A stretch of 64,000 nt of DNA from Methanotrichaceae archaeon (lineage in GTDB: Archaea; Halobacteriota; Methanosarcinia; Methanotrichales; Methanotrichaceae): assembly GCA_963813075.1 (NCBI GenBank), contig CAWEXU010000004.1, positions 1-64,000 of the forward strand. Direction: 5' to 3'. The position numbers and the translations under genes were made by a program. Under the pieces are notes generated by a model. It did no database searches, had not been told where the DNA came from, and saw only the letters and a list, made by a program, of their open reading frames with translations. Shown here piece by piece: positions 1-64,000 of the stretch (positions are counted from its first letter, which is position 1; each line of letters starts with the position of its first letter).

Positions 1-307
1 AGCGATCCATCTGGCGAACCGATGCTGCTTTGAGCACCAGAATAGCGATATCGTCATCCTTGATTTCGATGCCGGAAAGGTTGAACTGAATTACAGGAAC
101 CCCAGGATAGCTGTTCAAAGCGGTATCGTTTGCATCCGGCACAATAGTGGCACATAGCAGTGTATCACTCTGGCGGTACACCGTCTCATTTCCCGTCCCC
201 ATGCTGATGTAGACATCCTGGGAGGCGGGAATTTCCGTCGCCAGGCATTGCCCCAAGCAGGCGAGGACCGCTGCCAGGAGCATGAGTATTATCCCCCTTC
301 TATTCAC
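1..307 (-). CDS. Secreted hypothetical protein, N-terminal part (runs off window start)
   Basis: Own translation from GTG at 307 after AGGAGAG: MNRRGIILMLLAAVLACLGQCLATEIPASQDVY..., signal peptide; frame open to position 1. Confidence 0.7.
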   Translation of the reverse strand, partial: MNRRGIILMLLAAVLACLGQCLATEIPASQDVYISMGTGNETVYRQSDTLLCATIVPDANDTALNSYPGVPVIQFNLSGIEIKDDDIAILVLKAASVRQMDR

Positions 308-629
308 AAGTCATCTCTCCTCAATTCGTATTCAGATGATATTACATAAAATCGATTCATATTTAAAATTATAGTTTGGAAATCTTTTTTGTGAAAATGG
401 TCAGGGAATCGTCAAAAGGGATAAAGATCTGGGGAGGTGATGAAAAGGGCAGCCCAGAAGGCTGATCCTGACCGCCCGGCAAAAGGAATCGATTCATTGG
501 ACCTAATTCTAGGGATTTGATTCGGGGCTAATGCTAGAGAGAGCAGAAATGGCCATACTGATTTAAAAAAATTGGCTACGCTGGGTATTCCCCGTGTTAA
601 GCTTCATTATTTCGAAAAAATATTTTAAA

Positions 630-1166
630 TCATTCTTGCACGGGGTTTTGCACCACATCACCTTCAAGAGAACGAATTCTCTCAATTTGATCGCGTATTC
701 GCGCAGCATCAGCTTGAACGGCATTTTCGTCGGGTGAGACCCCAAATATAACTACCGAGGTTTGCAGCTGCGCTATCCGGGTGCAAACCACAGTAATTAT
801 TACTTCCGGATTGTTGCGGCGTGCTAGCACATGGACATTCTGATCAGCCGCCGGATCGATAATCGTATAGCCATTCTGCTTCAAAACGTTTTCTGCAGTA
901 TTAAGACACCATCTCTGGCTGCCGTATTTATTTAATGTCCAGATGGCGTAAAAGGGGGAAAAGGGACATTCATCGCATTTTGGGGGACAATCTTTGCATC
1001 TTGCCAATTCTGCGATTCCAGTGGCCTGGGATTCCAGCACAGAGCCACCGATGGGAGTGAAGATGGAATCCTGCAGGCTTCTGTCGTCCGTCTGTCCGCA
1101 GGAGATGCCAATCAATAAGCACGAGCAGAACGCTGCCACAATTAGGAGAATTTTATGGTATATCAT
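630..1166 (-). CDS. Secreted Cys-containing hypothetical protein
   Basis: 178 aa ORF, signal peptide ending ISCGQ, CKDCPPKCDEC motif. Confidence 0.7.
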   Translation of the reverse strand: MIYHKILLIVAAFCSCLLIGISCGQTDDRSLQDSIFTPIGGSVLESQATGIAELARCKDCPPKCDECPFSPFYAIWTLNKYGSQRWCLNTAENVLKQNGYTIIDPAADQNVHVLARRNNPEVIITVVCTRIAQLQTSVVIFGVSPDENAVQADAARIRDQIERIRSLEGDVVQNPVQE

Positions 1167-1229
1167 CTAGTATCACTAATATTAATTGCGCTTATTTATA
1201 TTTAAAGTATGGCTCTTCGATGAGATGGC

Positions 1230-1420
1230 AAATTAGGCTCCTCCGATCGGATGAAAGCGATCGTCCGGATCTCTGGACAAGGTCGATCCAGTCCTCCAGA
1301 GCGCTCACGAGTTCATCCCTGCAGCCCTCCAGTCCGCTACTCTCGAAGCCCAAGCCTCTCCAGCCCAAATCCATTCTAGCAGTCCTAATCATTGCTTTCG
1401 TGAAAACTGCTCCCAATAAT
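1230..1420 (-). pseudogene. Degraded HicB-like antitoxin remnant
   Basis: LEGCRDELVSALEDWIDLVQRSG resembles the HicB motif TLEECxxELxSxLEDWI; N-terminal part appears deleted. Confidence 0.45.
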
Positions 1421-2079
1421 TCATTTCCTCGATTGTTGCTGCGGGTTGCGAGGGCGAGCCTGAATAAACTTATATTTGGCTTAGTATTCACCAGGCGGGC
1501 GGAGAACGCATTGTCTTGCCCTGCTCGCAAGGACAAAAGGGCCCACTTGTTGTGTAATTTATTTTCAGCTCTAATTTACCCAATGAGCGAACCCGATTGC
1601 ACAGCTGCTTTACAGCGGGAGCTGCGCGCGAAAACGCGATCGGGATCGAGGGGCCAAGCACCATAAAATGCAGGTTGGCCGTCAATTGTTCTTGATATAT
1701 CGATGTTAATATGCTCCGGGCGGGCCCAGGTGAAAGTTGAACAGCTTTTAAGAGGCTCGAAGGATCTCAAATGTCAGCATAGTCGATCTCTTGAAAAGGC
1801 TAAAATTGATCTACACAGACTGTTTTTTTTGTGCACGCCGCGAGTCGGCCTGCTGGCCTCCCGCGCTATGCCCTAGTCCCCTCAACGCCGGGGGGGCTCG
1901 GATACAACGATTCGAGATGGTTAAGACAGATTCTACATAATTATGGAGCTTTCTTTTAAGGAGCTAATCGCTGCTGATGCAATTTTGAAGTGGATCACAC
2001 CCTGCCCTTCGATATCTGAGGGTGCGAGTGAAGGGGCGCAGGCAGGCAATTGCAGCTGGCTCTACATGCAGCAATTGAC

Positions 2080-3550
2080 TCAGCCCTCATAGCCAAGCTC
2101 CCTGGCTTTAGCCAATGCTGCATCCGCTTCTGTTGTGCGGCCAAGCGTTTTTAAGACTGAGGCTTTGTTTATCCAGGCGTCAATTAAATGCGGATCAAGC
2201 TCGATGGATCTGTCCAAAGCCTGCAGCGCCTCATCATATCTGCCAAGCTCATAGAGTGTCTGGCCCCTGTTGTCCCAGGCGCCCGCAAATTGGGGGTCTA
2301 TTTCAATAGCCATGTCGCAGTCAAGAATGGCCTCATCGTATCTGCCCAGTAAAAAGAGAGCAGCTCCTTTGTTACTCCATGCATCCGCAAATTGGGGGTC
2401 TATTTCAATAACCTTGTTGCAGGCAGCAATAGCTTCATCATATCTGCCCAGGAAACAGAGAGCAGCTCCTTTGTTGCTCCATGCATCCGCGGATTGTGGA
2501 TCTATTTCGATAGCCTTGTCACAGGCAACAATCGCCTCATCATATTTGCCCAGGGAACAGAGGGCAGCTCCTTTGTTGCTCCAGGCCCCGGCAAATTGGG
2601 GATCTATTTCGATAGCCTTGTCAAAGGCAACAATAGCCTCATCATATTTGCCCAGGGACCAGAGGGCAGCTCCTTTGTTGCTCCAGGCTCCGGCAAATTG
2701 GGGATCTATTTCGATAGCCTTGTCACAGGAAACAATGGCCTCATCATATTTGCCCAGGGAACCTAGAGGCAGCTCCTTTGTTGCTCCAGGCTTCTGCTAA
2801 TTGGGGATCTATTTCGATAGCCCTGTCACAGGCAACAATGGACTCATTATATTTGCGAAAGGAACTGAGAGCGGCTCCTTTGTTGCTCCATGCATCCGCG
2901 AATTGTGGATCTATTTCGATAGCCTTGTCGCAGGCAAGAATGGCTTCATCATATTTCTCCAGAGACCGGAGGAGCAGATCCTTTGTTGCTCCAGGCCCCT
3001 GCAAATTGGGGATCTAATGTCAATCGCTCTATCAAAAATCTTGATAGCCTCACCATATTTTCCCTGACCAGCGAGAGCAATGCCTTTGTTGTTCCAGGCT
3101 GCCGCAATTTGCGGATTTATTTCTATAGCCGTATCACAGGCAACTTCAGCCTCATCGTATCTGCCCTGATCATCGAGAGCGAGGCATTTGTTGACTCCAG
3201 GCTCCGGAGATTTGCGGATCTATTTCAATTGCCCTGTCACAGGCAACGACAGCCTCGTGGTATCTGTCCATGTAGTCAAGAGCGAGGCATTTGTTGCTCC
3301 ATGCTTCTGCTTGTTTTGGATCCAGCTCAATCGCCCTGTCATAGGCTTTGATAGCCTCATCGTATTTGCCCTGGGCTGCGAGTTGAATGCCTCTGTAGTT
3401 CCAGGCTTCCGCATTCTTTGTATTGTAGTCGCTCTCTTCCAGGAAGTTGTTGTACTTCTCGAAAAAGTGATGTGTCTCCTGCCCTAATGCTGGAGCCCAT
3501 AACAAGGACAGGATCAGCAAGATAAGAACGGATTTTCCTCTGATAAGCAC
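2080..3550 (-). CDS. Secreted TPR-repeat protein (several apparent frameshifts)
   Basis: Signal peptide (VLIRGKSVLILLILSLLWAPALGQ), successive 34-aa repeats AWSNKGAALxxLGKYDEAIxACDKAIEIDPQ across ORF pieces, cap ALAKARELGYEG. Confidence 0.8.
2280..3010. repeat. Near-identical 102-bp tandem repeats encoding TPR units
   Basis: Unit gcagctcctttgttgctcca...aattggggatctatttcgatagccttgtc...cctcatcatatttgcccagg recurs every 102 nt. Confidence 0.9.
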
Positions 3551-3847
3551 TCCCCCTTCGTATTTTAATATTGGTATTACCTGGAAAAATAGTTTGCGCA
3601 AGAAGGCCACGACGCTTTAATGTGGCGGCTGGCATCCCCCCTCCTTCAGGCCCTCCCATGCCTGCGGGCGCAAGCGTGCGCGTGCGAGGAGCGAGCATAT
3701 GAGGACGTAATCGGTAGGGCAAGAGAGTGCAAGCACCACACTATGCGCTTATGAACCGAGTCATTGCAGCCTAATTCTCTGGCTCTGGAAAGCGAAATCG
3801 GATTCTGTGGCGCAACCCTGTAAATTAAGGGCTGAATCATTGCTGAT

Positions 3848-5362
3848 TCAAGCCTCTGCAAGTTGCGGATTCAGCTCAATTGCTCTATTATATGCATTTA
3901 AAGCCTCATTATGGTTGCCTAGCTCATCGACGACACCAGCTTTATTATACCAGGCTTCCGCAAATTCTGGATCGATCTGTATTGCCCGATCATATGCTTT
4001 GATGGCCTCTTTGTTCTCTTCCAATTCATCCAGAGCATTCCCCTTGTTATTCCAGGCTTTCGCATCATCCGGATTAAGCCCAATAACCATATCATAGGCT
4101 TTTATAGCCTCATCGTATTTTCCCAGGTTGTAAAGAGCAATGCCCTTATTCCCCCAGGCTTCCACCAATTTCGGATCGATCTCAATCGCTTTATTTAATG
4201 CTTTTAATGAATCTTCGAACCTGCCCTGTTGACCGAAAGCTGTACCTTTGCCTGCCCAGGCTTTTGCGTGTTGGGGGTGAATCTCAATTGCCTGGTCATA
4301 TGATATTATCGCCTCATTGTAGTTGCCTTGATTAAAGAGAGTCAGCCCTTTGTTGTACCATACTTCCGCAAATTGCGGATCGATCTGTATTGCCTGATCA
4401 TACACTTTGATGGCTTCATCGTTCAATCCCATTGCAGCCAGAGCATTGCCCTTGTTATTCCAGGCTTTTACATCTCTCGGATTTAACTCAATAACCCTAT
4501 CATATGCCTTTATTGCCCCTTCGTAGTCTCCCTGGTCAAAGAGGATGACGCCTTTATTGCCCCATGCATCTGGATAATTGGGATTCAATTCAATCGCTCT
4601 ATCAAACGCTTTTATTGCCTCGTCATATTTGCCCTGATTGTAGAGAGCATACCCTTTGCTGTCCCAGGCTTTTGCAAATTGTGGATCGATCTGGGTGGCT
4701 CTATCGAATGCTTCTATGGCCTCATCGTTCAACCCCATTTCAGTCTGAACAACGCCTTTGCTGTGCCAGGCTTTCGCAAATTCTGGATCGATCTCTACAG
4801 CTTCATCAAATGCTTCGACTGCCTCACTATACTTGCCCTGTTGGTAGAGTGCAATGCCCTTGTCAAGCCATGTTTCTGTCAATTTAGGATCTAAATTAAT
4901 CGCGACATCTAATGCTTGCACTGCCTCGTCGTACTCTCCTAACATGCTGAAAGCCAAGCCTTTGTTATGCCAGACTCTCGACAATTTTGGATCAATATCG
5001 ATTGCTCTATCAAATGCTTCTATAGCCTCATTGTACTTGCCCTTTTCACTGAGTATCAAGCCCTTGTTATACCATGCCTCTTTTAATTCGGGATCTATAC
5101 TTATGGCGGCATCTAATGCTTGCAGCGCCTCGTCGTACTCTCCCAGTATGCCAAAAGCAATGCCTTTATTGGTCCATGCTTTTGCATAATGCGGATCAAT
5201 TCTGATGGCCTCATCATAAGCGTCGATTGATTCATTAAACCTGCTTTCATTGAGCAGCACATTCCCTTTATCGTACCAATCCTTTGATGTCGTCTGCCCA
5301 AATGCAAGGGTACATAGCACGGCTAATGCTATCAAAAAAAGTACAAATTTCGTTTTAATGAT
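3848..5362 (-). CDS. Secreted TPR-repeat protein
   Basis: Signal peptide IIKTKFVLFLIALAVLCTLAFGQ followed by many AWxNKG...YDEAIxAxDxAIEIDP repeats; start position uncertain. Confidence 0.85.
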   Translation of the reverse strand: MIKTKFVLFLIALAVLCTLAFGQTTSKDWYDKGNVLLNESRFNESIDAYDEAIRIDPHYAKAWTNKGIAFGILGEYDEALQALDAAISIDPELKEAWYNKGLILSEKGKYNEAIEAFDRAIDIDPKLSRVWHNKGLAFSMLGEYDEAVQALDVAINLDPKLTETWLDKGIALYQQGKYSEAVEAFDEAVEIDPEFAKAWHSKGVVQTEMGLNDEAIEAFDRATQIDPQFAKAWDSKGYALYNQGKYDEAIKAFDRAIELNPNYPDAWGNKGVILFDQGDYEGAIKAYDRVIELNPRDVKAWNNKGNALAAMGLNDEAIKVYDQAIQIDPQFAEVWYNKGLTLFNQGNYNEAIISYDQAIEIHPQHAKAWAGKGTAFGQQGRFEDSLKALNKAIEIDPKLVEAWGNKGIALYNLGKYDEAIKAYDMVIGLNPDDAKAWNNKGNALDELEENKEAIKAYDRAIQIDPEFAEAWYNKAGVVDELGNHNEALNAYNRAIELNPQLAEA

Positions 5363-5701
5363 CCTCCCTCCATTTTGATTATCTCTTCCATCCAGCAAAT
5401 AGTTTGCGCAGGCTGGTCCCCGACGCCGGATGCAAAGGCGATCATCCCAATCACATGGCACCCCCGATGCCTGCATGCAAGAGCGCATGCATGCGCTGCT
5501 CATGGACGGATTGGGTGCTAAAAATTTAGAAATTTCCCCTGCCTGCAGCCTCGTCTTCTGATTTTTCTTCAATCGATATAACTCACTTTAGTCGTGGTTT
5601 GCATGCTGGTTACAGGAATACCGCTTTCTTAGCGAGTCCTTTGTGAGCTTTGTGCTCTTTGCGGTTAAATTAATGAATAAGTATTAATTAAAGGTGATTT
5701 A

Positions 5702-7251
5702 TCAACTATGATGCCACCAGCTGCAATTCTGCACCCATTCCCCAATCTCCATCCCGCAGTCCAGCTCGTCCTCATCCACTGCCGGGCTCTTCTTCTTGCT
5801 CGCAAACCGCCATCTCGCCTCCCCCTCCAGAGTGTAGTTGCCCACCAATCGCTGGTCGATATACCCTCCCTCCCAGGCCGCCATGCGGTCAGCAGTGCCA
5901 TTCACCTGGGCAGCTGTCTCCAGATATGATAGCGCCTTTCCCAGATTGGTCTTATAGCTCAGGTTGATGTAGCTCGCCTCATGGTATCTGTCCCTCCAGC
6001 CCAGATCCCGGTAGCTGTTCTCCGCCCGCACCCCTGCAGACCAGCTCTCCTCCAGGGCAATTGATCGGTTGTGGGAGAGGTTGAGGATGCAGGGCGATTC
6101 AGAGCCCGAAACACTCCGGTCGGCGGAAATGCTCGATGATCTGTAAGTCCAGCTCCTCCTCAGCCCGATAGCTGCCCGAGCCGTGCTCGCCGTAAGCCAG
6201 GGTCGAGCCGACCACCGGCTTTATGGCTGTATTTACCGAGGCCAAAAAGCTGCGGTTGCCCGCCTGGATCTGGACGCGGTTGGTGATGATGTAGCTATCA
6301 AAGTCTGTGGAGAGCATGCCCCGGGTGGAGGAAAAACCAGTTCCGGAGACTGTGCCATCGATGTCCGCCTTCGCTGCCGGCTTTACCGTCTTCATCACGA
6401 CCTTGATCTGGCCGTGCTCTCCTGGGGCGAGGGCGGGGATGGTCCAGCGGTTGTTGCTGCCGGGATCGGGCGCGGGATTGGATTCGATGAAGACCGTTCG
6501 GGGATCATAATTTTCCTGGACGATGAGGTTGATGGGCTGAAAATCATTGTTGCCGTAGGTGATGGTGTAGGTGATCTTGCCTCCGGCGGTGGCGCTTTTG
6601 GGGCCGGCCTTGACGTCCGATTCTTCCAGGGGCTCGAAGCTGATGATCTGATCAGCTATTCTAATATAATCAAAAAGCGCAGATGTCTCCGGCACTTTTG
6701 AATCCTTGGAGAGGGTGATATAGATCCGGACTACCTCTTTCTTATCCATCCAGCTCTTGAAATCCTCCAGACCGCCTTTGGGATATTTCTTGTCGCCGTA
6801 CTTTTCAAATTCGAGGGCAAAACCGTCCAGCTCGTTCCACTGGCCGTGGGAGAACCCCAAATCCGACCAGGATTGGCTCAGGGAGCGAATCCTGGCATCC
6901 TGAGGATCTTTGCTCTTGTAGCTCCCGCTTCCATCGCCGTCAAGGAAGAGTTCGATCTGAATCTTTCCGTCACCCAATTCTGGATTCACCCACATGCTCA
7001 TCCTCTCAATCTCCTCTAAAGCCATCGGCTCATCCAGATCGATGTACATGCGCACTGTCGTCCCCTTCTTATCCACCGCCAGATCCGCGCAGTTCGCTCC
7101 ATGAAAGGCAGTCTCATTGCTCACCAGCCCCTCGGCGTACTTCGAGCTGCCCAGCCGCCAGTCCAGCTCGGTGAGGCCCAGGGCGGGAGGAGCATAATCT
7201 GCAGAAGGATGAGGATCACCAGGAGCTGGAATTAGGAAGCGGTCGCTGCAT
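5702..7251 (-). CDS. Secreted protein with DUF11-like domain (frameshifted)
   Basis: DVKAGPKSATAGGKITYTITYGN...WTIPALAPGE DUF11-type motif; pieces 6099-7124 and 5702-6031; signal-peptide-like region near 7180-7250. Confidence 0.65.
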
Positions 7252-7648
7252 AATTGGCCTGCATAGCTTGCCCATACATCTCAATAATATTTTTTCTGTA
7301 GAAAAAGGATTCGGTCCGAAATTCTGCACCGTTCTCTCCCGCCCGTTGAAGGTTCGTTTCGGGAATCGATCACCATGCAAAATCAAATGGTGCTATTGAT
7401 CAGCCAGAATATCCCCTTTTCTTCATCATAAATGACCTATATCAGACCTACATAAGCTCTACATGAAAAAAACAATTATTAACTTCGGAGAGAATCAACT
7501 ATTGAGCGGTAGGAGAGTGGGGACTTGTCCTTGCCGCCCTGGCAGGAGAAAAAATATGGCAGAACGCCTCCTGCCAGCATATCGCCATCAAGCCATCAAA
7601 GCTGATATCGCCAATATACAGCTGATATATTCACTGGATCGCAGGCTG

Positions 7649-8305
7649 CTATTCGCTGCCGGAAGCCAATCCCTCCTCAACCTTGCGCGCTGCCCGGGCT
7701 GCCATTCGGGCCAATCTAACCGGCTCCGGCACCCTGCCATCCAGAGTGAACTTATTTAAGAGAACTCTCGCCTCCTCAAGTGTTGCCCCGTGCACGCGCA
7801 CAAACAGCTCGTAGCCCGTCCTGAGCCTGATCTTCTCCCGCCCGCCGAGGGTTCGATAGCGCTCGATCTTTTCTTCCGATTCCGGGAAATATTCGCGCAG
7901 ATATTTTTCCAGACCCGCTGATTCCTCGTAGGTCAGAGAGATGAGAGGCCGGCAGACCTCTTCGAACACCGCCACGAGGTCGATGATATTAAACCAGCTT
8001 ATCGCCGCCCCGCCCAGGATCAGGGCATTGATATCCCTGCGGGCAAGCCTGCGGTATATCTCCAGCACCGCTTCTGTGGCATCGTCTCCCCCCACAGTGG
8101 CATGAGCATAGGCCAGGCCGTCCACCCTCCTGTCCGCGCGCATGACCACCCCCGCCAGCATGGACCTGGAACTTGTCAAGGCATGATGGGATCTGTGGCT
8201 GAGGGGACTGAAGGAGAAGCGACCAGTTGATGAGGCACCGGGACGCTCGAAGCTCTCCGCAATCCCCAGGACCCGCAGGCCAGGCTTGTTGAGATGAAGT
8301 GGCAT
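7649..8305 (-). CDS. DUF99 / endonuclease V-like family protein
   Basis: LRVLGIAESF...VGGDDAT...SWFNIID...PEPVRLA motifs. Confidence 0.85.
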   Translation of the reverse strand: MPLHLNKPGLRVLGIAESFERPGASSTGRFSFSPLSHRSHHALTSSRSMLAGVVMRADRRVDGLAYAHATVGGDDATEAVLEIYRRLARRDINALILGGAAISWFNIIDLVAVFEEVCRPLISLTYEESAGLEKYLREYFPESEEKIERYRTLGGREKIRLRTGYELFVRVHGATLEEARVLLNKFTLDGRVPEPVRLARMAARAARKVEEGLASGSE

Positions 8306-8418
8306 ACAAAGAGACCTCCATATCCTATTCTCCACTTCATGATGATAAAATAGCGATTAGCCCAGATCTTCCACCGGATCACACGCCGGTCATATAGAAG
8401 GCCGCCCAGTAGAATGAG

Positions 8419-9106
8419 TTAAGACCTCATCCTGGCCTTGATCTCCGTCACATCGCTCTCGATCCTCTGCAGCCTCTCATCCGTTCGGCCCTTCAGGTCT
8501 GAGCGCATGCCCTGAACCTCGGAGACGATATCCTCACGAGCGTCGTCTATCTTATCGATGATTTGATCCTGTTTCCCAGAGATCTCTTTTAAGCAGGAGC
8601 TCATGCCATCCGAGCTTGGAATCCACGCTATCCAGCTTGGAGCCTATGCCATCAGCTTGGAATCCACGCTATCGAGCTTGATCCATGCCATCGAGCTTGG
8701 AATCCACGCTATCCAGCTTGGAGCTTATGCCATCGAGCTTTGAACCATTATCCCTGAATCCTTCTCTCACGGCAGATATCAGCTCTTTGAGATACTCTGC
8801 CGCCTGGTCCAGGCGGGCGTCAGTCTCCCCTTCTCCTGCAATTTTAAAAAATTCTTCGTAAGATCCATTTGCCTCAGAAAATTCCGTTTTGATCTCCGCC
8901 ACGTCGATCAGGGTGTTTTTGATCCTGATGGCTTCAAGGAATCTCTCCAAATCAGCTTTATGGCCCACTGCAATGATCTTCACCCTGCTGTCAGGCAGGT
9001 TCATCACATATCCCTTGAGGCCAAAGACGCGGGCTATGGTTACTACCTTCGACCTGTATCCAGCCATCTGCACCTTTCCAGAGACATAGGCGGTGAGCTT
9101 GAGCAT
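8419..9106 (-). CDS. Acylphosphatase with long coiled-coil C-terminal extension (frameshifts in repeat tract)
   Basis: VSGKVQMAGYR...GLKGYVMNLPDSRV acylphosphatase motif; SKLDGIS/SKLDSVD heptads; C-terminal piece 8419-8604. Confidence 0.8.
8605..8745. repeat. 21/42-bp tandem repeat (heptad-coding)
   Basis: Repeated agcttggaatccacgctat / agcttg...atgccatc units. Confidence 0.8.
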
Positions 9107-9240
9107 TCTTTTAACTGTTATCCCTTTTCGTATTTGGACTTTATCGTCGACCTGCTGAAAGGCCGCTCTCTCATCGTGCGCCTTGCCACGTGAGTGCGAC
9201 TCCTGAGCGTATGGTCCTGCGCGTCTCGTTCTCCCCTCGA

Positions 9241-9585
9241 TCAAACACCGGTCATATAGAACGCCGCCCAGTAGAATGGATGCCTGAACTTCTCCTGCTC
9301 TCGCAGCTCCCTTTGGGCCTGGCCAGGGCCTGCACAGGCGGCTTGCCTTCCGTCCGCCAGAGCTGATAAAAGCGGGCCATAAGCATGGCTGTGCTCTTGT
9401 CCGATACCGTCCAGAGTGAGCCGATCGCACCAGCAAAGCCCGCCCGGATGAAGGCGGAGGGAAGGGACACCACCTCGTCCGGCAGCCGGGCATCCCGTCT
9501 CGCAGGCGGAGAGGGTGGCCAGCCGCGCCCCCGCCAGGTGCAGCTCGAAGAGATCCTTTATCGTCAGTATCTCATCATTGGCTAA
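9241..9585 (-). pseudogene. C-terminal remnant of CHAT (caspase-like) domain gene
   Basis: LATLSACETG...SLPSAFIRAGFAGAIGSLWTVSD...HPFYWAAFYMTGV; N-terminal part absent. Confidence 0.85.
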
Positions 9586-9663
9586 AAAAAGTCCGCAAAA
9601 TGGGCCAGTATATCCGGCCATGAGAAAAAAGAATATGCTGCGGCATCTTAGCCGCATCATGCT

Positions 9664-10455
9664 CTAGTACTGAATCTGATCCTTCCAGGGAGCGACATAC
9701 CCGGTTGCTATCTCTGCGGGAGCAGTGGTGACATCATAGCTGGTTATGACATTTCCTGCAGCATCCTTTAAAGTTACAATGTTATCGATCCACAGGGGCT
9801 CAGTGCTGTTGGTGAAAATATCGGTGGCAGTGCTGGTGCCCATTCCCTCATGGACGTTGACCGACTTGCCATCCTCCAGGACCAGTGCCGGGAAGACAAA
9901 GGTGGCAGTTCCTGCAGACTCCAGCATCCAGCCAGTCAAGATCCCACTCGCCCACGGCCTCATTGGTAACCTGGACATACTTGTCCTCAGGGGTGTCAAC
10001 TATCCTGGTGATGGTGACCTTCACCGAGGGTGCGGGCACACCAGAATCGCGGCTGAATACGCTAGCCCGATCTGCGGATGTGGTCACATCAGAAAAGCCT
10101 CCGGGGAGCGCCTTCCCCAGGACCGCAGAGGTGCCGGCAGTGAAGTTGGAGAGCTGCTTGAACCTCGACGCGGGCTCCGCTGCAGACAGTGGTCTCTTCC
10201 ACAGGGGGCTCTATTACAGCCGCTTCCTGCAGCAACCACAACAGGAACCTCTGTGACATTGATCGTCGCTACTGTGGTTACATTGGTGACGTTTGTCATA
10301 TTTGTGACATTGGTGGCATTCGTGAGATTGGTGATGTTAGTTACATTCATATCGGAGAGGGCAACGGTCTCTGCTGCATCCTGGGCAATAACCAGCCCGG
10401 CAGAGAGTGCTACCATCATAGATAGTATCAACATTCCTGTACACTTCATATTCAT
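9664..10455 (-). CDS. Secreted protein with N-x-T repeat tract and lamin-tail-like domain (frameshifted)
   Basis: Signal peptide; NVTNITNLTNAT...; C-terminal YVQVTN...WDLTGW...VTLKDAAG typical of LTD. Confidence 0.65.
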
Positions 10456-10645
10456 ACCTCAATCAAAACGTATTCGCAGAAAAATATAAGCCTTTCTTAA
10501 AGCTTCTTTCGATTCATCCATCGCGGTAATTTAATTTAATGCTGCTTATGGCCTTGGGGCAAAAATGAATGGCAGGCGAAAAATGGCTCTCTTCCGCCCA
10601 TTATGGCGATTTGCCGAGCCACAAGCTCCTGCCGGATGATTTGAT

Positions 10646-10894
10646 TTACTCCTTAACGGACTCAGTAACAGTGACGGTTTCGGGTTCGATGATCACAATG
10701 GTTCCGTTTGTCATGTTGGTCATGTTGTTGGTCATGTTGGTCATATTTGTCATGTTGGTGATGTTGGTCATGTTCACAGATGCGTTGTCGCTGGCATTCA
10801 GGGTTACATTCACTACTTCCTCGCTCAGGGCAGCTCCAATAGACAGAGCCATCAAGAGAGAGAAGAGTACTAGTCCGCTTGATATTTTGCTCAT
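10646..10894 (-). CDS. Small secreted N-x-T repeat protein
   Basis: 82 aa, signal peptide, NMTNITNMTNMTNMTNNMTNMTNGT. Confidence 0.75.
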   Translation of the reverse strand: MSKISSGLVLFSLLMALSIGAALSEEVVNVTLNASDNASVNMTNITNMTNMTNMTNNMTNMTNGTIVIIEPETVTVTESVKE

Positions 10895-11089
10895 AGTTTA
10901 CACTCCATTTGCTTATGAGGCGTGTGAAATTCTTTATCGAATATAAACTTTTCCGTGACAAAAATTTATGTATAATTCAGGATAAGAGGTGGATTGATCA
11001 GCAAAAACAAGCATTCCCCCAGCCAAAATAGGCTCAGCGGAAAAAGGCTCCAAGAGCCGTCTTTAAAGATATATTGCAGATATCAAGCC

Positions 11090-12453
11090 TCAAGTTCTCC
11101 TGTAAGCCCGGCAGCTTTCAATGAATTTATCTACAGAGACCGAATAAAAGTGAGCATGCAGATATCCAGCCACAGTGTTGTTCTCCACCAGACCGTCTTT
11201 GCCCTCGCCAATTCCTTTTCCCCGGGAGAGCTTCAGGCAATAGCGAGCATCCCGATCGCATTCGCAGCGCGAATAATGAAACTCATGCCCGCGAAGGCTC
11301 TGGCCCACATCAGCCAGCGGATTGCCGGCCTGAACCTCCGCCTTCACATATCCAAGAGCCATGAGCCTCTTCTCCATAAACGTGGTGCAGGGAAGGGCTC
11401 CTGCCATCTTAAAGGATCCGGCCTCCGACTCCAGGCCCGCTCCCAGATACATCAGGCCGCCGCACTCTCCTAAGATTGGCATCCCATCCTCGGAAGCCTT
11501 TTTGATCTGCCTCCTGGCACAGGCGACCTCTCGAGCTCTCTGGCATACAGCTCTGGATAGCCTCCGCCGATATACAGGCCCTCCACCTCGGGCAGCTCGT
11601 CCTCCAGCGGGCTGAAATAGACCAGATCCGCCCCATGCCTCTCCAGCTCTAAGAGGTTCTCATGATAATAAAAGCAGAAGGCCCGATCCCTGGCCACCCC
11701 AATTCGCACCAACCCATTTTCATCTCCCTTTTCTCCTGCCCGCTCATCTGAGGCGGCAACCGCCGGAGGACGGGCCTGGCCCGGAAGCTCCAGAATCCGG
11801 TCGATATCGGCATTCTCCTCCAGGAAGTCCGCTAAAAGTCCTGGATCATGATCCCTCTCAAAGCCCATAACCAGCCCCAGGTGGCGGCTTTTCACCTCCA
11901 TCTCTTTGTCCCTGGGAAGAGCCCCGAATACCGGCTTTTTAAGGCAGCTTTTTAGCATATCCAGATGCCTTCGGCTTCCCACCCGGTTGAGTATCGTCCC
12001 CGCCAGCCGCACCCCTGGGTCATAGCCGGCAAACCCCAGCTCCATGGCGGCAGCACTTCGCGACATGCCATGCACATTGATCACCAGGAGAACGGGGATA
12101 TCCAGGATCTTGGCCACCTGGGCGGTGCTGCCAACCTCGGTGCCATCCATGCCGTCGAATAGACCCATCACCCCTTCCACCACCGCCACATCCGCTCCTC
12201 TGAGGCCGGAGAAAAAGGATCGACGGACCCCATCCTCGCCCATCATAAAGGGGTCCAAATTGAAGGAAGGCCGGCCACAGATAGCAGTATGATGAGAGGG
12301 ATCGATGAAGTCCGGGCCCACCTTATAGGGCTGAACCACCAGACCGCGGGCGCGCAGGGCGGCCATCAGACCCAATGTGATCGTCGTCTTGCCTACTCCG
12401 CTATGGGTGCCGGCGATGAGCACCGCGAGAACCGATCCATTCTCCAACGACAT
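11090..12453 (-). CDS. cbiA: Cobyrinate a,c-diamide synthase (frameshift ~11520)
   Basis: GTHSGVGKT, YKVGPDFID, VEGVMGLFDG, SRHLGL, GECGGLMYL, GHEFHYS motifs. Confidence 0.9.
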
Positions 12454-12568
12454 CTCCGATGATCCTCCATGGCACATAGATCTGTACGACCACCTCTCGG
12501 GGCTTGCCGGGCGCATGAGGCCCCTCTTCTCCGGCAAGGATATTAATACGCTGGCCGATCCCTTCTGC

Positions 12569-13309
12569 ATGCTGGTTGGGGTAATCAAGAGAGGAAAATA
12601 CGGCGAACGCCTGCTAGAGACCATAAAGGAGCATACCGACTTTGAGGTGGTATCGGTTGACGTCCCGGAGATCCTGCCCGGATTCATCGAGGACCCGGAG
12701 GAGTTCGTCCGTGAACTGAATTTTGACCCGCATATCTTCAAGGCGGACCTGCTCATTCTCTACACGTTTCATCCGGACCTCACTCCGGAGATCGTCCGCC
12801 TGGCAGGAAAAGAAGGGGTTAAGGCGGTCATCATTCCCGGAGGCATAGGCAGGGCGGGCTCCATCACTGAACTGGAGAATATCGCTGAGGAGTATAATAT
12901 CCACATCGAGGTTGATGAGATCTGCTGCACCCTGGAGGAATGCGGCGTCCCGGTGATCGACCAGTTCGCGAAAAAGCTGGGAAAACCGGAACTGGAGGTA
13001 GAGACCAAGGACGGCAAGATCAGCGGCGTGCGAGTCTTGCGCGGCTCCCCCTGCGGAGCGACATGGCATGCTGCTACCGGCATCGTGGGTAAGACTGTGT
13101 CTGAGGCCCCCTCCCTCACCGGCCTGTTCTGCCAGCAGTATCCCTGTCGCGCAGTGCGGGGAGGTCCAGGGGGCATTCACACCTCAGGCGACCTGCATAA
13201 GGACGCCATGGAGAGGGCTTTAGGCCAGCTCACCCAGCTCAGGTTGCCCGAGCAGTCCAAACCCATCAAGATCGAGCCGGGAAAGAAAGGCAAAAAGGTG
13301 GAAGGTTAA
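12569..13309 (+). CDS. DUF166 family protein
   Basis: GKYGER...FIEDP...HPDLT...ICCTL...GSPCGAT...YPCRA pattern. Confidence 0.75.
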   Translation: MLVGVIKRGKYGERLLETIKEHTDFEVVSVDVPEILPGFIEDPEEFVRELNFDPHIFKADLLILYTFHPDLTPEIVRLAGKEGVKAVIIPGGIGRAGSITELENIAEEYNIHIEVDEICCTLEECGVPVIDQFAKKLGKPELEVETKDGKISGVRVLRGSPCGATWHAATGIVGKTVSEAPSLTGLFCQQYPCRAVRGGPGGIHTSGDLHKDAMERALGQLTQLRLPEQSKPIKIEPGKKGKKVEG

Positions 13310-13314
13310 AGGAG

Positions 13315-14220
13315 ATGGGTGAGACGCAGATGATCACAGGCACCCAGGTGACAGATGCCACCGTTCGCGCTCTATATCGGGCGGAGACCTCTCTTCCTCC
13401 CTGGGTTCTGGAGAGAATAAAAGAAGGGCTGGAAAAGGAGACCAATCCCCTGGCCCGCTCTCAGCTCCAGTTCATGCTGGACAATGTAATCCTCGCCGGC
13501 TCAGGTGGCCTGCCTATCTGCCAGGATACCGGACTTGCCATATTTCATGTTCAGATGGGCGGAGATCTGTACCTGGACTTCGATCTTCAGGAGGCCATAG
13601 CGGAGGGAGTGAGAAAGGCGACATCCAGTATACCTCTCCGGCCCAATGCCGTCGATCCCCTGACACGGGAAAACAGCCTGAACAATACCGGCCAAGGGAT
13701 GCCGGACATCATCCTGGACCGGATCCCGGGACGGAAGCTGAGCATCACCGCTTTTCCCAAGGGAGCGGGATCAGAGAACATGAGCCTGGTCATGATGCTC
13801 AATCCGGCGGACGACCCAATTGAGTTCATCATCGATGCAGTCAGGGAGAGGGCGGCCAACGCCTGTCCACCCCTGTTCCTGGGAATAGGGATCGGCGGCA
13901 GCTTCGATCTGGCCGCCCGAATGGCCAAGCACGCCCTCCTCAATATGCACTGCCTCCAGCGATGCTCTGGGGAATCCTCCAAGAGAAGCGACTGCTTCAT
14001 CAGCTCAGCCACTTCGGCGGAAGAGATGAAGAGGCAGAGGCTTGAAGAGAGCCTTATGGAGAGGCTGAACAACCTGGGCATCGGCCCCATGGGCCTGGGC
14101 GGGGACACCACTGTCCTCGGCCTGAGAATCGAGAAGGCCCTCTGCCATACTGCCTCCCTGCCGGTGGCGATAAACTTCCAGTGCTGGGCAAACAGAAGCG
14201 CCACCGAGGTGATTGTATGA
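13315..14220 (+). CDS. Class I fumarate hydratase/tartrate dehydratase, alpha subunit
   Basis: PICQDTG, PKGAGSEN, ACPP, GIGPMGLGG, HTASLPV, CWA motifs. Confidence 0.92.
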   Translation: MGETQMITGTQVTDATVRALYRAETSLPPWVLERIKEGLEKETNPLARSQLQFMLDNVILAGSGGLPICQDTGLAIFHVQMGGDLYLDFDLQEAIAEGVRKATSSIPLRPNAVDPLTRENSLNNTGQGMPDIILDRIPGRKLSITAFPKGAGSENMSLVMMLNPADDPIEFIIDAVRERAANACPPLFLGIGIGGSFDLAARMAKHALLNMHCLQRCSGESSKRSDCFISSATSAEEMKRQRLEESLMERLNNLGIGPMGLGGDTTVLGLRIEKALCHTASLPVAINFQCWANRSATEVIV

Positions 14221-14753
14221 CCGTATTTCATCTCCAGACCCCTCTTAGCCAGGAGGATGTGAAAAAGCTGAATGCCGGGGATATTGTATTTCTGACGGGC
14301 AGGGTGTTCACAGCCCGGGACAAAGCCCATGCCAGGATTCGCCGCCAGGGAAGTCCGGTCTCTTTAGAGGGAGCGGCGCTCTATCACTGCGGCCCCATCA
14401 TCCAGGCAGATTCGGTCATCTCTGCCGGACCCACCACCAGCGGCAGGATGGCACGCTATACCGATGAGATTCTGGCTTTGGGGGTGAGGGCCATCATCGG
14501 CAAAGGAGGCCTGCCGGGTGAGCCGTTCCTGAATCGAGCGGTATATCTGGCCTATCCAGGGGGTTGCGGAGCAGCGGCGGCATCACAGCTCCGGATTCGA
14601 GCTGTCCACCTGCCGGAGCTGGGGATGGCGGAGTCGGTCTGGGAGCTTGATGCCCAGGACCTCGGTCCGATGGTGGTGGCAGTGGACGCGCATGGTCGGG
14701 ATCTGTACCAGGATGTGAGACTGTCGGCAAAGGCGGCAAGAGAGAAGCAATAA
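14217..14753 (+). CDS. Class I fumarate hydratase/tartrate dehydratase, beta subunit
   Basis: TARDKAH, HCGP, GPTTS, IGKGG motifs; overlaps alpha stop (ATGA). Confidence 0.9.
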   Translation: MTVFHLQTPLSQEDVKKLNAGDIVFLTGRVFTARDKAHARIRRQGSPVSLEGAALYHCGPIIQADSVISAGPTTSGRMARYTDEILALGVRAIIGKGGLPGEPFLNRAVYLAYPGGCGAAAASQLRIRAVHLPELGMAESVWELDAQDLGPMVVAVDAHGRDLYQDVRLSAKAAREKQ

Positions 14754-14761
14754 ACGGCAAA

Positions 14762-15430
14762 ATGGAAAAAAAAGCAGAAAAAGCAAAAATAGCAATAACA
14801 GCAAAATCTCTGGAGGAGGCAAGGTATCTGGTGGACCGGGGCTACCCCAAGGACTCTGCAGTCCGGTTTGTCTCCAATCACCATCGATTGGCGATTGAAG
14901 AAAGGTTCATCCTGATGAGGGTGATAGTGAGATCGGATGTTGCTCAGGCCAGGAGATCCAGGATGCTGGAGCTTGAGGACCTGAAAGACCAGACGATCTT
15001 CATTGATGGCTATAATGTCCTCATCACCACCGAGAGCGTCCTTGAAGGCTATCCCGTCTATTCATGCGATGACGGTTTGCTGCGAGACAGCAGAGGGATC
15101 TTCAGAAGCTACAAAACCTCTTCTATCACCGCCCTTGCCCTTAAGCGAATCCTCGATCTTCTGGTTTTGGCCGGCCCCGCCAAAACGGAGGTGCTGCTGG
15201 ACCAGCAGATGAGCCGCAGTGGAGAGCTGGCGGATTTGATAAGAGGAATGATGGCACAGCGGCATCTTTGCGGCACGGCCAGAACCGCCAGGGATGTCGA
15301 CCGCCTTTTAAAGGCAACCAGGGGGATCGTCCTGACCAGCGACGGCAATGTGATCGATAGCCTGGATCATTTCATGGACCTTCCCCGGGAGATCGCCAGA
15401 AGATCAGGCATAAAGCCTCTGATCCTCTGA
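14762..15430 (+). CDS. DUF434 domain protein
   Basis: YLVDRGYP...IDGYNVLIT...DDGLLRD...SRSGELA. Confidence 0.85.
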   Translation: MEKKAEKAKIAITAKSLEEARYLVDRGYPKDSAVRFVSNHHRLAIEERFILMRVIVRSDVAQARRSRMLELEDLKDQTIFIDGYNVLITTESVLEGYPVYSCDDGLLRDSRGIFRSYKTSSITALALKRILDLLVLAGPAKTEVLLDQQMSRSGELADLIRGMMAQRHLCGTARTARDVDRLLKATRGIVLTSDGNVIDSLDHFMDLPREIARRSGIKPLIL

Positions 15431-15622
15431 TATTTTCCAGATATTCATCTTTTATCCAACCATCTTTTGTCTAACCATCTTTAGTCTCCACCATCCCGTT
15501 TCCCGCTCGATCTATCCGCGGCCATTTGCCCCTTATCCTATCCCCAGCCCAATCGTCATCTTTTTATGCTACATTTGATTAATATACTATTGGGGTTTCA
15601 AAAGCTTTCAAAGTTATGGTGA

Positions 15623-16078
15623 GTGGCAATGAGAACGAGAGTATTAGCTTTAGTGGCACTGGCATTACTGCTCTTGGGCGGTGGGGCTCTGGCATCTCAT
15701 CCCATGTTCTTTCCCCTGAGCGAGCATACCATAGCCAAGGATATTACCGATAGCGGCATGCCGCTTTACAGGACGACCACATTTACCACTGATGATGAGC
15801 AGGCCGTCTCCTGGCTGCTGATCTGGCGGGACGCTAAACCGCATACCGTAGAGTGGAGATGGTACTGGCCTGAGGGCAGGACCTATGCCCGGTCGTTCAG
15901 CACCATTCCGCCCATCGATGGATTCACGGGAATGTGGGCTGCGCCCGTCTGGAGCTGCCTGAAGATCAAAGGAACTGATGTTGCTCATCTTCCAGGAAAC
16001 TGGAGGGTGGATGTGATAGTGGACTACAGGAAGGTGCTCACAGAGTACTTCACCATCAACAATCCCTATGCCTGCTGA
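15623..16078 (+). CDS. Secreted hypothetical protein (Ig-like)
   Basis: Signal peptide; WRWYWPEG...PGNWRVDV beta-rich pattern. Confidence 0.7.
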   Translation: MAMRTRVLALVALALLLLGGGALASHPMFFPLSEHTIAKDITDSGMPLYRTTTFTTDDEQAVSWLLIWRDAKPHTVEWRWYWPEGRTYARSFSTIPPIDGFTGMWAAPVWSCLKIKGTDVAHLPGNWRVDVIVDYRKVLTEYFTINNPYAC

Positions 16079-16248
16079 GACTCGTCCTGGCATATTCGCA
16101 TATCGAGATTAGCTGCGGTTTATGAATGAAAAGACCGGCAAACTGAAGGGCTAGCTGTGCTTTTGGTCTTTTCAATTGCATCCTTTAGCATGCCAGTGGA
16201 AGACCATATAAATCCCGGATGTCTAGAGGTAGAGCGGTGGCATAGAAG

Positions 16249-16969
16249 ATGGATCTGGAATTCGGTGGCAAGACCAGAGAGCCTGATATTCGCAGGCTCT
16301 TTGACATGAAAGACGTCATATTCGATCAGAATTGGCTGGCGGGGGCTGAGAACTTCGAGCTGTACTATATGTTCCGCGACCTATTCTTAAGCCGGGCGGA
16401 CGGGGATAAGCTTCGAGATCAAAACCTGAGATACGATATCACCATAATCCCCCCAGGGATGATAGGCTGCGAGTACATGAAGACCGCAGGCCACTACCAT
16501 CCCCAGGCACCGGGATCTTCCGTCACCTATCCTGAGCTCTATGAGGTGCTGGAGGGCGAGGCGCTCTATCTCCTGCAGAGCGATGACCTATCCGATGTGG
16601 TGGCCATAAATGCCGCTGCCGGGGATAAGGTCCTGGTCCCACCCAATTACGGGCATATCACCATCAATCGATCCAATAAGACCCTCAAGATGTCCAACTT
16701 CGTGGCCAGGGACTTCTCATCCCTCTATGGTCCCATAAAGGAGAAGGCTGGAGGGGCATACTTTTTCACCCAGAGAGGGGTGGGTCAAGAACCCGCGCTG
16801 CCCGGAGGCGGCTGAGCTGCGGCGGGCGGATGCGCCCGGCGGCCGGACCCTTTCCCGGCTGGGGCTGGCCAAAGGCAAGGAGATGTACCCTCTGCTCAAA
16901 GAGCATGGCCGGCTGGATTACCTGACCCGGCCCGGCGATCACCTGGACCTCTTTTCCGGGGTAATCTGA
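16249..16969 (+). CDS. pgi: Cupin-type glucose-6-phosphate isomerase (frameshift ~16770)
   Basis: LRYDITIIPPG...KTAGHYH...PELYEVLEG...PPNYGHITIN. Confidence 0.88.
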
Positions 16970-17033
16970 GATAACGATATTCGAAGAACGAAGTTGGCAG
17001 AACGAAGAATGATCCAAGGAAGATTTGAATAAA

Positions 17034-17972
17034 ATGACAATCCAGGGACTCACCAGATTCAGAGCATATATTGAGCTGCTCAGGCCGCCGCTCGCGCCCA
17101 TGGATATCGCCATGCCTGCGGCCTCGGCTCTCCTGGCGGTCTATGCGGTGGAGGGAACTCTTCCTCCTCTGATTCCTTTTGTCATAGCGGTGCTGGGAGC
17201 CTACTGTGCCATCACCAGCTCTTATGTCTATAACGACTGCTGCGACATCGAGGTGGATAAGGTCGGCATGCCCTCCCGGCCGCTGCCTTCGGCAAAGCTG
17301 AACAAGAGGCAGGCCCAGTCCTGGTCTATATTTCTCTTTCTCGTCGCTCTGTCCGCCGCCCTCTACCTGAACCCGGAGAGCTTTGTCGCCCTCATCCTTG
17401 CCACCATCCTGGCCAGCATCTACTCCGCCTGGGCCAAGAGGAATACCCCCTTCTCCTGGATCTTCGTGGGCTTATCCTATGGATTGGTGCCCCTCGGCGT
17501 CTGGCTGGCCATGGAGCCGGCAGGGATTCTCAAGGCCGGTGCGGGCATCCACCCCGCTTCTGTGATCCTGGCGGCGATGATCTGCATCACCGATTGGGGA
17601 TTCACCAACTGCGATGCCTCTCGTGATGTCGAAGGCGACAGAAAGGAGGGGATTCCTACCACTCCCGCCACCTTCGGCATTCCGGTCACGGCAAAGCTGG
17701 TGGCCCTCTTCTGGCTGGTGGGAATCGCCCTTTCCATTGCCCTGGGATTGGCCTCTGATCTAGGATGGTTCTATCTCATCGCTGCTATTGTATCAGGCGG
17801 CTGGCTGCTGGGGCAGAACGGGGATTTCGTGCGCCATCCGACGGCAAAAAGAGGGGAAGAGTTCTTCTATCAGTCTGCCAACTACCGCGCCTGGCTTTTT
17901 GCGGCCTTGATCATCGATGTGCTCTTCAGAGCGACCCTGCTCGATGTCTTGCCCCAGTTAGGTTGGCTGTGA
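17034..17972 (+). CDS. UbiA-family prenyltransferase
   Basis: NDCCDIEVD...RPLPS, DVEGDRKEG, multiple TM helices. Confidence 0.9.
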   Translation: MTIQGLTRFRAYIELLRPPLAPMDIAMPAASALLAVYAVEGTLPPLIPFVIAVLGAYCAITSSYVYNDCCDIEVDKVGMPSRPLPSAKLNKRQAQSWSIFLFLVALSAALYLNPESFVALILATILASIYSAWAKRNTPFSWIFVGLSYGLVPLGVWLAMEPAGILKAGAGIHPASVILAAMICITDWGFTNCDASRDVEGDRKEGIPTTPATFGIPVTAKLVALFWLVGIALSIALGLASDLGWFYLIAAIVSGGWLLGQNGDFVRHPTAKRGEEFFYQSANYRAWLFAALIIDVLFRATLLDVLPQLGWL

Positions 17973-18035
17973 GGGCAAATTGATTGATGGAAAAGGCAAG
18001 ACCTCTCTCCCAGCTCTTCGATATTCATGCCGATC

Positions 18036-18338
18036 TCAGTCGTCCAGGATGATGGATGCCGTGGCAAAGCCTGAGCCCAGGCGGACCAGTCCCCCAATGG
18101 CTGCGGCTTCCAGCATCTCCTCTCGGGTCACTCCTGCCATTTTGGCCACCTTCTTATGGAACTCAACACAGGTGTCGCATCGAATGGCTACGGCGCACGC
18201 CAGGCCGACGATGGCCTTATCTTTGGACGATAGCGCACCGTCTTTCATGATCTCATTTCTCAAGGATGCAAAAGCGGAATTGACGCCGTCACCTGCGGCT
18301 TCTGCAAATATGATCGGTTTGGGCTTCTCCTCAGTCAT
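18036..18338 (-). CDS. Carboxymuconolactone decarboxylase/AhpD-like protein
   Basis: GALSSKDK...AVAIRCDTCVEFH...GVTREE; GGAGG RBS. Confidence 0.85.
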   Translation of the reverse strand: MTEEKPKPIIFAEAAGDGVNSAFASLRNEIMKDGALSSKDKAIVGLACAVAIRCDTCVEFHKKVAKMAGVTREEMLEAAAIGGLVRLGSGFATASIILDD

Positions 18339-18614
18339 CTTCTTTACCTCCTAATCCTTAATCAAGATTCTTTCCTCTGCTTATTTGCGATCCTTCCAGC
18401 TATGTAGAGCTATTAATATTGTATATAGTAAGGGCGAATCGATATAATATATACATAACACAACTGCATCTAAAATAGAATTCAAGGACTGCTGCCATTC
18501 CCAGGCCACTGTACAATTTGGCCGCTTGTCTGTCCTTGGATTTCAATCTGATAAGACCCAAATCAGATAGAACATAGTCTAAACATGAGTGTGTAGGCAT
18601 TATCAGGTGATCGA

Positions 18615-19682
18615 ATGAATTATAGCAAAATTTATAGCAAAACCCTGCCATGCATGGCGATCCTCGCCGCTTTTCTGCTTTTGGGCGTCGCCTCTGGCCA
18701 GAATACCCAGGACCCCTTAGAGGGTGGATATGTCGGCTACAGCCGGACAGACGATCCGGGACTCGCCGGAATGCTGCGCTGGCTGGATCAGCCGGTCTCC
18801 AATTATCCCTGGTACTCTTCCGCAGGCGGCTCGTTCTACAGCCAGCCGTACAGCGAAACCACATTCACCCCTTATAGGGAGTACTATACCACTGCAGGCA
18901 CAACTGCAGGCACAAAGCCCTCGGGCGGTATAGTGAGCAATCCGGCCAAGTACGATATCAGCGGAAAGACTCCCTCTGTGGTCTACTATGGGGCAGGGGT
19001 GGGACTGCCATACTCTCAGTACGCTTCCCTGGCCCCGTCAAGGACCGGCGACCTGTGGATTCAGGGAGCCAATAACTGGACCCAATATGTGGTATGCCCG
19101 GTTGGCACCTGGCTGCAGCTGGTGGCCAATGCGCCTGCAGGAGGCTCAGCGGGCTTCTATGAGGTGGTTCAGACCGACGCGGCCTCGACAAAATACATGA
19201 TCTATCAGTTCAACTCAGGCTACAACAGCATGAACTACCTGGCGGATCAGGTGGGAAGGCATATGCTCTACTTTGTGCTGAACAACCAGCCGAGCAACGT
19301 GGTGGTAGTGGATGTGTTCTCCCAGGCCCAGGGAGTCTCAGGAAGCACAGGAGTGACCGCCAATCCACGGAGCACAGTTCCAGTCAACGTTCTGGGCAAG
19401 GGCGAAACAGGGAGCTTCAAGACGGGCAAGAGTTCGTCCCTGAACTCTGAGGGCGTTGGCACCACGACTACCACTACAACCACGCCTGACGGCCGAACCG
19501 TTACCACCACCAATGGAGTGACCACCATCACCCCTGCTGGCCAGCCGGTGACGACCTCCGACGGAACCTACCAGACAACCACCAGCCCCGATGGCACTCA
19601 GACCACCACCAGTTCCCCCCAGGGGACCACAGTCACCACTGGCGACGGGGTGACGACAACGACCGGGTCAGGATGGCTTTAG
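18615..19682 (+). CDS. Secreted protein with Thr-rich tail (paralog 1)
   Basis: Signal peptide, LWIQGANNWTQY...GRHMLYFV domain, T-rich C-terminus. Confidence 0.8.
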   Translation: MNYSKIYSKTLPCMAILAAFLLLGVASGQNTQDPLEGGYVGYSRTDDPGLAGMLRWLDQPVSNYPWYSSAGGSFYSQPYSETTFTPYREYYTTAGTTAGTKPSGGIVSNPAKYDISGKTPSVVYYGAGVGLPYSQYASLAPSRTGDLWIQGANNWTQYVVCPVGTWLQLVANAPAGGSAGFYEVVQTDAASTKYMIYQFNSGYNSMNYLADQVGRHMLYFVLNNQPSNVVVVDVFSQAQGVSGSTGVTANPRSTVPVNVLGKGETGSFKTGKSSSLNSEGVGTTTTTTTTPDGRTVTTTNGVTTITPAGQPVTTSDGTYQTTTSPDGTQTTTSSPQGTTVTTGDGVTTTTGSGWL

Positions 19683-20117
19683 GCCGATCTCTTATCCATG
19701 ATCTCATCTTTAATTTTCATCCGCAATCCTGGTTAAATCCAGTGATTGCGGATTGAAGTGGACACAGGGATTGGAAGTGGATCCAGGATCGGATCCACTG
19801 CAATAATTTTTTTCCTGTGGAAAACCGAAAATACGGCGATCTGAATATCGAATAGCGCGTCTCTTATCAGGCAATCAAGATTCGATTCTTTATAGCGTCC
19901 TCGAATATCTCCAGCTCTGTGGCCTCTTGAACATCTCATCTTCTCTGGCAGAGAATTGGCCAGGGATAGAGGGAAAATGTCAGAGGGTAGGGGGTATGAA
20001 AAGATTGGGGAGCAGCAAATCCTGCCAGGATTATGCATGATTATATATCTCATAAGAATATACCTTAAGATACCGATTCATCTAATAGTCTGATGAATCC
20101 CAAAGCTAGGTGATTTT

Positions 20118-21216
20118 ATGAAGTGCAACAAAATTCTGCTCTTTGCGGCAATCCTCGCAGCATGCCTGCTGATTGGCAGCTCCTCCGGTCAGGACGATTC
20201 GGCCTTAAGAGCTGTCACCTCCAGTCGAAACGACGATCCAGGTCTCGCCGGAATGTTGCGCTGGCTGGACCAACCTGTCCCCAGCCTTCCCCTGGTACAC
20301 CACAGGTGGCTCCTTCTACAGCCAGCCATATAGCGAGACCACATTCACCCCTTACAAAGAGTATTATGCACCGGCAAAAACGACATCAACCAGTGGGATA
20401 ATCAGCAATCCTGCAAAGTTCGACATCACTGGTAGAGCGCCCTATGTGGTGTACTATGGTGGAGGCTCCGGCCTGCCCTACTCTCAGTATGCATCCCTAT
20501 ACTCCAAGACCAACGACCTCTGGATCCAGGGGAGGAATAACTGGACCCAATATGCCGTGGTTCCCGTGGGCACCTGGCTGCAGTTGGTAGCCCATGTGCC
20601 GGTCGGTGGGGCATCGGGCTTTTATGAAACCGTCCAGACCGACACGGCTGCGACGAAGTACATGACCTATCAGTTCAGCTCCGGCTATAACAGTATGAGT
20701 TATTATGCGGGAAGTGTGGGAAGACATATGCTGTACTTCGTGGTCAACAGTCAGCCCAGCAATGTGGTGATTGTGGATGTATTCGCTCAGGCCAAAGCGA
20801 GTCCTGGTGTGAGCACTTACCAGCCTCCGACCCAGAGTTCGGTCAACGTCATTGGCAGCGGAACGAGCGCCGGGAGCTTTGCCACATATCCCAGATCATA
20901 CCCATCTTTTTACAGCTATCCATATAGCGATTATCCGTACAGCTATTACCCGTATAGCTATTACCCATACAGCTATTATCCATACCGCAATCCAGATGGC
21001 TATACCACCGCCACTACATCCGATGGAAAGATAATCACCACCTCCGACGGCAAGACCACTGTCACCCCCCTTGGCAAGACGACGACGGTCTTTGGCGGAC
21101 CCTACACCACAACCATAAGCCCCGATGGCACTCAGACCACCACCACCTCCCCCCAGGGGACCACAATCACCACTGACGACGGGGTGACGACAACGACCGG
21201 GTCCGGATGGACCTAG
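20118..21216 (+). CDS. Secreted protein with YPYSY repeats and Thr-rich tail (paralog 2; frameshift ~20290)
   Basis: Shares DDPGLAGMLRWLDQPV and LWIQG...GRHMLYFV with paralog 1. Confidence 0.8.
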
Positions 21217-21320
21217 GAGGTCATGGAATCAAAAATTCTAAAAGGATTTCGAAAAGATCCAAGAAATCAATACAGGTTTGGTAAAGACTTTCTGGCAAGA
21301 GGGAAAGTTGCAAGAATGAG

Positions 21321-21650
21321 GTGATCAATTTGAAGAAAGAAGAATTTATGCGGCAGATAGAGGGTTGCAAGTTTCCGGAGGCATTTGATCAACGCCTTCT
21401 GGACAATGCTTCTGAGATGTTCAGCAAATGGGGCAAGACCACACACATGGATGAGAAAGAGCACCTTTTTGAGAGCTCTGGACTGACGTCTAAGACTGGA
21501 GATAGCGATGCCCTGAAAAAAGAAAAGGAGGCGCTCCGATGTGTTTGCGGGAAGATGATGGATGCCAAGCTGAACAGGAACGACGCCGCAGCTCTCATCA
21601 AGAATTTTAATAAGATCAAAGATCCGGGATTTGAGTGGGTCGAAAGATAG
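21321..21650 (+). CDS. Hypothetical protein
   Basis: 109 aa ORF with GAGGTGA RBS. Confidence 0.7.
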   Translation: MINLKKEEFMRQIEGCKFPEAFDQRLLDNASEMFSKWGKTTHMDEKEHLFESSGLTSKTGDSDALKKEKEALRCVCGKMMDAKLNRNDAAALIKNFNKIKDPGFEWVER

Positions 21651-21822
21651 ACCAACTCAAATTATTTTATACTTTTTTAGTTCTACATGCCCATAAGCAT
21701 TCACATTGCGGCTGATTCTGCTCTAAAGGTTGCTTTTGAAAATTAAAAGTCAGGATAAGCTCAATGGAGATGGATTCTCACCATCTGCCCGGAGCTTACC
21801 CCTGCAGTTCACTTTTCTGCCA

Positions 21823-23352
21823 TTACAGGCCCAGGGCCTCGGAGATGGTCGCCGCCAGCCCCTCATCGATCTGGGCAATGATATTGTCTATGGCCCGCCT
21901 CTGAATCTCCGGCTTGGTCACACCCTTGAGGTCGGCCACGAAGTTTCCGGCCAGATGCTCCTTCTCAGTCTCATTCATGGCCAAATATCGCTCCCTTGCC
22001 TGGGAGAAGTCATCGGTCTTGTAGATCCTCTCCCGGGTGATATTACCCTCGACATAGGGCTCATAGGGAACGCCTTCCTCAGTTGCAGAAACCAGACCGC
22101 CCTGGCTGCTGGGGGCGAAGTTGACCGTTCCATTGAATATATTGGTCTGCATGGCCCCATCCCGCTGATTGTTGGCAACTGTAGCCAGCGGCCTGTTTGT
22201 GGGCAGATCTTTGAAGTTGGCTCCCAGACGGTAGCGCTGGGTGTCTGAATATGAGAACGACCTTCCCTGCAGCATCTTGTCCGCTGAGAGCTCAATTCCT
22301 GGAACCAGGTTTGCCGGACAGAATGCCGCCTGCTCCACCTGAGTGAAGTAGTTATCCGGATTTCTGTCCAGCACCATCTTGCCCACGGGCATTAGCGGGA
22401 ACTGGTCCTCAGGCCAGGTCTTGGTGTCATCCAGGGGATCGAAGGTCTGATTCAGCTCCTCGGAGATGTTCATCATCTGCACATAAAGCTCGTACTCGAC
22501 AAACTCCCCCCGCTCTATGGCATCATAGAGATCTCGTGTCAGGTAATCAGGATCCTCGCCTGCGATTCTGTAGGCATTCTGGTGGTCGAAGTTCTGCACC
22601 CCCAGTTTTGGCTTCCAGTGGTATTTGACATAGATCGCCTGGCCGTCCGCGTTCACCCAAACGTAGGTGTTCACTCCGAAGCCCTCCATCATCCTGAAGC
22701 TGGCCGGGGTTCCCCGATCGGAGAACACCCAGGTGAGCATGTGGGTTGACTCCGGGGTTTGAGAGATGAAATCCCAGAAGTTGTTGTGGCCGGTAGAGGA
22801 GGATGGTATGTTGTTATGCGGCTCGGCTTTCACCGCATGGACAAGATCCGGAAACTTGATGGCATCCCGGATGAAGAAGACGGGCAGGTCGTTGCCCACT
22901 ATATCGTAGTTGCCCTCCTCGGTATAGAACTTGGTGGCAAAGCCGCGCACATCCCTCACCGTGTCCGCAGATCCTCTACCACCGGCAACAGTGGAGAAGC
23001 GGACGAATACCGGTGTCTTTTTGTCCGGGTCCTGAAGGAAATTGGCCTTGGTGTAGTTGGTCATGGGCTCATAGACCTGGAAGTAGCCGAATGCACCCGC
23101 CCCCTTGGCATGGACCACCCTCTCCGGAATCCGCTCCCGATCGAAGTTGGCCATCTTATCGATGAATTCGATGTCCTGCAAAAGAGTCGGACCGCGCTCC
23201 CCGACGGTCAGGGAGTTGTCGTTATCGAAAACGGGATGACCCAGGCTGGTGGTCAAAACGGACGAAGATGCATTGGATACGCCATCATCGTCTGCGCCTG
23301 GTGCCAGCGGGATCATCGCGACTATTAGCATAAACAATAATATAGTTTTCAT
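21823..23352 (-). CDS. kat: Monofunctional heme catalase with N-terminal signal peptide
   Basis: FDRERIPERVVHAKG, RFSTV, GRSFSYSDTQRYRLG motifs. Confidence 0.95.
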   Translation of the reverse strand: MKTILLFMLIVAMIPLAPGADDDGVSNASSSVLTTSLGHPVFDNDNSLTVGERGPTLLQDIEFIDKMANFDRERIPERVVHAKGAGAFGYFQVYEPMTNYTKANFLQDPDKKTPVFVRFSTVAGGRGSADTVRDVRGFATKFYTEEGNYDIVGNDLPVFFIRDAIKFPDLVHAVKAEPHNNIPSSSTGHNNFWDFISQTPESTHMLTWVFSDRGTPASFRMMEGFGVNTYVWVNADGQAIYVKYHWKPKLGVQNFDHQNAYRIAGEDPDYLTRDLYDAIERGEFVEYELYVQMMNISEELNQTFDPLDDTKTWPEDQFPLMPVGKMVLDRNPDNYFTQVEQAAFCPANLVPGIELSADKMLQGRSFSYSDTQRYRLGANFKDLPTNRPLATVANNQRDGAMQTNIFNGTVNFAPSSQGGLVSATEEGVPYEPYVEGNITRERIYKTDDFSQARERYLAMNETEKEHLAGNFVADLKGVTKPEIQRRAIDNIIAQIDEGLAATISEALGL

Positions 23353-23965
23353 ATTTTAACCTCTTTTTTTTACCTGAAGTATCAACAAACTATTTCTGTT
23401 GCACCGGTTAATTATCCAGAGCATGTACAGGTTATCCACATGCTCAACTGTATGCAAATTGTTGCCTGATTTAATTAGCTAACCACCTACATCCATCACC
23501 CCTTGAGACCCTTTAATTCCGATATGCTCTTGCTTTTATTTGGTTATGCGATCCTCCTTTTTGGATGATGAAAAGGACGAATTTTCATCTATCAATCTAT
23601 TTCTAATAGGATATTATAGTATAAAAAGATATTTGCACTTATAATTAAAATTATTTAAGATTTGCAGCTGCCGGTAAAGGAGGCTGTCGCTATGCCTGTC
23701 GCTATATATCACCGGGATCGTCGTCCTCTGTGCGCTCTCTGACTCTGTGGTTTTATTGCCGTATACCACGCATCCAGCGATCCGATCAGTCTTCTCAAAT
23801 TTCGATAAGACGGAACTGAGGAGTTTGATGGATCGAAGGATAGATCCACTCCATTATTTGTATGCATCTGCATATCCTTATGCATCCAGAGGGAGGGCAT
23901 AGTCGGCACAGATATTTATCGTGTAAAGAACATATTGTACCTGGCATTTGGGAGCGTGGTATATT

Positions 23966-26218
23966 ATGGTGGCTGATCCGGGCAAGTGGCTTTTGAAATT
24001 TTCTGATAAGGGAGGTGGCCGCCCCTGGGGAGACGAGACCTGCATGGCCAGGCGGCAGGGCGAGAGAGAGCCCTGGGATGAAAACTGCCGTGTAACTCCA
24101 TTGATTGGCGGATACGAGGGGATGTCATCAATAAGAGAATCCCTGGAGGCAGCAATTGACCAGGCCAAGCAAGGCAAGAAAGGGCACGTCTATATCGCAA
24201 ACTGGCGGCTTAATCCCTTGAGAGACCTATCGGAAGACAATCCCTGGATTGTCCAGAACCGTCCCTGGAATGAGAGCGATTCTGCATTGAAGGATCAGAC
24301 CATAATCGGATTGATCCTCCGTCTCATGCAGTCGGGAATCATTGTCAGGATACTATTGTGGATGCCGATGAAGGCCTCGATAATTACAGGGCTCGGCCCG
24401 CATATGAGCGATCACAATTACATAGCCGATACCGTCAGCAAAGAAAGCGAAAGGCTGAGCCGGGAGGATCCCAGTGCAATAGATCGTGGCATTGTGGCTC
24501 TGGATATGAGGGTGGCACCACCAGTAACCTCTACTCATCACCAGAAGATGATGGTGATTCGGGTGGGCAACATAAACGTGGCTTATTGCGGGAGCATGGA
24601 TCTGGCATTCACCAGGATGGACGCTCCAGACCCTCTGCATCAGTACAAATTCGATTCAAAGGCTTCGCTGGATGATCTGGTCGATCTTGCAGGATCAAAT
24701 CCGCCTCAGTTCCTGGGAGGAGACTGGCAATCAGGAGAAATGCTCTCAGAGGCAATTGCGGTCGGAAACGGCACATATCACTGGCCGAGGGGACCGGAGG
24801 CTATCTATGATGCGCTGAAAGATGTAACGGGACTCTCTGTTCCGGAACCGGATCTGCCGGGTGAGGTCTACGGAAGTGAATATCAAATCTGGCATGATCA
24901 GCAACTGAAGCTTGAGGGGCCGATCGTCAAGACTTTAGAAGAGCAGTTTGCGGAGAGATGGCAGGATGGAGGGAGAGTCTATGAGAAAGGGTTTTGGGGC
25001 AGTTTGCATCTGCAAAACAGTCAGGTCATCTTCAGCTCAAACACTGCCATCAAAGACGGTATGGTATTGCCTCTGCCCCTCCCCGCGGAGTCTGATCAAA
25101 AGCAGCAATATGCGGGCTCGTCTATAGTGCAGATGTGGCGTACCATTCCCCTCCGCCCGGAGCGCAACAAGCCTCCTTTTTTGAGAGGGGAGTTTACCAT
25201 CATGGCAGGAATATCCAATGCCTGCCAGGCGGCAGAGGAATTGATCTGGATCTTTGATCAATACTTCTTCAGCAGACCGCTGGCCAGATTGCTCAACCAC
25301 AGGATCAAGAGCGATAAAGAAAAAAAACTCTGTGTAATTCTGATTCTTCCGCCCTATGCCGATGAGCACGACCTTGAGGAGCACCATGCAAGAAAGATGG
25401 CCCTCGACGACCTGACTGAGGGCCTCTCGGAAGATGAGCATAAGGGCAGATTCGAGCGGGTGGCTGTTTACGACCTGTGGCACCCCTCGCGAGTTCCGGG
25501 AGGCATCTACTGTCACGCCAAGGTTCAGATGTATGATCATAGCCTGCTGGTCTGTGGTTCTGCTAATCTGAACCGCCGATCCTTTACCTGCGACACTGAG
25601 CTTGATTGCGCAGTCCTTGATGACGACCTGGTTGTAAAGCACTACCGCAGGCTGTGGAGGGTCCTCTTTCCGGATGTCGCCTGGCCGGAGCATATCGACT
25701 TTTCTGACGGGAAAGGCGGTTGGGGAAAGCAGTTCTTTGATGCCTTCAAGAATGCCGCCAGCTCTGAAAGTTCATTCCTGATACCGGATCCCTGGTGGAA
25801 TTCCACGGTTCAGATAAATCCAGTCAATACCAATGGCAAGACTACTGCGGAGATAGAGATAAAGCCGCCGAGGCTCCCTGCAAACCCCGCCGAGGCAAGG
25901 AAAGGACCGGAGAGCTGGACGGGAGTCAAAAGAGAGCAGGACTTCAAAGATGATTATCTGGAGGGTGCAAGGACTGCTCTGAACAACCCAGATCTGCAGC
26001 TGGGGGATATCCAGTGGTCGCTTGGGAGTGACGTTCTGGCAAAGATCAAGGATGATCTAATGGATCCAAGCTCTATCAATGTGAAATTGGAGTCTGAGAT
26101 CTGCCCTGATTCAATCAATGCCGATGGAGACCCAGGGGCTCCAGGGAGGCTGGACCAGATAGTGTTTCTCATTGAGAACTGCGGCCAGGGAGACAATTGG
26201 CCTTATAGGGTGGCATGA
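23966..26218 (+). CDS. Phospholipase D superfamily protein
   Basis: HHQKMMVI...AYCGSMDL and YCHAKVQMYD...GSANLNRRS motifs; WHD motif. Confidence 0.85.
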   Translation: MVADPGKWLLKFSDKGGGRPWGDETCMARRQGEREPWDENCRVTPLIGGYEGMSSIRESLEAAIDQAKQGKKGHVYIANWRLNPLRDLSEDNPWIVQNRPWNESDSALKDQTIIGLILRLMQSGIIVRILLWMPMKASIITGLGPHMSDHNYIADTVSKESERLSREDPSAIDRGIVALDMRVAPPVTSTHHQKMMVIRVGNINVAYCGSMDLAFTRMDAPDPLHQYKFDSKASLDDLVDLAGSNPPQFLGGDWQSGEMLSEAIAVGNGTYHWPRGPEAIYDALKDVTGLSVPEPDLPGEVYGSEYQIWHDQQLKLEGPIVKTLEEQFAERWQDGGRVYEKGFWGSLHLQNSQVIFSSNTAIKDGMVLPLPLPAESDQKQQYAGSSIVQMWRTIPLRPERNKPPFLRGEFTIMAGISNACQAAEELIWIFDQYFFSRPLARLLNHRIKSDKEKKLCVILILPPYADEHDLEEHHARKMALDDLTEGLSEDEHKGRFERVAVYDLWHPSRVPGGIYCHAKVQMYDHSLLVCGSANLNRRSFTCDTELDCAVLDDDLVVKHYRRLWRVLFPDVAWPEHIDFSDGKGGWGKQFFDAFKNAASSESSFLIPDPWWNSTVQINPVNTNGKTTAEIEIKPPRLPANPAEARKGPESWTGVKREQDFKDDYLEGARTALNNPDLQLGDIQWSLGSDVLAKIKDDLMDPSSINVKLESEICPDSINADGDPGAPGRLDQIVFLIENCGQGDNWPYRVA

Positions 26219-26307
26219 GAGACTTGAAAAGGGATAAAGAAAGGAATCTTTGAAGACCGTATGCAATGGAGAAAAGATGGGGCACTAAAAGATAGATCAA
26301 TTTCTCT

Positions 26308-26544
26308 TCAATCCGAAAGCCAGAACTCTTGAGGCCACTGGCCATGTTCTTCAGAATCGATAGACCCAGTATCCTCAGCTTCGAAGCGGCACCGGATCAT
26401 CTCATCGACCTCCGAGAGCCTGATCCCGAAGACCTCGGCCAGGATCTCTTTGGCGGCTACAAGCTCGATAGCCTTCAGATCATGGTGCACGGCATTTTTT
26501 TGTGGCCTGATTAGCTCACCCAACACTATTGCCATGATATGCAT
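26308..26544 (-). CDS. Small hypothetical protein
   Basis: 78 aa ORF, AKEILAEVFGIRLSEVDEMI helical pattern. Confidence 0.55.
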   Translation of the reverse strand: MHIMAIVLGELIRPQKNAVHHDLKAIELVAAKEILAEVFGIRLSEVDEMIRCRFEAEDTGSIDSEEHGQWPQEFWLSD

Positions 26545-26854
26545 ATACTACGTGCAAGCTTAAGTACTTTTACCAGAAATCAATATCAATAAACCATTTT
26601 TACATAATAGAAAGTATGAATAAGATACAAATGATAAGATGATGATAGTTCAACAATTTCTCATGCATTCGATCAGCCTCATCTTGCGAGATGGATAAAA
26701 GATAAAAGAAAATTGTGGGCCACTATCCACCAGGGATACCGGCCACTTTTGCCTGTTCAGGAATCTCAAACCCGCGGCATTACAGAACTTATGCAATCAG
26801 AGCTATTGTTAGCGATATCAATCCTCAATATCACAATATCTCAGTTTCAGCCTC

Positions 26855-27286
26855 TCAGGCCCCGCCCAGGAAATCCTTGCTCATTTCCTTACCCTTCTCG
26901 GTTTGGGCATACTCTTCTCGGACGGAGTCCGGCAGGGAGTTAATATCATTAGTAACATATTTTTTCGTGGCGTCAATCTCATGCACTATGCCCTTGCTTG
27001 AGGTATTATTTTCCACATAATAAGGTGTCAGCGTCTCTACACTAACTACGATCTTTTCCCGGAGCAGAGCAGTCTCATTCCTGAAGTTGGTCATAACCCA
27101 GGCATTCCACTGGTCAACCAGAGAATTGTAGGCGGTGACATTCTCCCCGCGAACTGCTTTCTCATAGGCTGTGCCAAGTTCAAATGACAGCTGAAGGCCA
27201 TTCACTGTGGCCTGTTCTTCAGGAGTTAATGCTGCGGCCAAAGATACTGCCGCCAGGAGGCTTACTAGTAGCATTACAGTCTTCAT
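26855..27286 (-). CDS. Secreted hypothetical protein
   Basis: Signal peptide MKTVMLLVSLLAAVSLAAA; N-x-T/S sequons. Confidence 0.75.
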   Translation of the reverse strand: MKTVMLLVSLLAAVSLAAALTPEEQATVNGLQLSFELGTAYEKAVRGENVTAYNSLVDQWNAWVMTNFRNETALLREKIVVSVETLTPYYVENNTSSKGIVHEIDATKKYVTNDINSLPDSVREEYAQTEKGKEMSKDFLGGA

Positions 27287-27418
27287 AAAAGCAGTAACTA
27301 TTCGGGGGATTATAAATAATCCATGCTCTCGAACTGAATCCTTATCCTACCCATTCATTCCTTCCTGTTGGCCGGCAAAGGTTTTATAGGGCAGAGAACA
27401 TTGAATAAAGTATGACAC

Positions 27419-28975
27419 ATGAAAGCTCTGTGGGGAATCGTCTTCTACGACGTTCATTCGCTTGTTAACGAAAAAGTGCACATTTTTGACACCACCCTTC
27501 GCGATGGAGAACAGACTCCAGGCGTCTCTCTCACCACGGATGAGAAGATCCAGATCGCCCGTCAGCTTGACAAACTCGGTGTGAATGTTATCGAGGCCGG
27601 TTTTCCCGTATCCTCAAAGGGCGAGTTTGACAGCGTCCGCCAGATCGCCCGATCCGGTCTGGAGGCTCAGGTCTGCGGCCTCTCCCGCATAGTGAAAAAG
27701 GACGCTCAGGCCTGCCTTGACGCTGAAGTGGACCTGGTCCATGTCTTTAGTCCCACCTCCGATATTCAGATCGCTCATACCATCAAGATGAGCCACGACG
27801 AGATCGTGGAGGAGGCGATGAGGACAGTGGAGCTTGTGAAGGATAACGGACGGACCTGCCTCTTCTCGGCCATGGATGCCACCCGCACCTCGCCGGAGTT
27901 CCTGCACCGCATATTCAAAGCGGTGGAGGAAGCACACTGCGACATCATAAATATACCTGATACGGTGGGCGTGGCCGTCCCCTCCTCATTCTACCGGCTG
28001 GTTAGGGACATCTGCGATGATGTCCATATGGTAGTGGATGTCCACTGCCATAACGACTTCGGCCTGGCGGTGGCCAACAGCCTGGCAGCGGTGGAAGCGG
28101 GGGCAAGGGAGGTCCAGGTCTGCGTTAACGGCCTGGGAGAGAGGGCGGGCAACGCCAACCTGGCGGAGGTGGCGATGAGCCTGCACTCCATCTACAATGC
28201 TAAGACCAGCATTAAGACCGAGTACCTGGTGGAGACCGCCAGGATGGTCGAGCGGCTCACCAAGGTAAAGATACCCATAACCGCCCCGATTGTGGGAGAG
28301 AACGCCTTCTCCCACGAGTCCGGGATTCACAGCCACGGGGTCATCGAGGACAGCAAGACATTCGAGCCCGGCATAATGACCCCGGAGATGGTGGGCCACA
28401 AGAGGAGGATAGTCCTGGGCAAGCATACCGGGAAGCATGCTGTGGCCAAAGTCCTGGAGGATGCGGGCTACCGGCCATCGAATGAGCAGCTCCAGGAGAT
28501 CCTGGAGAGGGTCAAGGAGCTGGGCGACAAGGGCAAGCAGGTCGGGAACATCGATCTTCAGACCATAGCCGATGTCGTGATCGGAGATGTGGCCAAAGAC
28601 AGCCAGGCAGTGGTGCTCATGGAGGTCTCGGTGATGACCGGGAACATCATCACTCCTACCGCTACGGTTAAAGCCATGGTCCGGGGAAAGGAGAAGGTCC
28701 TGGCCAATACCGGGGTGGGCCCGGTGGACGCAGCGGTCAATGCCGTGCAGGGACTCCTGGATAGCGATACATCTATCCACCTGTGCGACTTCCGGATCGA
28801 GGCCATATCCGGCGGTGCCGATGCCCTGGCTGAGGTGGTGATCGGGGTGGAGGATGACCGGGGCAGGAAAGTTAGCGCCCGCTCGGCGCGAGAGGATATC
28901 GTCATGGCCTCGGTGGAGGCATTAGTTAGCGCTATCAACAGATTGATGCTCCTGGAGGATAACGCTCTTCGTTGA
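27419..28975 (+). CDS. leuA: 2-isopropylmalate synthase / citramalate synthase family
   Basis: [26 protein letters not shown] and C-terminal regulatory domain; leuA versus cimA not resolvable here. Confidence 0.85.
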
Positions 28976-28990
28976 ATCAATGAAAGGGAT

Positions 28991-29821
28991 GTGCAGAGAA
29001 GTATGCCGGGAACTATGCAAGGAAACGTACAGGGGAACGTACATGGAAACGTACAGAAGCCAATAGTCGAGGTAATCGACTCGCATTGTCACCTGGATTT
29101 CAAGCATTTCAATAAAGATCGGGATGCTGTGATCGAGAACGCCCGGAAGGCGGGAGTGGTCCGGATGATAAACTCCGGCGTGGACTACTCCACCAACAGC
29201 AAGTCCCTGGAGCTGGCGAGGAATTTCGACTTCATCTCTGCTACCCTGGGCCTCAGCCCGAACTCAATTGACGGGAAGAACGATCCAGAGATCAAGATGC
29301 TCTTAGACCAGATCGAGGAGAATGCCAGCCAGGCGGTGGGGATAGGCGAAGCGGGCCTGGATTACTACCACTGCAGGGATACTCACGTCAGAGAAAAGCA
29401 GGCGGAGATCTTCAAAAAGGTCATCGCCATAGCCGAGTCTCTGAACCTGCCTTTGGTCATCCATTCTCGGGATGCAGAACAGCCTGCCCTGGACATGGTC
29501 AAGCACCTGGATAAAGTCGTTTTCCACTGCTACAGCGGGACTCTTCCCACTATGAAAGAGGCCCAGGATAGGGGATACTACATCTCTTTGGCCACTAACG
29601 TCTGCCGATCTGCACATCATCAGATCCTGGCCCGGAACGTCTCCCTCGATCACCTGCTGGTGGAGACGGACAGCCCATTCCTCTCCCCTCGCAAGGGAAG
29701 AAATGAGCCGGCAAACGTTCTGGATTCCGTCCGGCTGATCGCCAGGATAAAGGGACTGGAGCCGCAGGAGGTAGCAAAGCAGACGGCCGCGAATACCAAA
29801 CGAATTTATAACATCCGTTGA
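28991..29821 (+). CDS. tatD: TatD family deoxyribonuclease
   Basis: IDSHCHLD, GEAGLDY, IHSRDA, FHCYSG, ETDSPFL. Confidence 0.92.
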   Translation: MQRSMPGTMQGNVQGNVHGNVQKPIVEVIDSHCHLDFKHFNKDRDAVIENARKAGVVRMINSGVDYSTNSKSLELARNFDFISATLGLSPNSIDGKNDPEIKMLLDQIEENASQAVGIGEAGLDYYHCRDTHVREKQAEIFKKVIAIAESLNLPLVIHSRDAEQPALDMVKHLDKVVFHCYSGTLPTMKEAQDRGYYISLATNVCRSAHHQILARNVSLDHLLVETDSPFLSPRKGRNEPANVLDSVRLIARIKGLEPQEVAKQTAANTKRIYNIR

Positions 29822-29916
29822 AATGACCTTTAGTGTGGAGACGTCCTGAATTCAAGACGTCCTAAAGCATAGAATGAACTCGGGTTTCAAACCAATTCAG
29901 CAAGAAAAGGGTCAAC

Positions 29917-30411
29917 ATGGATCGGATGACTGTGCCTTTCGAGCATATAATGAAGTATCTGGGCTCGAGAAAGGAAAAGGGAAGAAAGCGGATAGGCCTC
30001 CTGGTGGATGGGCCCAATATGCTCAGAAAGGAGTTCCAGATGGACCTGGAGGAGATCAGGGACATCCTGAAGGACTACGGCGACATCAAGATGGGCAAGG
30101 TGTTCTTGAATCAGTATGCATCTGAGAAGCTGGTCGAGGCGGTGGAGAATCAGGGGTTCGAGCCGGTGATCTGCACCAGCGACGTGGATGTGAGGATGGC
30201 GGTGGAGGGCGTGGATATGATCTACAATCCGGTCATCGACACCCTGGCCCTGGTCACCCGCGATGCTGACCTGAAGCCGGTTCTAATGAAGGCCATGGAG
30301 CATGGCAAGGAGACCATCATCTTCGGGGCGGAGCCCGGATTTTCTGTGGCCCTGAGAAATTCGGCCGATTATGTGATAGTGCTGCGCGATGGCCAGTATG
30401 TTACCGAGTGA
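29917..30411 (+). CDS. NYN/LabA-DUF88 (TIGR00288-like) protein
   Basis: LVDGPNMLRKEF...DVDV...TRDAD. Confidence 0.88.
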   Translation: MDRMTVPFEHIMKYLGSRKEKGRKRIGLLVDGPNMLRKEFQMDLEEIRDILKDYGDIKMGKVFLNQYASEKLVEAVENQGFEPVICTSDVDVRMAVEGVDMIYNPVIDTLALVTRDADLKPVLMKAMEHGKETIIFGAEPGFSVALRNSADYVIVLRDGQYVTE

Positions 30412-30490
30412 AATATGATCCTGTGGAGAACGATCCTTGTTTCGCAGTGTTAGCATGATCCAGTCAAAGAGATATCCTGAGAGGTAGAAA

Positions 30491-31242
30491 GTGCATCTGC
30501 AATCGATTTTATATCCAGCCAAAGAGTCCGGCAGGAAGAGCTATCCCTGGCAGAAGGTGAACCGGCCCGGACTTTTCCTGGCACGGGCAGGCAGAAGAGA
30601 GGACTACAGAAATAGGGACGAATGGGGAGATCCGAATACGCCTGGCGCCAGCTGGCTGGATCGCATCGGAGGCCTGATGCCCGTATCCTATTCGGGCATT
30701 ATATTGTTGATCTGCATACTGGTGTTCTTCTTAAGGAGATCAGTATCGCCGCTGGATTTGTGGACAACTACCTGGTCCTCAATTCCAATTATTGTGGTCG
30801 AAAGGCCCTGGACGATTCTCACCCATATGTTCGTCCACTCCGATTTCAACCACCTATTCTTCAATATGCTCTTTCTCTTCTTCTTTGGCATGGAGCTGGA
30901 GAGGAGGGTAGGAGGGAGTAAGTTCCTGCAGATCTACATACTGTCCGGGATTGTGGCTGCCCTGGCCCAGATGGCGGTCACCAGCGGTTCATTGGTAGGG
31001 GCGAGCGGCGCTTATTCGGCGCTCTGGGATGTCTGGCCATAATCGCCCCAGAGATTCGGGTGCTCCTCTTCTTCGTGATACCGATGAGCATCCGCTGGGC
31101 AGTGGTGGTCTTTGCCCTGATCGACTTTACCTTCATGGACTCAGCGGACAACATTGCCCATATGGCCCATATCGCCGGGGTTTTTGTGGGGCTGGCCTTC
31201 GGGCTGATGATGAAAAATCAGCCCCAGTTTTATTATAGGTAG
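30491..31242 (+). CDS. Rhomboid intramembrane serine protease (frameshifted; start uncertain)
   Basis: HLFFNM, GASG, AHMAHIAG. Confidence 0.85.
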
Positions 31243-31311
31243 AGAGGCTGGGTAGGCAAACGCAGAAGAACCGGACTGGGTAAAGGGTATATAGCGACTA
31301 ATGCGGTCTGA

Positions 31312-31384
31312 GGGCTGCGATCGGGCGCAGCCCGAGCATGCATCTGCGGCTCGGCGAGGCGGGCAGACATGATGCCCAGCCTCG
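31312..31384 (+). ncRNA. Candidate small RNA (three consecutive hairpins)
   Basis: TATA-like ggtatata ~25 nt upstream, stems gggctgcg/cgcagccc, ccgagc/gctcgg, cgaggc-gggca/tgccc-gcctcg, T-rich end. Confidence 0.5.
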
Positions 31385-31404
31385 ATTTTATTCATCTTGC
31401 AAAA

Positions 31405-32280
31405 TCATGATGTCTGCTGTTGCTGGCTTTGTTGATTTGAATCCTCATCAGTCTCCTCTACCAGCTCGATCTCAAAGAGCCTGGGCCAGAGCTTTCCCGT
31501 CACGAAGAGCCGGTCATCTGACGGATCATAGGCAATGCCATTCAATACATCCACCCTGCCGGCCGGGGATGCCACCTTCTTCCAGGATCCCGGACAGATT
31601 TATCCTCCCGGTCACCTCGCCGGTATCCGGGGATATGATCGCGATCCAGCTGCTGGGCCAGAGGTTGGCATAGATCATGCCTTGATGTACTCCAGCTCGT
31701 TTATTCCCCTGACCGGCTCTCCACTGGCGGTGACCTTCAGGGTTCCCTGCAGGGAGTAGTTCTCTGGATCAAGAAAATAAAGGGTATCAGACCCGTCGCT
31801 CATGATCAGCCTGGTTTCATTGGATGTCAATCCCCAGCCCTCAGTCCGGTAGGTGAAGTCTCCTATTTGGCTCAGGTTATCCCTGTCCCAGACAAAGCCC
31901 TGGCGAGACTTCCAGGTGAGCTGGATGATCCTGTCCTCCCAGATGGCTATCCCCTCGGCAAAGAACTCATCCTCCAGATTGACAATCTCCAGAACCTCTC
32001 CCGTCTCGATCTTGACCCGGCGGAGGCTGGACTGGCCATACAGCCCTGTCCCCTCGTAGAATTCGCCCTGATAATAGACCAGACCCTGAGTGAAGGCAGA
32101 GGGGTCATGAGGATAGGAACCGACTATTCTGTAGCTGAAGGCCTCAATGGAACTGGAGCTGCTGCTGAACGAATCGAGATCGATCTGATCGGCACAGCTT
32201 AAGCATACGGTCATGGCCAAAGCCAGGAGAGCAAGAGGCCCAATAAAAGAGGCCTTTTTTAATAGCGATACTGCGGCCAT
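31405..32280 (-). CDS. Glutaminyl-peptide cyclotransferase (frameshifted)
   Basis: [33 protein letters not shown], then LNGIAYD...TGKLWP in shifted frames. Confidence 0.9.
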
Positions 32281-32378
32281 GATACGGGAGGCATTTGGGA
32301 ATGTTAGCTTATAGATCTTGCTCTGAGAAACTATTTAATGCCGGGCAGTCATCTGTAAGATCAAAGAGAAAGGTGAAG

Positions 32379-32753
32379 ATGATGAAGCATCCCGACCGCG
32401 TGTTCTCATTCAAGGAGCTTGAAGCTGAGGACGATCTGATAGAGGCCATGACAAACCACCATTGGCCTGTTTGCTACGGCTTTTATTACGGAAATCATCT
32501 CTATCTGGGCGATGGAGACACTGAGAACGATCCCGAATATGCAGTCACCACCGTGGACAAGACGGAGGGCCATCATGGGGTCCATGGCCGCGAAGTGGGC
32601 AGGATCCAGCCGAAGGGGATGTCCCAGGATCAGGTGCGCAAGTTCATCCAGGAGATTACGGAAGGCAACTACACTAGCGAGAATCCGGTTCAGATTCAGG
32701 TCGAGCCGATCTGGCATCACAGCTGCACCTTCTGCCGACTGGAAGAGGAATAA
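32379..32753 (+). CDS. Hypothetical protein (C-terminal HxCxxC)
   Basis: ORF with AGGTGA RBS. Confidence 0.7.
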   Translation: MMKHPDRVFSFKELEAEDDLIEAMTNHHWPVCYGFYYGNHLYLGDGDTENDPEYAVTTVDKTEGHHGVHGREVGRIQPKGMSQDQVRKFIQEITEGNYTSENPVQIQVEPIWHHSCTFCRLEEE

Positions 32754-32776
32754 AATCCCTCCGCTATAACCTCTTT

Positions 32777-33181
32777 ATGCCGGGAAATATACTGCCAGCA
32801 CCTCCCAAAAAGGAGATCACCATAATCAAGGCTGGCAGCCACTGGCTTTTCAAACACTTCTTCGAGGACAAACAGATCTTTCAGGAGCTTGCGGACTACT
32901 ATGATCAGGATGGATATCGCTTCGTCCTCAAAACACCAGGGGAGAGAAACCTGGTAGGAAAGCTCCTGGCAAGGAGGGGATTTGCGGTTACAGTTCTAGA
33001 GAACTCGCGCGGTTATGTGGTAAAATTGAGCCACAAGAGCAGATACTCCTGGCTGCTCAAAAACTCCCTCGCTCAGATCGAGACCCCGGAGTGGCGCATA
33101 TTCCTGATGAAGGACAGGGAAGCGGTCCAGGAAGCCATCCGGCAGGGGGCGAAGCTGGTAGAAGTGGATGTGCAATTCTGA
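32777..33181 (+). CDS. Hypothetical protein
   Basis: 134 aa ORF, FKHFFEDK...YRF pattern. Confidence 0.7.
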   Translation: MPGNILPAPPKKEITIIKAGSHWLFKHFFEDKQIFQELADYYDQDGYRFVLKTPGERNLVGKLLARRGFAVTVLENSRGYVVKLSHKSRYSWLLKNSLAQIETPEWRIFLMKDREAVQEAIRQGAKLVEVDVQF

Positions 33182-33183
33182 TA

Positions 33184-34392
33184 TCAAAGCCGCTCTGGCG
33201 GCACCACCTGCCGGATGGAGAAGGCGGCAAGCAAGCTGAAGACCCCCAGATAGAGAAAGACGGGAACGAAGTTGCCTCCGTTCAGATCGAGCAGATATCC
33301 GGAAAGGGTGGGCCCCAGTGGACCGGCGACAAATCCGTAGGCTGCAAAGGTGAGGCCGAATATGGCTCCGAAATGCTCCAGGCCAAAGCAGTCCGCCACC
33401 AATGGAGCAGAGACGGAAAATAAGGTGCCAAAGGACAGTCCAACCACCGCCGCCAGGATTGCGGACGAAATCAGATCTCCTGCCAGGGGAAATAGAAAGT
33501 ATGCCAGGCCCGCAGCCAGGAAGGCCAGGCTCATGACCCTCCTTTGCCCCAACCGGTCGGAGAGGTATCCGCTCGCCAGCCTGCCGGTGCCATTGGTCAG
33601 ATTGAAGGCGGTGAGAATGAGAACCGCACCCTCCAGAGGGAGACCCAATGATAATCCATAGCCGGTGGAGAGGACAGTCATGGAGACTCCCGCCGCCCCG
33701 GCCAGGGTCCAGGTCAGCCAGAGAAACCAAAAGCTCCGGGTGTGGAGAGTCTCAGATACAGTGAGAGATCGCTTTACATAATCCCCTTTTTCGCTTTGCC
33801 TCGCAATCAGGTCATCCCGCTCCCGAGCGAAGTATGCGCCCAAGAGGCCTGCGGCCAGGGTGAGGACAGCCAGTACAAGGCTCATGTTCCTGTAGCCGAA
33901 TGCATTCAGCATCAGGCCGAAGATGGGGGACATGATGGCGGCGGCAAGACCAAAGACCATGCTCACCGTTCCCGAGACCAGCCCCTTTCTGTGGGGGTAC
34001 CACTGCTGCACCAGGGTGAGAGCGGGGATGTAGACGAAGCATGAGGCTGCGCCGTTGAGAAAAGCCCAGGCGTAGACCATGACAATAGATCTTGCATAGG
34101 CGGCGAGGATAGAGCCGCAGGCAGTGAGGAGGATTCCCAGGATGATCATCCTCCTGATGCCGTACCGCTCCTGCCAGCGGCCCACCAGAAACATGTTGAT
34201 GCCGACAGCTGCCAGCATGAAGAAGATGGCCGCTCCCGTGGCACCGCTGCCAACATGAAACATATCCTGCCAAAGGGAGGCCATCACTCCCGGAAAGCCG
34301 AAGGTGAGGGCTCCCGGCCAGAAGATAGCGATGCAGCAGCCGATTATGGCCAGGGCACCATTCCTTTTTCCATTTCCATTAAATTGATCCAT
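33184..34392 (-). CDS. MFS transporter (OFA/MCT-like)
   Basis: ~12 TM segments, GRWQERYGIRR and GYLSDRLGQRR motifs, WYPHRKG. Confidence 0.92.
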   Translation of the reverse strand: MDQFNGNGKRNGALAIIGCCIAIFWPGALTFGFPGVMASLWQDMFHVGSGATGAAIFFMLAAVGINMFLVGRWQERYGIRRMIILGILLTACGSILAAYARSIVMVYAWAFLNGAASCFVYIPALTLVQQWYPHRKGLVSGTVSMVFGLAAAIMSPIFGLMLNAFGYRNMSLVLAVLTLAAGLLGAYFARERDDLIARQSEKGDYVKRSLTVSETLHTRSFWFLWLTWTLAGAAGVSMTVLSTGYGLSLGLPLEGAVLILTAFNLTNGTGRLASGYLSDRLGQRRVMSLAFLAAGLAYFLFPLAGDLISSAILAAVVGLSFGTLFSVSAPLVADCFGLEHFGAIFGLTFAAYGFVAGPLGPTLSGYLLDLNGGNFVPVFLYLGVFSLLAAFSIRQVVPPERL

Positions 34393-34429
34393 ATCGATTC
34401 AAGCTCTCTTGCAGGTTCACGCTCTCTAG

Positions 34430-34600
34430 CGGGTCCATTCTTCCTTGCTGATTTTAAAAATTATCCTGCTACGCAGAACATGACCGGAATGACCCGCTAC
34501 TACACTCATCCTTCTATGAACACCACGGGTACGGTGAAGATCGACGGTCGCCAGATCATGGTTAAAGGAGAGAGCTGGTTTGACCATCAGTGAGGGAGAA
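34430..34600 (+). pseudogene. Remnant of AttH/CrtC-like lipocalin-fold gene
   Basis: YYTHPSMNTTGTVKIDG...KGESWFDHQ then TGA where W is expected; no start or remainder. Confidence 0.55.
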
Positions 34601-34908
34601 TCAAAGTACTGGGAAGAGATAATACGCATCAGGGAGGGGGATCTTTCCGGAAAGCAGATTGGAGTAGGCTATAATGAGCTGGCAGGATATGCTCCCATCT
34701 CCATTGGGGTTATCTGATCGAGCTTGAGATGCAATAGAGGACGTTAATGAATAAATTGAGACTGGCGGCCCTCATCACCAACTGAGCCGCTGGTGATTTT
34801 TTTATACAAATCGAAATGAGATCCCACGGGCATAGAGAGCTTCCACCCTCCAACAGGCAAAGGATTGATCACTTATGATAGCATGATTATCAATGGAGGA
34901 GCGGCATT

Positions 34909-35355
34909 ATGGTCGAAGGAACGGAGATTGGATGCATCTTCTGCGATATTATAGCTGGAAAAGCACCCTGCCACAAGATCTTTGAGGATGAACTCTCTGT
35001 AGCCATCCTTGATATCAATCCCTTCTCAAAAGGGCATTGCCTGGTCATTCCCAAAAGGCACGTGCCATGGTGGCATGAGCTTTCGGTACAGGAAAATGCC
35101 AGTCTATTCAATGTGGCAAAGATCGTAGCTGAGAGGATGATGAAGGCCCTAAATCCTGATTTTGTCTGCATGTACGCCCGTGGAAGGAGAATACCGCATA
35201 CCCATATCTTCCTCGTTCCTACCTGCAGCGGGGACTTGCTGGACAGATTCTTCAATGCCCTGGAGCTTTTCCAGGAATCGCCCCCGAAGCTTGTTGCTCT
35301 GCGGGACGAACAATCCCAGGAGGAAATAGCAGAGCTTCTTCGGACTATCGGTTGA
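34909..35355 (+). CDS. HIT family nucleotide hydrolase
   Basis: CIFCDII, LDINPFSKGHCLVIPK, HTHIF (third His replaced). Confidence 0.9.
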   Translation: MVEGTEIGCIFCDIIAGKAPCHKIFEDELSVAILDINPFSKGHCLVIPKRHVPWWHELSVQENASLFNVAKIVAERMMKALNPDFVCMYARGRRIPHTHIFLVPTCSGDLLDRFFNALELFQESPPKLVALRDEQSQEEIAELLRTIG

Positions 35356-35429
35356 AGGAGATCAGAACGTCGAATTATTTTCTACATTCCACTCCTGGTG
35401 GAGTTATCTTCTTCTAGTAAGGATGACCT

Positions 35430-36014
35430 GTGTACGATGATGATCAGATGATCTCTCGAGTCTACATATCTCACGACCCGGATGATGAGGATCTGGCCCT
35501 GAGGCTCTCTCTGGCACTGGAAAGGGTGGGCCTGGAGAGCTATGCCGCCCTGTACAATCAATCGGCTGTGATCTCACTTGCTGAAAGGGTATCCTTTGCC
35601 ATAAGGAACTCCGAATGCCTGGTGGCCCTGGTGACCCAGAGGGGAGGCGAGTCTGCAGCCCTCTGCCAGGAGATAGGTCTGGCCAGGGGAATTGACCAGC
35701 TCATCATCCCCATGCAGGAAGAGGGGGTGCGCCTTCCATTTCTCATCGATCAGCTGCGACCGCTATCCTTCAGAAGGGAGAACTTTGCCGATGCCGTTGG
35801 CACATTGATCAAGACCATACGGGAGCTGAGCCGCCTGGAGTGGCTGAAGGTGGTCTGCCCCAAATGCGGAGAGGAGATGACCCAGTATCTGACCGACCAG
35901 GATGAGGTGGACTCTGCTCTGGAAAAGGGTGCCTTTCTGGAGACGATCTGCAGCTACTGCCAGAATGCCATCCAGCTCGACCCGCGAACATTCGAGCCGC
36001 TTCAAAGGGAATGA
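35430..36014 (+). CDS. TIR-domain protein with C-terminal zinc ribbon
   Basis: VYISH...AIRNSECLVALVT...QEIGLA...IIP; CPKC...CSYC. Confidence 0.8.
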   Translation: MYDDDQMISRVYISHDPDDEDLALRLSLALERVGLESYAALYNQSAVISLAERVSFAIRNSECLVALVTQRGGESAALCQEIGLARGIDQLIIPMQEEGVRLPFLIDQLRPLSFRRENFADAVGTLIKTIRELSRLEWLKVVCPKCGEEMTQYLTDQDEVDSALEKGAFLETICSYCQNAIQLDPRTFEPLQRE

Positions 36015-36331
36015 AAAGATGATGAATCCCCAGATCTAGATGAAAAATTTTGACAGAATTGTTTTTGATAATTTATCGAGATCTTAAGCATTCTATCCGG
36101 AGACCAGATTCCTCCGGCTCTTCCGATCATAAAAGCGATTTTTATTTCCTTTCGCTTGGGCAGAAATCTATCTTGTGAGGCCAATGTTCTTCAGAGAGGA
36201 AGATATAAGACCCAAGAGATGTCATATAATCTAGATGGAATAGCATTAACAGAGGTATAACGTCCAAAGAAAGGTTATGGTTAGAAAGTAAAAATGGCAA
36301 TCTAGTCACGAAAAAATCAAGAACGGATGAA

Positions 36332-37630
36332 ATGGATATGCATAAAATTACTATTGCTATTGTGTTTTTTATCATGATTGGCATGTGCCAAGCAGATGAA
36401 GGTCTAAAAGCTGATTTTTCCAACGTCATCATATCCGAGCCCGCGAGCTGCTCGAATGGCACTGATCCATTGGGAGTCTGTGCTATGCATGCTCAGAACT
36501 ATACTGGCAGAAACATCTCGATCGCCGTCATCGACTTCGAGTTCTACATGAACCGGCTCTCAGAGAGAGAACTGCCGATAGATAGAATCGATCTTTTCAA
36601 TGGCACATTCGATGAGGACGAGTGTCATGGTATCGCCTGCGCTGAGATCATAGGCGACACGGCACCCAATGTGACCCTCTATATGGTGGGCCTGGAAGAG
36701 CAGTCCCAGGCGGGATTCATAGAGGCAGCAGAGAAGCTCAACCGCCTGGATGAAAGGATCGATATCGTAAGCTCCTCCATAGACTTCTCCTTCGGCCTGT
36801 TCGATGAGGGAGATGACATCTGCAAAGCTGTCAACAACCTCACCAGAAATGGGACCATCTGGATCACCGCGGCAGGAGATTCTGCCAAGAAGCATTGGCT
36901 TGGCTCTTTCCAGGATGAGAATGAGAATGGATTCCATGAATTTGGCCCTGGTGACGAATCGCTGAATCTGACCGCAGAGAGAAGAGAGCTAATTGGGGTA
37001 TGGCTGAGCTGGAATGATAGCTGGAGCCAGGCCGATCAGGATTTTGATCTTTATCTTTACTCCCCCGATGGCACCTATGCCATATCCAGGAACACTCAAG
37101 AGGGATACGACAGCCAAGAACCAGCAGAATTGGTGACAATGATAGCTCCCGTCAGCGGAGATTATAGTATACAGATAAGACGATACAGCGCACCAGAGGA
37201 AAACATATCATTCCAGTTATTCAGCACCCATAACCTCACAAATTACATCGTATCGGCTTCGAGCATAGGTGCCCTTGCCAGCTGTTCAGAGGTCATCACC
37301 GTAGGTGCAGTTGACGCTCAAAGCCTGCAGCTGGAGAACTACAGCTCATTGGGTCCGACCCAGGATGGCAGAATGAAGCCTGAGCTGGTGGCACCGGATA
37401 ATATCACGGTCTCGTCTTACATGCCGGAGATGTTCCGGGGAAGCTCAGCCTCTGCACCTTATGCTGCCGGAATCTTCGCCCTCGCTCTGGAGAAGGGCAG
37501 AAAGATGGGCATGAAAGACGAGGAGATAGTGCAGCTCCTATTCGATAGTGCGATCGATCTGGGTCCAACAGGTCCGGAAAATGAGTATGGATATGGTCTG
37601 GCCAACCTTAAAAGATTTGCAGAATTGTAA
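36332..37630 (+). CDS. Secreted S8 (subtilase) serine peptidase
   Basis: IAVID, HGIAC, GSSASAP triad motifs; KPELVAP; signal peptide. Confidence 0.9.
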   Translation: MDMHKITIAIVFFIMIGMCQADEGLKADFSNVIISEPASCSNGTDPLGVCAMHAQNYTGRNISIAVIDFEFYMNRLSERELPIDRIDLFNGTFDEDECHGIACAEIIGDTAPNVTLYMVGLEEQSQAGFIEAAEKLNRLDERIDIVSSSIDFSFGLFDEGDDICKAVNNLTRNGTIWITAAGDSAKKHWLGSFQDENENGFHEFGPGDESLNLTAERRELIGVWLSWNDSWSQADQDFDLYLYSPDGTYAISRNTQEGYDSQEPAELVTMIAPVSGDYSIQIRRYSAPEENISFQLFSTHNLTNYIVSASSIGALASCSEVITVGAVDAQSLQLENYSSLGPTQDGRMKPELVAPDNITVSSYMPEMFRGSSASAPYAAGIFALALEKGRKMGMKDEEIVQLLFDSAIDLGPTGPENEYGYGLANLKRFAEL

Positions 37631-37635
37631 TTGCA

Positions 37636-37690
37636 ATTGAGGTCAGACATTGAGGTCAGACATTGAGGTCAAGACAATTGAGGTCAAGAG
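37636..37690 (+). repeat. Four tandem ATTGAGGTCA-containing units (13-15 bp)
   Basis: attgaggtcagac x2, attgaggtcaagaca, attgaggtcaagag. Confidence 0.9.
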
Positions 37691-37691
37691 G

Positions 37692-39540
37692 ATGGTAAAT
37701 ATGAAAATCTTCATGAAGCATTGCTGTATAGAAAAATGGGGCGCAATTAAATGGATGTGCTCGGCACTGATGCTCCTTATGATTCTGCTTTTGCCCTGCC
37801 AGGCAGCGGATGAGACATTCAGGAGCCTCGAATATGGATTTGCCTTCGACTACCCAAAAGAGGCAGAAATCGATATAGATCCTGGAACGATCATTGGGAT
37901 AGAGGAATCGATTGTCGAGATCTGGATTTCCGGCTCGATGGATGTAATCATCGGCGTCTCTGAGAACAATCGAAGGTCTGCGGACGACCTGGCCTTGCTG
38001 GCCCAATCCCGATATGAGGACGAATCTAACCTCACCGTTCTGGACCAGGGAGAAATCGAGGTTAATGGATCCCGGGCTTCTTTCATGGAATCGCTGATGG
38101 AGTTGGAGGATGAGGAAGGAGCATTAAAGATCAAGGACGTCTTCTTGGTCAGCGGAGACAAAGCCTATCAGATCTCCTGCCGGGCGGTTGATAACAGATA
38201 TAAGCAGGCCAATCAGACCTATTTCGGCAGAATTATCTCCTCATTTAAGACTTTTCCCATCGATGAAGAGATAGAGGCCAATCTTCCTGGCTTCCCGGTG
38301 ATCACGGGAGATGATATCTGGTCCTCACCGGCGATGGCGGACCTGGACGGCGACGGCAGCAAAGAGATCGTCTTTGGGACGAACAAAGGGAACCTTCATG
38401 CCATAGGCATTGATGGCGAGGATATAGCCGGCTTTCCCCTGGTCTTAAGAGACGTCATCAGATCCTCTCCAGCCATTGGCGACATCGATGGAGACGGATC
38501 TATTGATATCGCCGTGGGTTGTGATGATGGAATGCTTTATGCTTTCAGCAAAGACGGCAGCATGCTCCCCGGATTCCCAGTCGAAACTGCCGATTTCATT
38601 GCCTCATCACCGTCCATTGGGGATATTGATGGAGATGGAATGGCCGAGGTCGTGGTGGGATCAAGAGACGGAGGCATATACGCCTGGAATGAGAATGGCA
38701 CGAATGTCTGCGGCTTTCCGCTGATAACCAGCGGAGCTGTCTGGTCTTCTCCTGCCCTGGGCGATATAGATGGCGATGGCATTCTGGATATTGTGGTTGG
38801 GTCTATGTATCTGTGCAGGGGACTGGATGAGTGCATGATGGAGTATATTTTTGGCAGCTACAATGGAGAGCTCCATGCCCTCGGCTCTCGAGGAGAGTCT
38901 CTTGGCGGATTTCCCAAGTATCTATCCCAATCGGATAATGTTGGATACTCATCACCCATCCTCTGTGATATCAACAAGGACGGCAAGCCGGAGATTGTGA
39001 TTGCGGGATCTTATAACCTGTACGTGAAGACCTCCGATGAAAAGAGGGATGACTATCTGGGATTTCCGAGAAAGGTCGCCGGCAGCATCCAGGATAGCCA
39101 GATTGCCATGGGTGATTTGAATGGCGATGGCATGCCTGAGATAGTGGCTGGAGCAACCGACGGGAGGTTGTACGTTTGGCGCTCCGATGGACGGTATCTG
39201 CAGGGATTCCCCATCCAGACCGGGGGTTATGTTCGACCATGTCACAATCGGTGATATCGATGGAGACGGGATGCAGGAGATCCTGGGTGGATCGAACGAC
39301 AACAGAGTCTATGCCTGGCGGCTGAATGGTACGGAGGTGGAGGGCTTCCCCAAGGTGACCTCGGACGACATAGAGACTGCCCCCACCCTGGCCGACCTGG
39401 AAGGTGATGGCACTCTTGAACTGGTGGTCGGATCGAATGACGGCCAGCTGTACGCCTGGAGGATCTCGGATAATTATGGAGAGCTGGACTGGCCGATGAT
39501 AAGGCAGAATCTGGAGCATACCGGCGTGGCTGTGATATAG
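37692..39540 (+). CDS. Secreted FG-GAP/VCBS repeat protein with PsbP-like N-domain (frameshift ~39235)
   Basis: Repeated SSPAxGDIDGDG...EIVVG...GFP units. Confidence 0.88.
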
Positions 39541-39679
39541 AGAACAGCAAAACGAGCAAAAAAGGACCATTTGGGCATCGGCAGATGATGCCCGTTCCAT
39601 TTTTTTGAAATTGAATCGCCATTCTTCTTAGCTTTGCATAGGTTTAAGTGACTTGGAGCAATCATACTACCTGAAGTCC

Positions 39680-42202
39680 ATGCCCATAGGTGTTTATGTA
39701 TGTCACTGCGGCCTGAATATCGCCGGCGTCCTGGATGTGGAGGAGCTGAAGAGCTTTGCCGAGAAGCTGCCCGATGTGGCCGTGGCCAGAGATCTGCAGT
39801 TCTCCTGCTCCGATATTGGCCAGGAGCAGATTCAGAAGGATATTGCTGAACTTAAGCTCGACCGGATCGTGGTGGCCGCCTGCTCGCCCCGGCTGCATGA
39901 GCCCACATTTCGCCGCGCCATTGCCAAAGCCGGGCTGAACCCCTATATGCTGGAGATGGCCAATATCCGGGAGCATTGCTCCTGGGTGCATATGGACCTG
40001 CCGGCCATGGCCACAGAGAAGGCCAAGGACCTGATATCAATGGCTGTGGCCAAGGCCGCCCTCCTGCAGCCTTTGGAGCAGGAGAGTATCCCGGTCAACA
40101 AGGATGTGCTGGTGGTGGGGGGAGGAGTGGCAGGGATCGCTGCCGCCCTGGACCTCGCGGATTCGGGCTTTCACGTATTTCTGGTAGAGCGCCGGCCGAC
40201 CATCGGCGGGTACATGGCCCTGCTCACGGACGTCTTTCCCACCAACGATTGCTCCATCTGCGTTCTGGGCCCCAAGATGTCCGAGGTCTTCAACCATCCA
40301 AATATCACTCTTTTCACCTATTCCGAGGTGCTGGCGGTGGAGGGAAGCGTGGGCAACTTCACTGTATCTGGCGTTCACCGGGCACGCTATGTGGACCCGG
40401 TTCTCTGCAAGGGCTGCATAAATGAGTGTGCAGACGTCTGTCCGGTGGAGGTACCCAATGATTACGACTTCGGCATCGGCAAGAGGAAGGCCATCTATGT
40501 GCCCTATCCTCAGGCTGTCCCCCTGTCGGCATGCGTGGACCCCAAAGCCTGCATCGGCTGCGCCCGGTGCGTCGAGTCCTGCCCCACCCAGGCGGTCAAG
40601 CTGGATCAGGTGGCAGAGCACTTCAAGATCAATGTGGGAGCGATAATCGTGGCCACTGGATGGCAGCCCTTTGATGCCGCCCGGAAGGAGGAGTACGGCT
40701 TTGGAAGGTACAGAGATGTCGTCACCACTCTGCAGATAGAGAGGATGCTCAATGCCTCCGGGCCGACCAAAGGCGAGATCGTCCGGCCGAGCACGGGCCA
40801 GGTCGCCCAGTCCATAGCCTTTCTGCAGTGCGTCGGCTCAAGGGACGCCACAGTTGGCAACATCTATTGCTCTCGAATCTGCTGCATGGCCTCGCTGAAA
40901 AATGCCCAGCTGGTGGCGGAGAAGTATCCCGGCTCGGAGATCACCATCTACTATATCGATATCAGGGCATGCGGAGAAGGGTATGAGGAGTTCTATATAC
41001 GGGCGCAGAGGCTGGGAATAAACTTCGTTCGCGCCCGAATCTCCCGCATCGAAGAGGTGGATGGCGATATCTATCTCATCTTTGAGGATACCCAGACTGG
41101 AGAGATAAAAAGGGTCCGGCACGATATCGCCGTCCTCTCCGTGGGCCTGGAGCCGGATAAGAGCGCGGACGTTCTGGGCAACCTCCTCGGCCTCTCCCGC
41201 CGGCCGGACAGGTTCTTTGAGATCGCTCACCCCAAGATGAGGCCGGTGGAGGCTCATGTTGATGGGGTGTTCATCGCCGGCTGCGCCTCCGGGCCCAAGG
41301 AGATTCCCATATCCATCGCTCAGGGCAGTGCTGCTGCTGCCAAGGCCATAAGGCTATTGCAGAAGGGATTCCTGGATCTGGAGCCCACATCTGCTTACGT
41401 GGATCCTGATCTATGCATCAAGTGCAAGCTGTGCGTCGATGTCTGCCCGCAAAAGGCCATAGCGATGAAGAGCCCGGCTTCTGTGGATGAGGCAGCCTGC
41501 AAGGGCTGCGGGTCATGTGCTGCCGCCTGTCCGGTGGATGCCATCAAGATGCGCCTCTTCTCAGACGAGCAGATCATGGCTCAGGTCAGAGCGGCGACTG
41601 CGGTCAAGAGGGAGTTTCCCCTCATCGTCGCATTTCTGTGCAACTGGTGCAGCTACGGTGCCGCAGATCTCGCCGGGACCTCTCGCATCCAGTATCCCAC
41701 CAATGCCCGCAACATCAGGGTGATGTGTTCGGCGCGGGTGGATCCCAGCTTTGTCCTGGAGGCTCTGCGGCGGGGGGCGGACGGGGTGCTCATCGCCGGC
41801 TGCCGAATAGGCGAATGCCACTACCATGATGGGAACTACCAGGCTCTGCAGAGGGTGAATGTCCTGAAGGGAGTGCTGGAGAAGATAGGCATAGATCCGG
41901 GAAGGGTCAAGATCGTCTGGTGTGCAGCCAGCGAGGGGGAGATCTATGCAAAGGATTTGAGAGAGTTCATCGGAGAGCTGAAGGCCATCGGCCCCATAGG
42001 AACGGAGTTGAAAAAGAGAAGAAAAGGGCCGGGAGAGGGAAAGAGCGGTCAAGACGGGGGAAGGGCGAAAAAGACCGGCATGAACGAGGAAAAAGCGGAT
42101 GCGTCTGAAGAGGCAGAGCCGGATACAGATAAGTCAGATACAGAGACACCATTGAAGAGCGTGACGGCTACGGGAGGTGAAGGGCAGCATGATGGAGATT
42201 GA
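39680..42202 (+). CDS. hdrA: Heterodisulfide reductase subunit A fused to MvhD
   Basis: GVYVCHCG, AACSPRLHE, GGGVAG, QCVGSR, CSRICC; C-terminal FLCNWCSY...RVMCSAR...GECHY MvhD module. Confidence 0.95.
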   Translation: MPIGVYVCHCGLNIAGVLDVEELKSFAEKLPDVAVARDLQFSCSDIGQEQIQKDIAELKLDRIVVAACSPRLHEPTFRRAIAKAGLNPYMLEMANIREHCSWVHMDLPAMATEKAKDLISMAVAKAALLQPLEQESIPVNKDVLVVGGGVAGIAAALDLADSGFHVFLVERRPTIGGYMALLTDVFPTNDCSICVLGPKMSEVFNHPNITLFTYSEVLAVEGSVGNFTVSGVHRARYVDPVLCKGCINECADVCPVEVPNDYDFGIGKRKAIYVPYPQAVPLSACVDPKACIGCARCVESCPTQAVKLDQVAEHFKINVGAIIVATGWQPFDAARKEEYGFGRYRDVVTTLQIERMLNASGPTKGEIVRPSTGQVAQSIAFLQCVGSRDATVGNIYCSRICCMASLKNAQLVAEKYPGSEITIYYIDIRACGEGYEEFYIRAQRLGINFVRARISRIEEVDGDIYLIFEDTQTGEIKRVRHDIAVLSVGLEPDKSADVLGNLLGLSRRPDRFFEIAHPKMRPVEAHVDGVFIAGCASGPKEIPISIAQGSAAAAKAIRLLQKGFLDLEPTSAYVDPDLCIKCKLCVDVCPQKAIAMKSPASVDEAACKGCGSCAAACPVDAIKMRLFSDEQIMAQVRAATAVKREFPLIVAFLCNWCSYGAADLAGTSRIQYPTNARNIRVMCSARVDPSFVLEALRRGADGVLIAGCRIGECHYHDGNYQALQRVNVLKGVLEKIGIDPGRVKIVWCAASEGEIYAKDLREFIGELKAIGPIGTELKKRRKGPGEGKSGQDGGRAKKTGMNEEKADASEEAEPDTDKSDTETPLKSVTATGGEGQHDGD

Positions 42203-42522
42203 GAAGGATATGGAGGTGGAGGGATGCTCATATCCTGGCCAGGCAGAAGACAAAAGAGAGCGAGAAGACACTGGATTACGATTACAAGAAATGCGCCGGA
42301 TGCTCCATATGCGTTGACATCTGCCCCAAGAAGGCCTTGCAGGAGGGGCCATTGATGGAGATCGCCAAAGGGCTGGATGCGCCGCCTGTGTTGATAGACC
42401 TCGATCAATGCGTTTTTTGCGGGATGTGCGTGAACTTCTGTCCAATGAAGGCCTTCAGCATGAGCGTGAAAGAAAGGACTCCAGAGCCGGAGGCGGCAGA
42501 GGCAGCCGAAGCAAATGCATGA
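42189..42522 (+). CDS. 2x[4Fe-4S] ferredoxin-like protein (frameshift ~42230)
   Basis: CAGCSICVDICP and CVFCGMCVNFCP. Confidence 0.85.
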
Positions 42523-43624
42523 CTGAAAACGGCTGCGAGACGGAAGGCAAGGCAGTGCATAAGTCGGTCGACTTCAGAAAGAGGGATGAGTATCCAAAGC
42601 TATTGGCCGGGGCGAAGCCCAATGAAAAATGCCTGCCCTGCCTGCTCTGCGAGCCTGTCTGCCCGACAGAAGCGATTAAGGTGACCTTTGACCGGACCCG
42701 AGAGGATTTTGGACCTCTTAGGGAGGAGGTCAAGGGGAAGATCTCCATCGATCAGGAGAAGTGCAACCTCTGCGGACGGTGTGCCAAATTCTGCAAGGCC
42801 TTCCTATTAGTCGATAAAGTTGAGAAGGATCGGGATCCCCGCAATCTGGTGCCTTATGAGCAGTTGCTGATAGACGAGGATCTGTGCGACTACTGCGGTC
42901 TGTGTGTCCCCCTCTGTCCGGAGGAGGCGATAGCGTTGAGGGCGAGCCTCTGAAGCAGGATGAGGAGCCGAAGATCGAGGGCAAGATAGAGGTCGACGAG
43001 AGCCTGTGTATCGGCTGCGGCCGGTGTGCTCAGGTCTGTCCCTATGAGGGCATGGATGTGTCCAGGCCCTTCCAGGGGGAGATCAAGATGGTGGAGAAGA
43101 ACCTGGGTCGATGCGATCCCCTGGGATGCCTGGCCTGCTTCAATGTCTGTCCTGCCAAGTGCTGGTATGTGGACGAGCGGGGCAAAGCCGCTCCGGTGGA
43201 GGATCAGTGCATTCTCTGCGGGGCCTGCGAGAAGGCCTGTCCAGTCTCGGCGATTGATGTGCAGCGGTCAAATGTCAGCCATACGGAGGTAAAGGAGACT
43301 CCCTGGGCAGAGGAATGGAAGGAGGCGATCAGCACCATATTGACCGGCGAGCGGAAGGTGCCGGACGTGAGCGGTGCTGTGGTCCCGCCGGAGATCGAGC
43401 GGACGCCTCTCCCCCCTCCGGAGATGCCCAGAATGGACCCCGAGCTCCTCAGGATGGTGGATGAGGCCTTAAAGCCGCTGGTGCCGCTGCTGTCCAAGCC
43501 AAAGGTTCGTCAGATCATGGAGAATGAGCCGCCGGATAAGGCGAGCCAGAAGATCGTAGAAAGGCTTCAGGAGACAGAGGCAAAGAGGAAGAAGGCAATG
43601 GCGCAGGATGCGGGGGCGGAGTAA
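42519..43624 (+). CDS. Polyferredoxin (FwdF-like; frameshift ~42935)
   Basis: Six CxxCxxCxxxC-type motifs across two ORF pieces. Confidence 0.85.
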
Positions 43625-44179
43625 TGGGCACAGTAATGGCCACAGCAATGGCCACGGCAAAAGACGAGGATTTCAGGAACGAGGTCTTGCGCCTGGCAGG
43701 GGACGAGGTCAGGACCTGCATTCAGTGCGGCACCTGCTCCGGCCAGCTGTCCCACCGCCCATCTTATGAATCCCAGCATAAGAAAGCTGGTCAAGCTCTG
43801 TCTGGAGGGAAGACGGGAGGAGGCACTGCATAATGAGACTCTGTGGCTGTGCACCTCGTGTCTATTGTGCACAGTGCGCTGTCCGCGGGGGATAAGGCCG
43901 AAGATGGTGGTATCGGCGCTCAAGGAGCTGGCGGACAGGGAGAAGATAGTGAGCCCTGGCCAAAGCTACGACCACCTCTTCAATAAGCAGATCGAGGAAT
44001 TCGGCCGGATCAGCGAGCTTCCTCTCATCATTGAGTTCTTGCTCTCCTATCCCCAGGGGACGGTTCAGTCCATGAAGGTGGGCCTGGAGCTTCTCCCCAA
44101 GGGAAAGATAACCCTGGATAGAGAGCAGGTTAAGAGAAAGGATGAGGTCAAGAGGATTATGGAGGAGCTGGGCAAATGA
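43624..44179 (+). CDS. hdrC: Heterodisulfide reductase subunit C (frameshift ~43740)
   Basis: CIQCGTCS then LWLCTSCLLCTVRCPRG. Confidence 0.9.
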
Positions 44180-45021
44180 AGCTGGCCTACTATCCGGGAT
44201 GCGTATCTTTGTCCACAGGAAAGGAGATGGACCGATCCACCAGAGCGGTCTTTTCCAAACTAGGAATCGAGCTGGAGGAGCTGGAGGACTGGAACTGCTG
44301 CGGGGCAACGCACGTCTCCAATGAGATGGTGGCAACGGGCCTTGCTGCCCGGAACATGGTCCAGACGGAACTGGATATAGTGACCTCCTGCTCCATCTGC
44401 TACAGCAACCTCAGGGCGGCGGCCATCAAGCTGGAGGATGTGGAGCTCAGAGCTAAAGTGAATGCCGTCCTGGAAAAGGAGTACAAAGGAGCAAAGATTC
44501 GCCATGCTCTGGATGTGATCCTGGAGGTCCTGGAGAAAGATGACCAGGGGATTGTGCTGCCTTTAAAGGAGCTGAAGGTGGCCCCCTATTATGGCTGCCT
44601 GCTCTCCCGCCCTGTGGGGGTGTACAGCCCGGAGTTTCCCGTGGTCTTAGAGAAGTTGATCCGAATTTTGCAGGCGGATGCGGTTGACTTCCGGCTGAAG
44701 ACCTTCTGCTGTGGCGGGCCGATATTCATGCCCAAGGAGGAGGCGGCTGATGAGACTGCCTATCGAATTTTAAGAGATGCCAGGAAGGCGGGGGCGGAGG
44801 TCATAGTGACGGTCTGCCCTCTGTGCCAGCTAATGCTTGACACCAAGCAGAGGTCGCTGGAGCAGCAGCATGGCGAGGAGATAGGAATTCCGGTCCTCTA
44901 TGTGACCCAGCTGGTGGGCATTGCCCTGGGTCTCGGGCCGGATGAGCTGGGGCTGGATATGAATTCAGTATCGCCCATGCCGATGATGGAGCGGATATAC
45001 GAGAAGATGGCAGAAGGGTGA
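44176..45021 (+). CDS. hdrB: Heterodisulfide reductase subunit B
   Basis: YYPGC, WNCCG, YYGC, CCGG, CPLCQ CCG domains. Confidence 0.93.
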   Translation: MKLAYYPGCVSLSTGKEMDRSTRAVFSKLGIELEELEDWNCCGATHVSNEMVATGLAARNMVQTELDIVTSCSICYSNLRAAAIKLEDVELRAKVNAVLEKEYKGAKIRHALDVILEVLEKDDQGIVLPLKELKVAPYYGCLLSRPVGVYSPEFPVVLEKLIRILQADAVDFRLKTFCCGGPIFMPKEEAADETAYRILRDARKAGAEVIVTVCPLCQLMLDTKQRSLEQQHGEEIGIPVLYVTQLVGIALGLGPDELGLDMNSVSPMPMMERIYEKMAEG

Positions 45022-45135
45022 AAAAGAGGGGTGAAAAGAGCCCCTCGCCCCAGGTCCTGCAATAGCCACCTCTTCATAGCAGATCACCGACATGGCTGGA
45101 GGCATTCCGCCGGCCACGATATATGTTCCTTAATG

Positions 45136-46053
45136 CTATGGCTTTTGTGTTTTAATAAATGTACCGTTATTGTACTCCTCGAAGGCAACACGCAACTCGT
45201 CTTTGCTGTTCATCACAATTGGACCGTACCATTCAACCGGCTCGCCGATCGGCCTTCCAGAAAGCAGCAAGAACCTGACGGGATCCGTTTCGGTGAAGGC
45301 CAGAACCTGATCGCCATCTCCGAAGAGGACAAGGTCTCCATTGCCAAGGGAAGCTTCTCGATTCATATCGAAGTAGTTCGCGCCCTCCATCTCATAAGAG
45401 AACGGTTTCTTCTCCCGGCAAAAGTACCCCCTTCCGTCGATGACATAAGCAAATACGGTATGTCCTCGCTTGGTAGGATGCACATATTCCCTTCCGGCAG
45501 GAACAGTTATGTCCAGGTATTCTGGGTCGATGATAATATCTCGCACCGGTCCCTCTTTATCTGCAATTTTTCCGCAAATGACCTTGATCTTCGTGCCGTT
45601 TGGAAGCACTGCTTCAGGGATCTGGTCATTCTTGATATCTCTGTAGCGGGGATCCATCATTTTGTGGGACCTGGGCAGATTGGCCCACAATTGAAAGCCA
45701 TGCATCTTGCCGTCCGGATCTCCTTTGGGCATCTCCTGGTGGATGATCCCGCTTCCCGCCGTCATCCACTGCACATCGCCTGATGAAATATCGCCCTTGT
45801 TTCCCATGCTGTCCGCATGTTCGATATCCCCGCGAAGAACATAGGTGATCGTTTCTATGCCTCTATGAGGATGCCAGGGGAAACCCTTGATATAATCTTC
45901 CGGATTGTCAGAACGAAAATCGTCCAGCATCAGAAATGGATCGAACAATGGAACCTGGCTGTACCCAAATGCTCTTCGCAGGTGCACTCCTGCTCCTTCA
46001 ATCGTTGGTCTACTTCTGAAGACCCTGGCTATTTTTCGGGTTTCATTCATCAT
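45136..46053 (-). CDS. Pirin family protein
   Basis: DPFLMLD, HPHRGIETITY, WMTAGSGIIHQE, QLWANLP. Confidence 0.93.
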   Translation of the reverse strand: MMNETRKIARVFRSRPTIEGAGVHLRRAFGYSQVPLFDPFLMLDDFRSDNPEDYIKGFPWHPHRGIETITYVLRGDIEHADSMGNKGDISSGDVQWMTAGSGIIHQEMPKGDPDGKMHGFQLWANLPRSHKMMDPRYRDIKNDQIPEAVLPNGTKIKVICGKIADKEGPVRDIIIDPEYLDITVPAGREYVHPTKRGHTVFAYVIDGRGYFCREKKPFSYEMEGANYFDMNREASLGNGDLVLFGDGDQVLAFTETDPVRFLLLSGRPIGEPVEWYGPIVMNSKDELRVAFEEYNNGTFIKTQKP

Positions 46054-46177
46054 CAAACACCCTTCCAAACATTTAGACGAACAAAATTTGTTGCCTTCTA
46101 CTTTACTTCTTATGAGATGAAGCTTTTTGCCCTGCGAATAGTGGGCAGGCAAAAAAGAATGCAGATCTCCCCCGCGC

Positions 46178-47310
46178 TCACTGCAGGGGCTGATGGAGCT
46201 TCTTTCAGCTCCTCTGCCCTGCCATGAGCGGCCTCGGCCTCCCCGGTCCTTCCCAGGGCGAAAAGGGCATCGCCCAAGCCCAGCCAGGCCTCGGGATAAT
46301 CGGGGTCGATCTCGATGGCCCGATCGAAGGCATCGATGGCATCCTCAAGTGCTTCCCTGGGTGTGCAGAAGACTGCCTTTCCCCTGCCATGGCCTCCGCA
46401 TCATCCGGATCGATCTCTATCGCCGGTCGTAGGCCTTTATCGCTTCATCCTCCCGGCCAGCGTGCCAGGAGAGGGCATCTGCTTTGCCCATCCAGGCCTC
46501 TTTATTCTGTGGATCGATCTCGATCGCTTTGTCAAATGATGCCACTGCCTCATCAATCCTGCTCAGATTTATCAGAGTAAGTGCCCTGCCCATCCAGGAA
46601 TCTATATCCCGTGTATCGATCTCAATAGCCAAGTCAAAAGCTTTCAGGGCATCATCGAATCTGCCCTGATCGCTGAGAGTTTTGGCCTTGCCGCTCCAGG
46701 CAAATGCGTTGTGTGGATCAATCTCAATGGCCCGGTCAAACGCCTTCAAAGCCTCATCGTACCTTTCCTGGGCCTTGAGGGCAAAGCCTTTGCTAATCCA
46801 TGCCTCTGAATTCCCTGGATCGATCTGGATGGCCATATCGAAAGCTTCTACTGCCTGGTCGTATTTGAAAAGAGATATTGTGGCATTGCCCAAGCCCTGT
46901 CGCATTAGCGCATTGCCCTTGCCAATCCAGGCCCAGGAATTCTGTGAATCAATGTCCGTCGCATTATGAAAAGCCTCCAACGCCTCATCATATCTGCCCA
47001 GATTGTATTGTGAAAAGCCCATATCAATCCAGGCTTCTGCATCATGTGGATTGATCTCTATTGCCCGGTCAAAAGCTTTTATTGCTTCATCATTCTCCCC
47101 TTGGTTGACGAGATTACGACCCTTGCTGATCCATCCTGCTGCATCTTCTGGATCGATCTTGATTGCCTCTTCGTTTGCATCTATCGCCTCGCTATTGCAC
47201 TGTGTGAAGGCCAGAACTTGCAGATTCTGATCATTGGATGATATCTGTCCAGATGCAATCATGCATAGAGCCGCTAAGATAATTGAATAGAAGATAAATT
47301 GCCCTCTCAT
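46178..47310 (-). CDS. Secreted TPR-repeat protein (C-terminal frameshifts; end approximate)
   Basis: Signal peptide, repeated AWISKG...DEALKAFDRAIEIDP. Confidence 0.8.
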
Positions 47311-47471
47311 TTTTACCCCTATATCCAATAGATCTGCGTGATGAAATATTTTGTGTGCTATTAAGGATTGGATCTCAACTGGGAACTGTAAATTCCAGAA
47401 AGTTCCGTTAATAGAGCACCTGACAGTATGATCAATGATAAGAGGCCCCTCGAAAGCTTGCTAGGATAGCG

Positions 47472-47920
47472 CTAAATTTCCGATCTCACCACCTCAATTC
47501 CCGCCTGCTCCAGAAAATCCAGGGCCGTCTGGTCGGGGTAGCAGTGCAGATAGACCACCTTGGCCACACGCGCGTTGATCATCATCTTGGCGCAGAGGAT
47601 GCAGGGCTGGTGGGTGCAGTAGAGCGTCGCTCCCTCGATGGATATGCCGTGCATCGCCGCCTGGATGATGGCGTTCTGCTCGGCATGCACCGCCCGGCAT
47701 AATTCGTGACGGGTGCCCGAGCCACGCCCTCCCGCGCGCAGCCCATCACATCGCAGTGCTCGATACCCGCAGGCGCGCCGTTGTACCCCGTGGTCAGGAT
47801 CCTCTTGTTCTTCACAAAGAGGGCTCCCACCTGGTTGCGCAGACAGGTGGAGCGCTTGGCCACCACCGTGGCGATCTCCATAAAGTACTCATCCAGGCCG
47901 GGACGTTCGATAGGGTGCAT
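47472..47920 (-). CDS. dCMP deaminase family (frameshift ~47720)
   Basis: RSTCLR...TGYNG, HAEQNA, PCILC. Confidence 0.9.
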
Positions 47921-48027
47921 CAGCCTGGATAGCTGCCCTCTTGATTAATAAGCTCTCTTGGAGACTTGTGGCTGTGCTCGGAGCACAACGGAAAGTTAAT
48001 ATCCCCTCCTTGCATCGATTGCGGAAC

Positions 48028-49532
48028 ATGTCTATTCACTGGGCGGATGTCATAGCCGAGAAGCTGGAAGGCTCTGGCCCCCATACCATCGCCACCGGAA
48101 TTACCCCCTCCGGACCGGTCCACATCGGCAACATGCGCGAGGTCATGACCGCAGAGGCGGTCTATCGCGCTCTCCTGGACAGAGGAGTAAAAGCGCGTCT
48201 GATCTACATCGCCGACACCTTCGACCGATTGAGGAGGCTCTACCCCTTCCTGCCGGAGAGCTTCAATGAGCATATCGGCAAGCCCCTCTCGGAGATACCC
48301 TGCCCGAAAGGCTGCTGCGCCAGCTATGCGGACCACTTTCTCAGTCCATTCTTAAAGAGCATGGAGCGGCTCGGCATAAAACCGGAGGTCTTCCGGGCGG
48401 ACGTCCTCTACAAGGAGGGCAAATACAACGATGCCATCAAGACCGCCTTCTCCCGGAAGGACGACATCGCCCGCATATTAAAAGAGGTCTCGGGCCGTGA
48501 CGTTCCCGAGGGCTGGAGCCCGTTTGACGCCATCTGCTCAGTCTGCGGCCGGACGAACACCACCCGCGTTACGGGATTCGACCTGGATGCGGAAACGGTG
48601 GACTATGTCATGCTCTTGCGGCAGCCAGGGCACGGTCCCCATGGCAGGCGGAGGAAAGCTGGTCTGGCGGGTGGACTGGCCGGCCCGCTGGCCCATATTC
48701 CATGTCACTGTGGAGCCCTTCGGCAAGGACCATGCCACCGCCGGCGGCTCATACGATACCGGTAAGCGAATCAGCGAGGAGATCTACAATTATCCCGCTC
48801 CTTTCCCCATGGTCTACGAATGGATCCACCTCAAGGGAGTGGGAGCCATGCACAGCTCCACCGGGATTGTGGTCACCATCCAGGAGATGCTGGACGTCGT
48901 TCCCGCCCGAGGTCCTGCGTTACCTGATCATCCGGAACAAGCCGGAAAAGCACATCGAGTTCGACCCCGGCCTGCCGCTGCTGAGCCTGGTGGACGAGTA
49001 CGACCAGCGAAAAGGGGACGAGAGGGCCATAGAGCTATCCAATGTGAGCAAGAGCGGCCCCTTTGAGATACCATTCAGACATATGGTCACCGCCGTCCAG
49101 ATCGCTCGGGGAGATGAGGAACAGCTCTTCGTCGCCCTGAAGAGATCCGGCTATGATGTCATATCCAGAAGAGAGGAAATCCTGGGCAGAGCCCGGAATG
49201 TGCTGGTCTGGCTGGAGAAGTATGCTCCCCCTTATGTCAAATTCCAGGTGCAAGAAGAGCTACCGGCAGCGGTAAACAACCTCACTCCCTCCGAGCGTCA
49301 GGGCCTGGGGCTGCTTGCCCAGAAGATGGAGGATAAGACCGCCGCCGAGATTCATGATCTGGTCTATGCCGTGGCCAAGGAGATGAACCTGGACTCCAAG
49401 AAGTTCTTCCAGGCGATATACCTGGCCTTCCTGGGAGACAGGCAGGGCCCAAAGGTGGGCTGGTTTTTGGCGAGCCTGGACCGGGATTTTGTCAGGACCA
49501 GGCTGGCTGCGGCATCTGCGTCTTCAGCTTGA
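48028..49532 (+). CDS. lysS: Class I lysyl-tRNA synthetase (two frameshifts)
   Basis: [37 protein letters not shown]. Confidence 0.93.
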
Positions 49533-49565
49533 TGGAGAGGATGGTGAAGGGTGGAAGGGTGAAGG

Positions 49566-50024
49566 ATGGAGGAGATGGCAGATATGGGCCTGGGGCATAG
49601 CCAGAGGCATAGTATCTACCTTTCAGGCCCTCTCTTCTCCGCGGGCGATATCGCCTGGGGAAGAGAGCTCTCTTCCTTTCTGCGCGAGCGGCTGGCAAAT
49701 GCCGGCGTTCAAGTATTCTGGCCCTATGAGCTATCCATAAATCAGCTGGATCCGGAGGAGATATTCCAGGAGAACCTGAGAGCTCTGGACCGCTGCGAGC
49801 TGATGGTGGCCATGCTGGACGGACCCCAGGTGGATGACGGCACCGCCTGGGAGATCGGCCGATTCTTCCATCAGGGCAAAAAGGTCCTGGGGATAAGAAC
49901 GGATATCAGGAAAGGAGGCGAGTCCGATAGCCTCCATGTCAACCTGATGATAGAATGCTCATGTATCTACATAGCCTCAAACATTGCGGAGCTTTATTCA
50001 GAGCTGGAGAGGCTGCTGGAGTGA
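49566..50024 (+). CDS. Nucleoside 2-deoxyribosyltransferase family
   Basis: IYLSGPLFS, DDGTAWEIG, NLMI. Confidence 0.88.
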   Translation: MEEMADMGLGHSQRHSIYLSGPLFSAGDIAWGRELSSFLRERLANAGVQVFWPYELSINQLDPEEIFQENLRALDRCELMVAMLDGPQVDDGTAWEIGRFFHQGKKVLGIRTDIRKGGESDSLHVNLMIECSCIYIASNIAELYSELERLLE

Positions 50025-50824
50025 CAACTTCGGAATCCATTGACTCTGCTGAGCCTTTTTCTTCGCCCTCCCATTCCATCACACCAGTCTTCGATGCCCC
50101 TCTCCTCCTGGCAGAGGGCAAAGAAAGCGTCCTCATCGCCTCCGACCTCCACCTGGGCCTGGAGCACGAGCTATGGCTGGGAGGGGTATCCATACCCAGT
50201 CAGACCAAAAAGATCCTCGACCTCCTGAAAGGACACCTGGAAGTGATCAGGCCGGATAGGCTGATGATCTTAGGAGACCTCAAGCATAATGTCCCCAAGA
50301 TCAGCTGGCAGGAGAGACGAGAGGTCCCGGACTTCCTCCGCCAGCTATCAGGCCAGTTGAAGGTGGAGATCATCCTGGGAAACCATGACAGCAACCTGGC
50401 GGATATGGCCCCCCTGGGGGTGAGAGTGCATCCTTCCACTGGTATCCTGCGAGAGGGCAGGGGCTACTTTCATGGCCATACCTGGCCAGACGAGAGGGTT
50501 ATGGGTGCCGGCATTCTGGTGGCAGCGCACCTGCACCCAGCGGTAAGGCTAAAGGATCCGCTGGGCAACTTCCAGACCCATTCGGTATGGGTCAGAGCGC
50601 CCGTCCGTTCCGAGGTGATAAGAGAGCATTACGGCTTTGACTATCAGGGGGAGATCATCATTATGCCCGCCTTCAATCCCCTTTGCGGCGGCCTGGCACT
50701 CAATGAGCCGGCAGAGGATATGCGCGGCCCTCTGCTGGCGATGGCTGACATGGAACGCGCTCGCCTCTATCTGCTGGATGGAACCGATCTGGGTCAGCTC
50801 GCCAGGATCAGGGCGGCCCAGTAG
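50021..50824 (+). CDS. Metallophosphoesterase
   Basis: SDLHLG, GDLKH, GNHD, HGH, HLHP, MPAF. Confidence 0.9.
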   Translation: MTTSESIDSAEPFSSPSHSITPVFDAPLLLAEGKESVLIASDLHLGLEHELWLGGVSIPSQTKKILDLLKGHLEVIRPDRLMILGDLKHNVPKISWQERREVPDFLRQLSGQLKVEIILGNHDSNLADMAPLGVRVHPSTGILREGRGYFHGHTWPDERVMGAGILVAAHLHPAVRLKDPLGNFQTHSVWVRAPVRSEVIREHYGFDYQGEIIIMPAFNPLCGGLALNEPAEDMRGPLLAMADMERARLYLLDGTDLGQLARIRAAQ

Positions 50825-50887
50825 TGGCCACGATGAACAGCAAGGATTATCAGCTCTTCCTCCGCTTTGCATTCAGGATAAGAGGGA

Positions 50888-51457
50888 TTGAAATTGAATG
50901 ATAGAGATCGACTCCTGGAGCTGCTGATTGAGAGATCGCTGGAGATAAGGCCGGTCACCCTGTCCTCAGGCAGGAAGAGCGACTATTATATAGACTGCAA
51001 AAAGGTTACATTGAGCCCGGAAGGGGCCTATCTTACTGCCAAGCTGATGCTGGAGATCATCCGACCTGAGGTATCAGCCGTGGGTGGTCTGACCTTGGGA
51101 GCGGACCCCATAGTATCATCCATATCCGTCCTGAGCCATCTGCAGGGCAGAGGGCTGGCTGCGCTGATAGTGCGAAAAGAGCCCAAGAAGCACGGCACCA
51201 TGAGCTATGTGGAGGGGCCGGTGCTGGAGAGCGGAACAAAGGTGGCGGTAGTGGAAGATGTTGTCACCTCTGGAGCCTCGCTCTTAAAAGCAATTGATCG
51301 AATTGCCGCTGCTGGCTACGAGCCGGTGCAGGCCCTGGCCATCCTCGACCGCCAGGAAGGCGGACGGGAGGCTATAGAGGAGCGCGGATTCCGTTTGCAG
51401 GCGCTCTATAATCGTGGCGATCTGGGTGTGGATAAGCAGAAGGGCGAAAAACTCTAA
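50888..51457 (+). CDS. pyrE: Orotate phosphoribosyltransferase
   Basis: LSSGRKSDYYIDCK, RKEPKKHG, VVEDVVTSG. Confidence 0.93.
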   Translation: MKLNDRDRLLELLIERSLEIRPVTLSSGRKSDYYIDCKKVTLSPEGAYLTAKLMLEIIRPEVSAVGGLTLGADPIVSSISVLSHLQGRGLAALIVRKEPKKHGTMSYVEGPVLESGTKVAVVEDVVTSGASLLKAIDRIAAAGYEPVQALAILDRQEGGREAIEERGFRLQALYNRGDLGVDKQKGEKL

Positions 51458-51472
51458 AATTTTAGGTGCTCT

Positions 51473-52126
51473 TCAGCGGCTTCGCTCCTTGTCGTGCTCA
51501 GCATAGCGCTCCGATATCTGGTCTGGAGTCTGATCCTCATTCAGGTGAGGAGCATCTTCCGGGCAGTCAGCGCTATAATAGCCGTCCGGGCTCATGGGAA
51601 GGGGACTGTTTGGCATCCAGCCGCTCTGGTTCATCTCAACCCCCCCAGGAGGATAGAATTGAGATGAATTCCCAGGAGCACTGCCGTTTAGTTGAGGCCC
51701 GACGCCAGGGGGCAACATCTGGCCTGGCTGCTGCTGCATAGGCTGGCCAATAGCGGTGACGGGCGACTCCAGGGTCACCTTTCTCCAGTTTCCATCCTCA
51801 GAATACGATACTTGAGAGGCTACAATATAAGTGCCGCTCTGCACTGCTCGTATCGGATAGCTGATAGGAGCGGTTATGCCAGGATATAGCTGCGCGGTCT
51901 GGCCTTCCGGATTGCTGGTCTCAATGCCAGGAGGAAGCCCGGGAGTTATAATCGCCTGAGTGGCATCGCTGCCGTAATAGGTCAGGGTAACTGTAACCAT
52001 TGCATTCTCGCCGACGTTTACCGACGGAGGAACACTCTGTCCGGCCGTCAGCTGTGCCGTGGCCGGTCCCATGAATGCCCCGATCGCCAGGAACAAAAGA
52101 ACCCACACCAAACCCAAGTTTTTCAT
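51473..52126 (-). CDS. Secreted Ig-like protein with P/Q-rich tail
   Basis: Signal peptide, BatD/DUF11-like strand pattern. Confidence 0.7.
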   Translation of the reverse strand: MKNLGLVWVLLFLAIGAFMGPATAQLTAGQSVPPSVNVGENAMVTVTLTYYGSDATQAIITPGLPPGIETSNPEGQTAQLYPGITAPISYPIRAVQSGTYIVASQVSYSEDGNWRKVTLESPVTAIGQPMQQQPGQMLPPGVGPQLNGSAPGNSSQFYPPGGVEMNQSGWMPNSPLPMSPDGYYSADCPEDAPHLNEDQTPDQISERYAEHDKERSR

Positions 52127-52285
52127 CGACCCTCTATTTTTTCCGGCGAGATTTAAAGATAGCTGTCATACGAGATTTATATGAGAGCCATCCCGTGCAT
52201 TGATCACGATTTCTCTACCTGGAGAGGAGAAATTCTCTTTCGCCATACATAAAATACTTATTTGGATTGAAGATATGCATATCTG

Positions 52286-53524
52286 ATGGACGTCTCTTTC
52301 TCTGCCTGGCGGCATTCGCGCGAAGAAAGCTTGCAGCTCAAAGGAGATAGTTTCTCCTTCCTCTTCGATAGGCGTTACACCAATAGGCTCAATAGAATGA
52401 GCCGGGTTTTCTTCGAGGCTTATGTCGTCGCCACCAAAGAGCTGGCCGCGCAGGAGGACCGCTTCCCCAGCCTCAGCGAGATCGACGCAAAGATGGAGAG
52501 CGGCGCTGTATATGCATTCAAGGACCGGCTGATGAAGAACACCGAGTTCTTCGAAGAGGTCAAGATATCCGGCGTCTCCTATCTGGTTCCGCGCGCCCTC
52601 AAATTTGTGGATTCCACAGGCACATATACCGATCTGATCCTGAACTTCGATGAGGGGGCGGTGGTCCTGCCCACGCGCAGGAAAACGCCCTCCCTTGCCG
52701 AGCCGGCGACATCCTCAGATGAAGAGGAAGCGGTCTCCAACGAGCTGGAGGAGGAAACCGAATTAGAAACGGAACCGGAAGAAGAGGCCGCCCCTGAGCC
52801 CAGACAGGAATCCTATTCCGGTCTATTCGAGAAGACGTGGATAGCCATCGCGACGGAGAATGGTGCCGCGGATGTTGCCGAGGCTCCTGTCGCGAAGGCG
52901 GAGGAGAAAGCTCCTCCCAAGGTCGCCGAGCCGGTCCCAGCCACTCCTTTAACGGCAAAGGAAACGCCTATGCCCCCCGCAAAAGCAAGAATGAGCAAAG
53001 AGATGTTGATCGCCATAGTGGCAGGTTTAATCATACTGATAGCGGTGGGGGCGTATCTATTCTCCGGCGGTTTTCCAATAAACGGCCAGGTCTCCAACGG
53101 CTCTGGGAAGCCTTTGATCTTTGTCGATTACTCTGCTTATCTGGTCAATTCCAGCAATGAAAGCTATCTTGGCTTTGACATGAGCAATCCCCAGGGAATG
53201 CCCAATGAGATTGAGATGAAGCTGCCACCAAATATCGATGAAAGCATTAGCGCCCGGGGAGGAATAGTGACCATAGCTCATGGAGCGGACACCCTGGTGA
53301 GGATGAACTCCAGTACCGATGCCAGCGTGAAGATATATCTGCTGAACAACTGGACCCAGGTCCCTCTGACCCTCAGCTTTTCGGGCGCTGAGGACTATGA
53401 TACCAACCTGCAGGTTTATGGCCAGGATTACCTTGTCACGCGCAAGAACGATACCCTGATCTTAAACTTGAATTTGACCGGGGATGGCTTGAAGTTTGAG
53501 CAAAGCTACGCCAAAAAGAGCTAG
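52286..53524 (+). CDS. Bitopic membrane protein (acidic/Pro linker, one TM, extracellular domain)
   Basis: 412 aa ORF, TM IAIVAGLIILIAVGAYLF, N-x-S/T sites after the TM. Confidence 0.75.
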   Translation: MDVSFSAWRHSREESLQLKGDSFSFLFDRRYTNRLNRMSRVFFEAYVVATKELAAQEDRFPSLSEIDAKMESGAVYAFKDRLMKNTEFFEEVKISGVSYLVPRALKFVDSTGTYTDLILNFDEGAVVLPTRRKTPSLAEPATSSDEEEAVSNELEEETELETEPEEEAAPEPRQESYSGLFEKTWIAIATENGAADVAEAPVAKAEEKAPPKVAEPVPATPLTAKETPMPPAKARMSKEMLIAIVAGLIILIAVGAYLFSGGFPINGQVSNGSGKPLIFVDYSAYLVNSSNESYLGFDMSNPQGMPNEIEMKLPPNIDESISARGGIVTIAHGADTLVRMNSSTDASVKIYLLNNWTQVPLTLSFSGAEDYDTNLQVYGQDYLVTRKNDTLILNLNLTGDGLKFEQSYAKKS

Positions 53525-54527
53525 CCTCCTTCTCGCGGTGAGGGCAAAGAAGGAGGATGTAGCTGCCACTCTGAAGATCATCATTGAACAGGGATTGCTG
53601 GATCGCAGCCGAAAGGTGGTGGAGAAGAGCAGCTATGTGGAGATACCGGTCACAGATTTTGTGCCCGGCTTTCAGGTCATATCTCAGAACAGTCCAGTAT
53701 TCTACCGGAAGACGCCGGATCTGACAGAAGCCCTGAAGAGTGAGCTTTTGCCAGAGGAGATAGAGCTTCTTCCTCGAGGATGGCAGATCCTGGGAGAGGT
53801 CATCGTGGTCAAGATCCATCCCCGCCTTAACCTTTACCAGGGCCGCATAGCACAGGCTCTATTGGATTTTTACCCCCGCTGCAAGACCGTCCTGCGTGAC
53901 TATGGCATAGAGGGCCCCTTCAGAGAGCCGATGCGGGAGACGATCGCCGGCACGAAGACAGAGACTGTACATCGAGAGAATGGAGTCACTTTTAACCTCG
54001 ATGCCAGAAAGGTGATGTTCTCGGCAGGCAACCTGAGTGAGCGCATGCGCATGAGCAATCTTGGCCGGGGAGAGTATGTGGTGGACATGTTCGCCGGAAT
54101 TGGCTATTTCTCCATTCCCATGGCCGTTCACTCCCGGCCCAGCAAGATCCTGGCCATCGAATTGAACCCCAATGCTTACCACTATCTCTGCCAGAACATC
54201 AGAATGAATCGGGTAGAGGAGATAGTAGAGCCCGTTCTGGGTGATTGCGCGAAGGTGACTCCAGAGGGGGTGGCGGATAGGGTGGTGATGGGCATGGTCC
54301 AGGTAACCGATCGATATCTTCTAAAGGGGATCGGCGCTCTGCGGCCGGGCGGGGTGCTGCACTATCATCAGACTATACCATCAAGTATGCACCCCAAAAA
54401 GGCTATATGCGACATCGAGGAGGCGGCGAGGGCTATTGGAAGGCGATTCCAGATTCTGAGATGTATTCGGGTGAAGAAGTACTCTCCAGGAGTGGTCCAT
54501 TCGGTAGTGGATGCCAGGATAGAATAG
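53496..54527 (+). CDS. Trm5/Tyw2-family SAM-dependent tRNA modification enzyme
   Basis: HRENG, KVMFSAGN, DMFAGIGYF, ELNP, VKKYSPG. Confidence 0.9.
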   Translation: MSKATPKRASLLLAVRAKKEDVAATLKIIIEQGLLDRSRKVVEKSSYVEIPVTDFVPGFQVISQNSPVFYRKTPDLTEALKSELLPEEIELLPRGWQILGEVIVVKIHPRLNLYQGRIAQALLDFYPRCKTVLRDYGIEGPFREPMRETIAGTKTETVHRENGVTFNLDARKVMFSAGNLSERMRMSNLGRGEYVVDMFAGIGYFSIPMAVHSRPSKILAIELNPNAYHYLCQNIRMNRVEEIVEPVLGDCAKVTPEGVADRVVMGMVQVTDRYLLKGIGALRPGGVLHYHQTIPSSMHPKKAICDIEEAARAIGRRFQILRCIRVKKYSPGVVHSVVDARIE

Positions 54528-54683
54528 CCGTAATGGCGAAATTGCATCGGGATAGAAAGGTCATGACCGCTGCCCGAATGTGCTCAAGAAAACGGATAGG
54601 AGAAGGAAGTCTGTGATAAGGCAGCAGGTATCGAGGAAATGGATCGATAGATTAATAACCACCTGTTGCAAGGTTAGAGGCGA

Positions 54684-54756
54684 AGCCCGGTAGTGTAGCG
54701 GTCAATCACAGGAGGCTCTGGACCTCCTTACCTAGGTTCGAATCCTGGCCGGGCTA
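54684..54756 (+). tRNA. tRNA-Gln(CTG), intronless
   Basis: Acceptor agcccgg/ccgggct, anticodon arm ggagg-ctCTGga-cctcc, T arm ctagg-ttcgaat-cctgg. Confidence 0.95.
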
Positions 54757-54791
54757 CTTTTCCGTATTCGAATTATGCTGTGAAATTCCTT

Positions 54792-55118
54792 TCACGGATC
54801 AATGCGATCTCTCTTCAACTCATCCATGGCCTCTGGGGTGAGCCTGATCTCTGCCAGCTGGATTGCACCCATCGAGGAGATCATCCTGGTCATCATCTCT
54901 GATATCCTCCTCCCCAGGTCTTCCTCTTTGCTGAATAGGGCCATGGATAAAGCATAGCCAAGGTTGTATGCCGTCCAGCTGGCATAGGTGAAGTGGACCA
55001 TCAGATCCTCCACCCTCCCTTCAACCCAGGGGCCATCCGATTCCTCGCAGATCACTCTGGATCGAATCTGATTCAAGCTCTGGATTTCCGCCTCAAACTG
55101 AACTAAACCCTGTCTCAT
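54792..55118 (-). CDS. Hypothetical protein
   Basis: 108 aa ORF with host-like codon use. Confidence 0.65.
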   Translation of the reverse strand: MRQGLVQFEAEIQSLNQIRSRVICEESDGPWVEGRVEDLMVHFTYASWTAYNLGYALSMALFSKEEDLGRRISEMMTRMISSMGAIQLAEIRLTPEAMDELKRDRIDP

Positions 55119-55229
55119 AAGATATCACATCCTTTGTGCTTGGTTTGCTTTCGGCCGTTTTTTCTGTTCCATGCAGCTGTCCAGTTACTGTTTGCCAAAT
55201 AGCTATTGTTTATTAGGCACTCATTCCTA

Positions 55230-56546
55230 GTCAACTACCGCGTCCTGAAGGGCGCGGCTTGCGACTACGCAAAAAGTCGTGTCGCGTCTGGCGGGCTGAC
55301 ATTACCGCCCTGAGACTCCAGGATATACCTCAAGTCTCGTGTTCGGTGCTCTATGTTCATAGCACCAGCTCTGTCGGCATGGGTTTCGTAACCGCATTTT
55401 TCGCATCGGAAGGCTACACCGCAGCGGTTAATTCGGCTGATGTGGTTACATCTGGGGCAAGTTTGGGAAGTATATTCAGGATTTACATAGATTACCGCTA
55501 TCCCGGCTTCTTTAGCTTTGTATTCCACGAAAGCCTGTAGTTGCCTGAATGCCCAACTGCTATGCTCGTACCTGAATTCTGTAGAGACTTTGTTTCCCGC
55601 TCTCTTCCTGATGCCCGTCAAATCTTCCATGCCTATTACCGAAACGTCATTATCTATAGCAAATTCTATGAGATCCCTGGATACCTTATGGTTGACGGCA
55701 GTCATGAACCGTGTCTCTCGACCTGCTATTTTTCTAAGAGTTGTCATAGAAGATCGAGTGCCCAAATATCGACCGCCTGCTTTCTGCAATCTCCGGCGTT
55801 CCTTGGATCGGATGTTTCGGTGATTCTTGATTTCACCACCTGCGAAGAATTTGCATTGCTTGTCCGTGGTAGATGCAACCGCGAGACAGTTAATACCGAC
55901 ATCAACACCCATGAAAGTGGATGCATCAACTATATTCTTATCTGGAATATCCTTTGCACAGGCCAAATGGAAAAAGTAAGCTCCGTTCTTATGTAAACAA
56001 AGCTTGGATGCCAGATATTTCCAGGACCCGTCTAAATATCTCTGAGCATACTGGTAATTCCAGAGCTTATATCTCCTTCGACCCGCTAATGTGGTTATGC
56101 TCAAGGTATCTTTGGATAAGCCAAAATCGCGTTCAAAGGAGAATGTAGCCGAGGTTGGATCGAAATCGAGTAATTGCCATTCTGATTCTCTTTTGTCGAT
56201 CTGACTCTGAAGTGTTTTGTAAGCTCCTGAAACCTGGCGAGCTACATTGCAAGCCATCTGAGATTTCAGGTTAAGATTGTTCCGCAGATGCTTGTAAGTG
56301 GCTTTTTGGATAAGTCCACTTCCAACAGGCTTGCCAATTTCAAACACGATTTGCGAGGCATAATTCATGCCTTGAGAGAACGCTTTTAGCAACTCTGCTA
56401 GATCATTATCCGATGCATCTAATTTCAGGATAATGGTCTTTGTGAGCTGCATGGCTTGTTATATTCACTTAATGCTATATATTTTTATCTCAGGTGAAGA
56501 TATTTATACGCGCTCCTCCCCACCGCAAACGATGGAGACTCCGCGC
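55230..56546 (-). mobile_element. IS200/IS605-family element, tnpB-only (IS1341-like); left boundary approximate
   Basis: Right end gtcaactaccgcgtcctgaagggcgcggcttg hairpin (55230-55261); left-end hairpin ~56509-56546; no tnpA. Confidence 0.85.
55265..56452 (-). CDS. tnpB: RNA-guided endonuclease TnpB
   Basis: RuvC-I GVDVG, RuvC-II MEDL, CPRC/CEKC zinc finger, RuvC-III HADRAGAMNI. Confidence 0.93.
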   Translation of the reverse strand: MQLTKTIILKLDASDNDLAELLKAFSQGMNYASQIVFEIGKPVGSGLIQKATYKHLRNNLNLKSQMACNVARQVSGAYKTLQSQIDKRESEWQLLDFDPTSATFSFERDFGLSKDTLSITTLAGRRRYKLWNYQYAQRYLDGSWKYLASKLCLHKNGAYFFHLACAKDIPDKNIVDASTFMGVDVGINCLAVASTTDKQCKFFAGGEIKNHRNIRSKERRRLQKAGGRYLGTRSSMTTLRKIAGRETRFMTAVNHKVSRDLIEFAIDNDVSVIGMEDLTGIRKRAGNKVSTEFRYEHSSWAFRQLQAFVEYKAKEAGIAVIYVNPEYTSQTCPRCNHISRINRCGVAFRCEKCGYETHADRAGAMNIEHRTRDLRYILESQGGNVSPPDATRLFA

Positions 56547-56734
56547 TGCTGCGAGTTGAAGGTTGTTGTCTTAATCGCGAGGCTGCAAGCTGGGAGGAGA
56601 CCGTTCGGGATATCGCACTAACTATATTTAAAAATATCATCAGAAGAATAAATTAACCATAAGGTTGCGCCATTTTAATAGTTGCCCTCTGTCCCGAAAA
56701 CTAGATATATCTATAACGAATAAAAAAGTATTTT

Positions 56735-57175
56735 GCCGCGTGATACCCTCGAATAGATGCGGACTGATAAGCCGATTAAGCCTTTGCCGGCCAATCATCC
56801 TGGCAATGGGTGATTGATCTCATCCTCCATCAAAGAGCCAGATCAATCAAGCTGGGCCGGATGGCGCCGCACGAATAAAGGTGCAGGTCTTCGGCAGTCT
56901 GGCGAAAACGCCATTGAGCGCAATATAAGATCCTGTCGCCAAGTCTGCATGATGATGATCGCGGAGCGGGTAGTGCGAAGGAATGAGCCATGAAAGATCC
57001 CTCACCACCGGTGATCGGGTCCCCGTAAAAAGGGCGCTGTGCAAGAATCCAGTGCTGTCTGGCTTCTTCCTCGCATTGGCTGAGGGCGGGATGAGACAGC
57101 CACATAATATGCGGATCTGTTTCCTCTTGAGGGGAGCGCTGTGGCCTGGCGTTTGTCCTGCCTCTATCTCACCTG
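56735..57175 (+). ncRNA. Candidate large structured non-coding RNA, family unrecognised
   Basis: Five nested long-range helices plus local hairpins, G-U pairs on + strand, upstream gatatat TATA-like box, no convincing ORF. Confidence 0.7.
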
Positions 57176-57275
57176 CTAATCCAATTTTCCTGAAATTCCC
57201 TTTTCAAGCAAAAAATTTATATCATACCACTATCATAAGGTTAGTATGCTAAAGTAATTGTGAGGTGAAATAGAT

Positions 57276-57863
57276 ATGTGGGACAAGAAGTATCCATCAA
57301 TATTCGATATATTTGAGAGTTTCACAAAAGGCTTCCCCTTTGAGAGGAAGGAGAGGTTCGAGGATGATTGGTTCAAAGAGCCCTTTGAGAGCATGATCCA
57401 GAGGTTCGAGGAATCCATGCCCAGCGAGTTCAATGAACTGATTCGCGAGGAGGAGACACCCTCTGGCGTATCTCGCCGCTATGGGCCCTTCGTCTATGGC
57501 TTCAGCTACACCGCAGAGCCGGGAAAGGAGCCCGTATTCCAGGAGTTTGGCAACATCAAGCCCTCCTACCGGGGAATTGAGCCCAGCCAGGGCAGAGAGC
57601 CACTGGTCGATGTCATGAGCGAGAAGGACAAGTTCAAGATATTCGTCGAGCTTCCAGGCGTCGAAAAGGAAAAGGTGAAGCTGGATGTGGCAGAGGACAG
57701 CGTGGAGATCAAAACCGATGACGAGAAGAAGTTCTACAAGATGATATATCTGGACTCCACCGTAGATCCGGACAGCGCCAAGGCCTCCTACAAGAACGGC
57801 ATATTAACCCTGGAGCTGGATAAGAAAGAGACGAGAAAAGGAAAAGAGGTGAAGATCGACTAG
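57276..57863 (+). CDS. hsp20: Small heat-shock protein (archaeal Hsp20)
   Basis: GPFVYGFS...EFGN...REPLVDV...ELPGV...ASYKNGIL. Confidence 0.93.
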   Translation: MWDKKYPSIFDIFESFTKGFPFERKERFEDDWFKEPFESMIQRFEESMPSEFNELIREEETPSGVSRRYGPFVYGFSYTAEPGKEPVFQEFGNIKPSYRGIEPSQGREPLVDVMSEKDKFKIFVELPGVEKEKVKLDVAEDSVEIKTDDEKKFYKMIYLDSTVDPDSAKASYKNGILTLELDKKETRKGKEVKID

Positions 57864-57897
57864 GAGGATCCAATAGGTGAACAAATGGGCGGATCGA

Positions 57898-58085
57898 AGA
57901 AGGGATTGAAAGCTAGAATATCCTTTCGGGCATCCGTTCTGACATCCATTCTGGATGCATCCGGAATAGTGGGATGGACGGGGCGGTGAGACCAGGTGGC
58001 AGGGCGCTCCTGTCTTGCCCCTGGGATGGATAGGTCGGTGATCTGCCTGGGTTTGACCTGATGTGATGTGTTCTGCTCAACCTTT
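57898..58085 (+). ncRNA. Candidate structured RNA / structured 3' UTR downstream of hsp20
   Basis: Three hairpins with +strand G-U pairs and a possible closing helix. Confidence 0.45.
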
Positions 58086-58301
58086 TATTAATCAGTATGA
58101 AGCAATAACTTGAGCAATTGGCTCCCTATACAGAACAGAGTATATCACCAATTCTATGCAAAATTGCAGGATTTCTTTTACATATTATACCTAGATAAAG
58201 GCTACATGAAATTCATATGATTCAAAATATGAGTATAATAATCTAATAAAAAGCCAATGTGAAAAACAACTACTTAAATCATTCCGTACCATGTAGATTA
58301 C

Positions 58302-58475
58302 ATGCAGCAGATGAGTGAGATATGGGGGCAGGGAATTGAGGTGGGTGATGATGGCCAAAACGGCATATTTCGGGTTCTCGGCCGGGTTATGCAGGGCAAA
58401 TACGGAGATGTAATCCTGCTATGCACGGTCATGGCCGCCTTCGTTATGCTCCTGGCGTTCTCTGCCTCCTGCTGA
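58302..58475 (+). CDS. Possible small membrane protein (57 aa)
   Basis: MQQMSEIW...VILLCTVMAAFVMLLAFSASC, C-terminal TM; AT-rich upstream region. Confidence 0.45.
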   Translation: MQQMSEIWGQGIEVGDDGQNGIFRVLGRVMQGKYGDVILLCTVMAAFVMLLAFSASC

Positions 58476-58592
58476 GATAAGCCAGCAGGTGGGCAAGAGA
58501 TCTGCCCTCCGGAGATCTGCGTAATCCCCTCTTTTTCCATAACAAAGATTAAATTACCTCCGATACTCTGGTGCCATACCGAGGATTGGGAA

Positions 58593-60338
58593 ATGGACAG
58601 GAATGAGTTGGTAAATGAACTTGCCCGCAGGCGGGGCTTTCTCTGGCCCGCTTTCGAGCTCTACGGCGGAGCGGCGGGATTTTACGATTACGGCCCTCTG
58701 GGAGCACCACTCAAGAGGCGCATTGAAGACATCTGGCGGCAGTATTTCGTCATTGCCGAGGGTTTCGCAGAGATCGAGGCCCCAACCATCGGGGTGGAGG
58801 GGATCTATCAGGCTTCAGGCCATTTGAGCGGATTTTCCGATCCCCTCACCGGCTGCAAAGAGTGCAAGGAGGTCTACCGGGCAGATCACCTGATAAAGCA
58901 TATCATAGAGGTTCCCGATGCCCTGAAAAATGATGAGATCTACCGCTGCATGCAGGAGAATGAGATCACCTGCCCGGAATGCGGCGGCGAGCTCTCAGAG
59001 GTCTATGAGTTCAATCTCATGTTCAAGACCATGATCGGCCCGGGAAATAAGATGACCGGCTACATGAGGCCGGAGACTGCCCAGGGGATGTTCATCAACT
59101 TCCCCCGGCTCCTGCGTTACTTCCGGGGGGCTCTGCCTTTTGCGGCAGTGCAGATCGGCAAGTCCTATCGAAATGAGATCTCCCCCCGTCAGGGAGTGAT
59201 CAGGTTGAGGGAGTTCACCCAGGCTGAGGCCGAGATCTTCATCGACCCGCGGGACAAAACACACCCCAGATTCGATGAGGTAAAGGATATCCGGATGAAG
59301 TTCTACTCCCAGGAGGCGCAGGAGAGGGGAGAAGAGGATGAGATGAGCTTTGGCGAAGCGGTGGAAAAGGGAGTTGTCGCTCACCAGACTCTGGCCTATT
59401 ATGTGGCCCGGACATACCAGTACCTCCTGGCGGTGGGCATAGACCCGCAAAAGCTTCGCTTCCGCCAGCATAAGTCCGACGAGATGGCCCATTATGCTGC
59501 CGACTGCTGGGATGCGGAGGTCCTTTTGGACCGGCTGGGCTGGATAGAGCTGGTGGGGGTGGCGGACAGGACCGACTACGACCTTAAAGCCCATACTGCA
59601 GTCAGCAAGGTGAACCTTTCCGTCTTCGTCAATTACGACCAACCCGTAAAGCGGCAGAAGCTGGTGGTCAAACCCGATTTCAAGGCCCTGGGGCCGATGT
59701 TCAAGGGGAAGGCCAAAGCGGTAGCTGAGGCCTTGCGCGCCCTCACTCCCCAGGAGCTGAGCGGGGATAAGATTCAGTTGTCTGTGGATGGAGAGATTAT
59801 CGATATTGACCGGGCTTTAGTCTCCTTTGAGGAGGTTGAGGAGGAGGTGCGGGGAGAGGAAGTGGTGCCTCATGTGATTGAGCCCTCCTTTGGCATTGAC
59901 CGGATACTCTATTCCATTCTCGACCATTCCTACTACGAGGATGAGATCGATGGCGAGAAGAGAGCAGTCCTCAGGTTCAAGTCGCGAGTAGCGCCAATTG
60001 AGGTGGCTGTGCTGCCTTTAATGGATAGAAGCGAGCTGACAGGGCCGGCGAAGAGGATACTGGAGGAATTGCGTTCCCGGGGCATGAGGACGGACTACGA
60101 CACCTCCGGGTCCATCGGCAGGCGTTACCGGCGCAACGATGAGGTCGGGACACCTTATGAGGTCACTGTTGACTATGAGACCATTGAAGAGAGCACTGTC
60201 ACCATCAGGGATAGGGATAGCATGAGCCAGGTCAGGGTTCCTCGCTGGCAGGTGGTGGATAAATTGCAGGCCCTCCTCAATGGGGACCTCTCCTTCCAGG
60301 ATGCTGGCGATCCCGTCCGTTCAGCAAAGAGCGATTGA
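58593..60338 (+). CDS. glyS: Glycyl-tRNA synthetase (archaeal/eukaryotic type)
   Basis: YDYGPLG, RPETAQG, RNEISPRQG, VIEPSFGIDR. Confidence 0.96.
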   Translation: MDRNELVNELARRRGFLWPAFELYGGAAGFYDYGPLGAPLKRRIEDIWRQYFVIAEGFAEIEAPTIGVEGIYQASGHLSGFSDPLTGCKECKEVYRADHLIKHIIEVPDALKNDEIYRCMQENEITCPECGGELSEVYEFNLMFKTMIGPGNKMTGYMRPETAQGMFINFPRLLRYFRGALPFAAVQIGKSYRNEISPRQGVIRLREFTQAEAEIFIDPRDKTHPRFDEVKDIRMKFYSQEAQERGEEDEMSFGEAVEKGVVAHQTLAYYVARTYQYLLAVGIDPQKLRFRQHKSDEMAHYAADCWDAEVLLDRLGWIELVGVADRTDYDLKAHTAVSKVNLSVFVNYDQPVKRQKLVVKPDFKALGPMFKGKAKAVAEALRALTPQELSGDKIQLSVDGEIIDIDRALVSFEEVEEEVRGEEVVPHVIEPSFGIDRILYSILDHSYYEDEIDGEKRAVLRFKSRVAPIEVAVLPLMDRSELTGPAKRILEELRSRGMRTDYDTSGSIGRRYRRNDEVGTPYEVTVDYETIEESTVTIRDRDSMSQVRVPRWQVVDKLQALLNGDLSFQDAGDPVRSAKSD

Positions 60339-60356
60339 GTGGGAAAGGGCGAGGAA

Positions 60357-61022
60357 ATGGATATCTCGGAAAAGGAGTGTGCAAGAGGAGTCTCATCCCT
60401 GCCTGATATCGCCCCTGACTGGCGAAGAAGGCTGATTGTGGAGATAAGGAGAAAGGCCATTCACCTCTCCGGCCTCTCCGTCCCCCTATCTCTTCTGCTC
60501 TTTGGCAGGGATTTTACCATCGGCTTTGTGGCCCTTGCTCTGGCTATCTCGCTGATCCTGGAGTGGCAAAGGCTGAAGGGACGGATTCGCCTTCCCGAGG
60601 TGCGGGCCCAGGAGGAGCATAAGGTGGCCAGCTTCGTTTATTACATCACCGGCTGCCTCTTATGCGTCATTTTCCTTCCGAAGATGATCGCGGTGAACGC
60701 CGTCCTGCTGCTCTCTTTGGGCGACACTATCAGCGGTCTCGCGGGATCGGTTCTAGCCAACGCTGATGTGCGCGGCAGGAAAGAGATGTGGGGATGCAAG
60801 CCCTTGCCTATTATGGCCGCCATGTTCTCCGGCTGCCTTCTGATCGGATATCTGGCCTCGGGTGTAACCCAACTATCTTTTCCGGTCTATCTGGCGGGAG
60901 CAGTTGCGGCGACTATCGCTGATGGCGTATGCATAATCGTCAATGGCATGGGGCTTGACGACAACTTCTCCATACCGGTCTTCTCCGGCCTGGTGATGAC
61001 CGGGGCGGCAGCAATATTTTAG
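60357..61022 (+). CDS. Dolichol/phytol kinase-like membrane protein
   Basis: RRKAIH, LGDTISGLAG, DDNFSIP. Confidence 0.8.
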   Translation: MDISEKECARGVSSLPDIAPDWRRRLIVEIRRKAIHLSGLSVPLSLLLFGRDFTIGFVALALAISLILEWQRLKGRIRLPEVRAQEEHKVASFVYYITGCLLCVIFLPKMIAVNAVLLLSLGDTISGLAGSVLANADVRGRKEMWGCKPLPIMAAMFSGCLLIGYLASGVTQLSFPVYLAGAVAATIADGVCIIVNGMGLDDNFSIPVFSGLVMTGAAAIF

Positions 61023-61140
61023 ATCGTCACCTCCCAAGAGCGGGGAATGGAAAAGGTTTTTTAGTCTGGGGATTGTACTCTTTCAGCGCTTGAAAGCGGC
61101 AAATGGCTGCAAGGCTATGGGAATTAGGAGGATTGGATAA

Positions 61141-61788
61141 ATGAATATTATATTGCTCGGCCCGCCGGGATCCGGCAAGGGCACACAGGCTAAGATGATC
61201 GCCGACAAGTACAAGGTAACTCACGTATCCACCGGTGACATTTTAAGAGAGAACGTTCGCAGCGGCACCCCCCTGGGGGTTGAGGCCAAGAAGTTCATGG
61301 ATGCAGGAAAGCTGGTTCCAGATGCCCTGCTCATCGATATCATCAAGGACCGCCTGGCAAAAGACGATGTCAAGGGCGGATGGATGCTGGACGGATTCCC
61401 CAGGACCATGCCCCAGGCAGAGGCACTGGACAAGATCCTGCCCACTCTGGGCCAGAAGATCGATGTGGTCCTGAATATCGATGTTCCGGATGAGGAGCTG
61501 GTAAAGAGGGTCACAGGAAGGAGAATGTGCAAGTGCGGCACCACCTATCACGTTCAGTTCAACCCGCCAAAGGTGGCCGGAAAGTGCGATGCCTGCGGCG
61601 CAGACCTCTACCAGAGGGCGGATGACAACGAGGAGACGGTCAAGCAGAGGCTGTCTGCCTATCATGCCCAGACCCAGCCTTTGATCGACTACTACAACAA
61701 GCGCGGCATTGTGGCCACGGTGCTTGGCGTGGGCGACATCAAGGCCATCTTCGGCGAGGTCGTCAAGGCTCTGGATAAGAGGGCATAG
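61141..61788 (+). CDS. adk: Adenylate kinase
   Basis: GPPGSGKGTQ, LDGFPRT, QRADD. Confidence 0.96.
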   Translation: MNIILLGPPGSGKGTQAKMIADKYKVTHVSTGDILRENVRSGTPLGVEAKKFMDAGKLVPDALLIDIIKDRLAKDDVKGGWMLDGFPRTMPQAEALDKILPTLGQKIDVVLNIDVPDEELVKRVTGRRMCKCGTTYHVQFNPPKVAGKCDACGADLYQRADDNEETVKQRLSAYHAQTQPLIDYYNKRGIVATVLGVGDIKAIFGEVVKALDKRA

Positions 61789-61874
61789 AGCCTTCGAAAT
61801 CCTTTTTTCAAAATTTTTTGGCTGGCTACCGGCAAAAGAGAAAATAGAGTACTGTTTTTGATCCGCGGTCGTGT

Positions 61875-62207
61875 CTATCGCTTTGGAATCCAGACCAGCT
61901 TTCTTTCTATTGTCGCCTCGGCGTTCTCCGTCAGGATGAGCCGCTGAGCCTTGTGCCTTCCCGTTTTCGCTATGAATTTTGGATCACTGACCTTTCTGGC
62001 TTCTGCTCTGATTCTATAGCCATAGATGGAGTCTCCAACTTCATAGCATTCCATCAAAGCACCTCCAGCCTCCCTTCTCATTTCAGCTCCTCCACGATCT
62101 GGCAGACCAGCTTAAAGTCAATCTCCAGGTCTTCTTCGATCTCGGATGGATATGCCTCTCTTCTTTCCTGGAAATATCCCATGACTTCCTTTTTAGCGGT
62201 ATCGTAA
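61875..62207 (-). pseudogene. Truncated small gene pair; upstream gene cut off at the IS-end-like element
   Basis: Headless fragment DTAKKEVMGYFQERREAYPSEIEEDLEIDFKLVCQIVEELK ending at 62078; second ORF from ATG 62054 with GGAGGTG RBS. Confidence 0.45.
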
Positions 62208-62375
62208 TCAACTCACGAACCCCAGTAATGGCGGGGAGCTTGCTCAAGGGATCTCAAGGCCAGGGGTTAAGGTAACTGGATGGATGCGACCAACTTGCAT
62301 GACCGTCTTCGGACAAATCTACAGCCGAGACCCTTGAGACCGGCATGCTGTGGAGTGAGGATTTGCTCACTTTAC
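62208..62375 (+). mobile_element. Non-autonomous IS200/IS605-end / omega-RNA-like structured element
   Basis: tcaact...cccc...ggggagcttg resembles the end at 55230; followed by multi-helix structure. Confidence 0.5.
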
Positions 62376-62476
62376 TGAAATGATCTCATGAGCTTTGAAG
62401 AAGTGAAATGATGATCAACTGACGCTAAAAAGTGAATCATTAAATTAAAATAATAGTTCAAAAAATTGATGGTGAG

Positions 62477-63971
62477 TTAAGAACTCGCCCAATTTTTAAT
62501 TGCATCATCTACGTATGCTTTAGTAACTTCACCTCGGGAATACATATTGATGGCTTCGACCGTTTCAGATAATGTAACAGTCCCGTCGATATTCAGATCG
62601 CCTGCATTGCTCGTAAGATTATAGCTGTCGCCGCTTCCATCTTGGGCGGAGAACTTCCACGTGACGGGATTAGCTGTGTAGTATACTGACATGGCATATT
62701 GATTGCTGAGCTGGTTCCAGGATTTGCTTGCTTCGTTCAATCTCCAGATCTTTGTATCAACGCCTTTGGCATTTACCTTCACATCTGCGTTGGATTTGAA
62801 GTTCAAGCTGCCCCTAACTTCCGATCTTACCGAAGGATTGAAGTTAATGACATCGCCCGCAGTTGTTCGCTCAATGGCGGAAGTCTAGAGTCCAGATTTC
62901 CAATGGTTGCGTGTTTCTGTGGTGACCACATAGCCCGCAACGGTTCTCGTCTAGGCTGTGGCATTATCGCTGTTAGTGCTCATAATGGCACTAGATTGGG
63001 CATTGGCATAGGTAGTGCTCTTTACATTTCTAGTTGTAGCTGAGGCGGTTATGCTTCCTGATCCAAGCAATTGCCAATCCGCATGGGACACTGCCTTGTA
63101 GTAATTGGTTTTTGCAGTGCTTAGTCTGTAATAGGCTTCACTATCTGCAGAGGCGGAATTTGCTGATCCGCTGATCGTAGCCTTGGCATCCATTCTATGG
63201 GTGCCACCAAGAGTCCACTCCTGAGCCGTCGCTTCTGTCACCTTCGTAGAAGTACTCTCTGTAATCGCATTGGCGACTTTTAATGCTGGTGCTAACTGAT
63301 GCTCTATCATAATTTTGAGCTGCAGTGTAACTGGGAGCACTTCTGGTGTATGCAGTCATGTCCAGAGCTCCATTTGCATTCGAGACATCCTGTGTCATAT
63401 ATATGCTCGATATCGCTGGAGAATACCCTGTATCAAGCCAGGCTTTGGCAGAGTTCTTGAATGTTGCTTTCCCGTTTTCTTGTGTGAGCTTTGTTGAGCT
63501 ATAGCCGTTCAGCTTTTCGCCAGGGGTTCGATAGCCTTCAGCACGAGCTTCCTGGTAAGCGTACAGGTAACCCTTCTTTGTCGTCCCTGCTCCGGTTATA
63601 TAGCCTCGATTGCTTACCTCGATTGAGTTTGTATCTTTGTATGCATTTCCTGAGAACTCAATGGGGTAGCCGTATCCTGTTGCATAATTATGAATGCAAT
63701 ATTTGCCGCTTGAACTGCAATACCATTTATCTATTGTGGGCAAATCACCTCTTGTACTTGAAGATCCTTTATAGTAGTACCATGAATCCGCTAAGGTTGC
63801 GGCTCCTAAAGTTACACTTTCACGTATACTATCTGATTTTCCTGCTAAAAAATTGCTTGTAGTTGAATCTTCTCCATTGCTAAAGCTTGCGGAAATCGCA
63901 AAAGCTGGCAGTGCAATGGCGTGTATTGAAAGAAGCAATACTCCCAGCACTAGAACTGAAGATCTCGACAA
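62477..63971 (-). CDS. Large secreted protein with C-terminal dockerin-like motif (frameshifted; AT-richer)
   Basis: Signal peptide in 63195-63971 piece, contiguous pieces to GDLNIDGTVTLSE...W at the C-terminus. Confidence 0.6.
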
Positions 63972-64000
63972 ATCTATTCCCTCCTCGCTTAATCTATTTT

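What the first reader, a model, noticed from the sequence alone, without database searches (positions are those of the whole stretch)
56735..57175. Candidate novel ~420-nt multi-domain structured ncRNA with its own promoter
Seen in sequence: nested long-range helices atagatgcggac (56753-64)/gtcctgcctctat (57155-67), tctcatcct (56818-26)/gggatgaga (57088-96), gagccagat (56835-43)/gtctggctt (57057-65), gctggg (56851-56)/tccagt (57048-53) and atggcgcc (56861-68)/ggcgctgt (57033-40). Local hairpins include caatcatcc/gggtgattg with a GCAA-containing loop (56792-816), gcac/gtgc, tggcg-aaaa-cgcca, tctgc/gcgga enclosing a C-box-like ATGATGA (56949-55; possible L7Ae K-loop), gatcc-tcacc/ggtga-gggtc and gccaca/tgtggc. 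The non-Watson-Crick pairs are mostly G-U on the + strand (A-C on the - strand), which points to selection on a plus-strand RNA. A TATA-like gatatat sits at 56704-10, and hsp20 has a separate tttata box near 57216. Established knowledge: archaeal RNase P needs GAGGAAAGUCC/ACAGAA...GGCUUA and SRP RNA needs the CAGG-CCCGGAAGGG-AGCA helix 8; neither is present, nor is a group II domain V. Inference: an undescribed large archaeal ncRNA or RNP scaffold.
Basis: partly seen in the sequence, partly recalled or inferred. Interest (0 to 1): 0.88.

Follow-up and report, generated by a model that had tools for sequence, protein, structure and literature searches.

The report
Multi-copy structured RNA family in Methanothrix
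This is a roughly 440-letter non-coding RNA gene, one of several related copies in the genomes of acetate-eating methane-producing archaea, built from repeated four-armed folds and matching no catalogued RNA family, so it points to an undescribed piece of RNA biology in these microbes.

Summary
Window 56735-57176 (+) is a stand-alone non-coding RNA of Methanotrichaceae with no Rfam match. Covariance models find it in 90 of 105 family genomes (1-14 copies each, 5 in this genome) and give no convincing hit in the other families sampled. A conserved 40-nt promoter block precedes 107 of 142 copies examined. Contigs of 4 metatranscriptomes stop at its predicted ends (a hint, not proof). The five long-range helices proposed show no covariation (0.129 vs 0.127 shuffled). 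A different fold does (0.216 vs 0.161): a variable 5' domain plus two homologous four-way junctions with no unpaired junction bases, the first with T-loop-type loops. A ~95-nt single-junction form exists as its own gene. Copies sit beside unrelated genes, so it is not an hsp20 leader. Most likely it acts in trans as a shape-recognised protein decoy or scaffold (0.5; inferred). The chromatin protein MC1 is a weak partner lead. Not RNase P, SRP, C/D guide, Y RNA or a cobalamin riboswitch.

The parts
56692..56731 (+). Conserved 40-nt promoter block (BRE-like purine run, TA-rich box, conserved downstream element), shared by dispersed copies
   Evidence: Found upstream of 107 of 142 distinct copies; in this genome only 4 sites score above 50 bits and all 4 head RNA copies; best non-RNA site 19.8 bits. 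Promoter role is inferred from archaeal promoter anatomy.
56735..57176 (+). The RNA gene (subtype A, the single copy next to hsp20), about 442 nt
   Evidence: Conservation across orthologs begins and ends here; RNA contigs of 4 studies cover 56741-57172 at most. Exact ends not mapped.
56735..56965 (+). Domain I (variable between subtypes), closed by P1 56735-41/56959-65; P2 56759-65/56942-48; P3 56771-75/56891-95; a three-way junction 56779-82/56863-68/56886-90; hairpins 56793-815 and 56869-84; helix 56900-05/56936-41
   Evidence: P1 93% paired with 5 of 7 pairs doubly changed, P3 97%. P2 and 56900/56941 were mis-registered in the alignment (38% and 50%) and give 76% each when re-registered.
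56966..57176 (+). Domain II, closed by 56966-70/57172-76, carrying the two junction modules
   Evidence: Closing helix 92% paired; 56972-77/57072-77 82%.
56987..57063 (+). Module 1: four-way junction with no unpaired junction bases (56994-96/57055-57; 56997-57000/57017-20; 57021-23/57032-34; 57035-39/57050-54), two A-rich loops with T-loop signatures
   Evidence: Junction helices 92-99% paired in 53 sequences; pair 57021-57034 is C-G in 40 and U-A in 11. Loop signatures URRRA in 47 of 53 and UGNNA in 45 of 53; T-loop reading is from established motif knowledge.
57085..57162 (+). Module 2: second, homologous four-way junction (57085-95/57152-62; 57096-97/57119-20; 57121-25/57132-36; 57137-41/57147-51)
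   Evidence: Helices 91-98% paired, 8 of 12 closing pairs doubly changed; independently predicted by RNAalifold; a profile of module 1 hits module 2 at E down to 2.9e-5. One junction pair has two equally good registers (51 of 53 each).
57276..57863 (+). hsp20 gene with its own conserved promoter near 57210-57270; constant downstream neighbour of subtype A only
   Evidence: PF00011; 47 of 243 distinct copies lie beside it; in L024 about 1.2 kb separate the RNA from the hsp20 promoter.
55265..56452 (-). IS605-type tnpB, a lineage-specific insertion, not part of the RNA system
   Evidence: PF07282 and PF01385; orthologous loci, including the 83% identical L006, have the 108-aa gene directly upstream instead.
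54792..55118 (-). 108-aa ORF of no known family, the usual divergent upstream neighbour of subtype A (next to tRNA-Gln 54684-54757)
   Evidence: Neighbour cluster of 37 loci; no Pfam hit; no usable Atlas hit; tRNA.

Best explanation
A family of independently transcribed, trans-acting structured RNAs whose working unit is a four-way junction with two A-rich loops. The unit occurs alone (~95 nt), doubled (~200 nt) or doubled behind a variable 5' domain (300-520 nt). Shown: the gene, the fold, the modular build, the shared promoter block, multi-copy dispersal, presence in RNA libraries. Inferred: the junction is recognised by shape by an abundant protein, and the RNA titrates or scaffolds it, more modules and more gene copies giving more binding sites under one transcriptional control. 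The best partner lead is the chromatin protein MC1, which prefers four-way DNA junctions; I put that specific pairing at about 0.15.
For: Stems change freely with compensation while junction geometry and loop motifs are kept: 32 of 51 pairs doubly changed in 53 two-module sequences; 14 of 19 in 21 mostly single-module sequences (alignment fitted to the model); loop signatures in 45-47 of 53. Module repeated within the RNA and used alone as a gene. Neighbouring genes vary and are often convergent. One promoter block, almost confined to these genes. RNA contigs bounded by the predicted ends in 4 of 4 runs laid. MC1 lies upstream on the same strand within 1.5 kb of 11 of 67 subtype-D copies and 2 of 60 unclassified copies, once as a tandem MC1-RNA-MC1-RNA. 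MC1 binds DNA four-way junctions with KD about 2.5e-8 M (PMC6776556, passage seen). Precedent for an ncRNA bound by a nucleoid protein: naRNA4 with HU (PMC4550694, abstract seen).
Against: No binding partner is shown. MC1 linkage is confined to one subtype (0 of 47 hsp20-linked, 0 of 42 B, 0 of 27 other A/C, 0 of 28 single-module copies), so it may be one inherited arrangement; DUF1699 is linked more often (18 of 67 D). Copy numbers of MC1 and RNA correlate over the family (rho 0.69) but weakly inside the main genus (0.34; 0.15 after genome size), and kin are not independent. MC1 is present in all 7 genomes of a genus that lacks the RNA. MC1 binding to RNA was not seen in the passages read. 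Truncated and decayed copies exist.
Confidence: 0.5

Rival explanations
1. A selfish or passenger element: a non-autonomous mobile unit (promoter plus RNA) that spreads at DNA level, the fold serving its own mobility or persistence.
For: Two copies in this genome are 97.5% identical over 553 bp covering just promoter and RNA, with unrelated flanks; sharp common boundaries in many genomes; tandem, truncated and decayed copies; two IMG/VR contigs carry copies, one beside a tyrosine recombinase and ParA.
Against: The hsp20-linked copy keeps one locus across several genera and forms, with subtype C, one deep clade; the single-module gene is single-copy in 13 of 14 genomes of one genus. No empty site, terminal repeat or target duplication seen. 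The recombinase is near only 10 of 271 copies. Copies include the external promoter, which an RNA intermediate would not carry.
Confidence: 0.15
2. An RNA-only machine: a ribozyme, or a self-assembling RNA in the manner of OLE, ROOL or GOLLD, with the T-loop-type loops making RNA-RNA contacts.
For: Size, repeated modules, near-invariant junction pairs including G-U at 57036-57053 (51 of 53), conserved loop signatures.
Against: Junctions carry no conserved unpaired bases, which catalytic cores usually need (established knowledge); no covarying long-range or loop-loop pairing stood out; a single module suffices as a gene.
Confidence: 0.15
3. A tRNA mimic or tRNA-elbow binder acting on translation: the single module is a tRNA-sized cloverleaf, and paired T-loops are used by T-box leaders and RNase P to grip tRNA.
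For: The ~95-nt form has a long closing stem and three arms; two T-loop signatures on adjacent arms. The T-box and RNase P comparison is recalled, not tested.
Against: No tRNA call by ARAGORN or Rfam on the window RNA or on single-module loci; no CCA end seen, no conserved D-loop or anticodon-like loop.
Confidence: 0.1
4. A cis-acting leader (riboswitch or thermosensor) of hsp20 or other downstream genes, possibly derived from the cobalamin riboswitch.
For: 47 of 243 copies precede hsp20 on the same strand. The order of motifs in module 1 resembles the RF00174 consensus printed; 2 of 6 cobalamin riboswitches score 5.9-6.6 bits at their T-loop hairpin with a module profile (shuffled 95th percentile 2.7, maximum 6.4 of 300).
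Against: Most copies have unrelated or convergent neighbours; hsp20 has its own conserved promoter, separable by 1.2 kb; RNA contigs do not run into hsp20; RF00174 does not hit this genome; the module model gives at best 8.3 bits, E 0.11, on 6 cobalamin riboswitches and the pairing differs from RF00174.
Confidence: 0.05
5. A base-pairing regulatory sRNA.
For: A pyrimidine-rich loop near 56818-56830 with an anti-Shine-Dalgarno-like core is kept in many subtype A orthologs.
Against: That loop is missing from other subtypes and from some A copies; the conserved core is paired; no complementary match in the genome better than E 0.06.
Confidence: 0.05

Closest known systems
Large structured ncRNAs of unknown or partly known function: OLE, ROOL, GOLLD
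   Same: Several hundred nt, multi-domain, own promoter, conserved by structure, function not evident from sequence. OLE is about 600 nt and forms an RNP (PMC9723947, abstract start seen); ROOL and GOLLD details are recalled.
   Different: No Rfam match to any of them; archaeal; several divergent paralogs per genome; built from one repeated ~80-nt junction that also exists as a gene.
CsrB/RsmX-Y-Z protein-titrating sRNAs (recalled)
   Same: Several paralogous RNA genes under a common promoter element, repeated binding units, action in trans: the working model here.
   Different: Units here are four-way junctions, not GGA-loop hairpins; no Rfam match; partner unknown.
naRNA4 with HU in Escherichia coli (PMC4550694, abstract seen)
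   Same: An ncRNA from multi-copy extragenic elements bound by a nucleoid protein that recognises branched structures: the precedent for the MC1 lead.
   Different: naRNA4 comes from short REP palindromes; the present RNA is a dedicated gene with a covarying multi-junction fold; MC1 binding is untested.
Cobalamin riboswitch (RF00174)
   Same: A T-loop hairpin followed by a similar short motif, and an A-rich loop before three G's (consensus; weak profile scores).
   Different: Different pairing, no B12-box-like linkers, not a leader of cobalamin genes, no model match either way.
Archaeal RNase P RNA and SRP RNA
   Same: Size class and stand-alone archaeal gene.
   Different: RNase P RNA lies elsewhere in this genome (C6:52441-52743); an SRP helix-8 motif lies on C5; neither model matches here.

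Membership tests
Any Rfam 15 family | Score at or above the gathering threshold | tested here: not met
   Whole window: only a tRNA. Region 56300-57500: 4 matches, all below threshold, E 0.27-8.6. 18 and 8 further loci: only tRNAs pass.
Archaeal RNase P RNA (RF00373) | Model match with the P4 core | tested here: not met
   The genome's one match is at C6:52441-52743, 216 bits; none in the window.
Archaeal SRP RNA | Helix 8 motif and model match | tested here: not met
   No match in the region; the motif is found on C5 by pattern, not confirmed with the model.
Cobalamin riboswitch (RF00174) | Model match | tested here: not met
   0 matches at E up to 1 in this genome, control rang in 9 of 14 genomes; reverse test at most 8.3 bits on 6 riboswitches.
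Cobalamin riboswitch (RF00174) | Position in the leader of cobalamin-related genes | tested here: not met
   None of 30 neighbour proteins scanned is a cobalamin transport or synthesis protein on my reading of the Pfam hits; one ParA hits the CbiA P-loop model. Only a sample of neighbours was scanned.
Cobalamin riboswitch (RF00174) | Ligand binding | not testable with these tools
   Needs in-line probing.
C/D box guide RNA or L7Ae K-loop RNA | Conserved C box with a D box | tested here: not met
   RUGAUGA in 2 of 32 orthologs at the proposed place.
Y RNA | Ro60/TROVE gene in the genome, usually adjacent | tested here: not met
   0 PF05731 matches in this genome, which is 83% complete; other genomes not tested.
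TnpB omega-RNA | Overlaps the 3' end of tnpB and travels with it | tested here: not met
   The RNA lies beyond the 5' end of tnpB on the other strand; orthologous loci lack tnpB there.
tRNA or tmRNA | Cloverleaf with canonical T and D loops | tested here: not met
   No call within the RNA.
Protein-coding gene or its remnant | Conserved reading frame, triplet indels | tested here: not met
   40 of 534 indels are multiples of three; longest stop-free runs range 48-159 codons with no common frame length.
MITE or non-autonomous insertion sequence | Terminal inverted repeats, target duplication, empty sites | tested here: inconclusive
   None seen in 32 flank pairs of subtype D or among genus matches; close strains of one species were not available.
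CsrB/Rsm-like protein-titrating RNA (works-like claim) | Multivalent binding of one protein | not testable with these tools
   Repeated module and shared promoter fit; binding not testable.

The most novel reading that the evidence does not exclude
A new class of archaeal RNA that mimics a four-way (Holliday-like) junction and titrates or organises the chromatin protein MC1 or another branched-nucleic-acid binder, with binding capacity tuned by the number of junction modules per RNA and of RNA genes per genome: RNA control of chromatin in acetoclastic methanogens.
Probability: 0.15. Interest if true: 0.95.

Novelty: categorically new. Interest (0 to 1): 0.8.

Why it matters
Few large structured RNAs are known in archaea beyond RNase P, SRP and rRNA (established knowledge). 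This family is near-universal and multi-copy in Methanotrichaceae, acetate-consuming methanogens of digesters and wetlands, and turns up in 16 RNA runs. It shows a series from one junction to two to a three-domain RNA, a direct view of how a large RNA is built by module duplication. The ~95-nt form makes structure and partner searches easy. 'Categorically new' refers to the family and fold; its mode of action may prove to be a known one such as protein titration.

Tried and rejected
Single-sequence folding: uninformative. My early idea of a circularly permuted cobalamin-riboswitch core: dropped once the Rfam structure line showed other pairings and reciprocal tests failed; a pattern scan for cobalamin riboswitches in viral contigs found 0. 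Link to tnpB: window-specific. Ro60/TROVE partner: none in this genome. DUF1699 as profile partner: present in 105 of 105 genomes, no family-wide copy-number correlation (rho 0.14), though 0.48 inside the main genus. Empty sites or target duplications: none. Hits outside the family: 1 of 76 class genomes with R1 (E 0.012; degenerate on inspection), 3 of 150 phylum genomes with R2 (E 6e-4 to 2e-3; two look like coding sequence, one is ambiguous), 0 of 76 with R3. R3's closing stem was out of register (37% paired), which may lower its reach. One of 3 viral pattern hits (L163) is chance. A copy on a 2.7-kb contig labelled Patescibacteria (L106) is of the B/D type and probably mis-binned (inference). 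Lack of contig cover over the flanks is not taken as evidence that they are silent. Earlier-findings look-ups returned nothing. Paper searches listed nothing that describes this RNA by title or abstract start.

Full report
Observation. The stretch lies between an IS605-type tnpB (55265-56452, minus) and hsp20 (57276-57863, plus). Rfam 15 gives no family at threshold in the window apart from a tRNA and only sub-threshold matches in the region.

Homologs. BLAST-type search found matches in 65 of 105 genomes of the family, 8 of 16 genera. A covariance model of the 3' domain (R1) found 364 matches in 85 of 105 genomes, 1 to 14 per genome, median 4 among positives, and 5 in this genome. Module-level models added five genomes, giving 90 of 105. 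The 15 negatives are all 7 genomes of one genus, three small genera (2, 1 and 3 genomes) and 2 genomes of the main genus; most are drafts, one is a single contig. Outside the family: 1 weak hit in 76 class genomes, 3 weak hits in 150 phylum genomes, 0 in 76 with the single-module model; none is convincing. These are samples searched with filters, so 'not found', not 'absent'. An exact-pattern scan of GTDB genomes gave 67 loci: 59 titled Methanothrix, Methanosaeta or Methanotrichaceae, 5 'uncultured Methanosarcinales', 2 'uncultured archaeon', 1 short contig titled Patescibacteria. Two of three viral-collection hits are true copies.

Structure. A different structure scores 0.216 against 0.161 (0 of 500), 86% paired, 56 of 115 pairs doubly changed, slid controls 38-42%; two helices were mis-registered by the aligner and reach 76% when corrected. 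On 53 diverse 3' domains (A1; 53 of 73 extracted, near-duplicates, one single-module copy and one deleted copy left out) the structure gives 91.4% paired against 84.7% shuffled, 32 of 51 pairs doubly changed, slid controls 37-46%; RNAalifold finds the same core unprompted. These shuffles do not correct for kinship and the structure was read from the same sequences, so the numbers lean in its favour; the contrast with the rival fold on one alignment is the firmer result. The RNA has a variable domain I (56735-56965) and a conserved domain II (56966-57176) with two four-way junctions that have no unpaired junction bases. A profile of junction 1 detects junction 2 (E down to 2.9e-5), so they are duplicates. 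Junction 1 carries loops with URRRA (47 of 53) and UGNNA (45 of 53) signatures, read as T-loops from established knowledge. G-U cells outnumber A-C cells 403 to 52, fixing the plus strand; 40 of 534 indels are triplets, so it is not a gene remnant; the C-box motif is in 2 of 32.

Subtypes. A tree of 106 3' domains splits two clades with full support: A plus C, and B plus D (bootstrap not fully settled). A is single-copy beside hsp20; B, C and D are dispersed, often in tandem. A ~95-nt single-junction RNA with another promoter type is a gene in its own right, single-copy in 13 of 14 genomes of one genus and present in several others; its three inner helices are 91-98% paired with 11 of 12 pairs doubly changed (fitted alignment).

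Expression. A 40-nt promoter block precedes 107 of 142 distinct copies and, in this genome, scores above 50 bits only at four RNA copies. Twenty public runs hold part of the stretch, 16 on record as RNA. In the 4 laid, from 4 studies, contigs cover 56748-57170, 56741-57172, 56747-57130 and 56761-57115; the only other cover is three low-depth contigs over hsp20 (11 and 14 differences) and tnpB. Contigs show neither strand, ends nor level, the runs were chosen for holding the stretch and no DNA run was laid, so this is a hint of a discrete transcript.

Context. Of 243 distinct two-module copies, 47 lie beside hsp20; hsp20 has its own promoter, 1.2 kb away in one locus. The rest have varied, often convergent neighbours. 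The tnpB is absent from orthologous loci. Subtype D often follows DUF1699 (18 of 67) and MC1 (11 of 67); other subtypes never have MC1 nearby in my loci (flanks are short for some). Two copies in this genome are 97.5% identical over promoter plus RNA, and decayed copies exist, but no empty site or target duplication was found.

How it most likely works. Shown: a stand-alone, modular, structure-conserved RNA gene family with a shared promoter. Inferred: stems that vary freely around a fixed junction geometry with conserved loops point to recognition by shape, and repetition of the unit within and between genes points to titration or scaffolding of an abundant protein (0.5). MC1 is the best lead because it neighbours one subtype and prefers four-way DNA junctions (PMC6776556, passages seen), with naRNA4-HU as precedent (PMC4550694, abstract); PMC13729102 (abstract) ties MC1 to recovery from stasis in Methanosarcina. 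But the linkage may be one inherited event, the copy-number correlation falls from 0.69 to 0.15 within the main genus after genome size, and MC1 is present where the RNA is not. Rivals: mobile passenger 0.15, RNA-only machine 0.15, tRNA mimic or binder 0.1, cis leader 0.05, antisense sRNA 0.05.

Comparison and novelty. It fails tests for RNase P, SRP, C/D guide, Y RNA, tRNA and cobalamin riboswitch; the last resemblance is limited to a T-loop hairpin. Seven searches of the held library, judged by listing and abstract start only, showed no description; subscription journals and supplements of RNA-discovery surveys were not seen and could hold a listing. Verdict: a real, apparently undescribed archaeal RNA family; interest 0.8.

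Noticed in passing
L077 about 1310-1400 (minus); G000 C30:15582, C30:89645, C4:70142, C31:229864; L221-L250: A second, separate small RNA family (~75-90 nt) with its own promoter: a 10-bp stem whose loop and 3' tail each carry a CCCUCC anti-Shine-Dalgarno-like motif. It follows most subtype-D copies examined and has at least 4 copies in this genome. Not checked against Rfam on its own.
   Followed up: partly
L184, L185, L188, L254, L272, L301-L329: Single-junction ~95-nt RNA genes with a different promoter type; stems diverge almost completely between genera while loops and junction are kept.
   Followed up: yes
L295, L296, L297, L206, L218: Recurrent cassette MC1 - DUF1699 - subtype-D RNA - small RNA, sometimes with a short tyrosine recombinase; L218 has MC1-RNA twice in tandem.
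   Followed up: partly
L162, L164: Copies on two IMG/VR contigs; L164 lies between a ParA gene and a 194-aa tyrosine recombinase, suggesting carriage on an integrative element or plasmid.
   Followed up: partly
window 54792-55118 (minus): 108-aa ORF conserved beside tRNA-Gln at the subtype A locus in about 37 loci, with no Pfam or Atlas match.
   Followed up: partly
window 55265-56452 (minus): Apparently intact 395-aa IS605-type TnpB with no tnpA seen in the ORFs listed for 50000-64000; inserted between the 108-aa gene and the RNA promoter in this lineage only.
   Followed up: no
L105:1942-2961: A 340-aa ORF with a signal-peptide-like start and a eukaryote-like ubiquitin domain (PF00240, 105 bits) downstream of an RNA copy in a Methanotrichaceae record; 4 related ORFs among neighbours.
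   Followed up: no
family-wide: MC1 copy number is 0-2 (mostly 1) in several genera but 1-9 (mostly 3-5) in the main genus, an expansion that parallels the large-RNA expansion at genus level.
   Followed up: partly
L079 (G000 C30:11.3-14.5 kb): A recent RNA duplicate sits among a HicA-family gene, a small possible DNA-binding protein and a TPR protein, an island-like setting.
   Followed up: no
window 56793-56826: In subtype A the strand 56808-56815 can pair with either 56793-56800 or a similar stretch near 56819-56825, a possible local alternative fold.
   Followed up: no
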